Source: Candidatus Sulfotelmatobacter sp. (GTDB taxonomy: Bacteria; Acidobacteriota; Terriglobia; Terriglobales; Acidobacteriaceae). From it: DNA of 64,000 nt. The notes beneath the pieces are model-generated. The model saw only the letters and a list, made by a program, of their open reading frames with translations. It was not told the DNA's origin and made no database searches. Positions within the stretch are counted from its first letter, which is position 1. Every line of letters begins with the position of its first letter. Of the stretch, positions 1 through 64,000 are shown piece after piece. The translations under genes and the position numbers were made by a program. The stretch covers positions 15,542 to 79,541 of the forward strand of contig DATBZH010000037.1 of assembly GCA_036513255.1 (NCBI GenBank), given 5' to 3'.

Positions 1-219
1 GAGCGCGCTTTGATTCGAATGATGGCCGGAGCCGACTGTGCCGGTGCCCATGGCGAGGCGGCTGGTCTTGATGCCGGTGCTGCCGAGAGTGACGGTATCG
101 GTGGCGGAGAATTTTCCGGCCGACGGCTGCGCGGCAATGGCGTCGAGGATCGTTTTTGAAGTGAGCCACATGGCTCCGATGCCGGTGGCAGAGCGAATGA
201 GGAATTCGCGGCGTTGCAT
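1..219 (-). CDS. aldo/keto reductase-like protein, N-terminal part only (3' end outside window), twin-arginine leader
   Basis: Hand translation of the minus strand from the ATG at 219-217 gives MQRREFLIRSATGIGAMWLTSKTILDAIAAQPSAGKFSATDTVTLGSTGIKTSRLAMGTGTVGSGHH. It has an RR leader and an LGxTGxxxSxLxxGT motif typical of aldo/keto reductases. A GGAGG lies 6 nt upstream. It is absent from the ORF track because the stop lies outside the window. Confidence 0.55.
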   Translation of the reverse strand, partial: MQRREFLIRSATGIGAMWLTSKTILDAIAAQPSAGKFSATDTVTLGSTGIKTSRLAMGTGTVGSGHHSNQSAL

Positions 220-316
220 GGGGAACCTCCAAGTGCGGAATTCGGACCTCGAACCCACGTGATTTTACTAGGCTACACCCGAGACGCGGATGCGGTCGCT
301 GGCTTTTTATTGCCGC

Positions 317-370
317 GAAAAAAATTCTTTACCACAGAGGGCACCTGGGGATTTCATAGGGTTGCACAGA
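317..370. repeat. REP-like intergenic element, TTTACCAC type (copy 1)
   Basis: GAAAAAAATTCTTTACCACAGAGGGCACCTGGGGATTTCATAGGGTTGCACAGA resembles the copy at 2510-2565 (GAAAGAAAACCTTTACCACTGAGGCGCACAGGGATGTCGCAGAGGAAACACAGAGG). Confidence 0.6.
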
Positions 371-378
371 TAAATTTT

Positions 379-1059
379 CTATTCGAATTGTTTGCGGAAC
401 GTGGCTAGTTGCTGCTGGAGGGTAGAGACTTCTTCGCGCAGGCCGGCTACTTCTTGTTCCAGATGAGCGAGGCGGTTGGCAGTACTGGCATTCGCAGGTG
501 AGAGTCCGTCCTCAGATTGTCGAAGGGGCGCCATCGCTACACTCGCTTGTGTTTCAGAATCCACTTCCGGTTCGCCGCTAAGCAGATGCATGTAGCGGGA
601 TTCTTTTGTTCCCGGCTGGCGTGGAAGAATTCTTGCCAGCGCAGGATCACGCTGACTTAGACGATCGAGTGTGGAGACCACATCTTCGAGGGCTTCGAAG
701 TGATACATGCGGTCAGCGCGGCTGCGGAGTTCGCCGGGAGTTTGCGGGCCGCGAAGAAGCAGCACGCAGAGGACGGCGATCTCGCGCCGATCGAAGTTGA
801 AAACTTCCTGAAGGCGATGTTCGTACTTGGTGACGCGGCTGTCGGCTCCGCCGGTGGGTCCGGCGAGACGTTTTTCCTGCAGAGTGCTTAGGGCTTCGCG
901 GACGGTTTGTTCGTCGAAGTAAGTGACCGGCTCGCGATTGTTTTTTTGATTACAGGCGTTGACCAGGGCGTTGAGGGATAGCGGGTAGTAGTCCGGCGTG
1001 GTGATGTCTTTTTCAATCAGGGAGCCGAGGACGCGGGTTTCGATTTCGGTGAGGATCAT
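379..1059 (-). CDS. yceH: YceH-like DUF480 family protein
   Basis: 226-aa ORF. The N-terminus MILTEIETRVLGSLIEKDITTPDYYPLSLNALVNACNQKNNREP matches the DUF480/YceH signature as I remember it. The C-terminal tail looks coiled-coil. Confidence 0.8.
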   Translation of the reverse strand: MILTEIETRVLGSLIEKDITTPDYYPLSLNALVNACNQKNNREPVTYFDEQTVREALSTLQEKRLAGPTGGADSRVTKYEHRLQEVFNFDRREIAVLCVLLLRGPQTPGELRSRADRMYHFEALEDVVSTLDRLSQRDPALARILPRQPGTKESRYMHLLSGEPEVDSETQASVAMAPLRQSEDGLSPANASTANRLAHLEQEVAGLREEVSTLQQQLATFRKQFE

Positions 1060-1063
1060 AAGC

Positions 1064-1128
1064 GGTCGTTGGTCGATCGTCGTTGGTTATTCGCCAAAAC
1101 TTTATTGCCGTGTTTAACGACTAACGAT
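1064..1128. repeat. REP-like palindromic element, GGTCGTTGG / CGACTAACGA type (copy 1)
   Basis: GGTCGTTGGTCGATCGTCGTTGG ... TTAACGACTAACGAT. The arms are partly reverse-complementary. The same building blocks recur at 10487-10561. Confidence 0.6.
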
Positions 1129-1203
1129 ATTTTTGAGACCGGCATTTCGCGGGCGAGGGCGCACGCGTCACATTTAGTTCAAAATCTCCGCCCGCGCCGC
1201 TTT

Positions 1204-2049
1204 CTAGAACAACGCAGTAGGGCGGCGCTTCCAGGTCTTTCCTTTTTCTTGCGCTATTTTTTCCATGTCGGCGACGTAGGCACCGGATTGCGTTAGCACG
1301 TGGTGCAGGTCGTTGCCGATGCTGATGAAGGTAAATCCCTTCTCAAGAAATTCTCCTACACGCGCTGTACCGAACAGAAACAAGCCGAGAATGACGTTGT
1401 TCTTGTGGGCGTGTTCGATCAGCTTTTTGGTGGCGGCGTCGAGTTCAGGAGAAGTGTACATGTGCGGGAACTCGTATCTGTTGTAGAGGCCCATCGACAT
1501 GCAGAGATCGTTCTGGCCAAGGAAGAGAATGTCGACGCCGGGGACGGCGGCGATTTCGGCGATGTTTTCGATGCAGGATGCGGTTTCGACCTGCAGGGCG
1601 ACGATGCCGTCGTTGTTGAAGTTGCCGGCGTAGCCGAGAAGGCCATTCTTATTCATGCTGCGCTGCGGAAAATAAACGGAGCGAGTACCGACCGTGGGAT
1701 ATTTTGTGCAGCTTATCGCTTGGCGAGCTTCCTCGGCGGTGTTGATGTAGGGGACTAGGACGCCGTCTGCACCGAGGTCGAGGGCTTGCTGGATGCCGGG
1801 GCGGTCGTCGTATCCGCCGACGCGGACCAGAGATTTTGCGCCGCCGTTGGCGACCGCGCTGAGCATGGCGGAAAGCTTTTCGTAGTGCATGGGTCCGTGT
1901 TGCGTATCGACGAGGAGCCAGTCGTAGCCGCTGTGGGCGAGTTGCTCGGCGACGGTGGGGCTGTGGGCGTTGAGGAACAGGCCCATCTTGGGCGATCCGG
2001 AGCGCAGTTGCTTTTTGAATTCGGAACCGCTGAGGGCGGCGTCGGGCAT
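1204..2049 (-). CDS. HpcH/HpaI family aldolase
   Basis: 281 aa. GLFLNAHSPTVAEQLAHSGYDWLLVDTQHGP and VRVGGYDDRPGIQQALDLGADGVLVPYINTAEEA are typical of HpcH/HpaI 2-keto-3-deoxy-acid aldolases. Confidence 0.8.
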   Translation of the reverse strand: MPDAALSGSEFKKQLRSGSPKMGLFLNAHSPTVAEQLAHSGYDWLLVDTQHGPMHYEKLSAMLSAVANGGAKSLVRVGGYDDRPGIQQALDLGADGVLVPYINTAEEARQAISCTKYPTVGTRSVYFPQRSMNKNGLLGYAGNFNNDGIVALQVETASCIENIAEIAAVPGVDILFLGQNDLCMSMGLYNRYEFPHMYTSPELDAATKKLIEHAHKNNVILGLFLFGTARVGEFLEKGFTFISIGNDLHHVLTQSGAYVADMEKIAQEKGKTWKRRPTALF

Positions 2050-2148
2050 GGAAATCCTCCTGGGAATGAGAAGAGGTAGTTTAACTCAGGCGATGGTTCG
2101 GTGGTTTCGGCTTGATATAGTGGAGCGTCGTCGACTGAAAGGGCTTCC

Positions 2149-2499
2149 ATGCGATTGCTTTTGAAATGGCTATTGAGCGGGCTCGCAGTTTGGATTGTGG
2201 CGCAGGTGGTCCCGGGAATCTATGTGAGCGGAGTATTTTCCGCGCTGATTGCCGCGCTGGTGATTGGCTTTGTTAACGCGACGATCGGTGCCGTGCTGAA
2301 GATTCTGACGTTTCCTTTGACTTTAATTACGCTGGGGCTGTTCTGGTTTGTGATCAATGCGTTGATGTTGAAATTTGCTTCGGCGCTGGTGCCTGGGTTT
2401 CAGGTGCGCGGATTCTTCGCGGCATTTGTGGGCGCAATTGTGTTGAGTCTCGTGAATATGATGCTCCGCTGGCTGGTCGATCCGCGGCATGAGGGATGA
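2149..2499 (+). CDS. small 4-TM membrane protein (phage holin family IV / YvlD-like)
   Basis: 116 aa and almost entirely hydrophobic, with four helices. The pattern (VPGIYVSG...LIAALVIGFVNATIGAVLKILTFPLTLITLGLFWFVINALML) resembles PF04020-type proteins. Confidence 0.6.
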   Translation: MRLLLKWLLSGLAVWIVAQVVPGIYVSGVFSALIAALVIGFVNATIGAVLKILTFPLTLITLGLFWFVINALMLKFASALVPGFQVRGFFAAFVGAIVLSLVNMMLRWLVDPRHEG

Positions 2500-2509
2500 G
2501 GCTGGCTGC

Positions 2510-2565
2510 GAAAGAAAACCTTTACCACTGAGGCGCACAGGGATGTCGCAGAGGAAACACAGAGG
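2510..2565. repeat. REP-like intergenic element, TTTACCAC type (copy 2)
   Basis: See 317-370. The shared head is GAAA(A/G)AAA..CTTTACCAC(A/T)GAGG and the shared tail is CACAGA. Confidence 0.6.
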
Positions 2566-2647
2566 TTAGAAACTTCGCAATTTAGGCCCCATGTCTCGCC
2601 ACGGCGGCGGGGCATGGGGCTTTACTTTTTTGCTGGCTATTCTTAGA

Positions 2648-4228
2648 TCATTTGGAGAGCAGGCCGAAGACGCCGACCCCGTTGGTTGTTCCTACATACA
2701 CTTTGCCATTGGCGATTGTCGGGGTGATGAATTTGTTGCCGTCGCCGAAGTTATCGCGTCCACCCGATGCCTGGTTGGTGTTGTAGAGTTCCGTCAGAGT
2801 GCTGGGAGCGTAGGCGTGCAGAACCGCGGGATTTGTATTTTCGGTCGCCCAAAGAATTGAGTTGGCCCCGTTGTTGGACGATACGCTGAGCGTCGCTCCG
2901 GGGAAGGCGAAAGTGTTGACGGACTTCGCAGCCGGGGCAGTGAGCAGCTTGGCATTTTTGAATTGAAAGGCGAAAATTGGCGACCCCACGGGGCCGTAAT
3001 AGAGCCGGCCGTTATAGTAAGCGGGACTGGCCCACAGGCCGCCAGGCAAAGCTCCGGCGAGTTCCTGATAAATCTTGTTGCTGCCGGAGTTGAACTTTCC
3101 CATCGAGTTTCGATTTATGAGATAAAGATTGCCATCTTTGCCCGCGCCCGCCGTAAGTTGCCACGTCGTGCCGGCAGAATCCTTTTGATCGGGCAGAAGA
3201 AGAGCACCGCCCGAGCCCAGGTCTACGTCGCCGTCATTTTCGCTTTGCTCGTTATCCATCTCGAAGTAGTCCACTACCGACAGCCCGCCTTTCGTGGAAA
3301 GCCTGAGGAAAGCGTTGCCATAGTCGCCGCTCGTGGGAAAGCCGGAAGAATTCAGCTTGGTGTCAAAGAGTCCATTGGCATCGAGCACAAACATGTTCCC
3401 GCTGTTATCGAGCGTGAGGCCGGCGCCGGAGCCCCAGATGGCGCCTTCGTTGCCGTTGGGGGTTAGGTTGAGTACGTAAGTCTGGGTAAGTTTGGTCGAA
3501 TTGTAGGCCATGATCCATCCGGTGTAGGGGCGAATGTCGCAGTGCGAAGCCCAAGTCAGATAAACCGTTCCATTCGACAGCAGCAGCCCGGAGCGTTCTT
3601 TGTATTGCGAAGGATCGAAGATCACATAGCCGCCCGAACTGTTGTCACCCGTGCCCGGATATTTCGCGGAGATGTCGACCGGGCCCTTGTAGAGCTCAGC
3701 ACCGCTGGCGGCGTCGAGCGCGTGCAGGCGCTGGTGATAAGCGCCGGAAGAATCCTTGGACATGGCGACGGTGTAGATGACTCCGTTGGAGCCGACGGGG
3801 CGCGCGATGACGGGAGTCGAGGTGATTCCGATCTCGGGCTCGACCTGGCTGCAGCCGCGATCGTCGGAAGTAGTTTCACCGGATTTGAGTGCGGTGACAT
3901 GCCAATAGGGTGCGCCGGAATCGGCGTCGAAAGCATAGACACTATCGTGTTCGGTGGCCACGATGAGCACGTTGTGCGTTCCTCCGGCAATCGTGACGGC
4001 GGAAAGATAGAGAGGCTGGGCGTCGACTTTGCCGTCGACGGAAAGAACGAACAGTTTGCCGAAGGTGCTTGCGGTTACGTTGCTGGGTGTCAGGATGGTT
4101 TCTTTGGCATCGAGGGCGGTACGGGCATTATTGTTGCGGTAGGTGAGGACATCTTGAGAGTGGGCTGGAATTGCGACGGCCACTGCGGCTAACAGGATGA
4201 GAGTAGGGGAGAACTTACATGCTTTCAT
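2648..4228 (-). CDS. secreted PQQ-like beta-propeller repeat protein
   Basis: 526 aa with a signal peptide (MKACKFSPTLILLAAVAVAIPAHSQ). Repeated Gly/aromatic beta-propeller-like blades run through the protein. No catalytic motif was recognised. Confidence 0.55.
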   Translation of the reverse strand: MKACKFSPTLILLAAVAVAIPAHSQDVLTYRNNNARTALDAKETILTPSNVTASTFGKLFVLSVDGKVDAQPLYLSAVTIAGGTHNVLIVATEHDSVYAFDADSGAPYWHVTALKSGETTSDDRGCSQVEPEIGITSTPVIARPVGSNGVIYTVAMSKDSSGAYHQRLHALDAASGAELYKGPVDISAKYPGTGDNSSGGYVIFDPSQYKERSGLLLSNGTVYLTWASHCDIRPYTGWIMAYNSTKLTQTYVLNLTPNGNEGAIWGSGAGLTLDNSGNMFVLDANGLFDTKLNSSGFPTSGDYGNAFLRLSTKGGLSVVDYFEMDNEQSENDGDVDLGSGGALLLPDQKDSAGTTWQLTAGAGKDGNLYLINRNSMGKFNSGSNKIYQELAGALPGGLWASPAYYNGRLYYGPVGSPIFAFQFKNAKLLTAPAAKSVNTFAFPGATLSVSSNNGANSILWATENTNPAVLHAYAPSTLTELYNTNQASGGRDNFGDGNKFITPTIANGKVYVGTTNGVGVFGLLSK

Positions 4229-4415
4229 TACGAAACCCTTCTTGATCTAAATTCGGGAAGTGGCGTGACGGGTGGCGATGGGTTAGTTGCAGAAATTCGC
4301 CAAGAGGAAGCCGATGCCGATATTTTCTGAATAAAACCTCGAAGTATTATGGAATGATGGAATCCAGGAAGCAATAATCGAAGGGACATAACGGCGGTCT
4401 CAGAGCTAGCGGCTT

Positions 4416-4658
4416 ATGAATCAGATGACAACCATGGCTCAACTGGGAAGGCTGTTTGTTGTCTTCGGAGCGACTTTAATGGGAGTGGGCGTCGGTTTGT
4501 TGTTGCTGGGAAGAACCGACCTTCCGCTGGGCCATCTGCCGGGGGATATTGCTTATCGCGGGAAGAACTCGACGATTTATTTCCCGCTGGCAACTTCCAT
4601 TTTGTTGAGCGTAGTGATTTCGATTGTGCTGTATGTGATTGGCAGGGTGCGGAGATAG
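4416..4658 (+). CDS. DUF2905 family small membrane protein
   Basis: 80 aa. LPLGHLPGDIAYRGKNSTIYFPLATSILLSVVISIVLY matches the DUF2905 signature (PGDI...FYFP). Confidence 0.7.
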   Translation: MNQMTTMAQLGRLFVVFGATLMGVGVGLLLLGRTDLPLGHLPGDIAYRGKNSTIYFPLATSILLSVVISIVLYVIGRVRR

Positions 4659-4672
4659 GGCCAAGTCGAACT

Positions 4673-5188
4673 CTATTTTCTGGTGAGTTTCACGCGGGCG
4701 AAGGGCGTCAGCTTGCCGCCGACTTCGTTGTCCATAAGCCACTGCCAGGTGCCGGTATTCTTGTTGTAGGAGAAAGCTGTGTGGATGCTGCTTCCGTCCG
4801 GGCTGTTGAACAGGAATGCGATTTCGTCGCCGTTGCGTTTGCCGTGACCCATGGTCTGGGCTGAGAGGCCGCCACCGCTTGTCGAATCCAGCCACAGGCA
4901 TTTATATTCGCCGGACGATTCGTTCCATTCGATAAAGACGATGGCTTCATACGCGGGCTGGCCTTGGGCATTCTTTTCGCGCGAGGTTTCATGCATGCGC
5001 ACATACTCGCGGTTCAACACCCAGTCGGATTCGATATCGTGCGTCGTCTGGCGACCGGCGATCGTGCCCTGAAGAATCCAACGGCCTGTCATGCGATCCA
5101 GCAGCGGATCAGGGCGGGTTGGCTGTTGCCCGGAAACGACCAACGAAAGTAGGGCGATCAAGGCAAAGATTGTAACGGTGCTTTTCAT
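4673..5188 (-). CDS. secreted DUF1579-like protein
   Basis: 171 aa with a signal peptide. MTGRWILQGTIAG...YEAIVFIEWNESSGEYKCLWLDSTSGGG resembles DUF1579. A second DUF1579-like gene lies at 48005-48532. Confidence 0.5.
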   Translation of the reverse strand: MKSTVTIFALIALLSLVVSGQQPTRPDPLLDRMTGRWILQGTIAGRQTTHDIESDWVLNREYVRMHETSREKNAQGQPAYEAIVFIEWNESSGEYKCLWLDSTSGGGLSAQTMGHGKRNGDEIAFLFNSPDGSSIHTAFSYNKNTGTWQWLMDNEVGGKLTPFARVKLTRK

Positions 5189-5257
5189 TGCGGAATCTCC
5201 CGCGCCTTGAAAATGATTACCGTTCTTACATTTCTATTTCACATTTCTATTTCAAAT

Positions 5258-7489
5258 CTATTTTAAATTGATCGTGTCTTTCAACGGCAGGTTTTGCGAA
5301 GAGCCGCCGACCATGAATGTGTAATCTCCGGGGGCGATTTGCCAGGCATTTTTGTCGACGTTAAAGATGCTGAGGTACAGGGGATCAATGTCGACGGTTA
5401 CCTTTTTGCTCTCGCCGGGATTGAGTTTGACTTTGCTAAAGCCGACCAGGCGCTTGGGTGGTTCGCCGGCGCTGTCGGGGAGGGCGGCATAAACTTCAGC
5501 GATCTCCGCTCCGGGGCGGCTGCCGGAGTTGGTCAGAGTGAAACGTACGCTCACGTTTGTCCCGGGGCTAAGCTTGAGAGCGGAGTAGGAATACGTTGTG
5601 TAGGACAGGCCATGACCAAAGGGGAAAAGGACTTGCTTGTGTTCGGCGTCATACCATTTGTAGCCTACCTTGAGACCTTCGTTGTAGGTGGTTTGGAAGG
5701 CGGGAAGACCTTTCAGGATTTCTTCCCAATCGCGAGGGCCGCCGTGGGAAAGCGAATGGGCGGGCGGCTTGACGATGGTGGGATGAGGAAGATCGGCGTC
5801 GCTGACCGGAAAAGTGATGGGCAACTTCGCGCTGGGGTTGACCTCGCCGAAAAGAATATTGGCGACGGCTTCGGCGCCGCGGCTGCCCGCGTACCAGGCT
5901 TCGAGAATCGCGGCGGGTGCGCCGACCCACGGCATGGTCACGGGGCTTCCGGTTTCAAGGACAACTATGGTGTGCGGGTTGGCGGCCGCGACTTGAGCGA
6001 TTAAATCGTCCTGCTTTTCGGGAAGCGAGAGGCTGTCGAGATCCATGCCTTCGCTTTCCCACTGATATACGAAGATAATGGCGACGTCGGCGGTTTTGGC
6101 CAGAGCAGCGGCGATTGCGGGATCCGCACCCGAATCGAAGGAGACGGTCGCGCCTGGAACTTTGGCTTTGATGGAACGCAGCGGAGACGTGGGAAACCAG
6201 ATGTGATCCTGCCAGTGAGTGCGTCCCTGGCCGGGGGGCATAATTGCATTGCCGCCGGGAGGATCGACCTGCGCTGAGCCTCCGCCGGAAATCATGCCTA
6301 CGTCGGCGTGAGGACCGATTACCGCGATGCTGTGAATCTTCGAAGCGTCGAGCGGAAGCGCATTTTCGTTCTTCAGCAGAACCATGCTTCCTTCGGCAAT
6401 TTTCTGAGCGATGTCCAGGTCGCGAGAAATGTCGATCACGCTTCTCTGCGGCGGATCGTCGATGACGCCGGTTGCGAACATCGAACGCAGAATTCGATGG
6501 ACGTGATCGTCCAATTGCGACATGGGAATCTGCTTGGATTCCACGGCCTGCTTGAATTTATCGGAATAGAAATACCAGTTGGGCTCTTCGTGATCGAGTC
6601 CGGCGGCGGAAGCTTTGGCGACGCTGTGAGTGCCTCCCCAGTCGGAGAGGACGAAGCCGGGGAAATGCCAGTCGTTTTTTAGAACGTCGGTGAGCAGGTA
6701 ACTGTTTTCGCAGGCGTAGTCGCCGTTGATGCGGTTGTAGGAGCACATGACGGCGGCGGCGTGAGAGGCCTGCAATCCGATTTCAAATGCGAGGAGATCG
6801 CTTTCGCGCATAGAACGCTTGTCGATGTTGGCGTTGACGGCGTTGCGTCCGCTCTCCTGGTCGTTCATGGCGTAGTGCTTGATGTCACCGATGACGTGCT
6901 GGGCCTGGAGTCCGGTCATAACGGAGCCGACCATCTTTCCGGCGAGGACGGGATCTTCGCCTTGATATTCGAAGGTCCGGCCGTTGCGCGGTTCACGTGT
7001 GAGGTTGACGCCCCCGCCGAGAGTCATGTTGTAGCCCTGGGCGCGAAGTTCTGTGCCGATGAGCGCGCCGTATTGATAAGCGGCGTCGAGATCCCAACTG
7101 GAGGCGGCTCCGAGATCGGAAGGTAGCGCGGTGGAGTAGCGGCCGTTCTCTCCGCTGGCGCGGACACCGTAGGCGGCGTCGGATATTTGAATCGGAGGAA
7201 TGCCGAGGCGCTCAACTCCGACGACATAGCCAGCGCCGCCGTCAGACATCACGTGCAGCGGGCTAAGCGGGCCAAGGCCTGCCATGCCGGTGCCGTGGAG
7301 CATGCCGATTTTTTCGTCGAGAGTCATTTCTTTGAGGACCATGGAAGCACGATCGTCGGGCGAGAGACTGGAGTTCATCCACGGGAATGGCGGATGGTCT
7401 TTGGAAGCGGATTGGGAAAATGCGGAAGCGGTGAAAAGCAACGCAACGAGAAGTACGGCGACCAAATTGGAGAGCGAACGCAGGGGCAT
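5258..7489 (-). CDS. bglX: glycoside hydrolase family 3 beta-glucosidase
   Basis: 743 aa with a signal peptide. It has the GH3 motifs KHYAMNDQE and FVLSDWGG (nucleophile Asp) and a C-terminal fibronectin-like domain. Confidence 0.9.
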   Translation of the reverse strand: MPLRSLSNLVAVLLVALLFTASAFSQSASKDHPPFPWMNSSLSPDDRASMVLKEMTLDEKIGMLHGTGMAGLGPLSPLHVMSDGGAGYVVGVERLGIPPIQISDAAYGVRASGENGRYSTALPSDLGAASSWDLDAAYQYGALIGTELRAQGYNMTLGGGVNLTREPRNGRTFEYQGEDPVLAGKMVGSVMTGLQAQHVIGDIKHYAMNDQESGRNAVNANIDKRSMRESDLLAFEIGLQASHAAAVMCSYNRINGDYACENSYLLTDVLKNDWHFPGFVLSDWGGTHSVAKASAAGLDHEEPNWYFYSDKFKQAVESKQIPMSQLDDHVHRILRSMFATGVIDDPPQRSVIDISRDLDIAQKIAEGSMVLLKNENALPLDASKIHSIAVIGPHADVGMISGGGSAQVDPPGGNAIMPPGQGRTHWQDHIWFPTSPLRSIKAKVPGATVSFDSGADPAIAAALAKTADVAIIFVYQWESEGMDLDSLSLPEKQDDLIAQVAAANPHTIVVLETGSPVTMPWVGAPAAILEAWYAGSRGAEAVANILFGEVNPSAKLPITFPVSDADLPHPTIVKPPAHSLSHGGPRDWEEILKGLPAFQTTYNEGLKVGYKWYDAEHKQVLFPFGHGLSYTTYSYSALKLSPGTNVSVRFTLTNSGSRPGAEIAEVYAALPDSAGEPPKRLVGFSKVKLNPGESKKVTVDIDPLYLSIFNVDKNAWQIAPGDYTFMVGGSSQNLPLKDTINLK

Positions 7490-7742
7490 GAATGATCCTC
7501 ATTGTTGTTTCGTTTCTACTTGCTAGGACGTTTTGTTGCCTTGAAGTTGACCCGGAAAATCTGTGCCAAATCGATAATGTTAACGCTTTTTGGCGATTAG
7601 TGCTTGATAGCGGGCGGCGCGGCTCGTGATGGCTTCGGGAAGATTGACGGCGTTGGCGGGCGAGGGCGCCCGCCCCACACACAGGTCACTATCGGCGTTC
7701 TGTTAGCATGGTTCGCTCTCGATCCCTATCGCTGGAGTCGCC

Positions 7743-9059
7743 ATGAACTTGACCGGACGCCGGGCTTTCCTGCGCAACGCTGCAAGCACCGCAGCACTCA
7801 CTCTCACTGCACGAATTTCGACTTTTGGCCGCACCCGCAGCCTCAGAGTTTCCGCATCAATGCCTTCGGCGGCTGCTGCTGGAGCAGGTTTGCCGGATCG
7901 CCTGGATCCCGATTGGTATCGGCGCAAAATCAGCCAGGTGCAGCAGGAGATGGAGCGTCGCAAACTGGATGCGCTGGTTCTCCTCGACTCCCATAATGTG
8001 ATTTATACGACGGGTTACTTCCATCTTTCCACCGAACGGCCGCTGGGCGTGTTGATCCCGAAATCCGGCGACCCGGCGCTGTTCGTTCCCGGTCTCGAGA
8101 GCGATCAGGTGAAGCTGTGGTGGGTGAAAGACTTTGAAGCCTACTTCGACTTTCCCGGCCCGGTGAACCGCGTGCGCTGGATTTTTGAGCGGGTGGCGCG
8201 GCGTGGCCTGGATAAGGGCCGCATTGGTATAGAGGAAGCTAAACCGAGCCGGATGCGTGAAATCAAGCTTGGCGCGCCGAACGCGGAGATCGTTGAGGCC
8301 GGTGATCTGATTGAGCACATGCGCTGGGTCAAAGATGAAGACGAGTTGAACATCATGCGCCGCGGCATGTATTTCTCCGATTTCTACGTTCAGGCTGGGC
8401 GTGACTATGTGCAAAATCATGGCGGCGTGACCGAAGACGAAATTCTCAAAAACGCAGCCGATGCACTCGCCGACAAGATGTCTTCAGAATTGAAAGCGGT
8501 GGTCGGCGTCAGTATCGATGCACCGTTCGGAGGACTGGTGCCGTTTGGCAAGCGTTCGGCGTTTCCTCATGCCGTTCCCAGCAAGGATCGGTTGAAAAAA
8601 GGAGACGCCCTTATCCTGAGCTACGGCACACAGGTTGGCGGTTACGCCGTGGAAGATGAGCGGTCGTTCGTGATCGGCAAGCCGACTGATTATGCCAAGC
8701 GGCTCTATGAGGCGATGCTGGCCGCGCATGACACCGGAGTAGAAAATATGAAAGAGGGCGCGATTGCCGAAGAGGTAGACAAGAAGAGCCTGGACCAGAT
8801 CCGCAAAGCGGGATTTGAAAAGTTCCTCAAGCACCGGACGGGGCACGGCATCGGCCTCGAAGGCCATGAATCTCCCTGGATCGCCGAGGGCGACAAGACT
8901 GTTCTGAAGCCGGGAATGACCTTCAGCTGCGAGCCCGGCGTCTACGATCCGGATTGGGGCGGGTTCCGTCACTCCGATACGGTCATCGTAGGTAAGGATA
9001 AGGGAGAGGTTATCAACAAATATCCCACGCGCCTCGAAGACATGGTGATTGAGATTTGA
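7743..9059 (+). CDS. M24 family Xaa-Pro peptidase with twin-arginine signal
   Basis: 438 aa. The TAT leader is MNLTGRRAFLRNAASTAAL. The creatinase/prolidase N-domain is followed by a pita-bread fold with HRTGHGIGLEGHE and FSCEPG motifs. Confidence 0.8.
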   Translation: MNLTGRRAFLRNAASTAALTLTARISTFGRTRSLRVSASMPSAAAAGAGLPDRLDPDWYRRKISQVQQEMERRKLDALVLLDSHNVIYTTGYFHLSTERPLGVLIPKSGDPALFVPGLESDQVKLWWVKDFEAYFDFPGPVNRVRWIFERVARRGLDKGRIGIEEAKPSRMREIKLGAPNAEIVEAGDLIEHMRWVKDEDELNIMRRGMYFSDFYVQAGRDYVQNHGGVTEDEILKNAADALADKMSSELKAVVGVSIDAPFGGLVPFGKRSAFPHAVPSKDRLKKGDALILSYGTQVGGYAVEDERSFVIGKPTDYAKRLYEAMLAAHDTGVENMKEGAIAEEVDKKSLDQIRKAGFEKFLKHRTGHGIGLEGHESPWIAEGDKTVLKPGMTFSCEPGVYDPDWGGFRHSDTVIVGKDKGEVINKYPTRLEDMVIEI

Positions 9060-9099
9060 AGAGCGTGGCCGGGCAGAAGCCCGTGCGCTTGAGGGCTCG

Positions 9100-10479
9100 A
9101 TGTCGTCTCGAACAGACCAACTCGGATTTAGCTTTCGTCCGCCGGAGCGGCAGGTTTGGAAGGTGCGCGAACTGGTAGCGGCGGTGCGTACCCATGTGGA
9201 GCGCGAATATACGGACGCGTGGGTGGAAGGAGAGATATCAAATTTTCGCGCGCCGGATTCGGGGCACCTTTATTTCACGCTGAAGGATGGGAATGCGCAG
9301 ATTCGCGTGGTGATGTTCCGCTCCTCGGCTCGGCTGCTGCGTTTTCGTCCGGCGGATGGATTGCAGGCGCTGGTGCGCGGGCGCGTGACGGTGTACGAAG
9401 ACCGCGGCGAGCTTCAGATTTCGGCGGAATTTATTGAGCCCAAGGGCGCGGGCTCGCTGCAACTGGCGTTCGAGCAGCTTAAGGCGAAGTTGCAGGACGA
9501 AGGATTGTTTGCGGCAGAGCGCAAAAAAGCGATTCCGTCGCTGCCGGCGAGAATTGGCGTGGTAACGTCGCCGCAGGCAGCGGCATTGCGCGACATTCTG
9601 AATGTTTTGCGGCGTCGGCACCACACGGTGAGCGTGCTGATCTATCCGGCACAGGTGCAGGGTGACGCCGCGGCGGGAGAAGTCGCTGCGGGCGTGCGGG
9701 TTTTTAATCAGCGGAAAAATGTGGATGTGATTGTGGTGGCGCGCGGCGGCGGATCGACGGAAGATCTGGCGACGTTCAACGATGAAGGGCTGGCGCGGAC
9801 GGTTGCGGCGTCGGGGATTCCGGTGATTTCGGCGGTGGGTCACGAGACAGATTTTACGATTCTGGATTTCGTGGCTGATTTGCGGGCGCCTACGCCCTCC
9901 GCCGCTGCGGAGTTGGTAATTCGGTCGCGGCAGGAAGTGGAAGATCATTCGGCGGCCTTGCAGCAGCGGCTGGCGCGTGCAATGCGCTACCGCTTGCTGA
10001 TGGGACGTCAGGCATTGACGGAAGTGGCGCAGCACGGCGCGTTTGCGCGCATCATGGAAGTAATCAATCAGAGGCAGCAGAAAGTTGACGACCTTACTTA
10101 CAGGGCGGAACGGGCAGAACGGCGGTTGCTGGACCAGATGCGGCGGCGGTGGGAGACGACTGCGGCGGCGGTTCGCCATTACGACTTGCGGCTGGTGCTG
10201 AGTGGAATGAGGAAAGAGTTGACCGCCGGAACCGGGGCACTGGTGGCGGCGATGCGGAATTCGTTGCTGGTACACAAGGTGCGAAGCGAGCGGTTGCAGA
10301 CGGCGCTGGAGTCGCTGTCTCCACTGGCGATTTTGGAACGCGGATATGCGCTGGTGTTTGATGCGTCGGGCAAGCTGATCAAGGACGTCAACGGTGTGGA
10401 AACTGGGCAGAACATTTCTGCGCGGCTGGCGCGGGGCGAGATTAGGGCGCAGGTGACGGGGAAGAAGGTTGGTCGATAG
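9100..10479 (+). CDS. xseA: exodeoxyribonuclease VII large subunit
   Basis: It has an OB-fold N-terminus (WVEGEISNFRAPDSGHLYFTLKD), a catalytic core (ARGGGSTEDL, VGHETDFT) and a long helical tail. The ATG at 9100 follows GAGGG. The ORF-track start at 9049 overlaps the upstream gene. Confidence 0.9.
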   Translation: MSSRTDQLGFSFRPPERQVWKVRELVAAVRTHVEREYTDAWVEGEISNFRAPDSGHLYFTLKDGNAQIRVVMFRSSARLLRFRPADGLQALVRGRVTVYEDRGELQISAEFIEPKGAGSLQLAFEQLKAKLQDEGLFAAERKKAIPSLPARIGVVTSPQAAALRDILNVLRRRHHTVSVLIYPAQVQGDAAAGEVAAGVRVFNQRKNVDVIVVARGGGSTEDLATFNDEGLARTVAASGIPVISAVGHETDFTILDFVADLRAPTPSAAAELVIRSRQEVEDHSAALQQRLARAMRYRLLMGRQALTEVAQHGAFARIMEVINQRQQKVDDLTYRAERAERRLLDQMRRRWETTAAAVRHYDLRLVLSGMRKELTAGTGALVAAMRNSLLVHKVRSERLQTALESLSPLAILERGYALVFDASGKLIKDVNGVETGQNISARLARGEIRAQVTGKKVGR

Positions 10480-10486
10480 GCTCGGT

Positions 10487-10561
10487 CCTTGGTCGTCGGT
10501 CGTTGGCTCCTCCATGCTCATCGTCGGTTTGGCTAACGGCTAACGACCAGCGACTAACGAC
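10487..10561. repeat. REP-like palindromic element, GGTCGTTGG / CGACTAACGA type (copy 2)
   Basis: CCTTGGTCGTCGGTCGTTGGC ... GCTAACGGCTAACGACCAGCGACTAACGAC lies directly after the xseA stop. The sequence spanning the xseA stop (GGTTGGTCGATAG) also resembles copy 1 (CGTTGGTCGATCG). Confidence 0.6.
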
Positions 10562-10622
10562 TTACTCTCCAGCATTTAGAATGTGGGTGTACTGAGCGAA
10601 GCGGTTTTAGGGAAGATTTCCG

Positions 10623-11537
10623 ATGACGCAATTTGTTACGTCATGGTCGTCGTGGGCATGGATTGGGCTCGACATCCTGCTCGTTGCCCTGCTGATTTAT
10701 CAGGTGCTGACGATGATTCGCGGTACGCGCGCCGCGCCGATGCTGGCGGGTTTGGCCGTAATCGCAATCATGGTTTATTTGGCGCGGATTGGCGAACTGA
10801 CTACTTTGAACTGGGTGGTCAGCCGGTCCCTTCCTTATGTTGTCTTTGCTTTGATCGTAGTGTTTCAGGCGGAAATCCGGCACGTGCTGGCGAACCTGGG
10901 GCGCAGGTTGAGCTTCGCGCGGGCTTCGTCAAGGGATGGCGATTCCTATGATGACATTGTGCTGGCTGCGAACCTTTTTTCGCAGAATCAGACGGGCGCG
11001 CTGATTGTGATTGAGCGGGAGATTGGGCTGCGCACGCATGTGGAAAGCGGAGTGCCGCTCGATGCGAGGCTTTCTTACGATCTGTTGGCGACCATTTTTC
11101 GGCCGAGCGCGCCGCTACATGACGGCGCGGTGATCGTGCAGAAGGATCGCATTGCCGCGGCGGCGTGTTTCTTGCCGCTCTCGATGAATCCGATGCTTTC
11201 AACTCAATTGGGAACGCGCCACCGCGCGGGAATTGGAATCACGGAAGAGACCGACGCGATCGCAGTGATTGTGTCCGAAGAGACAGGCGCAATCAGCATG
11301 GCGGTGGGCGGCAAGATTGAGCGCGACTTAACGGTCGAGCAACTGCGCGAAAGGTTGAGTGTGGAGTTGCGGCGATATATGTCTCCAGTGACGCTGCCCA
11401 CGACGATTTCGCCTTCGGATGATTCGGATGCGGCGCTGGATTCGCCGCTGCGGGCGGAAGTGGATCTGGGCGGCGAATCCGGTGACGCACTCGACGTACA
11501 GAAAACCGCGGCCCCCGATGCGGAGCGACGCGCGTGA
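10623..11537 (+). CDS. cdaA: diadenylate cyclase CdaA (c-di-AMP synthase)
   Basis: Three N-terminal TM helices precede a DisA_N/DAC domain (HDGAVIV, GTRHRAGIGITEETDAIAVIVSEETGAIS). Confidence 0.9.
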   Translation: MTQFVTSWSSWAWIGLDILLVALLIYQVLTMIRGTRAAPMLAGLAVIAIMVYLARIGELTTLNWVVSRSLPYVVFALIVVFQAEIRHVLANLGRRLSFARASSRDGDSYDDIVLAANLFSQNQTGALIVIEREIGLRTHVESGVPLDARLSYDLLATIFRPSAPLHDGAVIVQKDRIAAAACFLPLSMNPMLSTQLGTRHRAGIGITEETDAIAVIVSEETGAISMAVGGKIERDLTVEQLRERLSVELRRYMSPVTLPTTISPSDDSDAALDSPLRAEVDLGGESGDALDVQKTAAPDAERRA

Positions 11538-12211
11538 TCAGTTTCTTTCAGCGATACGTGGTTCACAACTTTGGATTGAAAGTATTGTCATTGCTGCTGG
11601 CCACGGGATTGTGGATGGTGGTTTCGCCGGACGAACAGCCTGCAGAAGTGGCAGTGCGCGCGCCAATTGAGTTTGAGCACGTGCCCGATGCGCTGGAGAT
11701 TAGCTCGGAGACAATTCCCGAGGCGCAGATTCGAGTGCGCGGCCCGGAACGGTTGATCCGGCAATTGCGGTCGCAGGACGTGCGAGCGCACATTGACTTG
11801 ACTGGCGCCAAGCCAGGAGAGCGCACGTTTGATTTAACGGCGCAGGAAATTCAACGGCCGCGGGAGGTGAGCATCGTGCAGGTGGTGCCCAGCCAGGTTC
11901 ATCTCGCCTTTGATACGCGGCTGACCCGAGACGTGGAAATCCATCCGAGGGTAACGGGGACTTTTCTGCCGGGAGAGCAGATTACAAAAGTTGAGTCGGA
12001 ACCGGCGAAGATTACGGTGACTGGGCCGCGCCATCACGTGGAGCGGATCGATTCGGCAACCACCGATCTGGTGGATGCTTCAGGGATCACGGGGCAAGTG
12101 ACTTTCACGACGAATGTTTATGTCTCGGACCCGCTGGTGCAGGTGGTGCAGCCGGTGTTGATTCATGTGACAGTGGACGTAGAAAAGACAGCGAACGATC
12201 CGAAACATTAG
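11534..12211 (+). CDS. cdaR: YbbR-domain protein (CdaR-like regulator of CdaA)
   Basis: 225 aa with an N-terminal TM helix and repeated YbbR-like beta domains. Its start overlaps the cdaA stop by 4 nt, and it sits between cdaA and glmM. Confidence 0.7.
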   Translation: MISFFQRYVVHNFGLKVLSLLLATGLWMVVSPDEQPAEVAVRAPIEFEHVPDALEISSETIPEAQIRVRGPERLIRQLRSQDVRAHIDLTGAKPGERTFDLTAQEIQRPREVSIVQVVPSQVHLAFDTRLTRDVEIHPRVTGTFLPGEQITKVESEPAKITVTGPRHHVERIDSATTDLVDASGITGQVTFTTNVYVSDPLVQVVQPVLIHVTVDVEKTANDPKH

Positions 12212-12249
12212 TTGGCGAACATCTAATCCTTGCAACCATCCTTTCCTCT

Positions 12250-13629
12250 ATGAGCCAGCAAAATAGACAACTATTCGGGACTGACGGCATCCGCGGGGTT
12301 GCGGGCGAATTTCCGCTGACGCGGCAAAGCACTTATCTGATTGGGCGGGCGCTGGGCCATGACTTGATGCGGAGTGCACCGCGCGTCCAAGCCATAATCG
12401 GCCAGGATACACGCGAATCGAGCCAGTGGATTGCGGATCGCGTCGCGGCGGGGTTGGCGTCGATTGGAGTCGAGGTACACAGCGCGGGCGTGATTACGAC
12501 GCCGGGAGTCGCGTATCTGGCACGGTCGCGCGGATTCGCGGCGGGCGTGGTGATTTCCGCGTCGCACAATCCGTGGACGGATAATGGGATTAAAGTTTTT
12601 TCCGGCGATGGATTCAAGCTGACGGATGCGCGGGAACTCGCAATTGAAAAAGAAATCTTTACTCTGCTGGAGAATCCGTCGGCAACGGAGATAACCGCAT
12701 TGCGGATTGCAAAGCCTTCGCTGCCGGGCGAGGCGGAGTTGAGACGCGCTTATATTGAGTCGCTGGCAAGGAGTATTTCGTCGGACTTGAGCATGTTGCG
12801 CGTGCTGGTCGATTGCGCCAACGGCGCGGCGGCGGCTGAGGCGCCGGAGCTATTTCGCGGCTTGGGAATTCAGGCGACATTTATTCATGTGACGCCGGAT
12901 GGAAAAAATATTAATGAAGGCTGCGGAGCTCTGCACCCTGCAACTTTGGGCAAGACCGTGGCGGAATCAGGCGGGAAGTTTGATTTGGGAGTGACGTTTG
13001 ACGGCGACGCGGATCGGGCTTTGTTTTGCGATGCAGGCGGGCGAGTGGTAAATGGAGATGGCGTTCTGCTGACCGTGGCGCGCGATCTTCATGCGCGCGG
13101 CATGTTGAAAAACGACACTGTAGTGGCAACCACCATGTCGAATATGGGCCTGGAGATTGCGCTGAAGAAATCTGGCATTCGCATGTTGCGGGCGAATGTG
13201 GGCGACAAGTATGTCCTCGAAGAAATGTTAAAGAGCGGAGACACGCTGGGCGGAGAACAGTCGGGGCACATTATTTTTCGCGATGGCGATGCGACCACCG
13301 GCGACGGCTTGCTGACCGCGTTGCGCGTGATGGACGTGATCGTGCGCAGCGGGAAATCGCTGGCGGAGTTGGTGAGCGATTTGAAAGTGTTTCCCCAGAA
13401 AATTCAGAATGTGCGGGTGCGGGAGAAGATTCCGTTCGCGCAGGTGCCTGCAGTGCAGGCGGCAATTGATGCTGCCGAGCGTGAGCTAGATGGAAACGGC
13501 CGCATCGTAGTGCGGTATTCGGGGACCGAGGCACTGGCGCGAGTGATGGTGGAGGCAGAGTCGGAAGAGCGGATGCTGGCGCTGACCGCGGGGATTGCGG
13601 GGGAGATTCAGAGGGCACTCGGAGTGTGA
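12250..13629 (+). CDS. glmM: phosphoglucosamine mutase
   Basis: 459 aa. The N-terminus is FGTDGIRG, the active-site loop is SASHNPWTDNGIK, and GDGDADR and GEQSGH motifs are present. Confidence 0.95.
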   Translation: MSQQNRQLFGTDGIRGVAGEFPLTRQSTYLIGRALGHDLMRSAPRVQAIIGQDTRESSQWIADRVAAGLASIGVEVHSAGVITTPGVAYLARSRGFAAGVVISASHNPWTDNGIKVFSGDGFKLTDARELAIEKEIFTLLENPSATEITALRIAKPSLPGEAELRRAYIESLARSISSDLSMLRVLVDCANGAAAAEAPELFRGLGIQATFIHVTPDGKNINEGCGALHPATLGKTVAESGGKFDLGVTFDGDADRALFCDAGGRVVNGDGVLLTVARDLHARGMLKNDTVVATTMSNMGLEIALKKSGIRMLRANVGDKYVLEEMLKSGDTLGGEQSGHIIFRDGDATTGDGLLTALRVMDVIVRSGKSLAELVSDLKVFPQKIQNVRVREKIPFAQVPAVQAAIDAAERELDGNGRIVVRYSGTEALARVMVEAESEERMLALTAGIAGEIQRALGV

Positions 13630-13644
13630 GAGGAGGACGCAACC

Positions 13645-14181
13645 ATGATTGACAAAGTCGATCAACTGATGAGTCAAGCTCTTCAGGCGCGAAGAGAGAA
13701 TCGATTTGACGATGCGAAGCGCGATCTGGTCGAGGCCGTTGTGCTTTGCAGGGAAGCTCACGAGCCTGGTGAGTTGGCGAGGGCTCTGGCCGATCTTGGC
13801 CAGATTGAGAGAGACATGCATCACAACGACGCCGCGCTTCGGCACTACGAGGAAGCTGTGGCTCTTTACCGGGATCAAGGAGATCCGCTCAAACTGGCTC
13901 ATGCAATTCGGCATGTGGCGGACATTCAGCGGCATGTAAGGAATCATCAGCTCGCCGAAAGTTGTTACGATGAGACGCTGCGTATTTACCGCGAGCATCC
14001 GGAGACCCCGCCGCTGGATTTAGCCAACGCGCTCCGTGGCTGGGCGCTGTTGAAGGAGACGATGGGAGAAATCGAGGAAGCCCGCGCGCGCTGGCAAGAA
14101 GCGGGCAGGCTTTATGCGGACGTTCATGTGGAGGCAGGCGTGACGGAAAGCAACCGGCGATTGAAACTGTTGACGGTCTGA
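13645..14181 (+). CDS. tetratricopeptide-repeat protein
   Basis: 178 aa, all-helical, with repeated A..Y.EAL.LYR-type TPR units. It starts 15 nt after glmM. Confidence 0.55.
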   Translation: MIDKVDQLMSQALQARRENRFDDAKRDLVEAVVLCREAHEPGELARALADLGQIERDMHHNDAALRHYEEAVALYRDQGDPLKLAHAIRHVADIQRHVRNHQLAESCYDETLRIYREHPETPPLDLANALRGWALLKETMGEIEEARARWQEAGRLYADVHVEAGVTESNRRLKLLTV

Positions 14182-14219
14182 GGCTCTCTGCAATCAGCGG
14201 GGCGGCTTCTGAAGCTCGT

Positions 14220-14552
14220 TCACTCAAAGATCGGCGCTATCCTCGCCAGCACTTCATTCACGATCGCGTTCGGAATGCTCTCCAGTTTCTTGCCGCCGCG
14301 AGCAACGAGATCGAGAGCGCGAGGCTGATCGCAGCGAACAATCCCCGTCGTTTTGGTTCCCGCTCCCGCCAGGGGCACGGCGAAACCCGCGGCGCGCGCG
14401 AAATTGCCGCCGCTCGTAATCGGCAGAACTATTGGGACTTTCGTGATTCGATTGAAGGCTTCGGGAGATACGATCAGTACGGGACGGCGGCCCTTTTGCT
14501 CGTGGCCCGAGGTAGGATCGAGACTGACCAGCCAGATTTCGCCGCGCTTCAT
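14220..14552 (-). CDS. mazF: MazF/PemK family endoribonuclease toxin
   Basis: MKRGEIWLVSLDPTSGHEQKGRRPVLIVSPEAFN...PITSGG is the classical PemK/MazF N-terminus. AAGGAG lies 5 nt upstream of the ATG at 14552. The ORF-track start at 14630 is probably too far upstream. Confidence 0.85.
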   Translation of the reverse strand: MKRGEIWLVSLDPTSGHEQKGRRPVLIVSPEAFNRITKVPIVLPITSGGNFARAAGFAVPLAGAGTKTTGIVRCDQPRALDLVARGGKKLESIPNAIVNEVLARIAPIFE

Positions 14553-14590
14553 TGCTGCTCCTTGCGTTCCTCGCTCCATTCTGGGTTCCG

Positions 14591-14860
14591 TCAGACGAGT
14601 TCGCGGCCCACGGGCTTGCTGTCGAGCCATTCTCTTTCTTGTTTCGAGCCTCGTTTAGAACGACGGGCCTTAGGATCACATTGGGCCAGCAGTTCGTCCA
14701 GGCTATAGCGTCGGCGCGGACGTGGTTCCACGATGAGACGGCCGCTTTGAATCGCGATGCCGACCTTCGCGCCAGGCGCCAATTGGAGGATGTCGAGCAG
14801 CGCGGGCGGGACGGCCAGCATGACCGAGCCGCCGACTTTACGCAGGTTGGTGGTATGCAT
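14591..14860 (-). CDS. mazE: MazE/AbrB-SpoVT family antitoxin
   Basis: 89 aa. LRKVGGSVMLAVPPALLDILQLAPGAKVGIAIQSGRLIVEP is a swapped-hairpin AbrB/MazE fold signature. It lies directly upstream of mazF. Confidence 0.8.
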   Translation of the reverse strand: MHTTNLRKVGGSVMLAVPPALLDILQLAPGAKVGIAIQSGRLIVEPRPRRRYSLDELLAQCDPKARRSKRGSKQEREWLDSKPVGRELV

Positions 14861-14874
14861 CGCGGTTCCCCAGA

Positions 14875-14892
14875 GTTATACTATAGTATAAC
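14875..14892. promoter_or_regulatory. perfect 18-bp palindrome, candidate mazEF operator overlapping -10-like boxes
   Basis: GTTATACTATAGTATAAC is its own reverse complement. It lies 14 nt upstream of the mazE ATG and contains TATACT / TATAAC hexamers. Confidence 0.6.
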
Positions 14893-15333
14893 AGGAAGTC
14901 GAGGGATCCTTCGATTAGCTTCCTGCATAGTCAGACGCGTAGTGCATAGGCGGAGCGGGTTGGCGGAGCGCGCCAGCCCCTCAAGCGTCTCGATTTCGGT
15001 GACCCGTTGACGCCATGACGGCTCGTCACGTACGTTCGGATCGTTCTGGATGGACTGGCGCGCCTTGCTGTACATGGCGACAGCATTTGGGTAATCCCCG
15101 TCGGCGTGGCTGGAAAGACCTCGAGCGAAAAAGTTTTTCCAGTGAGAATCATCGACGAACTGCTCGACAATCTTGGCCATAAGGCGACGGAACTCTTTAT
15201 CCTCTACCGCGTTCTCCTCTGCTACCGAAAAAAGAACTGCATTGGCCGCAGTCCTGCGCAGCTGATGCCTGAAGCCAAAAGTGGAGAAAGGGACGGTTCT
15301 CTGCAACAGTTTCGCAGTAAAGGTCGACGCCAA
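14881..15333 (-). CDS. hypothetical protein (weak call)
   Basis: 150-aa ORF with no recognised motif. Its stop falls inside the mazE operator palindrome. It could be spurious. Confidence 0.3.
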   Translation of the reverse strand: MASTFTAKLLQRTVPFSTFGFRHQLRRTAANAVLFSVAEENAVEDKEFRRLMAKIVEQFVDDSHWKNFFARGLSSHADGDYPNAVAMYSKARQSIQNDPNVRDEPSWRQRVTEIETLEGLARSANPLRLCTTRLTMQEANRRIPRLPVIL

Positions 15334-15506
15334 CGTCAGTGTCGGCGGCTACAGGCCTCACCAGACATTCGGAGCTTAGCCTATTCATGAGCAGCGCCGT
15401 ACCGTAGTTCCCTTAAGTCGATTTTCCATGACGACGGGCATAGATTTCTCCCAAAGAAATTTTATTTGCGTCGCGGCGCTTGGCGGACAAGAGTGTCCGC
15501 CGCAGA

Positions 15507-18404
15507 CTAATCCAAATCTCTCCAGTTGGGACCTGTGCCCATTTCTACAAGCAACGGCACCGCGAGCGCATGGGCTTTTTCCATCTGCTCGCGGACCAGG
15601 GACTGCATTGTGTCTACTTCCTTTTCTGGGACTTCGAAGACCAACTCGTCGTGGACTTGCAGGGTCATTCTGGATTTAAGGTCGCGCTCGCGCAACGCTT
15701 TGTCGATGCGGATCATTGCGACTTTGATCAAGTCGGCGGCGGTGCCTTGCAGTGGGGTGTTCACGGCGGTGCGTTCGGCGAAGCCGCGCTGGTTGGCGTT
15801 TTTGCTGTTGATGTCGGGGATGGGGCGAATGCGGCCATGGAGGGTTTTTACTTTTAGGTCGCGGCGAGCTTGCTCGAGAGTTTTGTCGATGAAGGCGCGG
15901 ACGCCTTTGTATTGTTCGAAATAGTTGGCGATGAATTGTTTGGCTTCGGCGGGTTCAATGCCGAGATTTTGCGAGAGGCCGAAGGGCGAGAGTCCGTAGA
16001 CGATGCCGAAGTTGACGACCTTGGCCTGACGGCGATGGTCGGCGGTGACCATGAGCGGCGGAACGCCGAAGACTTGCGAGGCGGTGAGCGTGTGGATGTC
16101 GTCGCCGCGGCGGTAAGCTTCGACGAGGAGCGGATCATGCGAGAAATGGGCGAGCAGGCGAAGCTCGATCTGCGAGTAGTCGGCGGTGAGCAGCACGTGG
16201 CCCGGTTCGGCAATAAAGGCGACGCGAATGCCGCGTCCGAGTTCGGTGCGGATGGGAATGTTTTGCAGATTCGGATTCGCGGATGAAAGGCGGCCCGTGG
16301 CGGTTCCGGTTTGACCGAAGGTGGTGTGGACGCGGCCGGTTTTAGGATCGATCAAGGCCGGTAATGTATCGACGTAGGTCGATTTAAGTTTTGTGAGCTG
16401 GCGGTAGTCGAGGACCATGCGGGCGATGGGATGATCTTCGGCGAGCGTTTCCAGCACATCCACGGCGGTCGATATGGTGCGGCCCTTGCCGTACTTCACG
16501 GGCTTGGGCAGATTCATGCGGTTGAAAAGAACGTCGCCGAGCTGCTTGGGGGAGCCGACGTTGAATTCCATTCCGGCCGCTTCGTGAATCGCTTTCTCCT
16601 GAGTCGCGATCTCGCGTTCGAGTTCAGACGACATTTTCGCCAAAGCAGCCGTATCGATCTTGACTCCGGCTTGCTCCATACGCGCCAGCACCGGAACCAG
16701 AGGCAGATCGATTTCCTCGTAGAGCCTGGTCAGACCTTCGCGCTCGACTTCGTCGCGCAGGGTAGTGGTGAGTCGTCCTGTAATGTCAGCGGCTTCGGCC
16801 AGGCTGCCGCCCAGTTTGAGATTGAAGCGGCGCAGGGCTACGTCGGGCAGGCGGTGTGAAGAATACGTTGGGTCGAGGAGATACGAATACAGCATCGAAT
16901 CGTGGCGCACGCCTTCGATTTCCAGACCTAATGGAGCAAGAGCGTGAATGGCTGATTTGTAATCGTGAATTGTCTTAGCCACAGAGGCGCTGGTCAGGGC
17001 GAAGCGCAATCTTGCGGCAGTCTCGGCGGAATCGAGCTTCACCACGACGGCGGAGCCTGCCTTTGCGGAGATGGCGACGCGCTGGGCTGCCAGGGCGACA
17101 TTGGCTGACGCTCCGGTGAGGGGCAGCATCGCTTCTTCCGGCTCTTCTTCTTTTTCTTCTTCCGGTTCGGGCGGGAATGCTGCTTCGACGGCTATTGCCA
17201 GATCGCCATCATCCGGTACGGAGCCCAGGACGCGTTCTACATCTGCTACCGATTCCGCTTCGGTATAGTGCGCGTCGGTGACTTCGACCACCGGCAGCAA
17301 TTCTTTGAGCAGCGAAGTGAATTCGAGTTCGGTAAAAAGATCGCGCAGCGCATCAATTTCCGGCTCGCCGGCTCGCATTGCGTTCACATCCAGTTCGAGG
17401 GGGACGTTGACATCGATGGTCGCCATGCTTTTGCTGAAGAGAATCGTGTCACGATTGTTCTGCAGCGACTCACGGTAGGTTTTCTTTTCCACTTCGGCAG
17501 CGCGTTCGAGCGCTTGTTCGACAGTGCCGAAGCGCTTGATGATTTCGACGGAACCTTTATCGCCGATGCCGGGCGCGCCGGGGATGTTGTCGATGGTGTC
17601 GCCGCGGAGGGCCATTACATCGACCACGCGCTCCGGAGGGACGCCAAGGATTTCTTCGACTTTCGCGGCGTCGCAGATCAAATTATCTTTCGGCGGATTC
17701 AGGATGCAGACTTTGTCGTTGACGAGCTGCATCATATCTTTGTCGCTGGAGACGACGTAGACCGAATGAGATGCGGCGGCGGCTTTGCGGGCCAGGGTGC
17801 CGATCACGTCGTCGGCTTCGAAGCCGGAAAGTTCGAGAATGGGGATGCGATAGGCTTCGAGCGCGCGGCGAATGTAGGGAACCTGCTGCGCCAGATCTTC
17901 CGGCATTGCCTTGCGATTCGCCTTGTAGCCTTTGTATTCGATTTCGGTGAAGGTTTGGGTTTTGATATCGAATTTGCGGACGCTGGTAATGGCTTCGGCC
18001 TGTTGCTTGCGGAAAGTGGGCGCGGCTACATCGAAGACTGCAGCCAGATATTCAGGAGAAAAATCGTCGCGAAGCTTGCGCAGCATGTTGACGAAGACAT
18101 AGATGGCAGCTGTCGGCAAGCCGGTTTTCGTCGACATGGGGCGCTGGCGAGCCATGGCGTGATAGGCGCGGAAGATGAACGACATGGTGTCGATCAAGAA
18201 GATGGCACCTTCGGCCACCGGCGCATTAACTTTCGCGGCGGGAGCGGGAACCGGAGCGGCGTCAGGCGCGGAAGACTTTGATTGCGGTGATATTTTTCGC
18301 GGAGGCAATGAGGTTAGTTTAACAGCCGGAGGATGAGAACGATGTTCTGAACATAGCGCGAATCCGCCTGAAGGCGCACAGCATAAACGATGACTATTTG
18401 ACAC
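15507..18404 (-). CDS. polA: DNA polymerase I
   Basis: It has a 5'-3' exonuclease domain (LIDTMSFIFRAYHA), a 3'-5' exo-like domain and a pol domain (DYSQIELR, QVHDELVFE). The start is uncertain. The ATG at 18404 adds about 60 low-complexity residues. The GTG at 18218 gives the usual short N-terminus (VAEGAIFLID). Confidence 0.95.
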   Translation of the reverse strand: MSNSHRLCCAPSGGFALCSEHRSHPPAVKLTSLPPRKISPQSKSSAPDAAPVPAPAAKVNAPVAEGAIFLIDTMSFIFRAYHAMARQRPMSTKTGLPTAAIYVFVNMLRKLRDDFSPEYLAAVFDVAAPTFRKQQAEAITSVRKFDIKTQTFTEIEYKGYKANRKAMPEDLAQQVPYIRRALEAYRIPILELSGFEADDVIGTLARKAAAASHSVYVVSSDKDMMQLVNDKVCILNPPKDNLICDAAKVEEILGVPPERVVDVMALRGDTIDNIPGAPGIGDKGSVEIIKRFGTVEQALERAAEVEKKTYRESLQNNRDTILFSKSMATIDVNVPLELDVNAMRAGEPEIDALRDLFTELEFTSLLKELLPVVEVTDAHYTEAESVADVERVLGSVPDDGDLAIAVEAAFPPEPEEEKEEEPEEAMLPLTGASANVALAAQRVAISAKAGSAVVVKLDSAETAARLRFALTSASVAKTIHDYKSAIHALAPLGLEIEGVRHDSMLYSYLLDPTYSSHRLPDVALRRFNLKLGGSLAEAADITGRLTTTLRDEVEREGLTRLYEEIDLPLVPVLARMEQAGVKIDTAALAKMSSELEREIATQEKAIHEAAGMEFNVGSPKQLGDVLFNRMNLPKPVKYGKGRTISTAVDVLETLAEDHPIARMVLDYRQLTKLKSTYVDTLPALIDPKTGRVHTTFGQTGTATGRLSSANPNLQNIPIRTELGRGIRVAFIAEPGHVLLTADYSQIELRLLAHFSHDPLLVEAYRRGDDIHTLTASQVFGVPPLMVTADHRRQAKVVNFGIVYGLSPFGLSQNLGIEPAEAKQFIANYFEQYKGVRAFIDKTLEQARRDLKVKTLHGRIRPIPDINSKNANQRGFAERTAVNTPLQGTAADLIKVAMIRIDKALRERDLKSRMTLQVHDELVFEVPEKEVDTMQSLVREQMEKAHALAVPLLVEMGTGPNWRDLD

Positions 18405-18500
18405 GTATAAATGCGTGCCCTGATACGAATCCCCGAAACTGACTACAGAGCGTACCGGTTAAGGTCTCTGCAATCAGACGTCGCTGTATACTCGTGTGCC

Positions 18501-20483
18501 ATGAAACTAGCAAGTCCTCCCATGCGATTCTTTGCGCTGTCCTGCCTGATTGCAGCTTCTTTCTTCTTTGCGCCCTTCTTGCGGGTGCAAGCGGCCGAAT
18601 CTTCTCGCGCCGCCGGCATCCTCGATTCCATGCCTCACGCGAAGAAGATCGATCAGGCGGCGCTGTCGCCAGATGGAATGCAAGCGGCCTATACCGTGGA
18701 CGGAGAACTCACGGTAGTCGCCTTCAGCAGTGGCGCGTCTCATCTAGTGTCCGTAGAAGGGAAGCCTCCGCTGCGCGATCTTGCCTGGTCGGCGGACAGC
18801 AGGCAGCTTGCGTTTCTGGCGGACATGCCGGGCGATGTTCCATCGGCACAGCTTTGGACCGTTAGTGTCGATGGCGGCGCTCCGGTAAAGCGGGTAGACC
18901 TGAAAGGCTATGCTCAGACGCTGCGGTTTTCGCCGGATGGATTCAGAGTCGCGGTGTTGTTTATTGAGGGAATGCCACGCGTGGCTGGTCCGCTGCAACC
19001 GATGACGCCGTTATCGGGAGTGGCGGGCGAGAAGATTTACGAGCAGCGGCTTGCGACCATTGATCTCAGCACAAACAAACTGGCCCAGGTCACACCCGCC
19101 GATATTTATATCTACGAATATGATTGGACGCCCGATGGGAAAAGCTGGGCGGCGATTGCGGCGCACGGCAATGGGGATGCGAACTGGTGGGTTGCGCGGA
19201 TGTATCGCGTGGATGCGGCGAGTGGGGCGATGCGGGAGATTTACGCGCCGAAGTTGCAGATTACCGATCCTCATGTCTCTCCGGATGGGAAGAACGTGGT
19301 GTTCATTGAAGGATTGATGAGCGATGAAGGGATCACCGGTGGAGACGTTTACGTTGTGGCGTTCGCGGGCGGGGCGGCGCGGAATCTTACGCCGGGGATT
19401 AAGGCGTCGCCTTCGGCGGTGACGTGGGCGGGAGATGAGCGCATTGTGTTTGTGCAGGATGTAGATGGAAATTCCAGCTTTGCTGCCATGAGCGTGAATG
19501 GCGGGGGGGTAGAGACGCTTTGGACGGGCGAGGAATTGGTGGGTACGGGCAGCGATGCGTGGGAGCACGCGGCTTCATTTTCTCGGGATGGAGCGAAGGC
19601 TGCGGTAGTGAGGCAGTCGGCGGGTACGCCGTCAGAACTTTGGGCGGGGCAGATTGGCAAGTGGCAGCAGGTGACGCATGTGAATGACGGGATCAAACCC
19701 GCATGGGGCGAGACACGCAACGTGAACTGGATGAACGGGAAAACACGAGTGCAAGGATGGCTGACTCTGCCCAAAGATTTCAGCCCGAGCAAAAGCTATC
19801 CGCTGTTGGTGAGCGTGCATGGCGGGCCGGCGCACGCCTGCACTTCGCGCTGGGACGAGGGGATCGCCGGCGCGGCATCGGCGCTGGGATATTTTGTGCT
19901 GTGTCCGAACCCGCGCGGAAGTTATGGGCAGGGCGAGGCGTTTACGCAGGGCAACGTCAAGGACTTCGGCGGCGGCGACTATCGCGATATTGTCGCCGGC
20001 GTTGATGCGCTCGCGAAACAATTTCCGATCGACCCAAAGCGGGTAGGCATACGTGGGCACAGCTATGGCGGATACATGGTGATGTGGGCGGAGACGCAGA
20101 CTACGCGCTTTGCCGCGGCGGTGGCGGGTGCGGGGCTTTCGGATTGGCTGAGCTACTACGGACTGAACGATATTGACGAGTGGATGATTCCGTTCTTCGG
20201 GGCTTCAGTGTATGACGATCCGGCGGTGTATGCCAAGAGCGATCCCATGCATTTTGTGAAGGCGGTGAAAACGCCGACGCTGATTCTGGTTGGCGAGCGT
20301 GATGGGGAGGTTCCTATGGAGCAGTCGGTGGAGTGGTGGCACGCGCTGAAGGCGATGAATGTGCCGACAACGCTCGTGGTGTATCCGAACGAAGGGCATC
20401 TGTTTCTGAAGCCGGCGGATGCGCGGGACTACAATTTGCGGACGTTGGAGTGGTTTGAGGCGTGGTTTGGGAAGGCGAAGTGA
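18501..20483 (+). CDS. S9 family serine peptidase (prolyl oligopeptidase / acylaminoacyl-peptidase-like)
   Basis: Signal peptide from MKLASPPMRFFALSCLIAASFFFAP, then a WD40-like beta-propeller and a C-terminal alpha/beta hydrolase domain with GHSYGGYM (Ser nucleophile), a GERDGEVP Asp and an NEGH His. Confidence 0.85.
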   Translation: MKLASPPMRFFALSCLIAASFFFAPFLRVQAAESSRAAGILDSMPHAKKIDQAALSPDGMQAAYTVDGELTVVAFSSGASHLVSVEGKPPLRDLAWSADSRQLAFLADMPGDVPSAQLWTVSVDGGAPVKRVDLKGYAQTLRFSPDGFRVAVLFIEGMPRVAGPLQPMTPLSGVAGEKIYEQRLATIDLSTNKLAQVTPADIYIYEYDWTPDGKSWAAIAAHGNGDANWWVARMYRVDAASGAMREIYAPKLQITDPHVSPDGKNVVFIEGLMSDEGITGGDVYVVAFAGGAARNLTPGIKASPSAVTWAGDERIVFVQDVDGNSSFAAMSVNGGGVETLWTGEELVGTGSDAWEHAASFSRDGAKAAVVRQSAGTPSELWAGQIGKWQQVTHVNDGIKPAWGETRNVNWMNGKTRVQGWLTLPKDFSPSKSYPLLVSVHGGPAHACTSRWDEGIAGAASALGYFVLCPNPRGSYGQGEAFTQGNVKDFGGGDYRDIVAGVDALAKQFPIDPKRVGIRGHSYGGYMVMWAETQTTRFAAAVAGAGLSDWLSYYGLNDIDEWMIPFFGASVYDDPAVYAKSDPMHFVKAVKTPTLILVGERDGEVPMEQSVEWWHALKAMNVPTTLVVYPNEGHLFLKPADARDYNLRTLEWFEAWFGKAK

Positions 20484-20484
20484 A

Positions 20485-20892
20485 GTGATTCATAATCGCC
20501 CACACCCGAAGCGGAAGCTTGTGCCAGTAGTTACCGTGATCGCCGTTCTTGCCTTTGGCTTGGCTTGTCGTCGAATCGAGGATAACGACTTGACGGGACG
20601 CTTTGTGTTCGAACGAGACTCTGTACGTTTGGAACTGCGGCTCAATCCGGATCATACTTACACCGAAACGGTCACTCAGGCCAGGACCCAGAAGCAGGCC
20701 AGTGGAGCATGGCGTACTGGGACGGTCCAGAATTTGAGTTTGGTGGATGTCTGGGTGCCGTTTGTTCAGCCTGGGTCAGATCATATCGATCTAAGACAGA
20801 CTCTCTTCAGTTTTCAGGTAGTGCCTTGCGGGTCGAAGCTCTGTTTGGGCGTTAGCGATAACGATCCCGCGCTCCCGTTCGTCAAAGAGTAA
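20485..20892 (+). CDS. hypothetical membrane-anchored protein
   Basis: The GTG at 20485 follows GAAGG. The N-terminal hydrophobic segment is LVPVVTVIAVLAFGLAC. No family was recognised. Confidence 0.4.
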   Translation: MIHNRPHPKRKLVPVVTVIAVLAFGLACRRIEDNDLTGRFVFERDSVRLELRLNPDHTYTETVTQARTQKQASGAWRTGTVQNLSLVDVWVPFVQPGSDHIDLRQTLFSFQVVPCGSKLCLGVSDNDPALPFVKE

Positions 20893-20993
20893 GACTTATA
20901 TCGTTTAGGCGCCGACCGGCGGCTGTCCGTTCCCTGTGTTAAACTTTTCACTTCACACATAGAAGACGCTGACGGCAAGCACCTAATCCGCAA

Positions 20994-21272
20994 ATGCTTT
21001 TTTCCAAAGAATATGTGGGCTATCTGGCCCGCGAAGTCACCAAGAAACTGATTGCTGGCAAGTTCATCGAGACCACGGCTGTGCCCGCGGTCACCGAGAA
21101 AGTGCATGCCGCGCTGCTGGATGAACTCACGCTGGAAGACCGCATCAACGACGACGTACGCAAGATTCTGGAAACCTACGCCGACGAGATGAACAAGACG
21201 GGCGCGAATTACCAGGAAATGTTTCGCAAGGTGAAAAGTGAACTCGTGAAAAAGTACAAGGCGGTGCTGTGA
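20994..21272 (+). CDS. DUF507 family protein (paralog 1)
   Basis: 92 aa. LEDRINDDVRKILETYADEMNKTGANYQEMFRKVKSELVKKY fits the DUF507 pattern as remembered. Confidence 0.65.
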   Translation: MLFSKEYVGYLAREVTKKLIAGKFIETTAVPAVTEKVHAALLDELTLEDRINDDVRKILETYADEMNKTGANYQEMFRKVKSELVKKYKAVL

Positions 21273-21544
21273 GATTAAGCCGCGACAAGGTGAACGTGTT
21301 GGCGCGGGCCGTCGCCGATGTGCTCAAGCAGATGGACGAGGTTGAGTTCATCGAAGACCCGAATACCATCCGTCAGGAGACGCGCAAGATTCTCGAAGAC
21401 CTGCTCAACCAGGAAGCCAGGATTGACGCTTCGGCCAAGCAGAAGATCGAAAGCCAGAAGCGGACGATTCTTGAAGGCTCGCAGGAGTGGGACATTCTCT
21501 ATCGCAAGTACTACAACGAGGAAGTGAAGAAGCTGGGAGTGTAG
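21269..21544 (+). CDS. DUF507 family protein (paralog 2)
   Basis: 91 aa. LSRDKVNVLARAVADVL...IRQETRKILEDLL...EARIDASAKQKIESQKR. Its start (GTGA) overlaps the stop of paralog 1. Confidence 0.65.
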   Translation: MRLSRDKVNVLARAVADVLKQMDEVEFIEDPNTIRQETRKILEDLLNQEARIDASAKQKIESQKRTILEGSQEWDILYRKYYNEEVKKLGV

Positions 21545-21571
21545 AGATTACGAATCCGGCTTGGTTATTGG

Positions 21572-21600
21572 AGCGGCCTGCTGGCCGCTTTTGTTTTTGT
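21572..21600 (+). terminator. rho-independent terminator after the DUF507 pair
   Basis: Stem AGCGGCC / GGCCGCT with loop TGCT, followed by TTTGTTTTTG. Confidence 0.7.
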
Positions 21601-21622
21601 AGCACTACCGAAGAAAACCGAA

Positions 21623-21702
21623 TTAACGCGGAGAACGCCAAGCATGCCGAGAAAAGCGGAGCAACTTAGAGTCTCGGCGTGCTCTGCGTTCTCGGCGATT
21701 AA
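21623..21702. repeat. REP-like inverted pair, TTAACGCGGAGAACGC...GCCGAGA type
   Basis: The left arm is TTAACGCGGAGAACGCCAAGCATGCCGAGA (21623-21652). The right arm is TCTCGGCGTGCTCTGCGTTCTCGGCGATTAA (21672-21702). They are imperfectly reverse-complementary. A third arm-like copy lies at 29807-29838. Confidence 0.7.
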
Positions 21703-21719
21703 TGTCTTTGAATTCGTTG

Positions 21720-22535
21720 CTAGTCAGCCGACTTCAGTTCAATCTCTGCGAGATTGCGGACTGAGCGGGCCGGGCGCTTGTCTTCGGTGACAACCAGACG
21801 AAATGGGCCGGTCTGCGCATTGAGTTGGGCGCCGTTCATAGTGTCGGCGACCAGAACTTCTCCGGGATGGAAGCTGGGATCGACTTCGGCAAGGGAGAAG
21901 ATTGCCTGATAGCCGTCCGATCCCGTCGCCACGACGTAACTTGCTAGAGCGAAACCGTGCAGTTCGCTTCCCAGAGGTGCATCCATTTTTGCCAGCAAGT
22001 CGGAAAGACGTACACCGGAATATGACTCGTCGACATTGGTGTGAGGATTGTGAATAGTGGCGGAGACGTGGGGCAGGGCCTTCAAATCCGCTGCGGTTAA
22101 AGTTAGATCCTCATGATAGGGAACCGCAGAGAGCAAAAGCGTGGGTCCGCCCGACGGATGGACTTCACGTGAACCGGCAGGCGCTATCAGCAGGCTGACT
22201 GTAATGGTTTGTCCTTCGGTTGCGTGCTGAACCGTGACGTGAGTGGCTGATCTCTTAAAGCCTGAGCTGTTCACGAACAAAGCGTATCCGCCGGGAAGCA
22301 AATCCAGACGCAGTTTGCCTTTGGCATCGGTTTCCATCACAGATGGAGCTGGATTCGGCGCGGGAACCAGGCGAACTTGGGCATGTGAAACAACGGTTCC
22401 GGATGGATCGGTTACCACGATGTTGACCGGCGTTTTTGCTTCCTGCGCAGCAGCGAGGGCCGCAATCAGGCAGACAGCGAAAACCGCGAGGCGATTCTTT
22501 GGTGCGCGCATGCGCAAGGATAACGCAGCAGGCAA
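21720..22535 (-). CDS. secreted protein: carboxypeptidase-regulatory-like domain plus molybdopterin-oxidoreductase-like domain
   Basis: It has a signal peptide. The N-domain is VNIVVTDPSGTVVSHAQVRLV...DAKGKLRLDLLPGGYALFV. The C-domain LTAADLKALP...YSGVRLSDLLAKM...SDGYQAIFSLAEVDP...GPFRLVVTEDKRPARSVRNLAEIEL resembles the small oxidoreductase molybdopterin-binding-like family. Confidence 0.55.
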   Translation of the reverse strand: MPAALSLRMRAPKNRLAVFAVCLIAALAAAQEAKTPVNIVVTDPSGTVVSHAQVRLVPAPNPAPSVMETDAKGKLRLDLLPGGYALFVNSSGFKRSATHVTVQHATEGQTITVSLLIAPAGSREVHPSGGPTLLLSAVPYHEDLTLTAADLKALPHVSATIHNPHTNVDESYSGVRLSDLLAKMDAPLGSELHGFALASYVVATGSDGYQAIFSLAEVDPSFHPGEVLVADTMNGAQLNAQTGPFRLVVTEDKRPARSVRNLAEIELKSAD

Positions 22536-22676
22536 CCGGTGTCAGCAAGGTCGAGTGCTCCTCTACATATTCGATTGCTCGACAAAAAAGGCCTCGCGTG
22601 CGAAACGCGAGGCCAGTGGAGAGAGACAACAGACAAGAACCAGTTCGGAGCCGCCCATTAATCGAATGTCTACTGC

Positions 22677-23516
22677 TCAGGCGGCAACAACACCGGCAGC
22701 TTCCCGGCGCCGCAAGATCGACTCGAGATGCTGGCGGTATCGCTGCGCATTGGCGGAAATTCTGCGTTGCGCCAAACTGGCCACCCACTGCGAGCGGGGT
22801 GTGCCGCGGCGTTCGCGGCGGGAACCAACCGGTCCACGGAACTTGAGGTTCACCGGCTTGTCTTCCATCGTTTGTTGCTGCCAGCCGCTACCGTTCGTGA
22901 CATTGAATACTCCGATATAGCCGCCCTTCAATAGCTGCAGCGGGTTGTGGACTTGGTTCATGCGGTCGAATTGTGTCGATCCCTGGGTGCGGAAGCTTTC
23001 AAACCACGAGGGATAAACGAAGTCCGAAACGAGAACATTGTCGATGGTGTAGCCAAAGCTGTCGTCTTCGCAGGCGTCACAGACTTCGTAGGCATAGAGG
23101 GTGCCGTTGGTGTCAGCGTTCTGCACGAATGCGGTTAGGTTGATGTCGGGATCGGCCAGCATTTCCAAGAGTTCGTGGCTAGCCGTGACCGTCCAAGAAC
23201 TGCCGGCTTTGAGATCGCTGGCGGCAAATACTTTGCTGATTGGCAAGGATGCTGGCGTAAGGTCGTGATAACCAAGAGCTCCGGCCTGATCGGAATCGTC
23301 GAGCATGACCAGCCACCAGCTTGCATCGGGCGGCGGCGTGCCCTTGGGAATCATTGTGAGTTCGGCGTCGATGCCCCAGACAGGGCGGAAGTCGTTGGTG
23401 ACCTGCTGTTGCAGCGCGTTGATCACGGGAAGGACGTCGGCATCTTTCAGCACGGTGCTTTCGTTGATGACGGCGATCTGGAGGGTGGCAAGTTGCGCGT
23501 GAGAGATTTGGGGCAT
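22677..23516 (-). CDS. conserved hypothetical protein with HELLE motif
   Basis: 279 aa with no signal peptide. It contains GALGYHD...WTVTASHELLEMLADPD and an Arg-rich C-terminal tail. No family name could be assigned. Confidence 0.6.
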   Translation of the reverse strand: MPQISHAQLATLQIAVINESTVLKDADVLPVINALQQQVTNDFRPVWGIDAELTMIPKGTPPPDASWWLVMLDDSDQAGALGYHDLTPASLPISKVFAASDLKAGSSWTVTASHELLEMLADPDINLTAFVQNADTNGTLYAYEVCDACEDDSFGYTIDNVLVSDFVYPSWFESFRTQGSTQFDRMNQVHNPLQLLKGGYIGVFNVTNGSGWQQQTMEDKPVNLKFRGPVGSRRERRGTPRSQWVASLAQRRISANAQRYRQHLESILRRREAAGVVAA

Positions 23517-23659
23517 GGAATTCTCCTTTTAGTTTCAGGATTGGAGAACGCGCATGGGAAATGCGTGACTCTGTGCTGGCAGATTACAACCGGCTGCGGT
23601 GCGAATACAGGAAAGCGCCAATAAAAATTCAAAACGGTTTCGTTTTGGAACGGCAATAA

Positions 23660-24763
23660 TTGTTTATGAGTTCGATCAGCGAAATTGCGGCCATTGCCAA
23701 GCAGTCGGCGCAGAGTGCCGGATTCGATTTGTGCGGAGTCGCGTCCGCTACCGACTCGCCGGAGCTTGCGTATTTTGCCGATTGGATCGCCGCCGGACAT
23801 GCGGGCGAGATGAAATATCTGGTGTCGCGCACCGAAGCGAACCCGGTTGAATCAGGTTCACTCAAAAGGTCCTCGCTGTCACACACGGCTCCGTGGGCGC
23901 GAAGCGTGATTGTGTGCGCGATCAACTACAACACGGAGCAGCCGTATTCGACCGAAGTGAATGATTCCGGTCGGGGATGGATTTCGCGCTATGCCTGGAG
24001 CGGCGAGGATTATCACGAGTCGGTGATGCGGAGGCTGAGGCAGGTGGAAGCGGCAATCCGCGCGGCTGTGAATGATGGCTCAAAGGAAGCTAACTTGATC
24101 ACGCGTTGCTACGTCGATACCGGGCCCATCATCGAGCGCGTGTATGCGAAATATGCCGGCGTTGGATGGATTGGCAAGAACACCTGCATCATCAATCAGA
24201 AGAAAGGATCGTGGCTGTTTCTTGGCGTGATTCTGACTTCGCTGGAGTTGCAGGCCGACATTCCCGCACCTGATCGATGCGGCACCTGCACCCGCTGCAT
24301 TCAGGCCTGCCCGACAAACGCGTTCGTTGCTCCGTATCAGCTCGACGCTAATAAATGTATTTCTTATCTCACAATCGAAAAGCGCGGGCCTATTCCCCAA
24401 GAGCTCAGAGCGGGAGTCGGGCACCAGGTTTTCGGATGTGACATTTGCCAGGACGTTTGTCCGTGGAACCGCAAAGCACCGGCGTCAACAGAAGCGGAAT
24501 TTCAAGCGCAGCCGGAGTTGGTGAACCCGGCGCTCGATTGGCTGGCTGAGATCAGCGAAGAAGAATTTCGGCGGCTGTTCCGCAAATCGGCTGTGCGGCG
24601 CACGAAGCGATCAGGAATGCGGCGGAATGCGGTGGTCGCGATGGGGAACAGCGCGAATAGGAACTTCCTGCCACTGCTGGAAAAGCTGACGACCGATCAA
24701 GACGAAGTGGTGGCCCAAACCGCTCGATGGGCCCGGTCAGAACTCGCCAGAAACGGCCACTAA
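23660..24763 (+). CDS. queG: tRNA epoxyqueuosine(34) reductase
   Basis: 367 aa. It has two ferredoxin-like clusters (CGTCTRCIQACPTNA, CDICQDVCPWN) and a C-terminal HEAT-like tail, which is typical QueG architecture. Confidence 0.9.
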   Translation: MFMSSISEIAAIAKQSAQSAGFDLCGVASATDSPELAYFADWIAAGHAGEMKYLVSRTEANPVESGSLKRSSLSHTAPWARSVIVCAINYNTEQPYSTEVNDSGRGWISRYAWSGEDYHESVMRRLRQVEAAIRAAVNDGSKEANLITRCYVDTGPIIERVYAKYAGVGWIGKNTCIINQKKGSWLFLGVILTSLELQADIPAPDRCGTCTRCIQACPTNAFVAPYQLDANKCISYLTIEKRGPIPQELRAGVGHQVFGCDICQDVCPWNRKAPASTEAEFQAQPELVNPALDWLAEISEEEFRRLFRKSAVRRTKRSGMRRNAVVAMGNSANRNFLPLLEKLTTDQDEVVAQTARWARSELARNGH

Positions 24764-24937
24764 AGCATCCTGTCTTTCTTGTATTTTTGTAAGGATTTCC
24801 TTTCCCCGCGCGCCTTCCAAACTTGCATCTAACTTGTCTGAGATCGGGCTAAACTTCAGTAACTGGTTTTTCGAATCCGGAGCAACTAATCTTCGGCTAA
24901 AGGGTTGTTAATAAGAAGGTTAGGATTATTTGTTGAG

Positions 24938-26362
24938 ATGAAAACTGCATCCCAATACGCACGGCAAGTGCAGCAGACTGCGTGCCTGCTCATGCTGTTT
25001 TTTGTGTCAATCTTGGCCAGCACCCCGCATGCTCAGGCTTCGGCTACTCTGTTGTTGGAAGAGCCGTACGGGAAGCTGGGATTTTTCACCGCCACGGGTC
25101 ACGCGGCGGTGTATCTCTCCGGCGTCTGCGCGGAATCCCCCCTGGTCCTTCGCCGTTGCAAGCCCGGCGAAACAGGAATCGTGCTGAGCCGCTATAACGG
25201 AGTGGGCGGCTACGACTGGATCGCGGTACCGCTGATCCCGTATCTTTACGCCGTCGAAAATGCGGACGAAGTTCCATTGTTCGCGGATGCCAAGATGGTC
25301 GCATTTCTCCGCGACCGTTATCGCAGAAAATATCTGGAAGCGGTTGCGCCCGATCTTGCCGATGGAGCGTCTCCGGGTGGCAACTGGTATGAATTGGTCG
25401 GATCTTCGTTTGACAGGACGATCTACGGATATGAAATCGAAACCAGCGCCGCGCAGGATGCAGCACTGATTCGTAAGTACAACGCCTCGGTCAACGAATC
25501 GCACTTCCGCACCGTCACGAGGAACTGCGCCGATTTCGCCAAAGACGTCATTAATTTTTACTATCCCAAAGCGCTGCACCGGAGCGTTGTGGCCGATGTG
25601 GGCATAACGACGCCCAAGCAGATGGCGAAAACCATAATGCGCTATAGCGATCACCATCCTGAACTAGAGTTCACGCGCGTAATTATCCCGCAGGTTCCGG
25701 GAAGCGCAGCGCGGAGCTCCAATGTTCACGGCGTAGTAGAAAGCTTTTTTAAATCGAAGAAATACATTGTGCCGAGCGCTATTGTGAGTCCCATTTTTGC
25801 GGGATGTGTTGCCGCTGTGTATGTGGGCACGGAGCGCGGACGATTTGATCCCGCGCGCGACGCGCTGGTTTTCTCCCCCGGGAATGATCCCGAAGCCCGG
25901 CTGGGACGTGAAGATCGGCGGGCCTATGAGAAAGAATTGAGCCATTTGCTGGCTCTGGACCAAGCAACAGGATCGGCGCCCCATGTCAAGAAAAACTGGG
26001 AACACATGGAAGCGAAGGCCAACACCGAATTCGACGATCAGGGCCGGCCAGTATTGCAAATGCAGTTGGAATCGGGGTTGGTGAACGTGGGTGTTTCCGC
26101 CGGCAACGTTCTTAACGGCCATGCTCCCGCGCAACTGACGCAGGAACTTCTCGCGGCCAGACTGCAACAGGAATTGCGCGATAAAGCGCCCCACGGAGTG
26201 GCGGAGAGCGAAGTCACTCGCGATTGGAATCTGCTGCAGGAAGCGATACGGCAGAGCGGAAGTGAAATTGCGCGAAACGCAAGACGGCAGCCGCTGGAAG
26301 CCTCTGCGAACACCGGAACAGCCAATCCTCGCGCGGAACGCAGCCGCGGGAACCTGCCTTAA
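24938..26362 (+). CDS. secreted hypothetical protein with papain-like His...Cys motif pair
   Basis: Signal peptide MKTASQYARQVQQTACLLMLFFVSILASTPHAQA. It contains GFFTATGHAAVYLSG and FRTVTRNCADFAKDVINFYYP. An alternative TTG start lies at 24905. Confidence 0.6.
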   Translation: MKTASQYARQVQQTACLLMLFFVSILASTPHAQASATLLLEEPYGKLGFFTATGHAAVYLSGVCAESPLVLRRCKPGETGIVLSRYNGVGGYDWIAVPLIPYLYAVENADEVPLFADAKMVAFLRDRYRRKYLEAVAPDLADGASPGGNWYELVGSSFDRTIYGYEIETSAAQDAALIRKYNASVNESHFRTVTRNCADFAKDVINFYYPKALHRSVVADVGITTPKQMAKTIMRYSDHHPELEFTRVIIPQVPGSAARSSNVHGVVESFFKSKKYIVPSAIVSPIFAGCVAAVYVGTERGRFDPARDALVFSPGNDPEARLGREDRRAYEKELSHLLALDQATGSAPHVKKNWEHMEAKANTEFDDQGRPVLQMQLESGLVNVGVSAGNVLNGHAPAQLTQELLAARLQQELRDKAPHGVAESEVTRDWNLLQEAIRQSGSEIARNARRQPLEASANTGTANPRAERSRGNLP

Positions 26363-26439
26363 CAAATCCGTACGGCGAGGAAACTCTCTGATTCTGACAT
26401 CGCAGATCTTTTCACTGAGTTCTTTCAGTTAAGACAAAA

Positions 26440-26466
26440 GCCGCGCCCTAGTGGCGCGGCTTCTTT
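26440..26466. terminator. bidirectional rho-independent terminator between convergent genes
   Basis: Stem GCCGCGCC / GGCGCGGC with loop CTAGT, flanked by AAAA upstream and TTCTTT downstream. Confidence 0.75.
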
Positions 26467-26504
26467 AAGTCTTAACTATTTTCTCAACCAGCTATTGTCG
26501 TTCC

Positions 26505-27275
26505 TCACTGAGGACGAGGGATTCCGCCGCTAGGAATCGGAGGTTGGCCCGGGGCCATCTGCTGCTGCATCTGCAATTGCCGCTGCTGCATTTCCTGCAA
26601 CATCTGCTGCGGAGTCTTTATGCCGGGCTGATCGGCGGGAGGCGTCTGTTCCGCTTCGGCAGTAGCCGCGTTTTGGTCGGCGCTGTCGTCGGGAGTCTCT
26701 TCGGGCGACGCGTCGGCATCGGTGGTATCGGGCGCGGTGGCGTCCGGCGGAGGGGCCATGTTCGGCTGATTAGGATCGGCCTGCGGTGCGCCTGGAGCTT
26801 GATTGTCGCCACCGGACTTGGCCACCAGAACCACTCGCGTGAGCAGGCCGGTATTAGACGGAGAACCGAGCAACACGTAGTTGAACTTGGAACCATTCAG
26901 TAATTCGGCGACCACATCGCGCGCCGGTCCCGGACCCAAGTGCGTAACCACACGCTCGCTGGCGGTAGGAGGAATTTCGATGTCAGCCGAAGTCTGTTTG
27001 CGCACCGCGCGCAGAATATCGCCTAGCGTGGAATTAGGCGCGACAATAGTGAGTTGTCCATCACGATAGCTCACTTGTGGCGCTACGGGCTGCATCGTAT
27101 CTAAAGGCATCTGCGGCACTGGGCCCTGCGGGCCTGAAGGAAGCGGAGCCAACTGCGGCGTCTTCTTGGCGGCTTTGCGAGGATGAGTCGATGTCGTCGC
27201 AACTTCCGCGTTCAGGCATCCCAGCGACAGAGCCCCTGTCAGCAAGAGACATGAAAATCGACGTCGTGTGCTCAT
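26505..27275 (-). CDS. secreted hypothetical protein with low-complexity Pro/Gln/Asp-rich C-terminus
   Basis: 256 aa with a signal peptide. A short globular segment (QVSYRDGQLTIVAPNSTLGDILRAVRKQTSADIEIP, STN-like) is followed by a disordered tail. Confidence 0.55.
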   Translation of the reverse strand: MSTRRRFSCLLLTGALSLGCLNAEVATTSTHPRKAAKKTPQLAPLPSGPQGPVPQMPLDTMQPVAPQVSYRDGQLTIVAPNSTLGDILRAVRKQTSADIEIPPTASERVVTHLGPGPARDVVAELLNGSKFNYVLLGSPSNTGLLTRVVLVAKSGGDNQAPGAPQADPNQPNMAPPPDATAPDTTDADASPEETPDDSADQNAATAEAEQTPPADQPGIKTPQQMLQEMQQRQLQMQQQMAPGQPPIPSGGIPRPQ

Positions 27276-27566
27276 GTAGATCCTCCCTCGAAGAACTCTT
27301 AGAAAAATTTTATCACCCAGAAACTGTGTCCAGGTGCAACAAAAAACTTATTCGGTGACGCTTACCAAAGGGAACGTTACTGACAGTACGCCCTTGCGTA
27401 GTTTAATCCTATGGCACCGAGCGGGAGGGTAACCGGCAAGTGGTAATGGCACTCGCCGTATGTGATTGTCGTACAATGAATTAGCTGGAGAATGGCAAAC
27501 AAATCCAAGGCTTTGGCATCTTTGAATAGACCGATTAAAGCCCAATCTCTGCAAGGAGCCGCTTCG

Positions 27567-28577
27567 ATGATTTTCTCCTCAAGTCGAGTTTTGGCTGGTA
27601 CTGCGTTTTTTTCACTTTTACTGGTTTTCCTACCCTGCGCGCGCGGCGAAGATTGCCAAACGTCCAGCGATATGGATGAAGGGACGCGTTCGGCCCTGAC
27701 GAGCGCAGGCCAGCGCTACTTCGGCATGATCGCGAAGGGGGACACGGCCTCGCTGAAGGCAAATTCCATCCCGAACGTCGCGTCTGATTTTTCCGGCATT
27801 GAGGGGACGATCAAGGAGAATCAGCCGAAATTGGCGGGAACTCAAGCTACGGCGCGGCCGCCTTTTCTGCTCGACGCGCCCGGCACGGCGCCAATCGCGC
27901 ACGCGGAATTTTTTTGCGGGGTCTTCGGCAAGAGCGGGCAAACTTCCAATAGCGCCGCTTTTTATTTGAACAATCTGCCGCCGGGCAAGTATGGAGTGGT
28001 CTTGCTCGACGCCGCTGCGGCTAAGCCTCCCGAGACGGTGTCGTTCATTCTGCAGCAGGTGGGAACGGACTGGAAGCTGGGCGGGCTCTATGTAAAGTCA
28101 TTGCAGTTTGCCGGACACGACAGCGATTGGTTCATTACTCATGCCCGGGAATACAAGACCAAGGGCCAGGTGCATAATGCCTGGTTTTATTTTCTGGAAG
28201 CGCGAGACCTAATTTCGCCTCTGCCGTTTATGAGCACGGCCACGACCGACAAGCTCTATGACGAATCGAAGGGAATGCAACCGGCCGATGTTCCGGCGGA
28301 AGGAAAGACCGCGAGTCTTTCTGCCAGCACGACCACGTATCAATTGACTGCGTTGTTTCCTGAAGCCGTGGGCAACGATCTGGACTTGATTGTGAAATAT
28401 TCGGCCAGCGATGTGTCGAATACGAATCTGACGTATGCCAGCAATGTCGCGGTTATGAAGGCTCTAGTGGCGAAATATCCAGAGGTGCGGGATGCGTTTG
28501 CCGCCGTAGTGGCGCGGGCGGTCGACCCCAGTGGGCGCGATTACGGGACTATGCTGCCGATGAAGGATATTAAGTAA
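27567..28577 (+). CDS. secreted hypothetical protein
   Basis: AAGGAG lies 8 nt upstream of the ATG at 27567. The signal peptide is MIFSSSRVLAGTAFFSLLLVFLPCARG. No family was recognised. Confidence 0.55.
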   Translation: MIFSSSRVLAGTAFFSLLLVFLPCARGEDCQTSSDMDEGTRSALTSAGQRYFGMIAKGDTASLKANSIPNVASDFSGIEGTIKENQPKLAGTQATARPPFLLDAPGTAPIAHAEFFCGVFGKSGQTSNSAAFYLNNLPPGKYGVVLLDAAAAKPPETVSFILQQVGTDWKLGGLYVKSLQFAGHDSDWFITHAREYKTKGQVHNAWFYFLEARDLISPLPFMSTATTDKLYDESKGMQPADVPAEGKTASLSASTTTYQLTALFPEAVGNDLDLIVKYSASDVSNTNLTYASNVAVMKALVAKYPEVRDAFAAVVARAVDPSGRDYGTMLPMKDIK

Positions 28578-28671
28578 GACGAGGCAGTGGTAGAAACGCC
28601 TTGCCAGGCCCGAGGGTAGCGCCCGGCGGGCGTAGGGTTCTTCGCTTCGCTCAGAATGACAGAGTCGATGT

Positions 28672-29661
28672 TTAGGCTCCGCCTCCTGTTTTTACTTCTT
28701 CCAGCGTGCAGTCACTGGGATCTTTATCATCGCGCAAGCCTAGAAAAACTGGGGCGCGTAACTTCGGTCCGCTTCCGCTGGTCGCGCCCTCAGTCCAATC
28801 GGCGAACTCAATCTCGGCTACCAGTTCCGGTTTGACCCAATAGACTTTGCGCAGAGCTTCCACTTTGCCGGGGAAGGGATTTTGTTTTGTCTCCAGCTTC
28901 TTCAGGCGGCTCCAGACTTCGGCCAGGGTCTTCTGATCGAAGCCGCTGCCTGCCTGGCCCACATGGATCAAATTCTTCTTCTTGTCATAGAGTCCCAGAA
29001 CGATTGATCCAAAATGCGCGCGAGTGCCTTCGGGTTCTGTATATCCTCCGATGACGCATTCGATGCGATGCGTGATCTTGATCTTGAGCCATTCTCGGCT
29101 GCGCTGCTCGTGATAAGGGCTGTCGCGGCGCTTGGCCAGAATGCCTTCCAGGCCTTTTTCCCGCGCCATTGCAAAGAGCGCTTTGCCTTGCTCTTCGTAG
29201 TGATCGGAATAACGCATGGAATCGCCCGGCGTGAGCAAGGACGCAAGCTTCCGCTTGCGCTCTTCGAGCGAGACGCGGCGCAGATCGTAGCCATCGAGAT
29301 AAAGAAGGTCAAAGACGTAATAGAGCACAGGCACATCGGCTTTGGCGACAGTGCGGCGGCCGCCGGGACGAAATCCCGTGCGCTGCTGCATCAGGCTGAA
29401 AGAAGGTCTTCCCTGCTCGTCGAGCGCGACCACCTCACCGTCGAGAATCGCGGTCTTCGCCTTGACCAACTGCGGCAGATCTTTCAGTTCGGGATAACGC
29501 GCCGTCAGATCATTCTGATTGCGTGAAACCAGGCGCGCTTTTCCGTCTTCGATAAACGCGACAGCGCGATAGCCGTCCCACTTGATTTCAAACAACCACT
29601 CGGGGCCGTCAAAGGGCTCATCGACGGGCGTGGCCAGCATAGGATGGATCGTGGACGGCAT
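28672..29661 (-). CDS. ligD: ATP-dependent DNA ligase, LigD ligase domain
   Basis: 329 aa. The adenylation motif I is WLFEIKWDGYRAV (KxDG), followed by EGILAKR and an OB domain. The reading frame stays open upstream to 29856 (see finding). Confidence 0.85.
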   Translation of the reverse strand: MPSTIHPMLATPVDEPFDGPEWLFEIKWDGYRAVAFIEDGKARLVSRNQNDLTARYPELKDLPQLVKAKTAILDGEVVALDEQGRPSFSLMQQRTGFRPGGRRTVAKADVPVLYYVFDLLYLDGYDLRRVSLEERKRKLASLLTPGDSMRYSDHYEEQGKALFAMAREKGLEGILAKRRDSPYHEQRSREWLKIKITHRIECVIGGYTEPEGTRAHFGSIVLGLYDKKKNLIHVGQAGSGFDQKTLAEVWSRLKKLETKQNPFPGKVEALRKVYWVKPELVAEIEFADWTEGATSGSGPKLRAPVFLGLRDDKDPSDCTLEEVKTGGGA

Positions 29662-29806
29662 TGGCCGTTTGACGGCGCCGTCGAGGTCAGAAGTTTTAAA
29701 CGCAGAGACCGCAGAGGACGCCGAGGGTTTTGAACTTTTCTTACTCTGAGCAGGGGGTGCGGACGGTAAATCGAGTTCGGACGAGAGCGTGGTATCGTCG
29801 TTATTT

Positions 29807-29838
29807 TTCTCGGAGGCCTTTGCGTTCTCGGCGTTTAA
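29807..29838. repeat. REP-like arm copy at the LigD domain junction
   Basis: TTCTCGGAGGCCTTTGCGTTCTCGGCGTTTAA compared with 21671-21702 GTCTCGGCGTGCTCTGCGTTCTCGGCGATTAA. The two share TCTCGG and a 12-nt identical core GCGTTCTCGGCG. Both are followed by TGT and a T-rich stretch. Confidence 0.65.
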
Positions 29839-30569
29839 TGTTTTTTTTTTGCGCCGCTAGTCGCGGCTTTCTTGTCGAGTTTTGCCACCGCATCGGCCAG
29901 CCAAGCAGCTTTTAGTTTGCCGCGTCCCGAGGGCTTGCTTCGCCATTCCGCCGATCCCTGATCGCCGGCAATTTCGGCCAAACTGCGTTTGCTCAGAACC
30001 GACGAATCGAACCCATCGATGTCGAATCCTTCTACTACGTCGTCGTCATGCTTCTTGATCATTAACCATTCGTTGCCTTTGCTTCCCGGTCGCCGACCGC
30101 GCATCTTAACTAGGGCGAAGTCTCCCTTGAGCCGTTTGCCTGCCAGGCGAAATTTCAAATCGCCTTTCGCCAGCATCGCCGCCGCTTCGGCTTCGGTGCC
30201 TGGCACGTATTTTCCGTTTACTGGCAAGGGTGAGCGCGGCTGCCAAGTGCCAACATCCCATACCATCACCGTACCTGCGCCGTAGTTATTCTCGGGAATG
30301 ATCCCTTCGAAGTCGAAGTAGGAGACCGGGTGATCTTCCACCTGCATGGCCAGCCGCTTGTCCGCGGGATCAAGCGACGGGCCTTTGGGGACGGCCCAAG
30401 ATTTCAAAACGCCTTCCATCTCCAGGCGAAAATCGTAGTGCAAGCGGGTGGCGTCGTGTTTCTGCACGACAAAGCGATTTCCTGCTTTTTTTTCGAGCTT
30501 GGCCGGAGGTTCAGGCGTGTCCTGGAATCGTCGTTTGCGTGCGTACTCTTCGAGGGCCATGAATGCCAA
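29835..30569 (-). CDS. ligD: LigD 3'-phosphoesterase (PE) domain protein
   Basis: 244 aa. YARKRRFQDTPEP, FVVQKHDATRLHYDFRLE and LKSWAVPKGPS are the LigD PE-domain signatures. It ends ...GAKKKH* inside an A10 run. Confidence 0.85.
   Translation of the reverse strand: MAFMALEEYARKRRFQDTPEPPAKLEKKAGNRFVVQKHDATRLHYDFRLEMEGVLKSWAVPKGPSLDPADKRLAMQVEDHPVSYFDFEGIIPENNYGAGTVMVWDVGTWQPRSPLPVNGKYVPGTEAEAAAMLAKGDLKFRLAGKRLKGDFALVKMRGRRPGSKGNEWLMIKKHDDDVVEGFDIDGFDSSVLSKRSLAEIAGDQGSAEWRSKPSGRGKLKAAWLADAVAKLDKKAATSGAKKKH
29841..29850 (-). other. A10 homopolymer (T10 on + strand) at the PE / ligase frame junction
   Basis: Counted directly as ten consecutive T at 29841-29850. The PE frame reads GCA AAA AAA AAA CAT TAA. 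The ligase frame reads CGC AAA AAA AAA ACA TTA AAC. Confidence 0.9.
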
Positions 30570-30678
30570 TTGTAGAATAATCCCCTGCTCTCGCTTCGAA
30601 AACCAGCCCAGGCGTTGCGTCCAACTTTTGAAACTCGCCTAACCCGTTCAGATTAAACACTTTAGAAGCACCTTGTTG

Positions 30679-30708
30679 TTGACAGGAATCACGCATTCCG
30701 AGTACACT
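30679..30708 (+). promoter_or_regulatory. candidate sigma70-type promoter for the large secreted protein
   Basis: TTGACA (30679-30684), an 18-nt spacer, then TACACT (30703-30708). This would give a leader of about 95 nt before the ATG at 30808. Confidence 0.35.
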
Positions 30709-30807
30709 AAAGGGAGTTTATCCCTACGGGCTTTAGCTAGCCTCCCCTCCCTTAGTAGAAAACTGGGTAGACCCACGGAAACTTCCGTTCGAACCGGAGA
30801 AATCGTA

Positions 30808-33612
30808 ATGGGCACAGCTAGCTCCACTCTGCTACGGGTTTCGGCGTTTTTGCTCCTTGCAGCCGGCTTTTCCGCGCACGCCCAAACCGTCACGACCTTT
30901 GAGGGAATTGACGCTTCGCAATTGTCCAAACCGCTGCTGGACTTTGATCCCAATGGCGCGGTCGGAACCAAGCAGTATATGGAGTGGGTCGATGTTTATT
31001 ACCAGGCCTGGAGCACGACCAGTCCGTTTACCGCGGTTTGGTCCAAGCCGCAAGTTGGCACCACGCCTTTTACAGCCAACGGCCTCACGAATTGCTCCAC
31101 CGTCAATGGCGACGGTATCGTCAACTTCGACCGGCTCGCGTCGCGCTGGATCATTGCCGGCCACAATCAATTAACCTCGACGATAACTAGCTATTACTAC
31201 TGCGTCGCTATTTCCAACACCGACGACCTGACTTCGAGCAATCTTCAGTGGTTCACTTATGCGTTCCCCTTGAATTCCATTCTCGGGACCAATTCCCAGG
31301 GCACTCTGTATTTCCCCGACTGGCCCAAAATCGGTACCTGGTCCGATGCCTACTATGTGGGAATGGACTTTCAAGACACCAATAACGGCTTTCAGGAAGA
31401 TGGCGTAGTCGCCTGTGCGCTGGACCGCTCCGACATGCTGATTGGCGCTACCGCGCTGCCTCCACAGTGCTTTCGCACTCCGACGAGCGGCGGCAGCCTG
31501 TTTACCGCGCACAGTCTTGAGCCGGCCGATGTGGAAGGCACGACCGCGCCGCCGGCGGGCAGTCCCGAATATTTCGTGAGCATCCAGAATCCAGTCATTG
31601 ATGGCGTCACGACCACTTCCGACACATTTAACCTGTGGCAGTTCCATGTGGATTGGTCGAACCCGGCGAACTCCACGTTCACCGAAAGTACCGTCTCTGC
31701 GCCGGTTTACACGCCGGGGTGTTACAACGTCAGGTTTCCTACCAATACGGTTTGCGTTCCTGAGCCTTCGACGGCGAGTACCAACCAGCCCATCGATTCC
31801 GTTGGCGACCGTTTCATGTGGCGCTTGGCTTACCGGAATTTTGGCACTTACCAGTCGTATCTCGCCAGCCACACCGTGCAAGTTGGCACCGGAGCCTTGA
31901 GCCAGACCGGAATCCGCTGGTATGAACTGCGCGGCAACGGCGTGCCCGCCATTTTTCAGTCGGGAACAGTCAGCCCCGATTCGTCACTGTACCGCTTCAT
32001 GCCCAGCATCGCGCAGGACCAGAGTGCGAATGCAGCCGTAGGTTACAGCGTCTCCAGCGCTTCGACGCATCCCGGCATCCGCGCTTCCTATTGGAATCTG
32101 ACGAATCAGACTACGCCCACCGAGCTTTCGCTGTTTAGCGGAGCGGGGGACGAAGAAAATTCTTACAAATGGGGCGACTACACCAGCATGACCGTTGATC
32201 CCGTTGGCGGCTGCGCTTTCTGGTATGTGAACGAATATTTCAACACCAATCAGACAGGCACGGGAAAACCAATCTGGCAGACGCGCATTTCAACGTTCAC
32301 CCTGCCGTCATGCGGAACAGTGACGGTGTCGCCCACGAGTCTGACGTTTGGTTCGCAGGCGGTGGGAACGACGAGCGCGACACAGAACGTCACGCTTACC
32401 AACACCCTCAGCACCGCTTTGACCATCAACAATATTTTTGGCAGCGGGACGAACCTCTCAGATTTTGGGCAGTCGAATGACTGCGGGTCGAGCGTTCCCG
32501 CCGGTGATTCCTGCACCATCGGCATAACCTTCACGCCCACTGGCACGGGCACTCGAACCGCTACTCTGAACATTTCCGATAGCGCCGGCAACAGCCCGCA
32601 AACTGTGGCTCTGACCGGCACGGGAACCAATTCTGCGACCATTAGCCTTTCCACCACCAGCATCAATTTCGGCAATCAGGCTTACGGCACGACGAGTGGA
32701 GCGTCGCAAATCACCGTCAACAATACGGGTGCCTCGACCGTAACTTTTTCGAGCATTGGACTTACGGGAACGAATGCTGCCAGCTTTGGCGAGAGCGACA
32801 ACTGCGTACCCACACTGGCGGCCGGCAAAACCTGCGCCATCAACGTAACTTTCAGTCCTGCAGCGGCAGCCAGCTATAGCGCTGCGGTCACTCTGACTGA
32901 CAATGCCGCCAACAGCCCGCAGAATGTTTCGCTGACGGGAACTGGAATTGTGCCAGTCACTCTTTCGGCGAGCAGCCTGGGCTTTGGCACGGTTCTGGTG
33001 GGCAGCAGCAGCACGGCTTCGCCAGTAACACTGAACAATAAGATGTCGGTGGCGTTGACCGGCATTACAGTGGCCGCGACAGGGACCGGGTTTAGCCAGA
33101 CCAATACTTGCGGCAGCAGCGTCGCCGCCGGAGGACAGTGCAAGATCACGGTCACCTTCACGCCAACCGTCGCCGGCTCTGAAACAGGCGCGGTCACCAT
33201 TACCGACAATGCAGCCAACAGTCCGCAGAAGCTTGCGCTGACGGCTTTCGGCCAACTGCCCGTGAATTTGAATCCAACGGCGTTGGCATTTGGCACGGTC
33301 AAGGTTGGCGCGACCAGCGCCAGCAAGTCCGTGGTCGTGGGCAACAATGAGAAGACTACGCTCACCCTCAGCAGCATCGTTCTGGGCGGAGCGGATCCTG
33401 GCGACTTTTCGCAGACCGGCAACACGTGTGGTGCAACGCTGGCCGCCGGCGCCACGTGCACGCTGACCTACACGTTTGCTCCAGCAAAGATCGGCGCACG
33501 CACCGCTACGGTTACACTTACAGATAGCGCTTTGACTAGCCCGCAAGTTATAAAGCTCAACGGCACGGGCCAGACGGCAACGATCGTCAAGGCCAGACTG
33601 ATAAGGCCCTAA
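30808..33612 (+). CDS. large secreted protein with four C-terminal choice-of-anchor-D (HYDIN/ASH-like Ig) repeats
   Basis: GGAGA lies upstream of the ATG at 30808. The signal peptide is MGTASSTLLRVSAFLLLAAGFSAHAQ. An N-terminal region of about 500 aa has no recognised motif. Four repeats of about 105 aa follow (32317-33573), each with L.FG...VG..S....V.L.N......FS....C...LAAG.SC...V.F.P...G...A.L...D.A..SPQ...L.G.G. Confidence 0.8.
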   Translation: MGTASSTLLRVSAFLLLAAGFSAHAQTVTTFEGIDASQLSKPLLDFDPNGAVGTKQYMEWVDVYYQAWSTTSPFTAVWSKPQVGTTPFTANGLTNCSTVNGDGIVNFDRLASRWIIAGHNQLTSTITSYYYCVAISNTDDLTSSNLQWFTYAFPLNSILGTNSQGTLYFPDWPKIGTWSDAYYVGMDFQDTNNGFQEDGVVACALDRSDMLIGATALPPQCFRTPTSGGSLFTAHSLEPADVEGTTAPPAGSPEYFVSIQNPVIDGVTTTSDTFNLWQFHVDWSNPANSTFTESTVSAPVYTPGCYNVRFPTNTVCVPEPSTASTNQPIDSVGDRFMWRLAYRNFGTYQSYLASHTVQVGTGALSQTGIRWYELRGNGVPAIFQSGTVSPDSSLYRFMPSIAQDQSANAAVGYSVSSASTHPGIRASYWNLTNQTTPTELSLFSGAGDEENSYKWGDYTSMTVDPVGGCAFWYVNEYFNTNQTGTGKPIWQTRISTFTLPSCGTVTVSPTSLTFGSQAVGTTSATQNVTLTNTLSTALTINNIFGSGTNLSDFGQSNDCGSSVPAGDSCTIGITFTPTGTGTRTATLNISDSAGNSPQTVALTGTGTNSATISLSTTSINFGNQAYGTTSGASQITVNNTGASTVTFSSIGLTGTNAASFGESDNCVPTLAAGKTCAINVTFSPAAAASYSAAVTLTDNAANSPQNVSLTGTGIVPVTLSASSLGFGTVLVGSSSTASPVTLNNKMSVALTGITVAATGTGFSQTNTCGSSVAAGGQCKITVTFTPTVAGSETGAVTITDNAANSPQKLALTAFGQLPVNLNPTALAFGTVKVGATSASKSVVVGNNEKTTLTLSSIVLGGADPGDFSQTGNTCGATLAAGATCTLTYTFAPAKIGARTATVTLTDSALTSPQVIKLNGTGQTATIVKARLIRP

Positions 33613-33685
33613 TCGCAGAATACGGAACATGGAGGCCTGCACTCCATGTTCCCCTTCTGCACGTTATAATCCGCTTTCATTCCGC

Positions 33686-34129
33686 ATGAAACGCGAATTC
33701 CCCGAAACCCCACTAGTCGGAGTGGGCGCTGTAATCATCGACTTCGCCGGAGAAGCCGCGCGCGTGGTTTTGGTGAAGCGGGCGCATCCGCCCTTGCAGG
33801 CGCAGTGGTCGATTCCCGGAGGCGTGCTCGAAGTTGGAGAATTGGTGCGCGAGGCGGCGATGCGTGAGGCTCTCGAAGAGACCGGACTCGTCGTGGAAGC
33901 GGGCGAGTTGCTGGGCGTCTATGACCGCGTTCTGCGAAATGCGGAACAGCGTGTGCAATACCACTACGTGCTGATCGACTTCTTGTGCCGGCGAATTTCC
34001 GGTGAATTGCGAGCGGGGAGCGATGCTGCCGAGGTGCGATGGTTCAGGCGCGAAGAATTGGCTGCGCTTAAGCTGGCGGAGGATACGTTGGATGTGATTG
34101 GGAAGGGATTTGAGAAGGCACATTGTTAG
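33686..34129 (+). CDS. NUDIX hydrolase
   Basis: The Nudix box is GGVLEVGELVREAAMREALEETG. The ATG at 33686 lies 15 nt after a TATAAT hexamer (33665-33670). The ORF-track start is at 33629. Confidence 0.8.
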   Translation: MKREFPETPLVGVGAVIIDFAGEAARVVLVKRAHPPLQAQWSIPGGVLEVGELVREAAMREALEETGLVVEAGELLGVYDRVLRNAEQRVQYHYVLIDFLCRRISGELRAGSDAAEVRWFRREELAALKLAEDTLDVIGKGFEKAHC

Positions 34130-34221
34130 CCGGGCGCCTGGAAGAGATAGGCCGCGTAGCTGTTTACATGAATTAAGGTGTAGCAAAGCGGGTGTCACTG
34201 TAAACCATCATGGCGATATAG

Positions 34222-34953
34222 ATGCGGGTATCTCTCTTCAATATTGTTGCGCGAATACTGGTCGCTGCAACCTTATGCTTGGTTCCATCCATAGTGTGGT
34301 CCTCAAGCGATGACGATCAGTGGAACAACGTCAAACGACTCAGCCACCGTACCACCTACATCTTCGTTGCACGTGACCATAGCTGCGCGCTGGGTAAAAT
34401 CAAGCGCATCGACGATTCAGGTATTACGGTCGTGCGCCGCAACTCTCCTGAGGTTACGATTCTGCGGGCTGACTTACTACGGATCACAATAAACGCGTGG
34501 GTACCTAACGTCGTCTATACTGCCAGAAGCTCATGGATTGACGTTACGTTTCTCGCGGGAAAGTACTTCCACCCATACATCGCGGTTCTCACAAAGTCTG
34601 GACAAAAGCACGAGGGCAAACTGCGCGGCGCCTCCGATACAGCCGTGATTCTCGAAAGCGCCTCAGGCGCTGTAGACATTAACAAGAACGAGATTTCCAC
34701 GGTTAACTATATTCGGCCCAGCCCACTCAGCGACTCTGCGGCTAACTCCGATGATGAGCTTGCTTGGATGAAGATTTTTGATCCTCAGCTATGGCCAAAG
34801 ATGCTGCATCTCGAACCGGTTATGTCTGTTCGTCTGTACGACGCGTCGTTCCCAGAAGACGACTCTACGATCGTGTGCAAAAATAATCCTTGGAGTCAGA
34901 AGCAACCTGGCTTGGACGTGACGAGGCCAGCATATATACCCAAGACCCACTAG
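34222..34953 (+). CDS. secreted hypothetical protein
   Basis: 243 aa. The N-terminal hydrophobic leader is MRVSLFNIVARILVAATLCLVPSIVWS. No family was recognised. Confidence 0.5.
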   Translation: MRVSLFNIVARILVAATLCLVPSIVWSSSDDDQWNNVKRLSHRTTYIFVARDHSCALGKIKRIDDSGITVVRRNSPEVTILRADLLRITINAWVPNVVYTARSSWIDVTFLAGKYFHPYIAVLTKSGQKHEGKLRGASDTAVILESASGAVDINKNEISTVNYIRPSPLSDSAANSDDELAWMKIFDPQLWPKMLHLEPVMSVRLYDASFPEDDSTIVCKNNPWSQKQPGLDVTRPAYIPKTH

Positions 34954-36338
34954 CGCACTATATGCCCAGCTTGTTTTTTCTCGTCTTCCGCAGCCCCGCG
35001 CCGGATGAAGTAATGCCACTTATCCATCGCTGCAGGCACGGCCACGTCAAAAAATCCAACCATCATTTCATCGGAAGTCTGATCGCCCCAGGTCACGGTC
35101 TTCTCGGGATTGGGATTGTGCGGATTGTTTTTTGAATTGTCGTACCAGGCGACGGCGCGCAGGCGCGTGCCGGCTTTGAGCGGGCGCGGCTCGGCCAGGC
35201 GATAACTCAATTGCCAGTGAAAGTGATAGTTCACGCGCAGCAGTGGCTCGATTGTGCCGTCCTCGTGCACGATGTCATATTCAAATCGCTTGCCGCGCAG
35301 GTGCATGTGCGGGAACAAACTGAGCAGAGTGGCGTCATTGGGCAGAGTGCCTGCAACCTCCACGCGGAAATTGTCGGCTCCGGGAGGAATCACGAGCGCG
35401 TGATTGTTGAGTTGGAGCGTGATGACACGTTGCTTCGGCGGGCTCTTGGCAAAGACCAGGCCCATGCTCGTCTGATCTTCGGCCGCCGTGCCGTTTGTGG
35501 TGTAGTGCATTTGGAACACGAGGTCTGATCCCGCAGGAACAAACTTCGCCATGCTGTCGGGCCATTGATCGGGAGAACTTCCCGGCGCATAGACGAGAAG
35601 CAGATCGCTGGTAGTTTCATGCGCCTGCCGGCGCTCGTCGGGATCGGTGAGCATCGAAGCAGTGAACGGAGATCCCGCGGGTGCGTGCCTCAGCCACGTC
35701 GAGTCGGGCGGGCGAATGTACACCACGGCGTGGTGGACATGATCGGGCGCGGATGGACGCATCTCCGCCATCTGCACCCAGCGATCTTCCGCGAAATGCG
35801 TGGGCACGATCTCGTACGTGTATTCGACTTCGCCGTTGGCCGGAAGTACGACGGGCTTGGGCATGATCACGACGAGATCAGGCTGGGCGATATTCCATCC
35901 GCTCGCCCATTTCTTGGGCGACGGGGCGTCGTGTGGATCGCCGGCGGGCGCTTTGTTTTCCGCCCACGTCACCAACGTTTGAATTTGCTGATCGGTCAGC
36001 GAGGGATCGTTGGCGAAATGTCCGTAGCGGGGATCGGCAAACCACGGCGGCATCATCTTCATCGCGACGGCGGCACCGATTTTGCGCGCAACGGGCTGAA
36101 CCTGCTCGTAAGTGACGAGCGGCAGGTCGGCGATTTCGCCAGGCCGGTGGCAACTCTGACAGTGGTTCTGCAAGATGGGAAGAACATCGCGATAGAACGT
36201 GGGCGAAGCCAATTTGCTTTCGTGCTGATCAGTCGCGGGAGACGAGTTTTGGTGTTTTTCGAGAAGGCGGATGGGCAACGCCACTATGCACCCAGCGTAG
36301 AGAAAACATGCCAATCGATGAGCGATCGTGCCTCGCAC
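34950..36338 (-). CDS. heme-c (CxxCH) domain fused to a PHM/DBH-like copper type II monooxygenase-like domain
   Basis: 462 aa. FYRDVLPILQNHCQSCHRPGEIADLPL is a planctomycete-type cytochrome c motif. Candidate Cu ligands are HHAVVY ... FQMHY (CuH-like) and HMHLRGK ... SDEMMVGF (CuM-like). Confidence 0.6.
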   Translation of the reverse strand: MRGTIAHRLACFLYAGCIVALPIRLLEKHQNSSPATDQHESKLASPTFYRDVLPILQNHCQSCHRPGEIADLPLVTYEQVQPVARKIGAAVAMKMMPPWFADPRYGHFANDPSLTDQQIQTLVTWAENKAPAGDPHDAPSPKKWASGWNIAQPDLVVIMPKPVVLPANGEVEYTYEIVPTHFAEDRWVQMAEMRPSAPDHVHHAVVYIRPPDSTWLRHAPAGSPFTASMLTDPDERRQAHETTSDLLLVYAPGSSPDQWPDSMAKFVPAGSDLVFQMHYTTNGTAAEDQTSMGLVFAKSPPKQRVITLQLNNHALVIPPGADNFRVEVAGTLPNDATLLSLFPHMHLRGKRFEYDIVHEDGTIEPLLRVNYHFHWQLSYRLAEPRPLKAGTRLRAVAWYDNSKNNPHNPNPEKTVTWGDQTSDEMMVGFFDVAVPAAMDKWHYFIRRGAAEDEKKQAGHIVR

Positions 36339-36437
36339 TCAGACCTCCGATTCCAGTGTGCCACAGGCACGCGGCGCACCGCTTGCAGCAAGCTTTATCG
36401 AGCGAAGCTTCCCGGCAAAATGCTACATTGAGCATTC

Positions 36438-37526
36438 ATGTCGGCTCCCGAGTCCATCTTCGTGCGCGCGTGTAAGTCTCTGCCGGTAGAGCGGACTCCG
36501 GTGTGGTTCATGCGCCAAGCCGGGCGCTACATGCCGGAATATCGAGCTGTCCGCAAGCAGCACTCTTTACTGGAGATTTGCAGGAACCCCGCGCTGGCTG
36601 CCGAAGTGACGATCACGGCCGCGGAAAAGCTGGGCGTGGATGCCGCGATTATTTTTGCCGACTTGCTCTTGCCGCTCGAAGTCATGGGATTGCCTTTTCA
36701 TTTTTCAGCGGGCGAAGGTCCGGTGATCGAGAAACCGATCCGCGAAAAAGAAGACATCAAGCGGCTGCGCACCGACCGGGCTGCGGAACTCGGATATGTG
36801 GCCGAAGCCGTGACTCGCGTCGCGAAACATTTTGGCGATCGGCTGCCGGTGATCGGTTTTTGCGGCGCGCCGTTTACGCTGGCCAGTTACATGATCGAAG
36901 GCGGTGGTTCACGGAATTACGTTCACGCGAAGCGAATGATGTACAACGCTCCCACTGATTGGGATGAGCTGTTGCGAAAGCTTGTCGATGTCACGGCGGA
37001 ATACTCGTGCGAGCAAGTGCGCGCCGGAGCGGATGTGATTCAGGTGTTCGACAGTTGGGTGGGTTGTCTCAGCGGAGAGGACTATCGCCGTTACGTTCTT
37101 CCCCGCACAACAGAACTCATCCGGCGCATTCGGCAGAGCGGCGCTCCCGTCATTTATTTTGGCACCGACAGCGCGATGCTGCTTCCATCGATGAAAGAAA
37201 CGGGCGCGGAAGTGATTGGCCTCGACTGGCGTATTCCGCTGGATGAAGGCTGGAGTCGTCTCGATCATAGTTGCGCGGTGCAAGGTAACCTTGACCCCGT
37301 TTTGCTTTTCGCGGAATGGAAAGAATTGAAGACGCGAGCGGAAGATATTCTGCGCCGCGCCGCTGGACGCTCTGGTCACATCTTTAATCTTGGCCACGGA
37401 ATTGTGCCCGAAACTCCGGTAGAGAATGTGATGAATCTAACGCGCTTCATGCAGGAGTACTCGCAGGAATACTCCAATAAGCAATCGGGCGTCGAGAAGC
37501 CGGAAGCGGGAAGCCGGAAACCGTGA
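36438..37526 (+). CDS. hemE: uroporphyrinogen decarboxylase
   Basis: 362 aa. PVWFMRQAGRYMPEYR is the signature motif. The last roughly 12 codons (GVEKPEAGSRKP) are encoded by a GAAGCCGGAAGC-type repeat. Confidence 0.9.
   Translation: MSAPESIFVRACKSLPVERTPVWFMRQAGRYMPEYRAVRKQHSLLEICRNPALAAEVTITAAEKLGVDAAIIFADLLLPLEVMGLPFHFSAGEGPVIEKPIREKEDIKRLRTDRAAELGYVAEAVTRVAKHFGDRLPVIGFCGAPFTLASYMIEGGGSRNYVHAKRMMYNAPTDWDELLRKLVDVTAEYSCEQVRAGADVIQVFDSWVGCLSGEDYRRYVLPRTTELIRRIRQSGAPVIYFGTDSAMLLPSMKETGAEVIGLDWRIPLDEGWSRLDHSCAVQGNLDPVLLFAEWKELKTRAEDILRRAAGRSGHIFNLGHGIVPETPVENVMNLTRFMQEYSQEYSNKQSGVEKPEAGSRKP
37494..37523. repeat. GAAGCCGGAAGC-type repeat copy overlapping the hemE 3' end / hemY start
   Basis: GAGAAGCCGGAAGCGGGAAGCCGGAAACCG. 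Related strings occur at 58699-58736 and 61103-61131. Confidence 0.5.
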
Positions 37527-38908
37527 TGCGCATTGCCATCGTGGGCGGAGGAATTTCCGGACTTCGCGCCGCCTTTACCCTGGAGCAGCAGCGCCGGGGC
37601 GCAAATGCAAATCTGGAATACATGTTGTTTGAATCATCGGCCCGGCTGGGCGGAGTTCTGCGTACCGAGCAAGTTGACGGCTGCGTCGTCGAAGCCGGGC
37701 CGGATTCGTTTCTCACCGAGAAACCCTGGGCCGCGGATCTGTGCCGTGCGCTCGGAATCGGCGACCAACTGATTGGTTCGAATGACGCTGGGCGAAAGAC
37801 TTACATCCTACGCGCAGGTCGGCTGGTCGAAGTTCCCGACGGCTTGATGTTCATGGTTCCGACGAAGATTTTGCCAACTGCATTTTCTCCGCTGTTTTCC
37901 TGGAGGACGAAGCTGCGCATGGCGCGGGAATTTTTCCATCCTCCGGCAACTGCGACGAGCGATGAGAGCGTGGCTTCGCTGGTCGCCCGGCATTACGGCG
38001 AAGAAATGGTCGATTGCCTGGCCGATCCGTTGCTCTCCGGAATTTACGGCGGCAATGCGCAGGATCTCAGCGTGCGCGCCGTTCTGCCGCGCTTCGTGGA
38101 GATGGAGCGATCGCACGGCAGTTTGAGCCGCGCGATGTTGAAGGCCCGCAAACAAGTGCCGCGCCCGAACGTGCAACGTCCGTTATTCACGTCATTGAAA
38201 AACGGAATGGAGCAGTTGCCGCAAGCGATTGTTGCCCGACTTCATCCATCCTCGTTATTGACGAGCACTTCCGTGCAGGCAATTCATGCTGACGGCGGAG
38301 ACTGGGTGATCTCCTCTGGAACTAAGAAGGAAAAGTTCGACGCGGTGATCCTTGCTGTTCCGGCTCATACTGCTGCGTCGCTCCTGCACGACTGCGCCAC
38401 GCAACTATCTGACGAGCTATCCGCTATTCGATACAGCTCGTCGATTGTAGTGGCGCTCGGTTATGACGCGAATGTTCGTCGCACGCTGCCGCCGGGCTTT
38501 GGTTTCCTGGTGCCGCGCAGCGAAGGCAAGCAAATATTGGCTGCGACGTTCGTTCACAACAAATTTTCTCATCGCGCTCCGGATGATCGCGCTCTGCTGC
38601 GCTGCTTTTTGGCGGGAGCGAATGCGGATGCCATGGGCCAACAATCCGACACGGAGATCACCAACGTGGTGCGCGAAGAACTGCGGCAAATTCTCGGGCT
38701 GCGCTCCGTGCCGTTGTTTACGCGAATCTATAAATGGAAGTCGGCGATGGCGCAATATGGCATGGGACATCTGGACCGATTGGATCGCATTGAGCAGCTT
38801 TGCCGAAAGTTGCGCGGAATAGCGCTGGCTGGTAACGGCTATCGCGGGATCGGGATTCCTGATTGCGTGCGCAGCGGGATTGACGCTGCGAATCGACTCT
38901 TAAGCTAA
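37523..38908 (+). CDS. hemY: protoporphyrinogen / coproporphyrinogen III oxidase (HemY-type FAD oxidase)
   Basis: 461 aa. The N-terminal dinucleotide fold is IAIVGGGISGL. The length is HemY-like. The start overlaps the hemE stop (GTGATG). Confidence 0.85.
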   Translation: MMRIAIVGGGISGLRAAFTLEQQRRGANANLEYMLFESSARLGGVLRTEQVDGCVVEAGPDSFLTEKPWAADLCRALGIGDQLIGSNDAGRKTYILRAGRLVEVPDGLMFMVPTKILPTAFSPLFSWRTKLRMAREFFHPPATATSDESVASLVARHYGEEMVDCLADPLLSGIYGGNAQDLSVRAVLPRFVEMERSHGSLSRAMLKARKQVPRPNVQRPLFTSLKNGMEQLPQAIVARLHPSSLLTSTSVQAIHADGGDWVISSGTKKEKFDAVILAVPAHTAASLLHDCATQLSDELSAIRYSSSIVVALGYDANVRRTLPPGFGFLVPRSEGKQILAATFVHNKFSHRAPDDRALLRCFLAGANADAMGQQSDTEITNVVREELRQILGLRSVPLFTRIYKWKSAMAQYGMGHLDRLDRIEQLCRKLRGIALAGNGYRGIGIPDCVRSGIDAANRLLS

Positions 38909-40827
38909 GCGCGGATGTCGTCCGGCTTGCCGCTTTGTTCGGCGCGTAACCGAGCAACGACCAAACGGATGTCGTCATAAGAAATCTCAGGCGGCAAAAT
39001 ATCCTTCAGCGGCTTGAGCGGCTGAAACGGTTCTATCCCCACCTGAGCGCAAGCGGCTTGGATAACCGACTGTTTTTCTTTGCTGATCCAATGTTCCTGA
39101 AATTTGATTCGGCCTGTTGTGACCAGGTTCGCCACAGTGCTGGCCACAGTTGAGACTTGAACGCCGCGCGTGACGGCGATCTCCTCGAAGGTTCGGCCTT
39201 CGTTGAGGAGTTGCAGCGTTTCATCGGCGGGCTTGGCGAGCTTCTTTTGCAGCGGCGCAGAACGCGCGCCGGCGCGGAACCTTGCTAGTGCGTTTAGAAT
39301 CTCGGTTCCGTAGGTCTCAGCCTTGCGCTCTCCGATGCCGGGAATTTGCCTCAGCTCGGCGAAGAACTTCGGCTGCCTGTGGCAGATTTCTTCAAGCGAC
39401 GAATCGTGGAGCACAAGATACGCTGGGATATTGTTTTCCTTGGCGATGGTGCGGCGCCACTCGCGGAGATAGTCGCGCAAATCCGCGTCTGGCTCGGGCT
39501 CGCCAACACCCAATTCCGGACGCTCCTTTTCCTTGGGCGTACTCGTCACAGTTACCGACTTGCCGCGCGCGGCACGCTTTGAGCTTCGCGACGGCACCGC
39601 ATCCGACATCCAATCGGGCACGCTGCCGCAAACGTCGCAGGCATCGCATGAATTCCACTTAGGCGTTTCGCCGAAGTGCGTGCAAATTTGCCGATGGCGG
39701 CACAGCCTGGAATCGACAAAGGCGCGGATGATGTTGTAGCGCTGCCATGCGCGCTCGCGTTCCGCCGAATCCGTGATCTGATTGGCGAAAAAACCGAGCA
39801 GGGCGGCATCTTTCTTTTGCCAGAGCAAAACGCAATCGGCGGGCTTGCCATCGCGTCCAGCACGGCCAGCCTCCTGATAATACTGTTCTATCGACTTAGG
39901 CAGCGACAAGTGAATCACCGCACGCACCGTCGCTTTGTTAATCCCCAGGCCAAACGCAATCGTCCCAACCATTACCCGCACTTCGTCCGAGGTCCAATGC
40001 TCCTGGTTGGCGCGCCGCTGTTCACTGCTCATCTTCCCGTGATAGCCCACGGCGGAGATTCCCTGATCCTGCAGCGAATCCACGGTTTCTTCTACGCGCG
40101 CGATGGTCGGAGCGTAAACGATGACGTTGCCGCTGGAGTAGTGCCGCAACGCCGCAGCGAGAAGATCGGTTTGCTCAAACGATTGATATTCACGCACCAG
40201 GTAACGAAGATTGGGCCGGTGGAAGCTGGCGATGTATTTGTCCGGTTGACGAAGCTGAAGCTGCGCAAGAATATCGTGGCGCACATGGCGCGTGGCGCTG
40301 GCCGTAAATGCGGCGATGGGACGATCGGGAAAATGCGTGCGCAAGCGGCTTAGTTGCCGGTATTCGGGACGGAATTCGTGCCCCCACTCGGAGATACAAT
40401 GCGCCTCATCGATAGCGAACAACGCTATCGGAACGTGCTGCAGCCAGCCGATCGTATCTCCACGAGCGATGCGCTCGGGCGACAAGTAGAGCAGGCGGTA
40501 CGTTCCTTCGCGAGCCTGTCGCATCACGCTCGATTGCTGTTGATCGCTCAGCGTGCTGTTGAGCACCCCGGCTGGAATGCCCATCTGCGCCAGTTGCGTG
40601 GCTTGATCCTGCATCAGCGCAATTAGCGGAGAAATCACCACAACAGTGCGGTCTGAAACTACGGCGGGCAATTGATAGCACAGAGACTTGCCGCCACCGG
40701 TGGGCATCACGACACAAGTGTCATGACCGGCAATCAGGCTCTTAACCACGCGCTCCTGCAGGGGACGAAACGAACTGTATCCCCAATAGCGGCGAAGCGG
40801 CGTCAGTAGGTCAGTTTCCGGAGTCAT
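38905..40827 (-). CDS. recQ: ATP-dependent DNA helicase RecQ
   Basis: 640 aa. It has helicase motifs (MPTGGGKSLCYQLP, DEAHCISEWGHEFRPEY), a Zn-binding Cys cluster, an HRDC-like region and a C-terminal HTH-like domain. Confidence 0.9.
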   Translation of the reverse strand: MTPETDLLTPLRRYWGYSSFRPLQERVVKSLIAGHDTCVVMPTGGGKSLCYQLPAVVSDRTVVVISPLIALMQDQATQLAQMGIPAGVLNSTLSDQQQSSVMRQAREGTYRLLYLSPERIARGDTIGWLQHVPIALFAIDEAHCISEWGHEFRPEYRQLSRLRTHFPDRPIAAFTASATRHVRHDILAQLQLRQPDKYIASFHRPNLRYLVREYQSFEQTDLLAAALRHYSSGNVIVYAPTIARVEETVDSLQDQGISAVGYHGKMSSEQRRANQEHWTSDEVRVMVGTIAFGLGINKATVRAVIHLSLPKSIEQYYQEAGRAGRDGKPADCVLLWQKKDAALLGFFANQITDSAERERAWQRYNIIRAFVDSRLCRHRQICTHFGETPKWNSCDACDVCGSVPDWMSDAVPSRSSKRAARGKSVTVTSTPKEKERPELGVGEPEPDADLRDYLREWRRTIAKENNIPAYLVLHDSSLEEICHRQPKFFAELRQIPGIGERKAETYGTEILNALARFRAGARSAPLQKKLAKPADETLQLLNEGRTFEEIAVTRGVQVSTVASTVANLVTTGRIKFQEHWISKEKQSVIQAACAQVGIEPFQPLKPLKDILPPEISYDDIRLVVARLRAEQSGKPDDIRA

Positions 40828-40935
40828 TTGGTTAAAGCCAACGAGAATTAGTATAGGGGCAAAATTGCGGGCTGACGAAAACGGAGAGCTGTAGCTGCCA
40901 AGGCGGGCTCCCGGAGCGGGAACAGGCTCGCTGGC

Positions 40936-41895
40936 TTACGCTTGTTCGAGATCTCGTTCCGGAGGAAAATATTTTGCGTTGCGGTAAATGCGATGAAACA
41001 CCAGCCACAACGCGCCAATTACTACAAAACACAATGCACTGCCTTCGGGGCCAACCGATCCCCCTGTGATCCAATGAGGGCCACGGAATGAAGAACTGAG
41101 CAGATGGCCGGGAAACACGGTCCCACTGTCGGGCACGGAATAGAAAAATGTCTCTCCCCAATCCCACGCCGCATGGAATCCGACAGCGAACCACAAACTG
41201 CCTGTGCGACGCAAAGTAAGACAGAAAAAGAAACCGATCGCGGCCGCAGCCAGCAAACCGGGCCACTCTTCGCCCCCGTTCCAGTAATGAATTAAGCCAA
41301 AGGCAGACGAAAGCACGACCGCTGCCGGCCAAAAACCAAGACCGCGTGTAAGCGTAAATTGCGTGTAGCCGCGCAGCAGAAATTCTTCAAAGAGGCCGAC
41401 CAACAAGAACATCAGCGCCCAGAACGCGGCGAATTTTGCGATTCGCGCGCCATGCAGCACAATATGGCCGAAATCGAAGGCGTGCAGTTCATACTGTGAT
41501 CCGACGAGAATTGTGATTCCTGCAAATCCCCACAGAGTTCCTACCCAGAACAGTTTACCGAAGGCGTTACGCAACGGAAGTCCGTAGCTGCGCCACGGCC
41601 TCTGCTCCACTTTTGCGAGTATCAGCGACGGGATGATTGCCGCCAGCATTGACCCAAATTCCTCCAGCATCATCGAGCGCAGCTCTTCAAGTTTCCACGA
41701 TTCGCTCCAAAAACCTACTAACCGCTGCAAGCCGTAGAACATCAGGAAATAAAATGCGATCCCCCAGCCCGGGCGCAAACCGCCCGCGCCCATGAAAAGC
41801 GTGTGCCCGTAAGAAGGCTGGGTGGCGGCGGCGAATGTCGGAGCGGAAGAGTGCTGTGACGAATCTTCAGCTTCGCTCTTGTCAATTTCAGTCAT
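40936..41895 (-). CDS. CPBP family intramembrane glutamic endopeptidase
   Basis: 319 aa and multi-TM. It has an EEFLLRGY motif and a downstream FGLIH / HAAWD pair typical of CAAX/CPBP proteases. Confidence 0.8.
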   Translation of the reverse strand: MTEIDKSEAEDSSQHSSAPTFAAATQPSYGHTLFMGAGGLRPGWGIAFYFLMFYGLQRLVGFWSESWKLEELRSMMLEEFGSMLAAIIPSLILAKVEQRPWRSYGLPLRNAFGKLFWVGTLWGFAGITILVGSQYELHAFDFGHIVLHGARIAKFAAFWALMFLLVGLFEEFLLRGYTQFTLTRGLGFWPAAVVLSSAFGLIHYWNGGEEWPGLLAAAAIGFFFCLTLRRTGSLWFAVGFHAAWDWGETFFYSVPDSGTVFPGHLLSSSFRGPHWITGGSVGPEGSALCFVVIGALWLVFHRIYRNAKYFPPERDLEQA

Positions 41896-41977
41896 TTCAA
41901 CCCGTTCATTTCAATCTTATTCATCAGGAGATTACCCGAAACTGGCTGCGCCGTGGTAAAACACTCGACTTGCCATA

Positions 41978-43225
41978 ATGCGTGACTTTTTCACACGCCA
42001 GCGTTTCGGCCGTCCCCAATTTCTTGCGGGCACGCTGTTGTGCGTGTTCTTCGCGCAGGCGCTCTGGCTGGTGAATGCTCAACTTCGGGGAACTTCCGGA
42101 CCGGACGAAAGCGAGGCAATCCGCATCCGCGAAGGATGGAAACAACTGCACGGACGCGGCATAGCGGCCAATCCTTTTTTGGAGGGAACGCCTTCTGAAA
42201 ATCGCGGGCAAGCCTCCAATGACGGGAATGGTTCGCAAGCGTTCGATCGCGATCATTCGCCCTTGGACTATCTAGTTTCGGCCGCGCCAATGCTCGCGTG
42301 GCCACGCAGTGCCTTTGACGCGGGAACTGCCAAATATTGGATGTGGCTGCCGCGAATTCCATTTTTGATGTGTGGAATATTGTTGGGAGCCTCCTTATGG
42401 TATGTGGCGAGAAGACTATGCAGCAACGCCGGAGGACTGGCCGCGCTTACACTTTATTGCTTTTCGCCGGCCATGATTCAGGCAAGCGCCGTCTGGCACA
42501 CGGAGCCGGAACTGATCGCCGTCTGGGGAGCGTTCGGCACAATCTTTACCGCCATCGCCGTTGCGCACACGCTGTATGCTCCGCGCGAGGTCGTCCTCTG
42601 GAATTGGCGACGCATTGTGCTGCTTGGGATTTCGCTGGCCCTGGCGATTGGTACGCAGTTTTCGATGATAGTGCTGCTACCCATGGCGCTGGCATTCTTG
42701 CTTTACGTTGCCCCGGTGCGCCGCAAAGCCGCCTTCGTGATCTGGATTGCTGCGTGCATAGTGGGCATCTTCTTGCTTTTCGCAACGTATTTTTTTCACC
42801 CGCGAATGTTCGCAGACGCAATGTCTCACGCGGTTTTTTGGGGCGCGACGTGGAGAGGGTTTGCCGTCCCTGGAATCTATCGACAGGTCGCCGTCGAAAT
42901 TGGACGAGCGTGCCCGGCGCTCGCCTTTATTCTGCCCGTCGCTATGATTACTTATGCAGCGTGGCCGCGCACCCGGTATTTCGGCAATACCGCCCCGCTG
43001 CTTGTGGCTCTGCTGTTTCTGATTCTCGGTATGGCGCATCCGCATGTTGCGGGGGAAGGATTTCTGCTGGGCGCAGTCCCCTTCCTGTTTCTATTTGTTT
43101 CCGGGGTAATCGCAGATCTGATGGAGACGCACTATCGATCCCTGGTATCCGCTTGCGTTTTTGGCATGCTGGCGGCTTACGCGCTTTGGAGTTTGTTTGC
43201 GCTGGCCCGCGTTCCCCAAGGTTAA
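41978..43225 (+). CDS. polytopic membrane protein, possibly a GT-C (ArnT/PMT-like) glycosyltransferase
   Basis: 415 aa with about 10 hydrophobic helices. An acidic DESEAIRIREGW segment sits in the first loop. The assignment is weak. Confidence 0.4.
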   Translation: MRDFFTRQRFGRPQFLAGTLLCVFFAQALWLVNAQLRGTSGPDESEAIRIREGWKQLHGRGIAANPFLEGTPSENRGQASNDGNGSQAFDRDHSPLDYLVSAAPMLAWPRSAFDAGTAKYWMWLPRIPFLMCGILLGASLWYVARRLCSNAGGLAALTLYCFSPAMIQASAVWHTEPELIAVWGAFGTIFTAIAVAHTLYAPREVVLWNWRRIVLLGISLALAIGTQFSMIVLLPMALAFLLYVAPVRRKAAFVIWIAACIVGIFLLFATYFFHPRMFADAMSHAVFWGATWRGFAVPGIYRQVAVEIGRACPALAFILPVAMITYAAWPRTRYFGNTAPLLVALLFLILGMAHPHVAGEGFLLGAVPFLFLFVSGVIADLMETHYRSLVSACVFGMLAAYALWSLFALARVPQG

Positions 43226-43276
43226 GACGATGGACTTGGGCCGTGAGCGATGGATCGTGATGATCGAGCCGATAAA

Positions 43277-43690
43277 TTACGCCACGGATCCCGGTCCACC
43301 CAGGGATTGTGGCAACTGATCCATGCCCACCACGGAGCAATCGCCGGGCACACGCATTCCCGCCTGCTGAATGGCGTGAATCGCGCGGAGAAAATTTTCC
43401 GTGCCCACGAACATCAGCGCGCCGGTCGCTTTGCCCAGGTCGTTGGTAGTGCTGTTCGCCTGAGCTCCGGGGCCGACCCGAAGGGCGCGTGCAAAGAGAT
43501 TGGGCTGATAGTTCAGTTTTCGCGCTGCGGCAAAGATGCGATCCTGTGTGGGTTTTGGAATCACGCTGGACTGCGGGGCGCGGTTCAATACGAGCGAAAC
43601 CGTTCCCGAGGTGAGCCCAACATAATCTGCCACCGACTTCAATGTGACGGGCCCTGATTTTTTTACGGGACTCTTTTCGATCTTGCGCAT
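43277..43690 (-). pseudogene. LacI-family regulator remnant (HTH plus a short C-terminal fragment, sugar-binding core missing)
   Basis: 137 aa. An intact HTH (VTLKSVADYVGLTSGTVSLVLNR...ARKLNYQPNLFARAL) joins directly to ...AIHAIQQAGMRVPGDCSVVGMD, which in full-length LacI proteins lies about 200 aa further on. Confidence 0.5.
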
Positions 43691-43967
43691 GATTTCTCCA
43701 TTCCGGTTTCTCTGTCGCTTTTCCCTGCCACTCTGAACGGAAAAGCGGTATGAGAAGGGATCGATTTCAGATACACGTGTGCCACGGCACGCACTTTTTA
43801 GTTAGCTAGAAACAGCCAGGCCGGGACATCGGGGTCCGCAGATTGAACTATCCAACTTGGATCAGCATCAACAATCTGACAAAAACCTGCGAGGATGTCC
43901 AATTCAAAAAAGCTATCGCAACGATCAATGGAAAATCGATGTAATTGAGTGGGTCAGCGAGAGAAAT

Positions 43968-46283
43968 TCAGTGAGATTCTTCCGCCGCGGGCGCGGTGTC
44001 AGCGGTATCGAGTTTGACTGCGCCAACATGCGGCATAACTGGTGGAGGCTGGAAGTCTCCTGCATCCTTGCCCGCCATCGCAACCGTCATGAAGTTCATC
44101 CAGATGGGTAGTGCCGCGTGCGCGCCGGTTTCTTTTGCTCCCAACGATCTTTTCTCGTCAAAGCCCAGCCACACCCCGCAAGTTGTGGTCGGCGAAAAAC
44201 CGACGAACCAGGCATCCGTAAAGTCATTGGTCGTGCCAGTTTTGCCTGCAACCGGGAACGGCAATTTGGCGGCGGCAATGCCCGTGCCGTGCAGGACAAC
44301 TTCTCGCAACATCGAAGTCAGAATGCGGGCGGTGCGGGCGCTGATCACATCTTTAACGTCGGGAAAATTTTCTTCCAGCACGCGGCCTTCATAGTCGCTC
44401 ACCTTGGTTATGTAGCGAGGAGTAACGCGTACACCGTCGTTGGGAAACACGCTGTAAGCTGAAGTTTGCTCCAGTAGCGTGATCTCGGCCGACCCGAGTG
44501 CAACGGGCAGATATGGCGGAATCTTGCTGGTAATCCCGAAACGGCCCGCGTATTCGATCACACTCTTAATGCCAACTTTGCTGGCCAGTTTCAGCGCAGG
44601 AATGTTGCGCGACTGGGCCAGCGCGCGGCGCAGCGTGATAATGCCTTCGAATTTTTCATCATAGTTGTGCGGAGAATATGGTCCCGAGGCTGTATCGAAG
44701 GTGACTGGCTCATCGAGGATGGTGTCGTCGGGACTCGCGCCCTGATCGATGACCGTGGTGTAGACGTAAGGCTTAAACGACGAACCGACCTGGCGTAGCG
44801 CCTGGGTGGCGCGATCGAATTTGGATTCGTTGAAATCGCGGCCGCCCACCAGGGCCTCGATACCACCGGTAGCATTGTCGATGGCGATCAACGCCGCCTG
44901 CGCCCCGGAGTCCTGCTCCAGCGTGACGCGCGCGGCGCCGTTGGAAGTGAGCGATAGGATTCTGACGTAGCAGATGTCGCCTGGCTTGAGAATATCTTGC
45001 AGCTTCTGCTTCGTCCACACGGCATCCGCCTGGCCTAACGCGGCTGTATAGCGGCCAAATTTCAACGTGGCAATTCCCGCTCCTGAGGAAGTCACGAGCG
45101 CGTGAACGTAACCGTTGACCGACGGTTCGTCGTCCCAATCGGGATGAGAATATTTGCTCAGAGCCGCGCCTTCCGTGAGTACGTTCTCCAGGCGGCCTTT
45201 CCATCCATGGCGCCGCTCATAAGCCGCGAGACCGTCGAGCACTGCCTGATTTGCGGCCTTTTGGATATCCACATCGAGAGAGGTATAGACTTTCAATCCG
45301 CCTTCGTGAACTTGATCTGTTCCGTATTTGCCTTCCAGGTAGCGGCGAATTTCTTCGACGAAATTCGGAGCGAGCGAATTGGGATCATGCGCGAGATGAA
45401 TAACCAAGGGCGCGGAGCGGGCGTCGGCCGCTTGCGCCGCAGTGATCTTGCCGTCTTCGAGCATAGCGTTGATGACCAGGTTGCGGCGCTTTTGCGCCCG
45501 CTCAGGATGATTGATGGGGGAATAGATTCCGGGCCCTTTGGGCAATCCTGCGAGCAGCGCGGCTTCATCGAGCGTTAGCAGTTTTGCGGGCTTGCTGAAA
45601 TAATATTCTGAAGCTGCTTCGAAGCCATAGACTCCGTGGCCGAGGAAAATCTGATTGGCATACAACGTGAAGATTTGCGGCTTGGTGAAGCGCCGTTCGA
45701 TTTGGATGGCGAGCATTGCCTCCTGCACCTTGCGGTGGAACGAGCGGTCCGGCGAAAGAAAAAGATTCCGCGCCAATTGCATCGTAAGCGTGGATGCGCC
45801 CTGCACCTTGCCGCCGGATTCGACATCGCGATAAGCCGCGCCGACAATACGAAAAATGTTGATCCCCGAATGGCGATAAAAGTCTTTGTCCTCGATGGAG
45901 ACTAGTGCCTCGCGGAGCACCGGCGGGAAGTCGTCGTATGTGACCACCACGCGGCGTTGCAGGGCAAAAGAGCCGATGACGTGGCCATGATCGTCGTAGA
46001 GTTCGGTGATGGAACTCGGACGATACGCTTCGAGCGCTTCGACCTGCGGCAGGTCAGTGGTGTAGACCAGCACAAGACCGGCGGTCGCTCCCACAAGCGC
46101 CGCAACCAGCGCCAACAAACCGAACAAAACGCGGCCCACGAGCTTGCGTCCGGCAACCTCGCCCGGCGGAAGTTGATCGTAGGAGGACTTCATCGGGGGT
46201 TGACTCAGGATAGCACCAGCTTCGCGTCTTTCCCGTTCCCGCGCGCGCCATTGCCCTGGCGCGCACCGGACCTCTTGCGGCAC
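43968..46283 (-). CDS. mrcA: class A penicillin-binding protein (transglycosylase/transpeptidase)
   Basis: It has GT51 motifs (EDKDFYRHSGI, GASTLTMQLARN) and transpeptidase motifs (SSFKP, KTGTT). An alternative start at 46193 (MKSSYD) is likely. Confidence 0.9.
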   Translation of the reverse strand: MPQEVRCAPGQWRARERERREAGAILSQPPMKSSYDQLPPGEVAGRKLVGRVLFGLLALVAALVGATAGLVLVYTTDLPQVEALEAYRPSSITELYDDHGHVIGSFALQRRVVVTYDDFPPVLREALVSIEDKDFYRHSGINIFRIVGAAYRDVESGGKVQGASTLTMQLARNLFLSPDRSFHRKVQEAMLAIQIERRFTKPQIFTLYANQIFLGHGVYGFEAASEYYFSKPAKLLTLDEAALLAGLPKGPGIYSPINHPERAQKRRNLVINAMLEDGKITAAQAADARSAPLVIHLAHDPNSLAPNFVEEIRRYLEGKYGTDQVHEGGLKVYTSLDVDIQKAANQAVLDGLAAYERRHGWKGRLENVLTEGAALSKYSHPDWDDEPSVNGYVHALVTSSGAGIATLKFGRYTAALGQADAVWTKQKLQDILKPGDICYVRILSLTSNGAARVTLEQDSGAQAALIAIDNATGGIEALVGGRDFNESKFDRATQALRQVGSSFKPYVYTTVIDQGASPDDTILDEPVTFDTASGPYSPHNYDEKFEGIITLRRALAQSRNIPALKLASKVGIKSVIEYAGRFGITSKIPPYLPVALGSAEITLLEQTSAYSVFPNDGVRVTPRYITKVSDYEGRVLEENFPDVKDVISARTARILTSMLREVVLHGTGIAAAKLPFPVAGKTGTTNDFTDAWFVGFSPTTTCGVWLGFDEKRSLGAKETGAHAALPIWMNFMTVAMAGKDAGDFQPPPVMPHVGAVKLDTADTAPAAEESH

Positions 46284-46334
46284 GTTTGCTGAGAAAAAAA
46301 CCGAGCCGATGCTCTCGCAGCGGCTTTGCCCGTA

Positions 46335-47060
46335 TCAGAATCTGTATCCGAATCCCAGCGAGATCACGGGATAGAATTTGTAAGGCGCTACCTCTTTGCG
46401 AATTTGGATTTGTTCGGCTTGGAAGCTACTCTGGATTGATGGATCGGCGCTGGCGGCCAGGCACATCATATTTCCAGGACTGCACTGGATGGGGTTCATG
46501 TGCAGAGAGGCCTTCGGCTCGCCGTGGTAGACCACTCCAAACTCGAAGGGGATGCTGACCCGTCGGCCACGGCGCGGAATCAGATTTCCCCAACCCATCA
46601 GAAACATCGGCGCAACTCTACTAAATCCGATTCTGGCCGAACCGGTGATGGGATTGGTGAAAATGCCCGGCGCGGCCTCGGTCGCCGATGTGTCCGAGGT
46701 GTTGGCCTTTACGCGATTGGCATCGTAAGCGAGCCCGGGACTCAGATGGAACGAATTTCCGAAGGGAAACCAGTCGTAATTGGCCTGCAAGGAGAACAGG
46801 CTGAGTTGCGCGACATACAGACTGCCGTCGTCCTTAAGGTCATGATCGTACACAAAATCGTTGAACCCTATACGCAGATTCGCGCGTTGTGTGATGGGAG
46901 TTGCCAGCTCGATTCCAGCGCCCAGGGTTGACATCTTCAGGCCGATGCCGATGTGAGGAAACTTTGGCCGATCATCATCCTGTTGGGCACATGCAGGGAC
47001 AGGCAAACAGAGGATAAAGAGATGCGCTGACACTATGGCCAGCGCGCACAGACGTGACAA
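46335..47060 (-). CDS. outer-membrane beta-barrel protein
   Basis: 241 aa with a signal peptide, alternating beta-strand pattern and a C-terminal ...GFGYRF. Confidence 0.65.
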   Translation of the reverse strand: MSRLCALAIVSAHLFILCLPVPACAQQDDDRPKFPHIGIGLKMSTLGAGIELATPITQRANLRIGFNDFVYDHDLKDDGSLYVAQLSLFSLQANYDWFPFGNSFHLSPGLAYDANRVKANTSDTSATEAAPGIFTNPITGSARIGFSRVAPMFLMGWGNLIPRRGRRVSIPFEFGVVYHGEPKASLHMNPIQCSPGNMMCLAASADPSIQSSFQAEQIQIRKEVAPYKFYPVISLGFGYRF

Positions 47061-47411
47061 AGTGCGCTCCTAAGAAATGAGTTTTTGGGAGGGGAGAAAG
47101 CGAACAGACCACGCTATCGTAGCGGGGGCCGGAGGCGGGGTCAATCAATATTAGAGACGAAATTTCTCATTAAAAGAAAGTTCGAAGGATCGTAATTGAT
47201 CTTCTAATCAAATCGATTGTTGCAGTCGGCGTTCTACGAAAATGCCGTTCGGAATCTCTTGGATGCGCTGTGGCCTTGTGAAACCATCGTCGACGGCAGA
47301 TTGGTTTTGAGTGGCGCAGCACATTGGGCGCTGCGATAATCGCCACGTCGGATGAGGCTTGGTCCAGGAAGCCGGCTTCACACTCTTCAAGAAACCCAGA
47401 TGGAGATCATT

Positions 47412-47882
47412 ATGAAATCTTCTTGCGTCTTGCATGTACTTCTCTTTGCTTTTGTAACGGCCAGTTTCGCCCAAAGTACGGGAACCATAAAGCCGTCTGG
47501 CTCCCTTGAGCAGACGCTGCGAGCCAGCGAGAGCAATCTGATTGCAGCAAAGCGAAAAGACGATGCGGTCTTTTTCAAGCGCACGCTGGCGGAGAATTTT
47601 TCTCTGGTTGGGGTCGACGGAAAGTTGTTGGAAGGTGCGGAAGCGAAGGATAACCTGGGCGATTCCGATCTGGTGGAACTAACGCCCTACGACATGAAAG
47701 TGGTCGCTGCCAGCGACGACGTGGCCATCGTCACGTACGACGCAATCGTGCGCCAGGCTCCGCAGGAAGACCAGGGATCTCCGCCGCGTTATCAACATTT
47801 CAGTTCGGTGTGGGTGAAGCAGGGCGGGCAGTGGAAGCTGGAGTTTCACCAGGCAACGGCGGCGCATTGGGGAGACTGGTAG
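47412..47882 (+). CDS. secreted DUF4440 / SnoaL-like (NTF2 fold) protein
   Basis: GGAGA lies upstream of the ATG at 47412. The signal peptide is MKSSCVLHVLLFAFVTASFAQ. The C-terminal FSSVWVKQGGQWKLEFHQAT is typical of DUF4440. Confidence 0.6.
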   Translation: MKSSCVLHVLLFAFVTASFAQSTGTIKPSGSLEQTLRASESNLIAAKRKDDAVFFKRTLAENFSLVGVDGKLLEGAEAKDNLGDSDLVELTPYDMKVVAASDDVAIVTYDAIVRQAPQEDQGSPPRYQHFSSVWVKQGGQWKLEFHQATAAHWGDW

Positions 47883-48004
47883 GAAGCCCGGCGTTTGCTA
47901 TCCAATTTTCATGCGGCAGTAAACATCCGGTTGACGGCCACGCTGCGCCCCCCTTACTATTTGCTCCTGTTTAATCGATCGGAGTTGTGCTCAGGAGACA
48001 ACAC

Positions 48005-48532
48005 ATGAAGCGGATAGCAATCGTGGTGGCGGGATTTCTGCTTTGCGCAGCCGCGGCACTGGCCCAGATGGAAGCCCCCAAGCCGGGTCCGGAGCTCAAG
48101 AAACTCGACATGTTTACTGGTTCTTGGACTCTGGATGGCGACATGAAGCCGGGTGCGATGGGCCCTGGCGGCAAGACCACCGAGGATCAAAAGTGCTCGT
48201 GGATGGAGGGCGGCTTCTACCTGATCTGCCATTTCGACTACAAAACCTCCATGGGAAACGGCGTGGGCCTCGCGGTGATGGGATATTCCACCGAAGACAA
48301 AACTTACACCTACCGCGAGTTCAATAGCCAGGGCGAATTCGACGACTCCAAGGGTACGCTCGATGGCGATAACTGGAGTTGGACGAACGATATGAAGATG
48401 GGCGCCATTACCATGAAAGGCAAGTACACGATGAAGATTCTTTCTCCCACGTCCTACAACTTCGCCTATGAGGTATCGCAGGACGGCACAAAGTGGACGC
48501 CGGTGATGGACGGCAAGGCGACGAAGAAGTAG
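48005..48532 (+). CDS. secreted DUF1579 family protein
   Basis: AGGAGA lies 7 nt upstream of the ATG at 48005. PKPGPELKKLDMFTGSWTLDGDMKPG is the DUF1579 N-terminal signature. Confidence 0.65.
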   Translation: MKRIAIVVAGFLLCAAAALAQMEAPKPGPELKKLDMFTGSWTLDGDMKPGAMGPGGKTTEDQKCSWMEGGFYLICHFDYKTSMGNGVGLAVMGYSTEDKTYTYREFNSQGEFDDSKGTLDGDNWSWTNDMKMGAITMKGKYTMKILSPTSYNFAYEVSQDGTKWTPVMDGKATKK

Positions 48533-48620
48533 GCCGATTCAAGCAGCCAACTGAACCGCCATCGTCCCCTGAATTTACCGGCCCACGCACCCGCCTAGTA
48601 ATCGCGGCCGGGTCGCGAGA

Positions 48621-49313
48621 CTATTTTGCTCCACGCGCGAGAGCGCCCAGATTTCCCGATTGCGCATTGCTGACGGCCGCTCCGTGAAGTTCGCCTTCGA
48701 TAATCTTCGTGTTCGGAATCGTCTCGTAGGCGTAGCCGGTAAGGATGCTGGGCCCGTGCAGATCATTTATGCTCAACCGCGCCCAGCCATAATGGGTCTG
48801 CCCATTGATCGTGAACCTCAGGCCAAGATACCGGTTCGTGGAATGCGCCCACGGTCCATTCGACCACGAGTAAGGACCGTAGGCTCCGGCAGCGATCATA
48901 ACGTTGCCGTAGCTCGGCGTTCCGTCCCCGGTAAGAAATTTCTCGCCCGGCCCAACGGGAACCCCAAAAAATCCTGCCGCCACTTCAGACGCAATCGCCC
49001 CGCCCGGCCGAAAGCCATTCCCGGCGGCCAGGGGATTCAGGACGATACAGTTGGAATGTGACGACCCACATTGACGCCTAAGAACTTCAAAATCAGGGAT
49101 GCCGTCATTGTTAAGATCGATCGTGACCTTGCCGGTATCCTGGAACGAGACGTTCGCCGGAGTGTAGACAACTTCGCCCTCAGCAACTTTCGGCGCAGCC
49201 AACATGCCGATACCGGCAGCGCTGGCCACGGCCACGTAGGCAGCCAGGCGCCGGTCGAGTTTCGCGTTGATGGGTGATGGCGTGCGACGGGAAACGACTT
49301 TAGGCTGAGTCAT
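48621..49313 (-). CDS. secreted hypothetical protein
   Basis: 230 aa. It has an N-terminal RR-containing leader and hydrophobic segment, and a Gly-rich beta-type sequence with HYGWARLS. No family name could be assigned. Confidence 0.5.
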   Translation of the reverse strand: MTQPKVVSRRTPSPINAKLDRRLAAYVAVASAAGIGMLAAPKVAEGEVVYTPANVSFQDTGKVTIDLNNDGIPDFEVLRRQCGSSHSNCIVLNPLAAGNGFRPGGAIASEVAAGFFGVPVGPGEKFLTGDGTPSYGNVMIAAGAYGPYSWSNGPWAHSTNRYLGLRFTINGQTHYGWARLSINDLHGPSILTGYAYETIPNTKIIEGELHGAAVSNAQSGNLGALARGAK

Positions 49314-49442
49314 TTTTTAATTCCTCGCTCAAGGTTCGATAACTGCAGGGCCGAGTGGGAGTTGCGTGCGCCGAGTCCCACTGAAAGCGAAGAGAATTGT
49401 GTCACCTGCGGAAAAGCGCGTCAATCGCCCTTTTGGGGGGTC

Positions 49443-49450
49443 ATTTTTCG
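49443..49450. repeat. target-site duplication, left copy (ATTTTTCG)
   Basis: An identical octamer lies at 52203-52210, immediately outside the two terminal inverted repeats. Confidence 0.8.
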
Positions 49451-49473
49451 GGTAATAATATACTTGACTGACT
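49451..49473. repeat. terminal inverted repeat, left
   Basis: GGTAATAATATACTTGACTGACT is the exact reverse complement of 52180-52202. Confidence 0.9.
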
Positions 49474-49538
49474 GGAGATGATAATGGAAACTGAAAAGGC
49501 CGTGACAGGGCAGGCTGAGGACCGCGAAGAGCGGATTC

Positions 49539-49826
49539 TTAATTTGATTTACCGGGCGGGAGAGGGTCTGTTAAAAGGGCTTCAAACCCCGCTAGTTTTC
49601 CCGCCTCCAGAAGGTTCGCCCGCATTTGAGCATACGCTTCGCGAGATCGTCTCTGACGTTCAGGATCGGCTTGTGCATCGTCCGAAATCCGCTTTATCTG
49701 TTGCGGAGTAAACCCAGCCTTGAACAGAGTTTCGCCGAATGCGTCTCTGTCTATCCACATGCGCTCTAACTGATCGGCGATCTTGCTTAGGAGAACAGCA
49801 ACGGCCTGTAGCGAAGGCGACGACAT
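49539..49826 (-). CDS. cargo gene 3: small helical hypothetical protein
   Basis: 95 aa from MSSPSLQAVAVLLSKIADQLERMW. The start lies 11 nt after the stop of the 2-TM gene. A +strand ORF (49484-49711) overlaps it and cannot be excluded. Confidence 0.45.
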   Translation of the reverse strand: MSSPSLQAVAVLLSKIADQLERMWIDRDAFGETLFKAGFTPQQIKRISDDAQADPERQRRSREAYAQMRANLLEAGKLAGFEALLTDPLPPGKSN

Positions 49827-49837
49827 AGCGCCGCGAA

Positions 49838-50050
49838 TTATACGCCGTTGCGGAGCGCGGAAAACAATCTCCACGCGACAAAAGCAAATAGAAGCCACAA
49901 AAAACCTACAAACAGATCGAAGCCTGTAGCTTGGTTATTGACGGGAGAAATGAAACCCAAGGTACCGTGGAGCACGGTTGGTAGCCACAATATAAGCACA
50001 AGCAAAAATCCAGCAATGGCTCGGCCTCTACTTTTCGATTCTTTAGGCAT
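49838..50050 (-). CDS. cargo gene 2: small 2-TM membrane protein
   Basis: 70 aa with two hydrophobic helices (AIAGFLLVLILWLPTVL; LFVGFLWLLFAFVAWRLF). The start lies 6 nt after the DUF3800-like stop. Confidence 0.55.
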   Translation of the reverse strand: MPKESKSRGRAIAGFLLVLILWLPTVLHGTLGFISPVNNQATGFDLFVGFLWLLFAFVAWRLFSALRNGV

Positions 50051-50056
50051 AATGGC

Positions 50057-50869
50057 TCAAAGTTCCCCCGCTTTTTCGAGATAATCCAGCATCTCATGCA
50101 CGTTCTTTAATTCTGGTATTTCCCCGTCGTCAGCTTCCTCTTTTTGGCTTGCGAACTGTTCGCATCTCTTTCGAGTCCAGATTGAGCCGAGAGTTCGCAC
50201 ATGGTCTAAATCCTGGAATTGTTCCTTCGGCAAATCTGGGCGGAACGGCTCCTTGCTCATTCGCTCCGCGAATAATCGCCTGATATACCACGATTGGGCA
50301 TCCGCAGCTTGGAGCGGCAGGAATTGCAGGTCATCCTCAAACTTCGGCGAGGGCGCTATAAGGTGCCTGAGTTCCGGCGGCAGCATCTTATGGGTCAGTT
50401 GATACCAGCGCGGAACCTTCGCCGCCAGTCGCGGGTTATTGTCGAAGATAAAGTCCACGGTGTCTTCCGATTTTAGTGCGATCTGATTCCATAGAATCTT
50501 CATCACGATGTCGAAGAGGGCGAGGAAGTACGGATCGTCAAACTCACGGTGGACTTTGCCTTTGATGTGCGCCTTGTAGAGATCAATAGGCACCACGGAA
50601 ACCACGGAGGCGTGAGCGGCCATCCGAATCAGTGAGAAGAATTTCTTGATGCGCTCATTTCGGGCAGTCGCCTTCATTCCGCCGAACTGCTCGCTGCGGG
50701 TCGCCGCTTCGCGCATTTTGAAATATTTGAGCGACGGAGGTTCGTCGAGCAAACCTTGCCAATGGTCGGAAAAATCCTCCCACCAATCTAGGCGGCTAAC
50801 GTAGCCGGATAATACGAAGACGGGCTTCCCGGTGCCACTGTCATCGACAAAGGCTTGGAACGTGGTCAC
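50057..50869 (-). CDS. cargo gene 1: DUF3800-like protein
   Basis: FQAFVDDSGTGKPVFVLSGYV near the N-terminus resembles the DUF3800 D-x-S-G start motif. The GTG at 50869 follows GAGGA. The ORF-track ATG at 51001 would add about 45 aa and overlap the divergent small ORF. Confidence 0.6.
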   Translation of the reverse strand: MTTFQAFVDDSGTGKPVFVLSGYVSRLDWWEDFSDHWQGLLDEPPSLKYFKMREAATRSEQFGGMKATARNERIKKFFSLIRMAAHASVVSVVPIDLYKAHIKGKVHREFDDPYFLALFDIVMKILWNQIALKSEDTVDFIFDNNPRLAAKVPRWYQLTHKMLPPELRHLIAPSPKFEDDLQFLPLQAADAQSWYIRRLFAERMSKEPFRPDLPKEQFQDLDHVRTLGSIWTRKRCEQFASQKEEADDGEIPELKNVHEMLDYLEKAGEL

Positions 50870-50985
50870 CCTGCGCGATCCTCTCTTGTGCTGAGGAAGA
50901 CCAGAAACCAGCGCTCGCAGTCTCTCGCTGGGAGTTTGACTTTCGACGCACACTGCGACTACCCTGCTTTCTAGGTAGCCCCAGA

Positions 50986-51174
50986 GTGAGCCAGAAGCCA
51001 ACGCGCCCGACGCAATCCGCCAAGAATGTCACAGGCGATTTTGGCAAGTTCACGGATTTTATGCGGAAACTTGTAGCCGTTCCGCATTCGGAAATCAAAG
51101 CTAAACTCGACGCCGAAAAACTGGAGAAGAAGCGGAAACGCGCTTCTTCCCGCGCTTCCCACGGTAAGGATTAG
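50986..51174 (+). CDS. small basic hypothetical protein inside the element
   Basis: 62 aa with a Lys-rich C-terminus (KAKLDAEKLEKKRKRASSR). It converges on the transposase stop. Weak call. Confidence 0.35.
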   Translation: MSQKPTRPTQSAKNVTGDFGKFTDFMRKLVAVPHSEIKAKLDAEKLEKKRKRASSRASHGKD

Positions 51175-52154
51175 AACGGCGTTTCACCCACCTTGCCAGT
51201 TACCTCAGCGAAGGTTAACCGCTTCCCTACAATCTGCGATAAGACTAGGCCGAATCGTTCTGCATCGGTCAGTTTGCGTCCGTTTTCATCCTTGCGGTTA
51301 TTGTAGCGGAACATTTGCTCATCCAAGTAACGCGAGAGATGGAACGGCTCTACAGCAACGTAGGTTCCATTCAATCCACGCTTGAGCAGGCTCCAGAAGT
51401 TCTCCAGTCCGTTTGTGTGGACTCGCCCGCGAACGTATTCCTTGGTGTGGTTCACAATCTCATGCACGTAGTTTTTCTGGCCTAGAGTCCGGTACGCTCC
51501 AGCTTCATCGGTGTAGACGTTGGAATCTTCCGCCACATGCTTGAGCACTTGGGCCTGTAGTGTGGCGCGGGAAGTGTTCGGCACAATGGCAGTCCGCACC
51601 TTACGCTGTTCGCGGTCAAGGAAACCCATCACGATAGTCTTGCTGGCGTTCGGGTCGCCGCCTTCCTTGGTCATCTTGACTCGCTTCCGCATGTGCATAT
51701 TTTTCATCTTCCCGCCGATGTATGCCTCATCGACTTCGACTTCGCTGTTCTCGCCGCCGCCGAACTTCTGGAAAGAGCCTGTCTGCATTGCGAGTCTGAT
51801 TCGGTGCATCATGAACCAAGCGGACTTCTGAGTTACGCCCAGAGCGCGGTGAATCTCGTAAGACGAAATCCCATTTCGGCAGCTTGCCAGCAACCAAGTA
51901 GCAGGAAGCCATTTCTCCAGCGGGATCGGCGAGTCCTCAAACACGGTGCCAATCTTGAGTGAGAACTTTTGCTTGGGGTGCTTTTCGTAGCAGCGATAGA
52001 GCCGCGCTTTCTCAAGGTAGGTTACCTTTTCGGATTCGCAGTAAGGGCAGCGAACTTTGCCATCTGCCCAGCGCACGGCGATCATGAATTGACGGCAGTT
52101 CTCATACACCGCAAAGAACTTAATGGCGTCTTGGAGTGTCTGTGGGCCTTTCAT
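51171..52154 (-). CDS. IS1595 family (ISXO2-like) DDE transposase
   Basis: 327 aa. The N-terminal zinc ribbon is CPYCESEKVTYLEKARLYRC. The HTH region is GISSYEIHRALGVTQKSAWFMMHRIR. The catalytic candidates are VEVDEAYIGG, VYTDEAGAY and NGLENFWSLLKR. Confidence 0.9.
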   Translation of the reverse strand: MKGPQTLQDAIKFFAVYENCRQFMIAVRWADGKVRCPYCESEKVTYLEKARLYRCYEKHPKQKFSLKIGTVFEDSPIPLEKWLPATWLLASCRNGISSYEIHRALGVTQKSAWFMMHRIRLAMQTGSFQKFGGGENSEVEVDEAYIGGKMKNMHMRKRVKMTKEGGDPNASKTIVMGFLDREQRKVRTAIVPNTSRATLQAQVLKHVAEDSNVYTDEAGAYRTLGQKNYVHEIVNHTKEYVRGRVHTNGLENFWSLLKRGLNGTYVAVEPFHLSRYLDEQMFRYNNRKDENGRKLTDAERFGLVLSQIVGKRLTFAEVTGKVGETPF

Positions 52155-52160
52155 GCACCC

Positions 52161-52189
52161 ACATTAGCAAAATATCGTTAGTCAGTCAA
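52161..52189 (-). promoter_or_regulatory. candidate transposase promoter partly inside the right inverted repeat
   Basis: On the minus strand: TTGACT (52189-52184), a 17-nt spacer, then TAATGT (52166-52161). Only 6 nt separate the -10 from the A of the transposase ATG, which suggests a leaderless or near-leaderless mRNA. Confidence 0.45.
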
Positions 52190-52202
52190 GTATATTATTA
52201 CC
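52180..52202. repeat. terminal inverted repeat, right
   Basis: AGTCAGTCAAGTATATTATTACC is the exact reverse complement of 49451-49473. Confidence 0.9.
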
Positions 52203-52210
52203 ATTTTTCG
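52203..52210. repeat. target-site duplication, right copy (ATTTTTCG)
   Basis: See 49443-49450. Confidence 0.8.
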
Positions 52211-52381
52211 CGATTGACTGGGAGTTTAGACGTTCCCGGTATTCCATCTCTGGGACGAATAACTCCCGTCGATAAGTTCGAGGCGACGATGCCGTACTCA
52301 CGGTTGCCGCAGGAACTACGGCCATACATTTATAATCTTCCATTCAGCTATCCATCACATTCCTCACGGTAAGGAAATATT

Positions 52382-54943
52382 TTGCTCGATTATCTAGGCG
52401 ATTTAAGACGGACTCACATGTGCGGAGCCTTACGCGCTGCTGATGCTGGCAAGAAAACAGTGCTCATGGGCTGGGTCAACCGCCGCCGTGACCACGGCAA
52501 TCTTCTCTTTATCGACCTCCGTGACCGCACGGGACTGACCCAGGTCGTCATCAATGCCGAGCGCGATGCTGCCATCCACGAAAAAGCCGGAAGTCTGCGC
52601 AACGAATACGTGATTGCCGTAATCGGCACGGTGAAACTGCGCGAGGCGAACACGGTCAACCCGAACATGCCCACTGGTGAAGTGGAACTGGTCGCCGAAG
52701 AGTTGCGTATTCTCAACGAATCCAAACTGCCCCCATTCCTGCCCTCGGATACGGCGCTTACCAACGAGGAGACGCGGCTTAAATATCGCTATATCGATCT
52801 GCGCCGCGACGTGATGCAGTTCAACATCGAGACGCGCCACAAAGTCGCGAAAGCAATCCGCGACTATCTTTCCGCGCAGGGATTCTTCGAAATCGAAACG
52901 CCTTTCATGACGCGCTCTACGCCGGAAGGCGCGCGTGACTATCTCGTGCCCAGCCGCGTTCAGCCTGGCACGTTTTACGCGCTGCCGCAGTCGCCGCAGT
53001 TGTTCAAGCAAATTTTGATGATCTCGGGGTTCGACAAATACTTCCAGATTGTCCGCTGCTTCCGCGACGAAGATTTGCGCGCCGACCGCCAACCCGAATT
53101 CACCCAGATCGATTTGGAAATGACGTATCCGCAGCCCGAACGTGTGTGGGAAGTAGTCGAAGGATTTCTAACGGCGGCCTTCGCCGCCGCCGGCTCTGTG
53201 ATCGAGACACCTTTCCCGCGCATGGATTATGACGAAGCAATCCGCCTTTACGGTATCGACAAGCCGGATCTCCGTCTTTCCGCCTTCACCGACGTGCGCG
53301 AATGTTTTGCTCCGGAAAATTTGCAGCAGTTGGCCGTGAATGCGAACTTGCCGGTGGTGGCCATTCGCATTCCGAAAGTCGGTGAGCTTTCCCGCGCCGA
53401 GCGCGACAGCATCAAGCCGCTGTTCATTTCCAAGGGCGGAGCCAAGATATTCGAAGACTTCAAGCGAATCGAAAAGAATTTCTCCGAAGCCGCCGCGAAA
53501 ATTTCTGCGAAGGTCGGGAGTGAGCCCGGAGATCTGATTGTGATTGTCGCAGGCTCGGCGCAAACCGGCGAACGGACGGCGCTCCCGGCGAATCGCAAAG
53601 TCAGTCCGCAGGAACTCTCAATCTACGCTTCGGCCGGATTGCTGCGCCTTGCTCTGGCACAGAAATATGCCGACAAGCATGGCATGTTCAAAAAGTCGGG
53701 CGACCCGCAAAAAGATTTCCGTTTCGTCTGGGTCACCAACTTCCCCATGTTCGAGTGGGATGAAGGCGAAAAGAGCTGGATGGCCGCTCATCATCCTTTT
53801 ACCTCGCCGCATGAAGAAGACATGACTTTGCTGGAAACGGGAGTTGACTCCGTTAACGACCGGCAATCGTCGCTGAGTGCGGTGCGCGCGCTGGCCTACG
53901 ACGTTGTGCTGAACGGCACGGAGCTCGGTTCAGGCTCCATCCGTATTCACCGCCAGGACGTGCAGAGCCGAATCTTCCGCGCACTGGGCATGACCGACGA
54001 AGAAGCCCGCTCTCGGTTCGGATTTTTTCTGGAAGCGCTGGAATACGGCACGCCTCCACATGGAGGCATCGCGCTGGGGCTGGACCGCATCGTCATGATC
54101 CTGACCGGAGCTGAGAGCCTGCGCGAAGTCATTCCGTTCCCCAAAACAGCTCGCGCCGTAGATTTGATGGTCGATGCGCCTAGCGATATTGGAATTGGCC
54201 AGGGTGATGAGTTAGAACTGCTCTCAGCTTGGCCAAGATTGTCCGAGCGCGAGAGGGCACTGGCAGGGTATTGCCAGAGCCTGTTGAAAATTGTAGACAG
54301 TCTCTTCTTCGATCGCCCCCTTAAATGGGAGACACACTTCCAGCAGGCGATGGCAATAAATCTCACAAAGGCGTACAACGATGCCCATGCTGCTGTGCAG
54401 CTTTCGAAAGCTGGATATGCCTTGCAGGCCGCTGCACTGTGCCGATCTATCGTGGAAGCAGCCGCCAATAGCGAATGGATTGCAGCGGAGCCTGAAGCCC
54501 GGGCGACGGCGTTTCTGAGGTCCGTTGGCCCCGAGGCGAAACGGTTGGCCGGCAAGATTCATCGGTCTGCACAGTCGAGAGAATCCCTCAATGCTTTGGA
54601 AAGAGCAAGCTCTCTCGCGGCAGATGCTGGATGGCCGAAGACAGTTCGGGAGCGTTTTCAGGGTTTAGGGGAGAACGCTGCTACATATGAGCTCGTTTTC
54701 AGTATGTTGTCGCAATTTGTACACCCCACGGCAGCCTCGGTAGCAGCGGTTACCAGATACGACGGCGGCGAACTAAGTTTCCGTATCGGTCCCAACGACG
54801 AATTCGTCGAGCTTGCGTTGGCAATAGTTTTCGACTTCCTGTCGAATGTCGTGCTCACCGCAACCAAAGCCTTCGACCTGCCCCAAGGGGCCGTCCTAGA
54901 TGCTCGGAATGGCTTTCAAAAATTGCAGGCAGCCCTTAAATAA
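52382..54943 (+). CDS. aspS: aspartate--tRNA ligase with an appended non-synthetase C-terminal domain of about 250 aa
   Basis: The start is TTG, after AAGGAAA. Residues 1 to about 602 are a complete bacterial-type AspRS: OB fold, motif 1/2/3 regions (FRDEDLRADRQPEFTQID, GSGSIRIH, GGIALGLDR) and the PFPKT...APS end. The ORF then runs on without a stop for another 251 codons. Confidence 0.9.
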   Translation: MLDYLGDLRRTHMCGALRAADAGKKTVLMGWVNRRRDHGNLLFIDLRDRTGLTQVVINAERDAAIHEKAGSLRNEYVIAVIGTVKLREANTVNPNMPTGEVELVAEELRILNESKLPPFLPSDTALTNEETRLKYRYIDLRRDVMQFNIETRHKVAKAIRDYLSAQGFFEIETPFMTRSTPEGARDYLVPSRVQPGTFYALPQSPQLFKQILMISGFDKYFQIVRCFRDEDLRADRQPEFTQIDLEMTYPQPERVWEVVEGFLTAAFAAAGSVIETPFPRMDYDEAIRLYGIDKPDLRLSAFTDVRECFAPENLQQLAVNANLPVVAIRIPKVGELSRAERDSIKPLFISKGGAKIFEDFKRIEKNFSEAAAKISAKVGSEPGDLIVIVAGSAQTGERTALPANRKVSPQELSIYASAGLLRLALAQKYADKHGMFKKSGDPQKDFRFVWVTNFPMFEWDEGEKSWMAAHHPFTSPHEEDMTLLETGVDSVNDRQSSLSAVRALAYDVVLNGTELGSGSIRIHRQDVQSRIFRALGMTDEEARSRFGFFLEALEYGTPPHGGIALGLDRIVMILTGAESLREVIPFPKTARAVDLMVDAPSDIGIGQGDELELLSAWPRLSERERALAGYCQSLLKIVDSLFFDRPLKWETHFQQAMAINLTKAYNDAHAAVQLSKAGYALQAAALCRSIVEAAANSEWIAAEPEARATAFLRSVGPEAKRLAGKIHRSAQSRESLNALERASSLAADAGWPKTVRERFQGLGENAATYELVFSMLSQFVHPTAASVAAVTRYDGGELSFRIGPNDEFVELALAIVFDFLSNVVLTATKAFDLPQGAVLDARNGFQKLQAALK

Positions 54944-54984
54944 TAAGCTTTCCGAGGCATCACATTGCAGCGGAACCCTTACCT

Positions 54985-56862
54985 ATGAACATTCTCGATC
55001 TGGTCGTCGGCAAACCTATCAGAACTAGCGACGAACGGGCCGAGCAGATCGGCCCGACGCAAGGTGTTCCGATCTTTGGCCTCGATGGCCTGAGTTCGGC
55101 CGCCTACGGACCGGAAGCCGCGCTTAGCCTTCTGCTTCCGCTGGGCCTTCTGGGCGTTCGTTATATCGTTCCCATCAGCGCGGCGATTATCACGTTATTG
55201 GTGATAGTGTATTTCTCTTATCGCCAGACCATCGCCGCGTATCCTTCGGGCGGCGGCTCGTATACGGTGGCGCGGTTTAATTTAGGAGCGCCAGCCGGTT
55301 TGCTGGCCGCCGCGGCGCTGCTGGCCGACTATATTCTGACCGCGGCTGTGGGGATTTCCGCGGGCGTGGGGGCGCTGGTTTCAGCCGTTCCGTCGCTGCT
55401 GCCGCACACGGTTTCCTTGTGCGTGGGAATTCTGATCGTTATTACGATTCTCAACCTGCGTGGAGTGCGGGAAGCTGGCACCGTGTTCGCGATTCCGACT
55501 TACTTGTTTGTGGGCACGCTGCTCATAACTATTCTTGCGGGGGTTGCGCGGGTGCTGATGAGTGGAGGGCATCCGACTCCGGCATTTGCGTTGCCGCCTC
55601 CGCCGCCGGTAACGGAGGCAGTTGGCTACTGGCTGCTGCTCAAGGTGTTTGCCAGCGGCTGCACGGCTCTGACGGGTGTAGAGGCGGTGAGCAACGGCGT
55701 GAAGGCGTTCAAGGAGCCAACCGTCAAGAACGCACAGCGCACGCTCACCGTAATTATTTTCTTGCTGGCGGTGCTGCTGGCGGGAATCTCTTATCTGGTG
55801 AAGGTGTACGGAATCGCAGCCACCGATCCGGGTAAACCGGGCTATCAGAGCGTGCTTTCGATGCTGACGGCTTCCGTTTTCGGCAAAGGATTTTTTTACT
55901 ATCTTACGATCGGCTCGATTCTGGTAGTGCTGTCTCTCTCGGCCAACACTGCATTTGCCGATTTTCCGCGGCTATGCCGTGCGATCGCCAGCAATAATTA
56001 CCTGCCCCATGCCTTTGGATACCGCGGACGGCGTCTAGTTTATACCTATGGGATTGTCGTGTTGGCGGTGCTATGCGGCGGGGTGCTCATCGCGTTCGGC
56101 GGCGTGACCGACAGACTGATTCCGCTTTATGCGGTGGGCGCGTTTCTGGCCTTTACGCTTTCGCAAGCTGGGATGGTGGTGCACTGGACGAGGAAGCGCG
56201 GGCCGCATTGGTTGAAGAGCGCGATGGTGAATGGCTTGGGCGCTTTCGTTACCGGCATTACGACGCTGGTTGTATTGGTCGCGAAGTTTGTGGAAGGCGC
56301 GTGGATTACGCTTCTGTTTATTCCCGCGACGATTCTTCTGTTTGCGCTGGTACGGCGGCACTATCACTTTGTGACAATGGAAACCGCGTGCAATGAAGCG
56401 GTCAACACAGAGACGCTGGCCCAACCTCCCATTGTGGTGATTGCGTTTGACCGCTGGAGCAAGATCACGTGCCAGGGAATTCAATTTGCCGCGCGCCTTT
56501 CGCCGGAGGTCATAGCGGTACATGTCGAGCCCAGCGAGCATTCCCCAAGGCTCGAAGACGAGTGGGAACGCTACGTGGTGAAAGCTTTCCGGGCAGCAGG
56601 CAAAGAGCCGCCCACGCTGCACATGCTGCCTTCGCCGTATCGCTTTGTCATTATTCCGTTCGTGCAATACGTTCTCGATCTGTCGAAACAATTTCCCAAG
56701 CGGAGCATCGTCGTCGTGATACCGGAATTGGTAGAAGACAAGTGGTATGAATATTTTCTGCATAATCAGCGGGGAAGAATGTTGGAGTGGGTGCTGATGG
56801 CGCGGGGGAATGAACGCATTTTTACGGTGAGCGCGCCTTGGTATATCGGTCACGGACGGTGA
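54985..56862 (+). CDS. APC superfamily permease with C-terminal cytoplasmic domain
   Basis: 625 aa. About 12 TM helices (GLDGLSSAAYGPEAAL start motif) are followed by a soluble tail of about 170 aa. Confidence 0.7.
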   Translation: MNILDLVVGKPIRTSDERAEQIGPTQGVPIFGLDGLSSAAYGPEAALSLLLPLGLLGVRYIVPISAAIITLLVIVYFSYRQTIAAYPSGGGSYTVARFNLGAPAGLLAAAALLADYILTAAVGISAGVGALVSAVPSLLPHTVSLCVGILIVITILNLRGVREAGTVFAIPTYLFVGTLLITILAGVARVLMSGGHPTPAFALPPPPPVTEAVGYWLLLKVFASGCTALTGVEAVSNGVKAFKEPTVKNAQRTLTVIIFLLAVLLAGISYLVKVYGIAATDPGKPGYQSVLSMLTASVFGKGFFYYLTIGSILVVLSLSANTAFADFPRLCRAIASNNYLPHAFGYRGRRLVYTYGIVVLAVLCGGVLIAFGGVTDRLIPLYAVGAFLAFTLSQAGMVVHWTRKRGPHWLKSAMVNGLGAFVTGITTLVVLVAKFVEGAWITLLFIPATILLFALVRRHYHFVTMETACNEAVNTETLAQPPIVVIAFDRWSKITCQGIQFAARLSPEVIAVHVEPSEHSPRLEDEWERYVVKAFRAAGKEPPTLHMLPSPYRFVIIPFVQYVLDLSKQFPKRSIVVVIPELVEDKWYEYFLHNQRGRMLEWVLMARGNERIFTVSAPWYIGHGR

Positions 56863-56899
56863 TTTCAGCTGAATTAGTCGCTCAAGATGGGCCGCAATT

Positions 56900-57289
56900 T
56901 CAAGGAGTGCACATACCGTAGTCCCGAGCAAGACGATCCACGCGAAACCCGCGTCCGGAAGTTACCTTCACTCTATGGCCGCGTAGCGAAAAACGTCGAT
57001 GAGGAGTTACACCCTGCGGCGCGTTTACCAATTCATAGTTGTCGCCGTTCTTCGCAATCAAGCTGAGACCATTACCCGTTTGCTGGATACATCCCGTAAG
57101 CGAAGTGCGGCTGCGATGTATAAAATAAATACCGACCCCGACCCCTGCTGCTACGCCAATTGCCGTTCCGACGATCGCCGCGGCACAATTAGCACAAATT
57201 TGCGATGACGCGCGTGCCGGACGAGAGAACATAGGCAAAATCAGCACGACGCAGCAGAGAACAGAAGTCAAGCGGCTAGATATCTTCAA
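56900..57289 (-). CDS. small secreted/membrane hypothetical protein
   Basis: 129 aa with a signal peptide, one Gly-rich TM segment (AAAIVGTAIGVAAGVGVGIYF) and a short beta-rich tail. Confidence 0.45.
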   Translation of the reverse strand: MKISSRLTSVLCCVVLILPMFSRPARASSQICANCAAAIVGTAIGVAAGVGVGIYFIHRSRTSLTGCIQQTGNGLSLIAKNGDNYELVNAPQGVTPHRRFSLRGHRVKVTSGRGFRVDRLARDYGMCTP

Positions 57290-57574
57290 AGGTGATTGCC
57301 TTCCCGCAGTATTTCTCTAGATTCAAAACCTGAGGCATCATACGCGGATTTTGAGGATAGGAACGTTTTCCCTACTGCGATCGCGGCTGCGCTGTGCTGC
57401 GAATCGCCGCCGGTCCAATCGAGGCATCTGAACGAGCCTCAGCCGTCGCTGACTTAAGTTGTTGTCCAGTCGTCGCAAGGCGGCCGTTACCTAGGTCATC
57501 TTGGGGAAGGTGACGATTCGAGTCAATATAAGCAGAGCACCGGAAGCTGAACGGCTTCTCCAGGATTACTCTGC

Positions 57575-58699
57575 ATGAACATTGACGACCTGCTGCGGAT
57601 TGCCACGGAACGGCGCGCTTCGGACTTGCACCTCAAGGTCGGAAACTATCCTCACCTGCGAGTCGATGGCGAACTGCAACCGCTGACCGACCAGCCGCGC
57701 GTGAGCGCCGAAGACATGCTGACCATGGCGTTCAGCATGATGTCGGCACGGCAGAAGCAAAAATTTAAAGAGACCACGGAAATCGACATGGCTTACGGCG
57801 TAGCCGGGCTGGGACGATTCCGTGTGAACATTTTTCAGCAGCGCGGCAATGTGGGATTGGTGCTGCGCGTTATTCCGACGAAGATTCGCGCGCTGGATGA
57901 GTTGTTTCTGCCCAAAGTAGTCGAGCAAATTTGCGATATGCCGCGCGGGTTGGTGCTGGTGACAGGTGTCACCGGTTCCGGTAAGTCGACGACGCTGGCG
58001 GCGATGGTCGATCGCGTGAATTCCTGCCGCGCCGAACACATCATCACGATTGAAGACCCAATCGAATTCTTGCACCGCGATAAAAAAGGTTACGTCAACC
58101 AGCGCGAGATTCAGGTGGATACGCCTTCGTTCGGAGCGGCGCTGCGAGCTTCTCTGCGTCAGGATCCGGACGTGATTCTGGTGGGCGAAATGCGTGATCT
58201 GGAAACTATCGGCACGGCGCTGCACGCCGCCGAGACCGGCCACATGGTGTTTTCAACATTGCATACGCTGGATGCGGTCGAGACCGTAAATCGCATCATC
58301 TCGGTATTCCCGCCGCCGGAACAAAAACAGATTCGTATGCAGCTTGCGGCTGTGTTACGCGCGATTGTAAGCCAAAGATTAGTCCGGCGCTGCGACGCTG
58401 AAGGCCGCGTGCCCGCCGTCGAAGTGATGATCAACACTGCGTTCATTCGTGAGTGCATTCTGGTGCCGGAGAAGACGCGTTCGATTCGCGACGCAATTGC
58501 AGCCGGAACCTCGCAATATGGCATGCAGACTTTCGATCAGTCGCTGTGGGATTTGTTCCAGGCCGGACTGGTGAATTACGAAACAGCTCTGGAGAACGCT
58601 TCCAACGCCGACGACTTCAAACTGCGCATGCAAGGCATCGCTTCGACCGCGGATATTTCGCGGCAGTCGATGCAAGCGGCGGGATTCAGCGGACGGTAG
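57575..58699 (+). CDS. pilT: type IV pilus retraction ATPase PilT
   Basis: 374 aa. It has Walker A GVTGSGKSTT, an Asp box, Walker B ILVGEMRD and a His box TGHMVFSTLHT. Confidence 0.9.
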   Translation: MNIDDLLRIATERRASDLHLKVGNYPHLRVDGELQPLTDQPRVSAEDMLTMAFSMMSARQKQKFKETTEIDMAYGVAGLGRFRVNIFQQRGNVGLVLRVIPTKIRALDELFLPKVVEQICDMPRGLVLVTGVTGSGKSTTLAAMVDRVNSCRAEHIITIEDPIEFLHRDKKGYVNQREIQVDTPSFGAALRASLRQDPDVILVGEMRDLETIGTALHAAETGHMVFSTLHTLDAVETVNRIISVFPPPEQKQIRMQLAAVLRAIVSQRLVRRCDAEGRVPAVEVMINTAFIRECILVPEKTRSIRDAIAAGTSQYGMQTFDQSLWDLFQAGLVNYETALENASNADDFKLRMQGIASTADISRQSMQAAGFSGR

Positions 58700-58736
58700 A
58701 AGCGGCTTCTGGCTTCCGGCTATCGGCTTCCGGAAG
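58699..58736. repeat. GAAGCCGGAAGC-type palindromic repeat copy
   Basis: GAAGCGGCTTCTGGCTTCCGGCTATCGGCTTCCGGAAG starts at the pilT stop. Confidence 0.5.
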
Positions 58737-58779
58737 AACAAGAAGAGATTGACTGTTGTGTTGAGTAGCCTCCTTGGAT

Positions 58780-58812
58780 GGGCGCACGCCGGTGCGCCCT
58801 TTTTTCTTTTTA
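58780..58812 (+). terminator. rho-independent terminator after pilT
   Basis: Stem GGGCGCAC / GTGCGCCC with loop GCCG, then TTTTTTCTTTTT. Confidence 0.8.
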
Positions 58813-58857
58813 CTCGGTACTAGCCACCCGGTACTCACTTTGCGCTATCGTTAGAAC

Positions 58858-59397
58858 ATGCCGTTCGCCCGTCCCAAGAAGAAGTTCTATTCTGAGGATG
58901 AACTCTACGAATATGCAGTTGGATCGTTGGCCCGGCGCATGCGTACTGTGGCGGAGCTCAAGCGGTTGATGCGGGCGCGCATCGAAGACAGCGATTCCGA
59001 ATATGGACGGACGCTGGTCGAGTTGGTGATTCGCCGCTTAAAAGACCAGGGCTATCTGAACGATTCGCAGTATGCGGCTTCGTATTCTTCATTGCGCCGC
59101 GATAATCAAAAGTTCGGGCGCATGCGCGTGGTTACGGAATTGAAATTGCGCGGTGTGCATGGTGATGTGATCGGTAAAGCCGTGGATACAGCGTTTGAGA
59201 ACGTGAACGAAGAGAAGCAGGCGCGCGACTATTTACGCAAGAAGCGCATGGACAAACCGCAGGGACAAAAAGAAGCGGCGCGCATATTCCGCCGGCTGGC
59301 ACACGCCGGATTCGGCACCAAGACGATAATGACTATTCTGAAGCGCTGGGACGTAGACGACGAAACGTTGACGGCGCTGGAAAGCGAAGCGCCTTAA
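58858..59397 (+). CDS. recX: recombination regulator RecX
   Basis: 179 aa with a three-repeat helical pattern (YAVGSLARRMRTVAELKRLM...YLNDSQYAASY...) typical of RecX. Confidence 0.75.
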   Translation: MPFARPKKKFYSEDELYEYAVGSLARRMRTVAELKRLMRARIEDSDSEYGRTLVELVIRRLKDQGYLNDSQYAASYSSLRRDNQKFGRMRVVTELKLRGVHGDVIGKAVDTAFENVNEEKQARDYLRKKRMDKPQGQKEAARIFRRLAHAGFGTKTIMTILKRWDVDDETLTALESEAP

Positions 59398-59786
59398 GGT
59401 TGCGTGTTATTTTACTTAATACGGAACGGGCCATTTACCCAAAAACACAACGTATCGTGAAGGCTCGCATTTAGCGCTTTTTTTCGTGCGATCTCGTATC
59501 CGTGGTTAACTCCATTGAATTGAACACTGCTGCGTGACCCTTATCCTGGGGCTGGTGAACTTCTCTATTCGTTCGGCTAGTCTCTTCTGACTAGCATCTA
59601 GCCTACCCATACTAATCATGACCTTAGTAACACGCGAGTGCTATCACTAAGGTGCCATTCTTCAATCTGAGCTGGCCGCATAGAATTGCAACAGATGAGG
59701 CTCGGCTTTGGTTGTAGGGAAGCCGGTACTCGGTAGTTGCAACAGACTGGCTTTCTTCCTCCCCGTGGTGCTCCCCCTAAATTTTT

Positions 59787-61091
59787 GTGACCCCATTCTC
59801 CAAGTCCGAGCTTCAGTCTGAAGACGTGCTGCTTGACGGATCGCAGTCCGGACGGAATTCGTCCGTGCAGATCCGGTCGGTTCGGGTTACGCCGGATTCG
59901 GCGCAGTCGCCGACGCTCACCGAGAGCATGCCTGTCTATGATGATGCTGACGACTTAGCTGACGCGGCGGGCGCCAACGCGCTCTGGTCGGAAGTCAATC
60001 GCGAAGAGTTATCCTTGTGGAACAACCTCCTGATGCAGAGCGGCGCATCTCTTTATCAGTATCCATTTTGGAATGAGCCGCAGCGTCCGTTGTGGCTCCG
60101 GCCGCGATATCTCGTGCTTGAAGATCAGGACAAGCTGCTGGCTTACGTTTGCATTCTCACAGTGGGATTTGGTCCGGCAAAGATTGGGTTAGTGTTTCGC
60201 GGGCCGGTGCTGTTGTCGGGACAGAAGAAACTTCCCCAGGAAGCCATGGAGCGATTGCTGGCCTGGACACGCGCTCAGGGTTACATTTTTATTCGCTTCA
60301 CGCACTCGGACGGCGCCGTGTTGAACCAGGTCGCCTCCGCTGGAGACGCGCGCCATCTGGATGCGTTCCCATATTTTCTGGATTATCCGATACTGTCGCC
60401 CGACTATGTAGTCGAGCAGCACGAGAGCGAAGCGGACACGCTGGCGGGTTTTGATCGCGAAGTGCGGCGCAAGATTCGCCGGGCGGTGGAAATGGGATAC
60501 GAGTTCCGCTGCAGCGATTCGCCGGCGGCCCTGGCCGGCTTGTGGCCTCTTTATCAGGAGTGTGCGCGGCGCAAGGGATTCCGTCTGGAGCGTCCGCTTT
60601 CGGTGTATATGGAGGCGATGCGTATGGCGCGTCCCGACGGCGGCGCCCGCCTGTTCGCCGTGTATCTGAAAGGGAAGCCCGTAGGCAGCGCGCTGATTTT
60701 TCGCGACCGTGATACCGCTCACTGCACGCTCGCTGCATTTGCGGAAGAGCACCGGCAGTCCGCGGTTTTCCTGCACTGGAACTGCATGCGCTACATGTAT
60801 GCGCAGGGCGCCACTCGCTATAACCTGGGCCCCGGCCCAGGCACTTTGGCAAGATTCAAAGAGCAGTTTTCCCGGCAAGGTCCGGAATGTCCGGCACCGC
60901 TGACTATGGTCTTGAAAAAAAATTGGTTTCGCTTCTGGATGAAGGCGATATTTCCTGTAGCGAAAAAACTGCGGCCGGCGCTGCGCAGCGCGGTTTCAAA
61001 ATTGGCCGTCGAAGCGAAGCCGCAGGTGAAGCACGTGCCTGGCAGAGTTGCGGCACGTGGAGCATTCACCAGCTTAAAAAGCGTGCGTTAA
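59787..61091 (+). CDS. FemAB-like / GNAT (acetyltransf_6-type) peptidoglycan-bridge or lipid-modifying transferase
   Basis: 434 aa with a GTG start. The central and C-terminal regions resemble FemAB/BioF2-like acyltransferases (FDREVRRKIRRA..., LFAVYLKGKPVGSALIF). The assignment is moderate. Confidence 0.5.
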   Translation: MTPFSKSELQSEDVLLDGSQSGRNSSVQIRSVRVTPDSAQSPTLTESMPVYDDADDLADAAGANALWSEVNREELSLWNNLLMQSGASLYQYPFWNEPQRPLWLRPRYLVLEDQDKLLAYVCILTVGFGPAKIGLVFRGPVLLSGQKKLPQEAMERLLAWTRAQGYIFIRFTHSDGAVLNQVASAGDARHLDAFPYFLDYPILSPDYVVEQHESEADTLAGFDREVRRKIRRAVEMGYEFRCSDSPAALAGLWPLYQECARRKGFRLERPLSVYMEAMRMARPDGGARLFAVYLKGKPVGSALIFRDRDTAHCTLAAFAEEHRQSAVFLHWNCMRYMYAQGATRYNLGPGPGTLARFKEQFSRQGPECPAPLTMVLKKNWFRFWMKAIFPVAKKLRPALRSAVSKLAVEAKPQVKHVPGRVAARGAFTSLKSVR

Positions 61092-61102
61092 AAAAATTCT
61101 TT

Positions 61103-61131
61103 CCGGGAGCCGAAGAACGGAAGCCGGAGGC
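61103..61131. repeat. GAAGCCGGAAGC-type repeat copy with A-rich head
   Basis: AAAAAAATTCTTTCC (61090-61104) is followed by CCGGGAGCCGAAGAACGGAAGCCGGAGGC. The head is nearly identical to 318-332 (AAAAAAATTCTTTACC). Confidence 0.5.
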
Positions 61132-61138
61132 TTGTATC

Positions 61139-61408
61139 TCAATCAATCGATTGCAGTTCTTTTCCCGGTTTAAAGCGCACGGCCTTGCCTGGCGGGATGG
61201 AAACTTCCGCGCCGGTGCGCGGATTGCGGCCGATTCCTGTCTTGCGAGGACGCACGTTGAACACGCCAAATCCTCGCAACTCGATGCGATGGCCGCGAGC
61301 CAATGACTTCTTCATGCTCTCAAAAACAGTTTCCACAGCCAGCTCAGCTTTGGTCTTGGTGATGCCGGTCCTGGCCACCACTTCATTGATGATATCGAGC
61401 TTGATCAC
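61139..61408 (-). CDS. HU/IHF family DNA-binding protein
   Basis: 89 aa. ELRGFGVFNVRPRKTGIGRNPRTGAEVSIPPGKAVRFKPGKEL is the beta-arm signature of HU/IHF. Confidence 0.9.
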   Translation of the reverse strand: MIKLDIINEVVARTGITKTKAELAVETVFESMKKSLARGHRIELRGFGVFNVRPRKTGIGRNPRTGAEVSIPPGKAVRFKPGKELQSID

Positions 61409-61508
61409 GCGAGGCTCCCCGGTTCGGGCTCAGAATAGCCCTTCAAGTGATTGATGCTAAGGGAGATATCAGAGATTGTCAACGGGTGGACCAGCGCCGT
61501 AAACTGGC

Positions 61509-62027
61509 GTGAGTGAGAAACTGCAGCAGTCCGATCGAGGAACTATGAAGAAGGTCTTTCATTTCGACGCTCCACGAGCGAGGTATCACTGCGACGCGGC
61601 TATTTTGTGGTGCTTCGATAACCGTTTTGATATGGGATTTCGCAAGTTTCTCAAGCGTATTGGTGTGGTCAATTCCGATCCCATCAAAGTGGCGGGCGGA
61701 GCCAAGAGCCTCTCTTCTCCCGAGAACGAGAGCGACCGCGGGTTCGTTCTCGAACAGATTCGCATATCGATTCGGCTGCATGGAACGAAGAAAGTGATTC
61801 TGATGGTGCATTCCGATTGCGGCGCATATGGCGGGCTGGACGGCGGTTTCCGCGGCGACGCGAAGGCCGAGGCTACGCATCACGAAAAGGAACTGCGGCG
61901 CGCGGCGGCTGTTTTGCTGGAAGCGATCCCCGGACTGGAGGTGCGTGGGTATTTTGTGGACTTCGAGGGGATTTGGGACGCCGAACTGGGGAGCGAAGCA
62001 AAAGCCGAGGCAGAGGCGGTCGCGTGA
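61509..62027 (+). CDS. hypothetical protein with beta-carbonic-anhydrase-like Cys/His motifs
   Basis: WCFDNRF (C-x-D-x-R) and MVHSDCGAYGG (H-x-x-C-G) are spaced as in beta-class carbonic anhydrases. The start is either the GTG at 61509 or the ATG at 61545. Confidence 0.45.
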   Translation: MSEKLQQSDRGTMKKVFHFDAPRARYHCDAAILWCFDNRFDMGFRKFLKRIGVVNSDPIKVAGGAKSLSSPENESDRGFVLEQIRISIRLHGTKKVILMVHSDCGAYGGLDGGFRGDAKAEATHHEKELRRAAAVLLEAIPGLEVRGYFVDFEGIWDAELGSEAKAEAEAVA

Positions 62028-62043
62028 TGAGTTAAGGAAGGTC

Positions 62044-62120
62044 TGGTAGGCGCGGCAGGATTCGAACCTGCAACCGTCGGATTAGAAATCCGATGCTCTA
62101 TCCGTTTGAGCTACGCGCCC
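62044..62120 (-). tRNA. tRNA-Arg (anticodon UCU), CCA encoded
   Basis: Hand-folded cloverleaf. The acceptor is GGGCGCG/CGCGCCU (G1-U72 wobble). The D arm is GCTC-AAACGGATA-GAGC. The anticodon arm is TCGGA-TTTCTAA-TCCGA, with anticodon TCT at 62086-62084. The T arm is GCAGG-TTCGAAT-CCTGC, followed by discriminator A and CCA. Confidence 0.85.
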
Positions 62121-62513
62121 CTCAATGACTTGCAGCGCCAAAGTATTCGGGTCGCTATTTGTGGCTCTGGATACTCCCAAAGGGGGGCCAACTCCTCGAA
62201 GGTATCATAAGGATTCAGACGACGGCTCATCGACCTTGCCTCGATGCCGGTTTGGTTTTGTGATTGGAACTTTGCCAACGTGCAGACACCGCCTTACAAT
62301 TGAAATCAAACCAGAGTGGCATCCCGCGTAGAGTAAGTACTTTTCCTGATTGGCGCGCGTCTTGCGCTTCTTGTAACCTCTCGACAAGGCAGAGATAGCT
62401 GGCGGCCACGTCCTCTCCGAGGAGTGACTGCACACGGTGGCCCTGACGGGCCTTTGCAGTTTGACCGTTTTGGAAGCCATCCTTGGTCGCCAGCTTTATT
62501 CGAGGAAAGAGAA

Positions 62514-62809
62514 ATGGGCAGTTCAACGGTATTCGGAATCTACCTCAACCTAACGACGCGGAAGCCACTATCACTGCATTAGAGGCAGCGAACTTCACCG
62601 ACGCAGACGTTTCCCTCCTAACTGCCCCAAACATCGAAAATCAGAGTCTCGCTACTCAACGCACAACCAAGGCCCCCGCAGCCACGGCAAGAGGCGCAGA
62701 CAAGAGGAAAGATATTAAGTGGTTGATCGTTTGTGAGGTGCTTTTTGAAGGGGCAGGTGCCGGTCCTCCCAGTGGGCCAACACCTGCATGGGGGCGTCGT
62801 GTCGAGTAG
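62514..62809 (+). pseudogene. frameshifted small Gly-rich stress-protein-like gene
   Basis: A strong RBS (GAGGAAAG) precedes the ATG at 62514. MGSSTVFGIY... stops after 22 codons (TAG at 62580). An overlapping frame (ORF 62483-62809) continues PNDAEATITALEAANFTDADVSLLTAPNIENQSLATQRTTKAP, which reads like the natural continuation of the same protein. Confidence 0.45.
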
Positions 62810-63070
62810 GATTTCAAATTAGAACGCTGTCTTCTTCCTCACAATACGGATTTTCCTGTACGCAAAAGCCGGAAGAATATGGAAACTGTGGAAAGAAAGA
62901 AGGCATCCGTTGTCGTCACAAACATAGGAGCGTACAGCAACGAATAGCATTCATTACGGCTGCAACCCGATAGGCCATAGCGAATGTTAAATCTAATCTC
63001 CCTTTGAACGCTGGATGCTTCCGAAAGCTTCGCGAACGGAGACTGAAGTCCCAGCCAGAAGGAGACTACA

Positions 63071-63772
63071 GTGGCGACTCTCGCAATCTCAAACACATTT
63101 AACGTGCTCCCCATTGCACGGAAAGAAAGCAGCTCCAGTAACAACGACAACCCCGAACTCACGCTTGTTCAGCGCGCTCAACGCGGCGACGAAGAAGCTT
63201 TCTCGATTCTTTTTCAGACGCACAAGAAGCGCGTCTATTCTGTTTGCCTGCTGATGACCAAAGATGTTGCCGAAGCGGAAGATCTGACCCAGGAAGCTTT
63301 CCTGCAAGTGTTCCGCAGTGTCGGAAGTTTTCGTGGTGATTCTGCGTTCTCTACCTGGCTTTATCGCGTGGCAGTGAATACTGTTTTGATGAAACTCCGC
63401 CGGCGAAAAGCGCCGCCGGCTGTGTCGCTGGACGAGCCGGTATCGGCGGAGTCACCATCACTGCGCCGTGACTTCGGGCAGGCGGATCTGCGGTTGTCAG
63501 GCGCCGTCGATCGCATTGCGCTGCGGCGGGCGATCGAAGAACTGCCGGAGGGTTGCCGGAAAATCTTTTCTCTGCATGAAGTCCAGGGCTACCAACATCA
63601 CGAGATCGCGGAGCTATTGCACTGCTCGATTGGGAACTCCAAATCGCAGTTGCACAAAGCCAAGCTTAAAATGCGAGATTTACTCTTTCCCAAGAGGAAG
63701 GCTGTCCGGCGGAAAATGGCGGGACGGTCAACTCCCATCGCTGCATCTGCGCCTGATGGACTGGGACTTTAA
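63071..63772 (+). CDS. ECF-type RNA polymerase sigma-70 family factor
   Basis: AAGGAG lies upstream of the GTG at 63071. Region 2 is EDLTQEAFLQVFRSVGSFRGDSAFSTWLYRVAVN. Region 4 is EVQGYQHHEIAELLHCSIGNSKSQLHKAKLKM. Confidence 0.85.
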   Translation: MATLAISNTFNVLPIARKESSSSNNDNPELTLVQRAQRGDEEAFSILFQTHKKRVYSVCLLMTKDVAEAEDLTQEAFLQVFRSVGSFRGDSAFSTWLYRVAVNTVLMKLRRRKAPPAVSLDEPVSAESPSLRRDFGQADLRLSGAVDRIALRRAIEELPEGCRKIFSLHEVQGYQHHEIAELLHCSIGNSKSQLHKAKLKMRDLLFPKRKAVRRKMAGRSTPIAASAPDGLGL

Positions 63773-64000
63773 GGGGCAAATTACAATTATTGCGATAACA
63801 ATGGCTTCTTCCAGCGTGCCGGTCCCTCCTGGCAAATACAGGATTCACCTTATTCGACGACGCGGCTACAAATGGTAGCGTTTATACGCAAGTGACTGTA
63901 TCCTAGCCACATAAGGTTTGTTCTTGGGCATAATGGCGATACACTGTGACGAGCCTGTTTTTCCCGGGCTCTGGAATCGAGCCGGCAACCGGTCATGACG

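Follow-up and report, generated by a model that had tools for sequence, protein, structure and literature searches.

The ligD locus described here lies on the minus strand of a 64,000-nucleotide stretch of Candidatus Sulfotelmatobacter sp. DNA (the window), and it is best read as a single gene written in two reading frames. A run of ten adenines (A10) sits where the two frames meet, and we assign a probability of about 0.58 to the reading that this run is a selected slippage site, from which a short and a fused enzyme would both be produced. Standard decoding would yield a free 3'-phosphoesterase (PE) of 241 aa, with translation stopping two codons past the run. The ligase, together with a linker of 65 codons, occupies the -1 frame without a start of its own; its synthesis would require an extra A in the message, or a backward slip of the ribosome by one base, at the run, and the slipped product would be a PE-ligase of about 630 aa. 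Since run and split alike are kept by selection in the relatives, a built-in slippage site is the most likely explanation, rather than an assembly error. The features of the locus are the following.

30569..29835, minus strand: LigD PE open reading frame (ORF), the zero frame, ending AKKKH and a stop
29867..29853, minus strand: GC-rich hairpin (GCCGC-gacua-GCGGC; predicted -10.5 kcal/mol, z -2.5), separated from the A-run by 2 nt
29859-29857, minus strand: TAG that closes the ligase (-1) frame just 5' of A10
29856..29662, minus strand: linker of 65 codons in which the ligase frame is open and has no start codon (RRKKKTLNAEN...AVKRP)
29850-29841, minus strand: A10 run at which the two frames meet, proposed as the site of slippage and read as A_AAA_AAA in the PE frame
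29837-29835, minus strand: zero-frame stop TAA, two codons past A10
29661..28672, minus strand: NHEJ ATP-dependent ligase domain (nucleotidyltransferase and OB fold), annotated from the ATG at 29661

The PE ORF measures 244 aa when counted from the TTG at 30569 and 241 aa from the ATG at 30560; the ATG is the likely start, and the 241-aa form is also recorded in other assemblies. On the minus strand its 3' end reads ...GGC GCA AAA AAA AAA CAT TAA, and a heptamer of the type X_XXY_YYZ is present there in zero-frame phase (GC A_AAA_AAA). The final TAA is built from the rare leucine codon TTA plus the A of the ligase-frame codon that follows. As for the ligase frame, it is -1 relative to PE, opens at 29856 and reads RRKKKTLNAENAKASEKNNDD...VKRPMPSTIHPMLA; its first ATG, GTG or TTG is found at 29661, 65 codons 3' of the opening. 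A renewed reading of the sequence agrees with the original prediction on the end of the PE ORF, on the place of the A10 run and on a ligase frame open for some 65 codons before the annotated ATG. That prediction also held that one added A would give a single PE-ligase of roughly 640 aa; the computed lengths are 632 aa from the TTG and 629 aa from the ATG, and a 99.3%-identical strain with A11 is indeed fused. The A10 split of ligD is thus present in the DNA.

Both catalytic domains are recognized by profile searches. The PE domain matches PF13298 (E=1.7e-44) and TIGR02777 (E=2.8e-63, 212 bits against a cut-off of 144), and the ligase matches PF01068 (E=1.2e-35), PF04679 (E=3e-27) and TIGR02779 (E=8e-99, 330.6 bits against a cut-off of 227.75), being the sole match of the genome above this NHEJ-ligase cut-off. 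No primase-polymerase domain was found in this ligD by the profile search, so that it is not a three-domain LigD. The same search confirmed the earlier statement that the window holds neither a LigD Pol domain nor Ku, and located them elsewhere: LigD Pol (TIGR02778) occurs as separate ORFs on contigs C21 and C98, and Ku (PF02735, 166 bits) is on contig C108, not next to ligD.

Is the split real, or is the true run A11 and the gene an ordinary fused PE-ligase, miscalled by one base? Runs of ten A's are error-prone in some sequencing chemistries, and one near relative does have A11. Three further metagenome assemblies from this species (99.86-99.97% identical) speak against such an error, however, since all have A10; two carry MEGAHIT-style contig names and one is from JGI, the MEGAHIT short-read assemblies come from different samples, and one A10 assembly has a 3-nt indel nearby, which marks it as a different strain. 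In the nearest species (dS about 0.9), ligD is again split by -1, with an identical frame layout and A12, a sister lineage has A10 in all three of its assemblies, and other lineages of the window's clade have repeatedly been assembled as split. The split state also tracks phylogeny and is about equally common in short- and long-read assemblies as judged by record names, with 8 of 20 short-read and 16 of 34 long-read metagenome-assembled genomes (MAGs) split among loci with a run of at least nine. The split fraction is 48-73% in each contig-count class; on contig counts and record names, a long-read artefact was rejected as the general cause. Frameshifts elsewhere in ligD do occur in a few long-read MAGs of the genus (6 loci over two sets, 5 after deduplication), so that some of the loci called split from long reads, though a minority, may be errors.

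The rest of the genome (4.66 Mb, 56% G+C) offers a further control. It contains 12 A or T runs of at least nine, just two of them of length ten, and of all these the ligD A10 alone lies where two frames of a single gene meet. The second run of ten, a T10 on contig C114, is in frame inside a long ORF, and the T10 and the ten A9 or T9 runs elsewhere are all in frame or intergenic. An error-prone assembly was rejected on these grounds, since none of the 12 other homopolymers of at least nine (11 A/T and one G9) falls at a junction within one gene. An A9 on contig C46 was considered as a similar split; judged from its sequence, it is an ordinary motA/motB-like overlap. The original prediction had left the choice between a slippage switch and a homopolymer error: the clade-wide split and the signs of selection favour the switch, while the four A10 assemblies speak against the error. 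A one-off assembly error at A10 is very unlikely, and for homopolymer error in general we keep only a few chances in a hundred.

The split is not confined to the window. A search of 300 species representatives of the genus gave 89 species with a split and 58 with a fused ligD (147 classed among the 150 listed). Among 126 distinct loci, 51 are split by -1 and 2 by +1, all at a run of A9-A12, and no split genome has a run shorter than nine. The strong bias toward -1 could also stem from deletion-biased replication slippage. On a gene tree of 57 loci the state requires only 9 changes, against a shuffled mean of 19, and none of 500 shuffles was as low; entirely split clades comprise 8, 5, 5 and 3 loci. 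The split is therefore heritable and has passed through entire clades. In the ligase cluster of the window's own clade, 20 forms are short and 1 is fused. An exact look-up of the hypothetical fused protein of the window in a protein collection gave no match, and its best fused relatives in a set of 5.8 billion proteins are 84-85% identical. From a sister family of the same order, 12 loci were fetched and 11 could be evaluated; all 11 are fused and have linkers that are rich in Arg and Pro and lack A-runs, which indicates that the A-run device is specific to this genus.

The comparison of orthologs that had been proposed thus brings out both fused and split forms, with tracts of A9-A12 at the split junctions. 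Orthologs consistently split, with a proper RBS and start for the ligase and no open frame upstream, are not what is seen: the upstream frame is always open. In split genomes, the linker has no stop in 1868 codons of the ligase frame, against 80 and 69 in the other two frames, and its length varies by whole codons only. Three-base periodicity is found in the relatives both upstream of the Met and directly after the run; at their three positions, the five codons before the annotated Met have entropies of 0.57/0.27/1.46, just as they do in fused genes, and the motif T-K-E-(L/I/V)-(N/T) is kept right after the run with synonymous ACA, ACT and ACG. These codon-level patterns indicate that the linker is translated in split genomes.

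Could the locus instead be two ordinary adjacent genes, with the ligase translated from the ATG at 29661 or from another internal start and the open frame left over from a recent split? Stand-alone LigD domains are established in other bacteria, the Met at 29661 would yield a complete ligase domain, and gene callers annotate PE and ligase in this way. However, this Met and the VKRP that precedes it are conserved equally in split genes and in fused genes, where they are internal residues. One split genome has ATA in place of this ATG, and no SD-like sequence was found before it. The first start codon in the linker usually comes 20-80 codons past the run at a position that is not conserved, and among the split orthologs the ligase shows neither a conserved start nor a conserved RBS. 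Moreover, in each of the 30 loci split at the run, the open frame and its constraint extend as far as the run itself, despite linker turnover and dS >1. An independent ligase start at 29661 was rejected on the conservation of the upstream codons and the want of a conserved start, and a two-gene arrangement of any kind appears improbable.

Decay is the other reading suggested by a broken frame: genes most often begin to decay through a frame disruption of a single base, and the frameshift could have inactivated the ligase half on its way to becoming a pseudogene. This is already contradicted by the data, and we regard it as the least credible of the alternatives. A stop inside either domain was seen in none of 59 loci checked, the ligase is the only one of the genome above the NHEJ-ligase cut-off, and split-split pairs, at dS 0.6-1.6, give it a dN/dS of 0.04-0.09, no different from that of fused-fused pairs.

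The run itself persists over this same span of dS 0.6-1.6. AAA makes up only 39-44% of the lysine codons, and yet at least nine A's occur in the linker of 103 of the 126 loci, whereas none of the 34 KKK triplets inside the domains is written AAA AAA AAA. By this measure of codon choice, the A-run is itself under selection. The zero-frame stop behaves similarly: among 14 loci from related split clades, 13 retain the homologous NT[A/G]+A, which yields a stop in the zero frame, and an A-ending codon for L, I or V occupies the stop site in 9 of these 14, against 6.8% in the domains of the gene. On comparative grounds, selection acts on the linker frame, on the ligase and on the zero-frame stop.

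The main rival to slippage during expression is phase variation at the level of DNA. Here ligD would be a contingency locus, in which replication slippage switches the ligase ON (fused) or OFF (split); the window would be in the OFF state, and ligase would come from revertants only. Strains that are nearly identical do differ in tract length. In L066 the run is A11 and a fused PE-ligase of 665 aa is encoded, reading ...SGAKKKTLNAENAK..., while L067 and L068, 99.3% identical to it, have A10 and are split; likewise, L171 has A9 and is fused, while L035, at 95% identity, has A10 and is split by +1. Such pairs imply that DNA-level switching exists and could alone be the functional mode. There are also at least 9 changes of state on the 57-locus tree, and selection on the homopolymer is predicted by phase variation as well. 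Several observations stand against it, nevertheless. The states are grouped by clade and not scattered, the window's clade has about 20 independent short forms against the single fused one, and A10 is found in all four same-species and all three sister-lineage assemblies. A clade-wide OFF state lasting over dS >1 is hardly compatible with a dN/dS of 0.04-0.09 and a stop-free, constrained linker, and any run of at least nine A's is expected to slip in transcription (PMC1088944, PMC5009743). Phase variation as the sole mode therefore seems to us unlikely, with about one chance in four.

To return to slippage during expression, the RNA around the run offers a lead. Within the window's clade, five distinct sequences retain the GC-rich hairpin just upstream, and the changes in it amount to one compensatory pair (C-G to U-A) and one one-sided pair (to U-G). 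It is possible that this hairpin acts in the nascent RNA as a stimulator of slippage, although it is not general in the genus and occurs in some clades only, the window's included. Downstream, a search for a stimulatory structure in 101 nt gave a fold no better than shuffles (z +0.89), and no promoter or terminator was found between the PE and ligase halves; the two results together fit a slippage that needs the run alone. The locus also shows sequence features of programmed transcriptional realignment, namely a run of at least nine at the junction, a conserved layout and a downstream coding frame without a start.

How would the fused enzyme be made? We infer from the comparison of sequences that slippage occurs at expression, as well as the polymerase or ribosome step responsible and its efficiency. 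The most likely route would be slippage of RNA polymerase on at least nine A's, as in Thermus dnaX and Shigella mxiE, and a -1 ribosomal shift on A_AAA_AAA may contribute. The run would slip in replication as well, toggling the DNA default between split and fused over evolutionary time, and either allele should give both products in differing ratios. A broader proposal is more tentative, and we hold it at rather less than even odds: that the poly-A tract is a selected recoding device which sets the ratio of free PE to full-length NHEJ ligase from one transcript, perhaps responsive to growth state through RNA polymerase slippage, that it arose independently in several soil lineages, and that LigD is a second widespread cellular case beside dnaX.

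The literature on LigD with frameshifting or slippage, including a 2016 recoding review and the GeneTack paper, yielded no LigD case. To our knowledge, well-supported recoding in bacterial cellular genes is rare, with prfB, dnaX and few others. Annotation pipelines render recoding sites as "two genes" or "pseudogenes". With ligD, a large genus of abundant peat and soil Acidobacteria appears to express a core enzyme of bacterial NHEJ by way of a slippery run that is conserved. If this is correct, the dosage of the NHEJ ligase would be set by the infidelity of a polymerase or a ribosome, and many "split LigD" annotations would be explained. The coexisting fused and split alleles would provide a natural system in which the interplay of replication and transcription slippage can be measured, and they would counsel caution against "polishing away" such frameshifts in MAGs.

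Known systems share some of these traits and lack others. With regard to enzyme architecture, the Pseudomonas-type LigD (PE-Lig-Pol, PRK05972) has the same order of PE and then ligase, and both catalytic domains match, whereas the gene in the window has no Pol, which stands alone on the two contigs named above, and its halves are in different frames. The contingency genes of Neisseria, Haemophilus and Campylobacter likewise have a selected homopolymer inside an ORF and tracts that differ between close strains; unlike them, ligD encodes a cytoplasmic repair enzyme of a free-living soil bacterium, its states are stable within clades, and its OFF frame is coding-constrained. In -1 ribosomal frameshifting of the E. 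coli dnaX and IS3 type, A_AAA_AAG works together with stimulators. Similarly, ligD has a slippery heptamer in phase (A_AAA_AAA), a -1 shift and a zero-frame stop soon after, but no downstream stem-loop or pseudoknot was found in it and its run ends in A, not G, in most loci; no split genome has 7-8 A's, though a ribosomal site would allow them.

Transcriptional slippage offers closer parallels. Efficient slippage in vivo is known for runs of nine A or T, with Thermus dnaX and Shigella mxiE as examples, and a 5' hairpin in the nascent RNA is able to stimulate the process (PMC1088944, PMC5009743). According to the summary in PMC5009743, which cites Penno et al. 2015, Roseiflexus IS630 uses stem-loop-mediated transcriptional slippage in which a base is removed at U5C5. 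In a similar arrangement, the window's clade has a GC-rich hairpin of terminator-like geometry immediately 5' of its slippery run; in ligD, by contrast, the run is A10, a base is added, and the hairpin lies 2 nt from the run and is not conserved genus-wide. In Shigella flexneri mxiE, two overlapping ORFs are joined by one non-templated nucleotide at a T9/U9 (PMC1088944). The logic is the one proposed for ligD, in that the downstream ORF has no start and fusion to the upstream ORF is limited to transcripts with one nucleotide added at a run of nine, but mxiE is a transcription activator of a pathogen secretion system and, unlike ligD, is not built domain by domain as an enzyme. We know of no genes related to mxiE with both fused and split alleles.

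The nearest precedent is dnaX of Thermus thermophilus, where tau and gamma are produced via transcriptional slippage on A9 (PMC1088944, PMC5009743, PMC3711429). As proposed for ligD, it has at least nine A's in the coding region at a domain boundary, long and short products that share their N-terminal part, no need for an RNA structure, and orthologs with different solutions (PMC1088944, PMC5009743, PMC3711429). The gene is unrelated to the NHEJ LigD family, in which slippage is what we infer, and the two differ in direction: in Thermus dnaX the long product is the one written in the DNA frame and the short one comes from slippage, whereas the ligD of the window has the short product written in its DNA and would need slippage for the long one.

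In the window, ligD encodes a LigD of two domains (PE-Lig), the polymerase (Pol) domain being encoded separately; its 3'-phosphoesterase (PE) and ligase halves lie in different frames that meet at an A10 run. The predicted layout holds on the minus strand, and its elements, together with the neighboring gene, are as follows:

30569..29835, minus strand: PE ORF, LigD 3'-phosphoesterase domain, ending ...CAT TAA (stop at 29837-29835)
29859-29857, minus strand: TAG closing the -1 frame, read from the sequence
29856 to 28672, minus strand: open -1 (ligase) frame, NHEJ-type ATP-dependent ligase with nucleotidyltransferase and OB domains
29850-29841, minus strand: A10 run, read from the sequence
30673-33612, plus strand: 979-aa ORF with many Ig-like repeats, divergent from ligD

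The minus-strand junction reads ...GAC AAG AAA GCC GCG ACT AGC GGC GCA AAA AAA AAA CAT TAA. No ATG, GTG or TTG occurs in the -1 ligase frame of the window before 29661, i.e., 65 codons without a start, as had been estimated for the annotated ligase ATG. One A added at the run yields a 632-aa protein (629 aa if counted from ATG), close to the ∼640 aa forecast for the joined product. As for the neighbor, other assemblies carry the same gene with recorded Pfam matches to ASH, Cep192_D4 and HYDIN_VesB_CFA65-like Ig, and its large product is probably secreted or displayed on the surface.

The NHEJ genes of this genome (121 contigs, 80% complete, 4.66 Mb, 56% G+C) are dispersed. The window ligase is the sole one above the NHEJ-ligase cut-off. 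Ku and the Pol domain, absent from the window, lie elsewhere: contig C108 carries Ku, and the LigD polymerase domain is encoded by two stand-alone genes on other contigs:

C21:1615-2355 (L002): stand-alone Pol-domain gene, at a contig end
C98:181-924 (L003): stand-alone Pol-domain gene, at a contig end

A repeat at which the assembly breaks could account for both Pol genes being at contig ends. Only 12 A/T runs of at least 9 exist in the genome, two of them of length 10, and the LigD run is the sole one at a within-gene frame junction; the others are in frame, intergenic or in an ordinary overlap. The only other run of at least nine A's where two long frames overlap, C46:18255-18263, was considered as a frameshift and rejected: judging by its sequence, it appears to be an ordinary overlap of a MotB-like start with a MotA-like end (PIIVLKKKGGHGG...).

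How widespread is the split? Candidatus Sulfotelmatobacter, as a genus in public records, has the gene in 284 of 300 species representatives. Among the best 150 of these 284 matches, 147 were classed by open-frame length, giving 89 split (PE and ligase in different frames) and 58 fused, with a split share of 48-73% in every contig-number class. A detailed set of 59 loci was then enlarged by 75 named loci which, with duplicates removed, left 126 distinct loci.

Frame of the ligase relative to PE at ligD loci of the genus
Detailed set, ligase -1, A9-A12 run within a short overlap of the two frames: 29/59
Detailed set, ligase +1 at the run: 1/59
Detailed set, frameshift elsewhere: 3/59
Detailed set, fused: 26/59 (20/26 with A9 or A10 at the corresponding site)
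Enlarged set, split -1 at the run: 51/126 (A9 in 33, A10 in 17, A12 in 1)
Enlarged set, split +1 at the run: 2/126 (A9, A10)
Enlarged set, frameshift elsewhere: 5/126 (run present, not at the junction)
Enlarged set, fused: 68/126 (A10 in 25, A9 in 20, A8 or shorter or none in 23)

Compared for fusion, splitting and tract length, orthologs occur in both states within the genus, with A9-A12 at split junctions, and no split genome among the 126 distinct loci has a run below 9. The sister family, which belongs to the same order, has 11/11 evaluable loci fused, their linkers Arg/Pro-rich and the A-run absent.

Is the run simply misassembled? The original prediction offered either a slippage-prone switch or a homopolymer error. 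Three more metagenome contigs, two from ENA (named in MEGAHIT style) and one from JGI, encode the exact window ligase protein. Over 3.5 kb they match the window at 99.86-99.97% identity, with A10 in 3/3; one of them has a 3-nt indel 20 nt upstream and is thus a different strain. Within the same clade, one lineage assembled three times has A10 and the same flanks each time, another assembled twice has A12 via a C-to-A change with the -1 layout unchanged, and yet another has A10. Clustering at 90% identity around the window's two products groups 20 short ligases with 1 fused, and 13 short PE proteins. Technology, inferred for the MAGs from record names, does not account for the pattern: among loci with a run of at least 9, the split occurs in 8/20 short-read-type and 16/34 long-read-type MAGs. 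Some long-read "splits" may be errors, and frameshifts elsewhere in the gene are all in long-read-type or few-contig assemblies. In related MAGs, the LigD frame changes away from the A-run at L039, L050, L058, L091, L116 and L169 come without exception from assemblies that have few contigs or long-read names; ordinary indel errors are their probable cause, giving a rough background rate for this data type.

On a maximum-likelihood tree of the PE and ligase domains, with the linker left out, the split/fused label requires 9 changes against a shuffled mean of 19 (0/500 shuffles as low), and well-supported all-split clades comprise 8, 5, 5 and 3 loci, the last being the window and its two nearest species. 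Errors striking at random would not track the phylogeny like this. The split is real and selected. The error half of the prediction is very unlikely, given the independent assemblies and the tree-following state, and the slippage-prone half is supported by the selected split and the conserved run.

The signs of selection are several. Across 30 split-at-run loci, the ligase frame has 0 stops in 1868 codons between run and ligase domain, and the other two frames have 80 and 69; the linker of 40-94 codons differs always by whole codons, and the first start codon usually lies 20-80 codons after the run at no conserved position. Consistently split orthologs, with a ribosome-binding site and start for the ligase and no open frame upstream, are therefore not what is seen. 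The annotated Met was rejected as the true start. Fused and split genes conserve the Met of MP(S/T)xIHPMLA, and the (V/I)KRP before it, to the same degree, the entropy at positions 1/2/3 of the five codons 5' of it is 0.57/0.27/1.46 in split and 0.46/0.35/1.40 in fused genes, ATA replaces its ATG in one split genome, and no SD-like sequence precedes it; it is an internal residue.

The constraint sets in at the run itself: directly 3' of it, T-K-E-(L/I/V)-(N/T)-(T/A) is retained in the -1 frame of split clades, the codons ACA/ACT/ACG being synonymous, and the zero frame (Q/R/L) is not conserved. A motif (L/I)(N/T)(T/A)(A)E(D/N)A(E/K) just after the run, LNAENAK at 29835-29815 in the window, is conserved in fused and split genes alike; it often recurs, and SD-like GAGGA strings encode it. 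Split-split pairs (dS 0.6-1.6) have a ligase dN/dS of 0.04-0.09, no different from that of fused-fused pairs; the window and its nearest species, both split -1, are at dS 0.8-0.95. AAA makes up 39-44% of Lys codons and AAA AAA AAA 0/34 of the KKK triplets inside domains, yet at least nine A's are kept in the linker of 103/126 loci, so the run itself is selected. The stop shortly after the run arises from a ligase-frame NT[A/G]+A (in the window, TAA from ACA TTA AAC) and is kept in 13/14 loci of two split clades while the codon's first base varies. TTA, GTA or ATA stands there in 9/14 loci; in the gene's domains A-ending L/I/V codons amount to 6.8%, and ATA to 2.8% of Ile codons. Together, the open linker, codon constraint, dN/dS, run and kept stop indicate that the ligase frame is translated by ribosomes beyond the run, starting right after it, and that the stop ending the short product is preserved as well.

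How is the frame reached? The main rival to transcriptional slippage is DNA-level phase variation at the run, and the two are compatible. An A11 strain (L066) is 99.3% identical to two A10 assemblies, nearly all of its 21 SNPs falling in the PE half. Its fused protein of 665 aa reads ...ASGAKKKTLNAENAK..., exactly the product foreseen for one extra A; the single +1 outlier of the window's clade has A10, and its 95%-identical relative A9, fused. Near-identical strains in different tract states mean that replication, too, slips at the run, so that the DNA-encoded default shifts over evolutionary time. Fast on/off switching would not give the clade-stable states described. Between L066 (positions 1023-1504) and one A10 strain (L067), 20/21 SNPs lie in or just 5' of the PE half and one after the run, a distribution pointing to a recombination breakpoint close to the linker.

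Expression-level slippage is the preferred reading, with a probability of roughly 0.6: transcriptional slippage at the A-run would yield the ligase-frame message, and a -1 ribosomal shift on A_AAA_AAA could contribute. That split genomes never have fewer than 9 A's in the run fits the transcriptional requirement better than the ribosomal one of 7 nt. On the gene strand, no promoter-like or terminator-like site was found between the halves, and the 101 nt after the run show no more stable folding than shuffled sequences (z +0.89). Upstream lies one candidate element:

29867-29853, minus strand: GC hairpin GCCGC-N5-GCGGC, 5-6 bp, predicted -10.5 kcal/mol (z -2.5), ending 2 nt before A10

It is kept in five distinct sequences of the window's clade, with one compensatory (C-G to U-A) and one wobble (U-G) change, and is not general in the genus (mean z -0.79 in split, -0.38 in fused loci). 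Its geometry recalls stem-loop-stimulated transcriptional slippage, which makes it a lead only.

A full-text literature search found no paper describing recoding in LigD; the GeneTack survey mentions only a Mur ligase and not LigD, and the available part of a 2016 recoding review names neither LigD, DNA ligase nor end joining. Known systems offer close parallels: 9-nt A or T runs slip efficiently in vivo, a nascent hairpin 5' of the slippery motif can drive slippage, the A9 of Thermus dnaX gives mixed mRNAs and two products, and the two ORFs of Shigella mxiE are fused only with one non-templated nucleotide at a 9-nt run (PMC1088944, PMC5009743). The LigD of the window would be of the dnaX and mxiE kind.

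Follow-up and report, generated by a model that had tools for sequence, protein, structure and literature searches.

A probable IS1595-family transporter insertion sequence carrying a DUF3800 gene in a Sulfotelmatobacter-like soil acidobacterium, and its clade of relatives with exchangeable cargo

Transporter insertion sequences (tIS), which carry passenger genes, were first defined in the founding paper of the IS1595 family (Siguier et al. 2009, as cited by PMC3129680). Because that class has belonged to the family since 2009, passengers are not unusual for it; the sequence-only reading of the locus described here had called a passenger-carrying copy unusual, which overstated its rarity, and every member of the clade that we delimited carries cargo. 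The ISNwi1 subgroup of the family presumably combines a DDEK motif and an ER4 signature with ggnnatTAT-type ends. ISNha5-type elements, whose passengers are transcription regulators, are 3.4 to 7.9 kb long and have different ends and a DDER/K motif. On a larger scale, Tn7-like transposons and other mobile elements reportedly have a variable cargo region rich in defence systems, as Benler and colleagues are said to have described in 2021. DUF3800 proteins, one of which is encoded here, have been linked to retron type VII and to Cas12a2/a3/Cas13 loci, a literature in which no biochemical activity has been demonstrated for DUF3800 in any system (PMC7736814, PMC10910872, PMC13594972, PMC12669027), and they are found paired with mobile elements as well as with 11 or more unrelated ncRNA motifs (PMC5737381, PMC13594972).

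The window, the 64-kb stretch of DNA analysed here, contains a 2,752-bp unit (49451-52202; Table 1) that is, with high confidence, an intact IS1595-family tIS in a Candidatus Sulfotelmatobacter-like soil acidobacterium, with cargo that is most likely a defence, abortive-infection or addiction module and a small gene, C0, that is likely a regulator or cofactor. Its terminal inverted repeats (IRs) match at all 23 positions, the same octamer abuts both ends directly, and a single transposase gene lies between IS-like ends together with genes unrelated to transposition (DUF3800, ORF70 and ORF95). With up to three mismatches allowed, no IR copy besides the two ends occurs in the 64-kb window, and none is expected (100 shuffles); the transposase, DUF3800 and C0 genes likewise have no second copy elsewhere in it. 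The termini read GGTAATAAT, and the terminal sequence GGyAATAATATACTTGAC is common to 55 sister elements; the ends stay the same in sister elements that carry other cargo, which makes the cargo dispensable for the structure. The sequence-only reading had recognized the perfect 23-bp IRs, the 8-bp target duplication and the cargo inside the IRs. Of the roughly 1.7 kb of cargo that it described, as three co-oriented open reading frames (ORFs) and a small divergent one, the divergent ORF is a conserved backbone gene of the clade and not cargo, and the true cargo is therefore about 1.5 kb (49474 to ~50985).

Table 1. Coordinates of the element, its genes and its flanking duplications in the window
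Feature	Position	Strand	Evidence
Target-site duplication, left copy, ATTTTTCG	49443..49450	.	Identical to 52203-52210; single in empty-site contig L091
Terminal IR, transposase-distal, GGTAATAATATACTTGACTGACT	49451..49473	+	23/23 complementary to 52180-52202; 0 chance matches
Cargo gene 3, 95-aa all-helical protein (ORF95), inside 119-aa ORF 49539-49898	49539..49826	-	27 homologues
Cargo ORF 2, 70 aa (ORF70), two hydrophobic stretches resembling membrane helices	49838..50050	-	Spacing
Cargo gene 1, DUF3800 protein, RNase H-like fold	50057..50953	-	PF12686, conserved residues, AlphaFold2, Foldseek
C0, 62-aa basic protein, two predicted helices, antisense to transposase	50986..51174	+	Clade conservation, dN/dS
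Terminator-like 11-bp hairpin just past transposase stop, within C0 3' coding region	51124..51151	-	Consensus scan only
IS1595-family DDE transposase, 327 aa, apparently intact	51171..52154	-	Pfam, NCBIfam, conserved residues
Terminal IR near transposase start	52180..52202	-	Exact reverse complement of 49451-49473
Target-site duplication, right copy, ATTTTTCG	52203..52210	.	Identical to 49443-49450; single in L091

The element inserted into a palindrome in the intergenic region that separates a 230-aa gene from the gene for aspartyl-tRNA synthetase. Orthologues of this 230-aa neighbour led to empty sites in two related metagenome contigs, L091 and L127, whose flanks, 85-93% identical, are joined at the target without the 2,752 bp; in L091 both flanks are contiguous and ATTTTTCG is present once. 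The sequence predicted for the empty site, GGGGGTCATTTTTCGCGATTGAC, had no exact match when metagenome contigs were scanned for it. The joined flanks show that the whole unit, cargo included, inserted by transposition. That cargo and transposase move together is also seen in a sister element with DUF3800 cargo, of which two copies (L021 and L022), 100% identical over 2,452 bp, lie at two sites in one genome with different duplications. The empty sites and this identical pair support the earlier suggestion of a recent and possibly mobile insertion, and the window element is freshly inserted and may still be mobile; as regards copy number, the exact element is known in one copy at one genomic site, the identical occupied locus being found on four contigs, and duplication at two sites was seen for the sister element. 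The single known site is the only support we found for the view that the locus is mis-assembled, or is an ordinary 1.2-kb IS beside resident genes, its distal repeat being due to chance. The probability of that view is practically negligible, given that exactly the 2,752 bp are missing from L091 and L127, that a 23/23 IR has zero chance expectation, that the duplication flanks the outer ends, that no internal IR copy exists and that the same architecture recurs in 55 independent insertions; the ordinary IS is refuted by the empty sites.

The transposase matches PF12762 (DDE_Tnp_IS1595, the ISXO2-like catalytic domain) at 4.3e-43 over profile positions 5-153 of 153, PF12760 (Zn_ribbon_IS1595) at 2.6e-7 (30.9 bits; cut-off 25.4) and NCBIfam NF033547 (transpos_IS1595) with 188.6 bits (cut-off 75). 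At least 98% of 120 homologues share C36, C39, C55 and H59 of the zinc ribbon, as well as D142, D216, E251, K258, E279 and R283; judging from their positions, D142, D216 and E251 would be the catalytic D, D and E, with K258 the lysine seven residues on. An ISXO2-like DDE domain, an N-terminal zinc ribbon, catalytic D, D and E/N/H with K/R seven residues further on, and short IRs with an 8-bp duplication, which is exact in the 55 sister elements as well, are the features of the IS1595 family, to which the sequence-only reading had already assigned this protein. The database holds more than 8,000 homologues; among plasmid-borne IS1595 transposases the best matches reach no more than 42% identity and bear the family name only. 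E251-K258 and E279-x3-R283 are present, and the window element probably belongs to an ISNwi1-like DDEK+ER4 subgroup, a tentative assignment made by motif and ends rather than by comparison with an ISNwi1 reference sequence. In the mechanism that we propose, the transposase would bind both GGTAATAATATAC... ends through its zinc ribbon and cut with D142, D216 and E251, and the ends would be joined to 8-bp staggered cuts in the target, with a loose preference for CWAATTWG; the cargo operon, comprising DUF3800, the 70-aa putative membrane ORF and the 95-aa protein, would not be needed for movement.

The comparison set consists of 55 delimited relatives in Acidobacteriota genomes, each with an exact 8-bp duplication. 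They are 2,082 to 5,099 bp long, none is a bare IS, and relaxed detection added about 10 further elements, none below 2 kb. All share an architecture in which an IR, the transposase and an antisense gene of 60-70 aa, C0, are followed by a variable cargo slot and the distal IR. Homology between sister elements has its breakpoints near position 1190-1250 and within the final 25-63 nt of the element, unrelated genes occupy the same slot in different elements, and nucleotide homology runs through C0 whatever the cargo. The C0 gene, whose stop codon overlaps that of the transposase (TTAG), is present in 53 of the 55 elements, always on the opposite strand, and abuts the transposase stop in 40 of these 53. 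Its dN/dS is about 0.14-0.20 in its own frame; four other frames give values above 1.2, and the antisense frame with the same wobble phase gives 0.24. By this measure C0 is under purifying selection. All 745 database homologues are annotated as hypothetical, with no Pfam family, an AlphaFold2 model shows two helices at low confidence (pLDDT 61), and a sequence-profile search of the PDB gave chance-level matches only. The likeliest role of C0, we propose, is that of a small regulator or cofactor, either in transposition or in the expression of the cargo. An internal IR remnant after C0, as predicted by capture through read-through from an ancestral short IS, was looked for and not found.

DUF3800 genes are the cargo of 23 of the 55 elements (20 of 52 in a transposase-anchored sample), far above any other family. 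Other sister cargo matched RelA_SpoT, AAA_15/21 with DUF3226, HATPase with DUF4325, CLP_protease, SocA_Panacea, GmrSD_N with HNH, and AIPR in Pfam, and PDC-S33 (4.6e-118), AbiLi (7e-39) and AbiU (1e-157) in PADLOC; a Panacea toxin-antitoxin pair is among them. No family could be recognized for over half of the sister cargo, so that a minority of annotated cases underlies the label "defence-like". Strongly divergent DUF3800 lineages (15-35% identity) occur in backbones whose identity is 84-89%. DUF3800 as an ancestral cargo that diverged together with the transposase was rejected (Spearman 0.09, p=0.13). A more far-reaching interpretation, which we regard as possible but doubtful, is that this abundant Acidobacteriota clade is a dedicated "one-slot" platform, and not a set of IS with occasional passengers, with an invariant transposase, an obligatory C0 and one exchangeable cassette that turns over much faster than the backbone and preferentially recruits highly divergent DUF3800 genes. 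C0 and/or DUF3800 might then act in cargo exchange or retention, for example by nucleic-acid-guided homing or by killing cells that lose the element, and IS-sized elements would be a major vehicle of single-gene immune systems in soil bacteria.

Like IS1595-family tIS, presumably those of the ISNwi1 type, the window element has one IS1595 transposase with a zinc ribbon and a DDE domain, a DDE-K and E-x3-R signature, short IRs beginning GG..AT.AT, an 8-bp duplication and passengers downstream of the transposase inside the IRs. It differs in that its clade has a second backbone gene, C0, in antisense and with overlapping stop codons, no bare members, and a slot with rapid turnover of defence-like cargo; we know of no conserved second backbone gene like C0 described for the IS1595 family. 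ISNha5 shares the family and the tIS concept, whereas the window element is only 2.75 kb long, has other ends and carries a DUF3800 nuclease gene. Tn7-like transposons also join a conserved transposition module to a variable region with abortive-infection, restriction and toxin-antitoxin genes; they are 10 to more than 100 kb long, with several transposition proteins and site-specific targeting, whereas the elements of this clade are IS-sized, with one transposase and usually one cassette. Integron gene cassettes resemble the clade in exchanging unrelated single genes at a defined position of one conserved platform, but neither an integrase nor an attC-like repeat was found at the cargo boundaries, and the cargo of the clade lies in both orientations. 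The tIS kind itself is already known; what is new here is the clade-wide, swappable, defence-like cargo together with an unannotated small gene.

The DUF3800 gene of the window matches PF12686 marginally (21.5 bits; gathering cut-off 21); NCBI gives an identical protein the name "DUF3800 domain-containing", and most homologues have a precomputed PF12686 match. Its annotated start is at 50869 (270 aa), but GTG 50953 or TTG 51001 is the likelier start, because the conserved peptide ERLRALVSGLP..KRG.RR is encoded just upstream. D9, D10, S11, D143, Q187 and D190 are invariant or nearly so in 60 homologues, and the protein has both the N-terminal acidic motif (D-D/E-S-G) and the C-terminal QxxD motif of the family (PMC7736814). 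The AlphaFold2 model (pLDDT 93.8, pTM 0.90) has an RNase H2-like (RNase HII-like) fold: the top 13 Foldseek matches in the PDB are all RNase HII, H2 or HIII (best 1eke, E=3.7e-4, probability 1.0, TM 0.42-0.50). In family, motifs and predicted fold it resembles the DUF3800 effectors found in type VII retrons and the accessory TPR-DUF3800/Csx32 proteins encoded at Cas12a2/a3 and Cas13 loci, from which it differs in standing alone inside an IS with no reverse transcriptase, TPR or CRISPR. A 63%-identical homologue adjoins an AbiJ/Abi_C gene.

One might argue that DUF3800, perhaps with C0, serves the element and not the host, as an RNase H-like nuclease that aids transposition, retention or homing, in the way that TnsA serves Tn7 and TnpB and IscB serve IS200/IS605. 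The repeated recruitment of DUF3800, in lineages so divergent within such similar backbones, would be explained in this manner, and the published ncRNA motifs and mobile-element links point the same way. We nevertheless consider it unlikely. The 32 of 55 elements without DUF3800 have intact ends and exact duplications, so DUF3800 is not required for movement; bona fide abortive-infection genes occupy the same slot, and close homologues occur without a transposase, beside AbiJ. No Rfam match was found in window positions 48500-53000 (E<=1) or, at gathering thresholds, in 14 DUF3800-bearing sister loci, and the published DUF3800-I to XI RNA motifs are absent from both.

Two smaller ORFs complete the cargo. 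ORF95 most likely starts at ATG 49826 (95 aa) and not at the GTG of the 119-aa frame; a search of 1.84 billion representative proteins gave 27 homologues that match it over the full length, are 92-99 aa long (E down to 1.4e-14) and conserve the pattern LWIEREA...PPxGKPN. It has no relative in Pfam, NCBIfam, PADLOC or PHROG, and a PDB profile search gave chance-level matches only. ORF70, which may not be a real gene, is separated from the DUF3800 stop by 6 nt and from the start of ORF95 by 11 nt; it has no homologue in the fetched loci and no family match, and one gene caller placed a 75-aa ORF on the opposite strand (49478-49711) in its stead. None of the fetched loci contains a nucleotide or protein homologue of the tail at 49474-50056, and neither ORF95 nor ORF70 occurs in any other fetched sister element. 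PHROGs and NCBIfam gave no match for DUF3800, C0, ORF95, ORF70 or ORF77. The tight spacing of the three co-oriented ORFs would suit a toxin-antitoxin or addiction cassette in which DUF3800 is the toxin and ORF95 and/or ORF70 the antidote, with the sole role of preventing loss of the element and no antiviral function; the intact predicted catalytic residues of DUF3800 and the SocA/Panacea pair and RelA/SpoT-type enzyme of sister elements are in keeping with this. Such a cassette is nonetheless quite improbable, as DUF3800 is the sole sizeable cargo gene in most DUF3800-carrying sisters, with no conserved partner, and the proposed antidotes are confined to the window element among those fetched. 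It is very improbable that chance capture brought in the passengers as neutral hitch-hikers without a selected function. Heterogeneity of tIS passengers in general and the many sister ORFs without a family would be expected of hitch-hikers, but the DUF3800 active site is conserved, ORF95 has full-length homologues, and the lack of any bare element in the strict and relaxed sets argues that cargo is selected.

The cargo operon is instead most likely a phage-defence, abortive-infection or addiction module that would benefit the host or stabilize the element. This reading draws on the sister cargo and on the published DUF3800 links: AbiU, AbiLi-like, PDC-S33, GmrSD_N-HNH, AIPR and Panacea genes are interchangeable with DUF3800 in the same slot. 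A PADLOC search with six window ORFs, including DUF3800, ORF70, ORF95 and C0, gave no match at E<=0.1.

Taken by itself, the locus is a textbook-clean tIS caught together with its empty site, which is useful and not surprising. The wider finding is that cargo, much of it abortive-infection or restriction-like, always accompanies a very abundant family of transposases in soil Acidobacteriota. Such 2-3-kb IS-like elements would allow single-gene immune systems, and above all DUF3800 nucleases, to spread and to be swapped. The clade also offers a compact natural context for working out the function of DUF3800, a family with links to retrons and to Cas12 and Cas13 systems.

The 2,752-bp element is bounded by perfect inverted repeats (GGTAATAATATACTTGACTGACT and its exact reverse complement), and the octamer ATTTTTCG lies flush against both ends; the positions and sequences given for the repeats and the 8-bp duplication in the sequence-only reading were reproduced exactly. 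No third occurrence of the repeat was found within the 64-kb window with up to 3 mismatches allowed, and 100 dinucleotide-preserving shuffles of the window yielded 0 matches. The GC content of the element (~0.49 to 0.56) is slightly below that of its flanks (~0.57 to 0.59). An identical transposase occurs on four public contigs, and since its neighbors are the same on each, this exact element is known from a single site. An empty site, which the sequence-only reading had proposed as a check on the insertion, was sought by fetching metagenome orthologs of the neighboring 230-aa gene and aligning both flanks. The flanks are directly joined, with the element absent, in two related contigs, L091 (flanks 85% identical) and L127 (87 to 93%), and the L091 junction reads ...GTCAATCGCCCTTTTGGAGGGTATTTTTCGCGATTGAG..., with ATTTTTCG present once. 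This empty site excludes an assembly artifact, and likewise a short IS whose distal repeat arose by chance.

The target lies in a divergent intergenic stretch 5' of an aspartyl-tRNA synthetase gene, where the arms of a 9-bp inverted repeat (GTCAATCGC...GCGATTGAC) enclose it as a loop. This repeat is conserved in part in L091 and L127, and its pairing in the empty site would give a hairpin or operator-like palindrome, the loop being 21 nt. A terminator-like GCCC-TTTT-GGGG hairpin directly precedes the duplicated octamer. The synthetase core is fused to a C-terminal DUF5677 (PF01336, PF00152, PF18928), an unusual fusion, and the IS lies 172 nt upstream of the synthetase start, where it may affect the promoter.

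Features of the element and its insertion site (window coordinates)
Feature	Coordinates	Strand	Remarks
Left arm of 9-bp repeat	49421-49429		GTCAATCGC
Terminator-like hairpin	49427-49441
Left target duplication	49443-49450		ATTTTTCG
Left inverted repeat	49451-49473		GGTAATAATATACTTGACTGACT
95-aa ORF	49539-49826	-	27 full-length homologs
70-aa candidate ORF	49838-50050	-	two hydrophobic stretches; gene status uncertain
DUF3800 gene	end at 50057	-	PF12686 match
Conserved peptide 5' of annotated DUF3800 start	50870-50929	-
C0, 62-aa ORF	50986-51174	+	strand opposite transposase
Transposase gene	51171-52154	-	327 aa; DDE_Tnp_IS1595 (4.3e-43) and Zn_ribbon_IS1595 (Pfam)
Right inverted repeat	52180-52202		reverse complement of left
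Right target duplication	52203-52210		ATTTTTCG
Right arm of 9-bp repeat	52210-52218		GCGATTGAC
Aspartyl-tRNA synthetase ORF	52382-54943	+	853 aa (841 aa as called)

The transposase scored 188.6 bits against the NCBIfam model transpos_IS1595 (cutoff, 75). It looks intact, since C36, C39, C55, H59, D142, D216, E251, K258, E279, and R283, each at least 98% conserved among 120 homologs, are all present. Both the GGTAATAAT ends and the signature DDE-K plus E-x3-R presumably fit the ISNwi1 subgroup. We know of no determination of the exact IS1595 transposition pathway; on general knowledge of DDE transposases, the protein would bind the inverted repeats, the D/D/E triad would cleave, and insertion would take place into 8-bp staggered cuts. 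We regard the family, the intact catalytic and zinc-ribbon residues, the perfect ends, and the 8-bp duplication as settled.

When one genome per GTDB species was scanned, 80 loci were recovered whose transposases are 52 to 80% identical, nearly all of them in Terriglobia/Acidobacteriota MAGs. Fifty-five elements, counting that of the window and two loci found via DUF3800, were delimited under two criteria, an exact 8-bp duplication and a minimum of 14/22 inverted repeat matches. These span 2,082 to 5,099 bp; none of the 55 is a bare IS of ~1.2 kb, and under relaxed criteria every candidate at the remaining loci exceeded 2.2 kb. The termini share a conserved sequence (GGyAATAATATACTTGAC...), and the target duplications follow a loose CWAATTWG consensus. 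Nucleotide homology among sister elements always extends from position 1 to ~1190-1250 and is then lost until the final 25 to 63 nt, whatever cargo lies between; because homology breaks at these positions, we describe the architecture as a conserved module, a variable slot, and a distal inverted repeat. Two DUF3800-carrying copies in one MAG (CAWCRQ01; L021 4953-7404 and L022 4953-7404) match with 100% identity along 2,452 bp and occupy separate sites, each with its own duplication (CATAACGA and CAAATTTG), which is direct evidence that a cargo-bearing copy transposed recently and that cargo moves with the unit. A further locus (L174 4001-6156) holds a DUF3800 gene, then C0, and a convergent transposase frameshifted into two pieces; this is an element of the same type in decay, with phage-integrase and MerR-type genes around it. 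Passenger genes had been called unusual for this family in the sequence-only reading; however, according to PMC3129680, IS-like elements with passenger genes were introduced as transporter IS (tIS) in the very paper that defined IS1595 (Siguier, Gagnevin & Chandler 2009), and thus passenger carriage was already known. The rest of that reading is supported, and the locus is a clean new tIS of the IS1595 family.

The small divergent ORF, C0, had been counted with the cargo and is instead part of the conserved module. Profile searches found it in 53 of the 55 elements, antisense to the transposase every time; in 40 of these 53 it lies immediately next to the transposase stop codon, and in the window the stop codons overlap (TTAG). 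Its alignment is protein-like (GDFxxFxxFMRRLVAVPHSEIKAKLDAEK, with EFxxFxxxMxxLLxVPxxEL retained in divergent members), and dN/dS is 0.14 to 0.20 in its own frame; four of the alternative frames give values >1.2, and the antisense frame with the same wobble phase gives 0.24. Gene predictors call C0 in many metagenomes; its 745 homologs are all annotated as hypothetical, and none has a Pfam domain. Searches of NCBIfam, PHROG, PADLOC, and PDB returned no relative, and the AlphaFold2 model comprises only two helices, at low confidence. We conclude that C0 is a real gene of the element backbone rather than cargo; a role as regulator or cofactor is our guess.

DUF3800 is the cargo in 23/55 elements (20/52 in the transposase-anchored sample); it shares the orientation of the transposase in 13 of them and converges with it in 10. 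Sister cargo includes RelA_SpoT (PADLOC PDC-S33, 4.6e-118), AIPR (AbiU, 1e-157), AAA_15/AAA_21 with DUF3226 (AAA protein against AbiLi, 7e-39), GmrSD_N with HNH, a SocA/Panacea pair, HATPase with STAS-like DUF4325, ClpP-like proteases, DUF433, DUF6941, DUF7689, and many proteins of no recognizable family. Metabolic and housekeeping genes were not seen among the cargo of the clade elements. The AAA_15/AAA_21 ATPase (AbiLi/PDC-M38A-like) recurs with DUF3226, for which PADLOC has no model, in L007 (1291-3066) and L009 (1199-3101), both in element coordinates. The cargo regions of L074 and L084 hold a nested IS3-type transposase (411 aa) and IS21 istA/istB-like genes (577 and 251 aa), which bring the lengths of these elements up to 3.7 and 5.1 kb.

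Codivergence of the DUF3800 cargo with the backbone was not found (overall Spearman, 0.09; p=0.13). Transposases are 89% identical between L006 and L011, with no meaningful similarity between the DUF3800 proteins; the corresponding identities are 84% and 35% for L015 and L017 and 84% and 28% for L027 and L028. The window backbone is nearest to L005-L012 (transposase identity, 69 to 80%), among which the DUF3800 proteins of the carriers L006 and L012 are 24 to 26% identical to that of the window. Its DUF3800 is 81%, 62%, and 55% identical to those of L002, L003, and L004, whose transposases are just 55 to 58% identical to its own and whose cargo orientation is opposite. The window element is thus itself such a chimera of backbone and DUF3800 gene. 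No internal inverted repeat remnant or repeat was found at the cargo boundaries. Insertion as a unit, the modular clade architecture, and cargo turnover are likewise settled. In the literature searched, we found no description of the obligatory cargo of this clade, its conserved antisense small gene, or its fast-exchanging, defense-like, DUF3800-dominated slot, findings that may be partly known in ISfinder/TnPedia.

The window DUF3800 protein barely exceeds the PF12686 cutoff (21.5 versus 21 bits), and an identical protein is titled 'DUF3800 domain-containing protein [Candidatus Sulfotelmatobacter sp.]' at NCBI. D9, D10, S11, D143, Q187, and D190 are invariant or near-invariant among 60 homologs. 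AlphaFold2 models the protein with confidence (pLDDT 93.8, pTM 0.90), and the top-ranking PDB matches of the model are without exception RNase HII/H2/HIII, an RNase H-type fold match that agrees with published work on DUF3800 (PMC7736814, PMC10910872). Because a peptide immediately upstream of the annotated start, ERLRAL(V/G)SGLPxxKRGxRR, is kept in L002, L003, and L173 with synonymous changes, the true start is probably GTG 50953 or TTG 51001, and public 270-aa annotations of this lineage are probably truncated N-terminally. The 95-aa ORF, with its full-length homologs drawn from 1.84 billion representative proteins, is therefore a real, rare gene.

What the DUF3800 operon does can be addressed by association. 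The proteins of the window element have no PADLOC match, and we know of no system in which DUF3800 has an assigned biochemical function, both of which count against a defense or addiction role. Among the rival readings, we consider it unlikely that DUF3800 serves the element itself, quite unlikely that the cargo is purely an addiction cassette, and very unlikely that it is a neutral hitchhiker. The published DUF3800-associated RNA motifs (PMC5737381) are absent at this locus. In L171 (1243-3357) and L172 (65-2179), with no IS1595 transposase nearby, a DUF3800 gene whose product is 63% identical to that of the window lies 24 nt downstream of an AbiJ_NTD3 plus Abi_C gene (429 aa), with which it may form a two-gene defense unit, and publications link DUF3800 to retron type VII, Cas12a2/a3, and Cas13 loci. 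Because the sister cargo is interchangeable, and given this Abi neighbor and these published links, we put the chance that the DUF3800 operon is a defense, abortive-infection, or addiction module at slightly short of even.

Follow-up and report, generated by a model that had tools for sequence, protein, structure and literature searches.

The stretch of DNA analysed here, called the window throughout, is 64,000 nucleotides long and contains an insertion sequence (IS) of the IS1595 family in which four genes accompany the transposase, one for a DUF3800 protein and three for small proteins, designated orf62, tm70 and h95. The features are, in order of position:

49443-49450, unstranded: target-site duplication, left copy ATTTTTCG, an 8-mer identical outside both repeats
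49451-52202, 2752 bp: intact IS1595-family insertion sequence, recognised by inverted repeats, target duplication and transposase
49451-49473, plus strand: cargo-side terminal inverted repeat, GGTAATAATATACTTGACTGACT, 23/23 complementary to 52180-52202
49478-49711, plus strand: antisense shadow ORF of 77 aa, judged by pN/pS to be no gene
49539-49826, minus strand: h95, four-helix protein of 95 aa with a conserved C-terminal PPPxGKxN tail
49838-50050, minus strand: tm70, protein of 70 aa containing two hydrophobic helices, supported by homologs and pN/pS
50057-51001, minus strand: DUF3800 protein, predicted type-2 RNase-H-like nuclease, from Pfam, homologs and fold model
50986-51174, plus strand: orf62, basic protein of 62 aa with F..F...M..L..VPHSEIKAKLDAEK and a Lys/Arg tail, supported by homologs
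51124-51151, minus strand: terminator-like hairpin just past the transposase stop, within the orf62 coding region
51171-52154, minus strand: IS1595-family (ISXO2-like) DDE transposase, 327 aa, full length
52180-52202, minus strand: transposase-side terminal inverted repeat, perfect 23-nt partner of 49451-49473
52203-52210, unstranded: target-site duplication, right copy ATTTTTCG

For the pair of 23-nt repeats 0 matches were expected by chance (100 shuffles), and related elements were found to end in the same inverted-repeat consensus as 49451-49473. A target duplication of 8 bp is typical of the IS1595 family, most members of which are single-gene elements of ~1 kb. The transposase matched Pfam DDE_Tnp_IS1595 (PF12762) at 4e-43, covering 5-153 of 153, with its N-terminal zinc ribbon Zn_ribbon_IS1595 (PF12760) at 3e-7, and as a whole NCBIfam transpos_IS1595 (NF033547) at 1e-55. 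Because the repeats are perfect and both the duplication and the transposase intact, transposition activity was inferred, and the element can be read as a transporter IS of the IS1595 family that is complete and probably still active. The DUF3800 gene, tm70, h95 and orf62 all lie inside the repeats (49474-52179), and the description of the first three as transposon cargo in an earlier note on this DNA was borne out by repeats, duplication and transposase. All but about 65 nt and 25 nt of the element is coding; the hairpin at 51124-51151, recorded by a consensus scan only, has a stem of 11 bp and, after it, a T-rich tail. Neighbours of the element are housekeeping genes (aspS, penicillin-binding protein, permease) as well as unknown ORFs, and it does not lie in a defence island.

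The three minus-strand ORFs had been placed at 50057-50869 (270 aa), 49838-50050 (70 aa) and 49539-49826 (95 aa) with gaps of 6 nt and 11 nt, all of which was reproduced, and in this copy the DUF3800 gene, tm70 and h95 may well be co-transcribed. The annotated form of the largest protein begins at GTG 50869 (270 aa; 50057-50869, minus strand); its true start is most likely found upstream, at GTG 50953 (298 aa) or TTG 51001 (314 aa), because the upstream peptide RLRALVSGLPxxKRxxRR is kept in homologs and forms a helix in the model. The motif FVDDSGTG, from which membership in DUF3800 had been proposed, is present, and although the match to PF12686 is marginal (22.2 bits against a gathering cut-off of 21), the identity as DUF3800 is firm, since an identical protein is so named by NCBI, PF12686 is precomputed on most of the 110 homologs, and the best viral match of the model was that of a phage DUF3800 protein (E=3.5e-8, TM 0.51/0.64).

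As to function, the AF2 model (pLDDT 89.5, pTM 0.86) retrieved RNase HII/HIII as all of the top 16 in a PDB fold search, weakly (E about 4e-3, TM 0.37-0.49, identity 9-14%), which agrees with the RNase-H-like fold previously suggested as a thing to look for. In 314-aa numbering, D53 and D54 of the DDSG motif are at least 90% conserved, while Q231, A232 and D234 of the QxxD motif are invariant in 51 sequences, and four acidic residues (D53, D54, D187, D234) are conserved. The first motif, DDSG, resembles the DEAG motif of RNase HII. With dN/dS at 0.04-0.10 the gene is under strong purifying selection, and the protein can be predicted from the model to be a metal-dependent nuclease of type-2 RNase-H-like fold. 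RNase HII and HIII are thus the best PDB matches and share the four conserved carboxylates, but the C-terminal helical region of DUF3800 differs from theirs and the gene is not a housekeeping one. In the literature found, neither nuclease activity nor a role was demonstrated for any DUF3800 protein, and the search met no paper connecting DUF3800 with IS1595. Phage enrichment of the clade was not seen on viral contigs (only 9 relatives), and plasmids yielded by tblastn five weak, solitary DUF3800 matches and no h95.

Related loci (L numbers) were surveyed from the DUF3800 clade of the window as seed, and the share of IS-linked loci therefore holds for this clade and not for the family as a whole. 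In 48 non-redundant loci this clade is paired with an IS1595 transposase; repeats bracket the unit in 23 of the 48, and in 20, from several phyla, the insertion sites differ and each is flanked by an 8-bp duplication of its own. The set recurring in them consists of the transposase, the basic protein of ~60 aa represented by orf62, and DUF3800, in an order which is the same in both architectures and remained unchanged while DUF3800 diverged to 21-35% identity. The common architecture has DUF3800 and orf62 closely packed as an operon converging on the transposase; in the window the DUF3800 cassette faces the far inverted repeat and is followed by tm70 and h95. Larger relatives carry extras such as a nested IS3, XRE-type regulators and unknown ORFs.

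Homologs of orf62, a conserved protein of ~60 aa, occur at about 19 non-redundant loci, the GTG start of the window gene aligning with the ATG of L012, and no Pfam family was matched. The gene always stands tail-to-tail with the 3' end of the transposase, whichever way DUF3800 points, and a 4-nt overlap of the two stop codons is found in the window and also in L108 and L109. It co-occurs with DUF3800, but no less with the transposase or with the HEPN-like variant described below; in L017 orf62 and DUF3800 are fused in frame. Strict co-inheritance with the nuclease can be considered, among the small partners, for orf62 only, and what orf62 tracks is the transposase. This ORF, read earlier as divergent from the cargo operon and possibly its regulator, is conserved, but its fixed partner is the transposase.

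What stands beside this pair can be exchanged. On a scaffold of transposase, orf62, X, h95 and repeat, X was found to be DUF3800 of three subfamilies with a mutual identity of 21-32%, and in L108 and L109 a protein other than DUF3800, with an Rx4H motif and a weak match to Ymh, a HEPN family (PMC3710099). From this motif and a sub-threshold Pfam match (E=0.09) the slot protein of L108/L109 is weakly suggested to be HEPN-like; PDB sequence searches with the L108/L109 proteins gave no match. L109, which holds this gene, has a perfect target duplication. L043 is a transposase-less cassette of 1 kb with repeats and a perfect duplication, in which DUF3800 is the sole gene. Transposase identity does not track DUF3800 identity, which indicates that the modules shuffle.

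Several known systems invite comparison. The concept of a 'transporter IS' that carries passenger genes was introduced for the IS1595 family (Siguier, Gagnevin & Chandler 2009; cited in PMC3129680). The window element agrees with it in the ISXO2-like transposase with zinc ribbon, the short repeats, the 8-bp duplication and the inner genes; however, its clade keeps DUF3800 and the ~60-aa protein in two orientations, which is no occasional pick-up, and has besides them a DUF3800 cassette lacking the transposase as well as elements with a HEPN-like gene instead. DUF3800 itself has been described as a predicted RNase-H-fold nuclease beside retron type VII and Cas12/Cas13 loci (PMC7736814, PMC10910872, PMC12669027), with an N-terminal D-[DE]-x-G and a C-terminal QxxD as signature (PMC7736814). 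Pfam family, signature and predicted RNase-H2-like fold are shared with retron type VII, Cas12a2/Cas12a3 (TPR-DUF3800) and Cas13 CASK (Csx32), but near the window gene neither a reverse transcriptase nor a CRISPR array, cas gene or TPR domain occurs; its partner is a DDE transposase, the clade has an N-terminal extension of its own, and no DUF3800 motif of Rfam is present. A DUF3800-associated RNA motif has been reported near DUF3800 genes, as a frequent association and not as a definition (Weinberg 2017). Neither positions 48500-53000, searched at E up to 10, nor 28 related loci, searched at gathering score, showed a DUF3800-I to -XI motif or another RNA of Rfam, apart from two snoRNA-like matches attributed to chance.

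With TnpB of IS200/IS605 and IS607 the element shares, by analogy only, an RNase-H-fold nuclease gene resident in an IS beside the transposase; the DUF3800 fold, however, matches type-2 RNase H and not RuvC, the transposase of the window is of the DDE type, and the element is almost fully coding, which leaves a guide RNA no space; no RNA family was matched. Nuclease-toxin modules of the toxin-antitoxin (TA) or abortive-infection (Abi) kind, e.g., HEPN, resemble it in a predicted nuclease with small proteins on a mobile element and in the HEPN-like sibling slot, but no known toxin or antitoxin family was matched among the window proteins. PADLOC-DB v2 gave no matches at E up to 1 for the five window proteins and the slot genes of L093, L108, L109 and L113. 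For tm70, h95 and orf62 nothing usable was obtained from PADLOC, NCBIfam, PHROGs or Pfam, and the earlier statement that no named system fits stands; a Raf1_HTH match (E=0.04) and two functionally unassigned PHROGs, obtained with the small proteins, were discarded as noise.

The explanation which we prefer, and to which we would give an even chance, is a transporter IS in which the gene of a nuclease slot can be swapped, this gene probably being a conflict-type effector. Its backbone would be the transposase with orf62 set against the transposase 3' end, and beside them a cargo slot, filled in the window and most relatives by DUF3800, the predicted nuclease. This enzyme may act in a toxin- or defence-like manner on RNA or RNA-DNA hybrids and, riding on the IS, might favour retention of the element or of the host; orf62 would most likely be its regulatory or neutralising partner. 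Of the defence or addiction module proposed before, the conflict-type role is plausible in view of the HEPN-like gene in the sibling slot, but the module is not a conserved trio. Against an effector in the slot speak the blank PADLOC result for window genes and siblings and the housekeeping surroundings; moreover, DUF3800 and orf62 have accompanied the transposase for a very long time, which would fit a role in transposition equally well.

Such a role would make DUF3800 and orf62 accessory factors of the IS rather than cargo, the RNase-H-like enzyme helping or regulating transposition by way of donor/target intermediates, RNA-DNA hybrids or copy number, and we consider it rather unlikely. It would account for a gene order kept in 48 loci in spite of 21-35% identity in DUF3800, with catalytic residues conserved and dN/dS low, for the locking of orf62 tail-to-tail to the transposase, and for the common architecture in which the DUF3800-orf62 operon, fused in L017, converges on the transposase. 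However, siblings that agree with the window element in repeats, transposase, orf62 and h95 have exchanged DUF3800 for the HEPN-like gene, the L043 cassette has DUF3800 without transposase, members of the family are mostly of ~1 kb with a single gene, and neither room for a guide-RNA-like region nor an Rfam DUF3800 motif was found. We would likewise give only a minor share to the thought that nuclease slot and basic protein were recruited across the clade as the element's own strategy, be it as a guide-free nuclease for retention or spread or as a new minimal defence or addiction module on an IS or cassette.

The earlier note had combined the DUF3800 gene, tm70 and h95 into one functional unit, and if so they would form a single three-component abortive-infection or addiction operon. 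Short gaps (6 nt and 11 nt) between genes of one strand and purifying selection on all three genes are in its favour: the coding signal of the small ORFs was confirmed with pN/pS of 0.29 for h95 and 0.27 for tm70, the latter across 3 copies whose differences concentrate at codon position 3. The trio also recurs once, in L113/L114, but the DUF3800 protein there is only 21% identical to that of the window, as opposed to 83-87% for tm70 and h95 (L113), a contrast which points to recombination of a tail module and not to co-evolution. The closest DUF3800 relatives (L090, 81% identity; L081, 77%; L001, 75%; L002, 63%) have neither tm70 nor h95, so that both small genes fail a co-inheritance test for a TA/Abi pair and the three ORFs do not hold together as a conserved trio.

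Each of the small genes has a distribution of its own. tm70 has three non-self homologs (81-84% identity) and was met in three sequence contexts only, the window, L113/L114 and L104-L107; it is absent from L108, L093, L090, L081 and L001. In L104-L107 homology to the window stops exactly at the h95 ATG, and another gene follows tm70. It is an extra cargo of narrow distribution. h95 has 11 homologs at 63-89% identity, and in the representative library its family forms 67 clusters, almost all with lengths of 91-99 aa. Its neighbours are three very different DUF3800 subfamilies, with DUF3800 proteins only 21-31% identical to that of the window among them, or the HEPN-like gene; it occurs without tm70 in L093, L108 and L109, without DUF3800 in L098, L108, L109 and L118, and was seen beside a resolvase, alone, and outside IS1595 elements too. 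No hidden copies were detected in convergent-type elements by a family HMM in six frames over loci L001-L116. The AF2 model of h95 has four helices (pLDDT 72) and found no PDB fold match (best E=2), and its profile retrieved low-complexity helical matches only among PDB sequences. To judge from these contexts h95 is a separately shuffling tail module, and its standing next to unrelated effectors argues against a specific antitoxin.

As the small genes are missing from the nearest relatives and h95 accompanies unrelated genes, the supposed abortive-infection pattern of a large soluble protein with a tiny membrane protein has no conserved pairing behind it; together with the blank PADLOC result this leaves the three-component operon improbable. 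Under the preferred slot reading, h95 and tm70 would be dispensable accessories which pass from element to element as a tail module of their own. That the cargo genes are tolerated hitch-hikers, brought in by recombination between IS copies and of no selected role, is equally hard to credit, for although modules shuffle freely, larger relatives hold miscellaneous extras and tm70 is rare, DUF3800 is under strong purifying selection and sits in the same slot in dozens of insertions of independent origin, its replacement appears to be another nuclease-type protein, and a cassette with DUF3800 only has been mobilised (L043).

DUF3800, which recurs beside retrons and CRISPR effectors, is here a stable resident of a simple DDE IS, and the element is a portable unit of 2-3 kb in which toxicity, protection and effects on transposition of DUF3800 could be tested. 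Should the recruitment of slot and basic protein across the clade be true, a first functional handle on the DUF3800 proteins of retrons, Cas12a2/a3 and Cas13 would be gained; with inert cargo the element would be one more transporter IS.

In practical terms, the public gene calls at this locus need mending for tm70, which was missed, for the DUF3800 start, which is placed too late, and for h95, in place of which the public assembly has a 75-aa plus-strand gene (within 49478-49711). The h95 frame is open in 6 distinct copies with a pN/pS of 0.29, as compared with 1.2-1.5 in four other frames and 0.41 in one antisense frame. The plus-strand ORF 49478-49711 was rejected as a true gene, pN/pS in that frame being 1.52, and is therefore an antisense shadow of h95. 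A long form of h95 with 119 aa was rejected as well, since most homologs begin at the aligned Met.

The genes for the DUF3800 protein, a 70-aa protein with two hydrophobic helices (tm70) and a 95-aa protein (h95) sit in a 2752-bp element inserted as one unit, as evidenced by perfect 23-nt inverted repeats (IRs) at 49451-49473 and 52180-52202 (repeat search; 0 expected in shuffled sequence) and the identical 8-mer ATTTTTCG immediately outside each of them. The ORF listing gave the following genes:

50057-50869, minus strand: DUF3800 protein, 270 aa from GTG
49838-50050, minus strand: tm70, 70 aa
49539-49826, minus strand: h95, 95 aa
50986-51174, plus strand: orf62, 62 aa
51171-52154, minus strand: transposase, 327 aa

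A full-length DDE transposase of the IS1595/ISXO2 type, zinc ribbon included, is encoded by the 327-aa ORF (Pfam 4e-43; NCBIfam 1e-55), and the element is an IS1595-family transporter IS, of the same class as the IS1595 elements with passenger genes inside their IRs, an established category according to Siguier (2009) as quoted in PMC3129680. Intact IRs and an intact target duplication suggest a recent insertion and an element that probably remains active. It was inserted in housekeeping surroundings, flanked by aspS and, on its other side, a gene for an unknown 230-aa protein. The aspS ORF (52382-54943, plus strand) is unusually long (853 aa in the ORF listing, 841 aa in the public call), and its product possesses a C-terminal extension of ~250 aa bearing Pfam DUF5677. 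Because the right end of the IS lies only ~180 bp upstream of the aspS start and a promoter-like site within the IS faces this gene, the insertion may affect aspS expression. A terminator-like hairpin (51124-51151, minus strand; 11-bp stem and T-rich tail), directly past the transposase stop and within the orf62 coding region, might divide transposase from DUF3800 transcription.

For the neighbourhood survey, 80 loci from species-representative genomes (DUF3800 alignment query), nine metagenome loci and contigs of individual homologs were compared by tblastn and repeat searches. An IS1595 transposase was paired with a DUF3800 of this clade in 48 non-redundant loci. Repeats of the same consensus bracketed the unit in 23 loci, 22 with DUF3800 in the slot, i.e., the cargo position between orf62 and the tail (tm70 and h95) or IR, plus locus L109; 20 of the 23 showed their own 8-bp duplications (17 perfect), at differing insertion sites and in hosts including Acidobacteriota, Alphaproteobacteria and Gemmatimonadota. 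In the common architecture (40 loci) DUF3800 and orf62 lie between the IRs on the same strand, converging on the transposase, while in the rarer one (eight loci and the window) the transposase follows the first IR, orf62 converges on it, and DUF3800 faces the tail and the second IR. Both display the gene order transposase-orf62-DUF3800, the orientation of the DUF3800 cassette being the sole difference. Recurring genes of this element type are thus the transposase, orf62 and a slot gene, usually a nuclease-like, strongly constrained DUF3800, to which the window copy adds the tail. A transposase-less cassette of 1 kb was found in L043 (5959-6957), where IS repeats of the same consensus and the perfect 8-bp duplication GATGCAAG surround an intact DUF3800 gene only. 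In L017 (~5862-7994) the DUF3800 ORF continues in frame into an orf62 homolog with no stop between, which would represent either a natural fusion or a lost stop codon.

The earlier note had regarded orf62 as a possible divergent regulator of the operon. The protein, which matches no Pfam family, has the motif F..F...M..L..VPHSEIKAKLDAEK with a Lys/Arg-rich tail behind it; this motif is retained in ~19 non-redundant loci despite strong DNA divergence, but in every case the gene lies tail-to-tail with that of the transposase, and in L108, L109 and the window their stop codons share 4 nt.

The same note had proposed the three minus-strand ORFs as one mobile defence- or addiction-like operon, and the gaps of 6 and 11 nt between them were confirmed, but the survey showed that the trio is not a conserved unit. 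Both tm70 and h95 are missing next to the closest relatives of the window DUF3800 (L090, L081, L001 and L002 with 81%, 77%, 75% and 63% identity), which have the convergent architecture. In tandem-type elements h95 is located just inside the repeat next to widely differing slot genes: in L093/L097 DUF3800 is 31% and h95 70% identical to that of the window, in L113/L114 DUF3800 21%, tm70 83% and h95 87%, and the slot gene of L108 and L109 is not a DUF3800. In L098-L103 h95 occurs without nearby transposase, DUF3800 or repeat, in L117 it is truncated by IS66, and in L118 (1-685; 65% identity) the gene for a Lys/Arg-rich protein of 63 aa lies ahead of it and overlaps it by 8 nt. Two copies of the palindrome CTTGCTAAGCAAGG were noticed upstream of this pair, and a serine resolvase adjoins in a sister contig. 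Apart from the window and L113/L114, tm70 was found only in L104-L107 (e.g., L104 4647-5539), following a 5'-truncated, internally deleted DUF3800 with 93-98% identity to the window protein; homology ends there exactly at the h95 ATG, which a different 104-aa gene uses. These loci lie in a DnaB-containing region, which may be phage or plasmid. Among loci with the IR consensus of the window, transposase identity to the window amounts to 50-65%, and DUF3800 identity, from none to 81%, does not track it; hence modules recombine between elements.

The two small ORFs show a coding signal. As the h95 frame is open in 6/6 distinct DNA copies (pN/pS 0.29) and that of tm70 in 3/3 (pN/pS 0.27), both are real genes. 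Copies of h95 differ chiefly at codon position 3, and other frames over it gave pN/pS of 1.2-1.5 in four cases and 0.41 in one antisense frame. Besides 11 homologs (63-89% identity), 67 clusters were retrieved when 1.84 billion representatives were searched with a profile; almost all consist of free-standing proteins of 91-99 aa, and they have in common the motif LE(D/N)LWIERE and a tail, PPPxGKPN, at the C-terminus. The h95 model shows four helices (pLDDT 72), and neither fold nor sequence searches of the PDB returned a match. The distribution of tm70 is very narrow, with only three non-self homologs (81-84% identity). The source record annotates both genes wrongly: over 49478-50050 (5820-6386 of L091, the public assembly of the locus) tm70 is missing and h95 replaced by a 75-aa antisense ORF. 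The latter, a 77-aa plus-strand ORF in the window, was rejected as a shadow ORF on account of its pN/pS of 1.52.

Assignment of the large ORF to DUF3800, an already known Pfam family, holds: the Pfam match is marginal (22.2 bits vs cut-off 21), the majority of 110 homologs carry precomputed PF12686, and conservation in homolog alignments (numbering of the 314-aa form) reaches 90% or more at D53 and D54 of DDSG and is complete at D187 and Q231-A-A-D234, agreeing with the N-terminal acidic and QxxD motifs of Mestre et al. (PMC7736814). NCBI holds an identical protein as ‘DUF3800 domain-containing protein [Candidatus Sulfotelmatobacter sp.]’ from an acidobacterial MAG. The search for an RNase-H-like fold was likewise positive: for a confident AlphaFold2 model (51-sequence input; pLDDT 89.5, pTM 0.86) the top 16 Foldseek matches in the PDB were all type-2 RNase H (RNase HII/HIII), though weak (best E=3.6e-3, TM 0.37-0.49), and the best viral model was a phage DUF3800 protein (E=3.5e-8, TM 0.51/0.64). 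Published work also predicts this fold and reports DUF3800 beside retron type VII, Cas12a2/a3 and Cas13 (PMC7736814, PMC10910872, PMC12669027) as well as near 11 RNA motifs; a demonstrated activity was not found in the DUF3800 literature searched. The start codon probably lies upstream of the one taken by the earlier note and NCBI. Homologs at ~50% identity keep the stretch RLRALVSGLPxxKRxxRR immediately ahead of the FQAF...DDSG core, which shows pN < pS and was modelled as a helix (pLDDT ~85) in the window protein; the ATG start (‘MASR...’) of L081 and L001 aligns with TTG 51001, GTG 50953 being the alternative.

In L108 (1239-2180) and L109 (1390-2232) the same IS scaffold carries slot proteins of 280-313 aa, which are 27% identical to each other (BLASTP), have the motif A-W-R-N-x-x-x-H (Rx4H) in common and found no match in PADLOC, NCBIfam or PDB. 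That of L109 gave a sub-threshold Pfam match to Hypoth_Ymh (E=0.09), and Ymh was classed as a HEPN family by Anantharaman et al. (PMC3710099); a HEPN-like nature of these proteins is probable.

DUF3800 subfamilies very unlike each other, and apparently also a HEPN-type RNase, would thus alternate on one scaffold. Effector or toxin genes of conflict systems show this kind of alternation, and for this reason a predicted conflict-type nuclease module riding on an IS1595-family IS is favoured. The structural part of this statement is close to certain; the whole has, in our estimation, about an even chance of being correct. Here orf62 would be the most plausible candidate for a regulator or neutraliser, and h95 and tm70 appear to be dispensable add-ons. 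A role of DUF3800 and orf62 in transposition itself, the chief rival reading, would suit their very long association with the transposase equally well, but the alternation suggests that the slot calls for a nuclease of any kind and not for one specific chemistry linked to DDE transposition, and we consider this rival unlikely. Also unlikely is a guide-RNA mechanism as in TnpB, since Rfam revealed no DUF3800-associated RNA motif at the window locus (48500-53000) or in 28 related loci and the window element is almost fully coding. Against a role in defence, PADLOC gave no match for the window proteins, in line with the earlier remark that no known system name fits, or for sibling slot genes; the element lies outside any defence island, among housekeeping genes; and the DUF3800 clade was not enriched in phages (viral contigs). 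A three-component Abi/addiction operon, tightly spaced but without conservation of the trio, is very doubtful. Inert hitch-hiking of cargo genes is hardly probable, dN/dS of DUF3800 against close relatives being 0.04-0.10.

As an IS the window element is ordinary. No report of the recurrent, bounded association of DUF3800, a small basic protein and an IS1595 clade, of a DUF3800-only cassette or of a nuclease swap in the same IS slot was found in the literature searched, and the element is of use as a small, compact system for studying an uncharacterised family of nucleases also accompanying retrons and CRISPR systems. In L015 (~6830-8000) an IS3-type-looking insertion, judged by eye, with a 267-aa integrase-like and a 99-aa HTH ORF is nested in a related DUF3800 element and accounts for its larger size and degraded target duplication. 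In L094 (2055-5593) a second, distinct IS1595-family unit with 29-nt inverted repeats (93% complementary) adjoins an h95-bearing element; it encloses a 314-aa transposase, a 185-aa SocA_Panacea-domain protein, an overlapping 127-aa ORF and a 304-aa ORF, and resembles a further transporter IS whose cargo is of toxin-antitoxin type.
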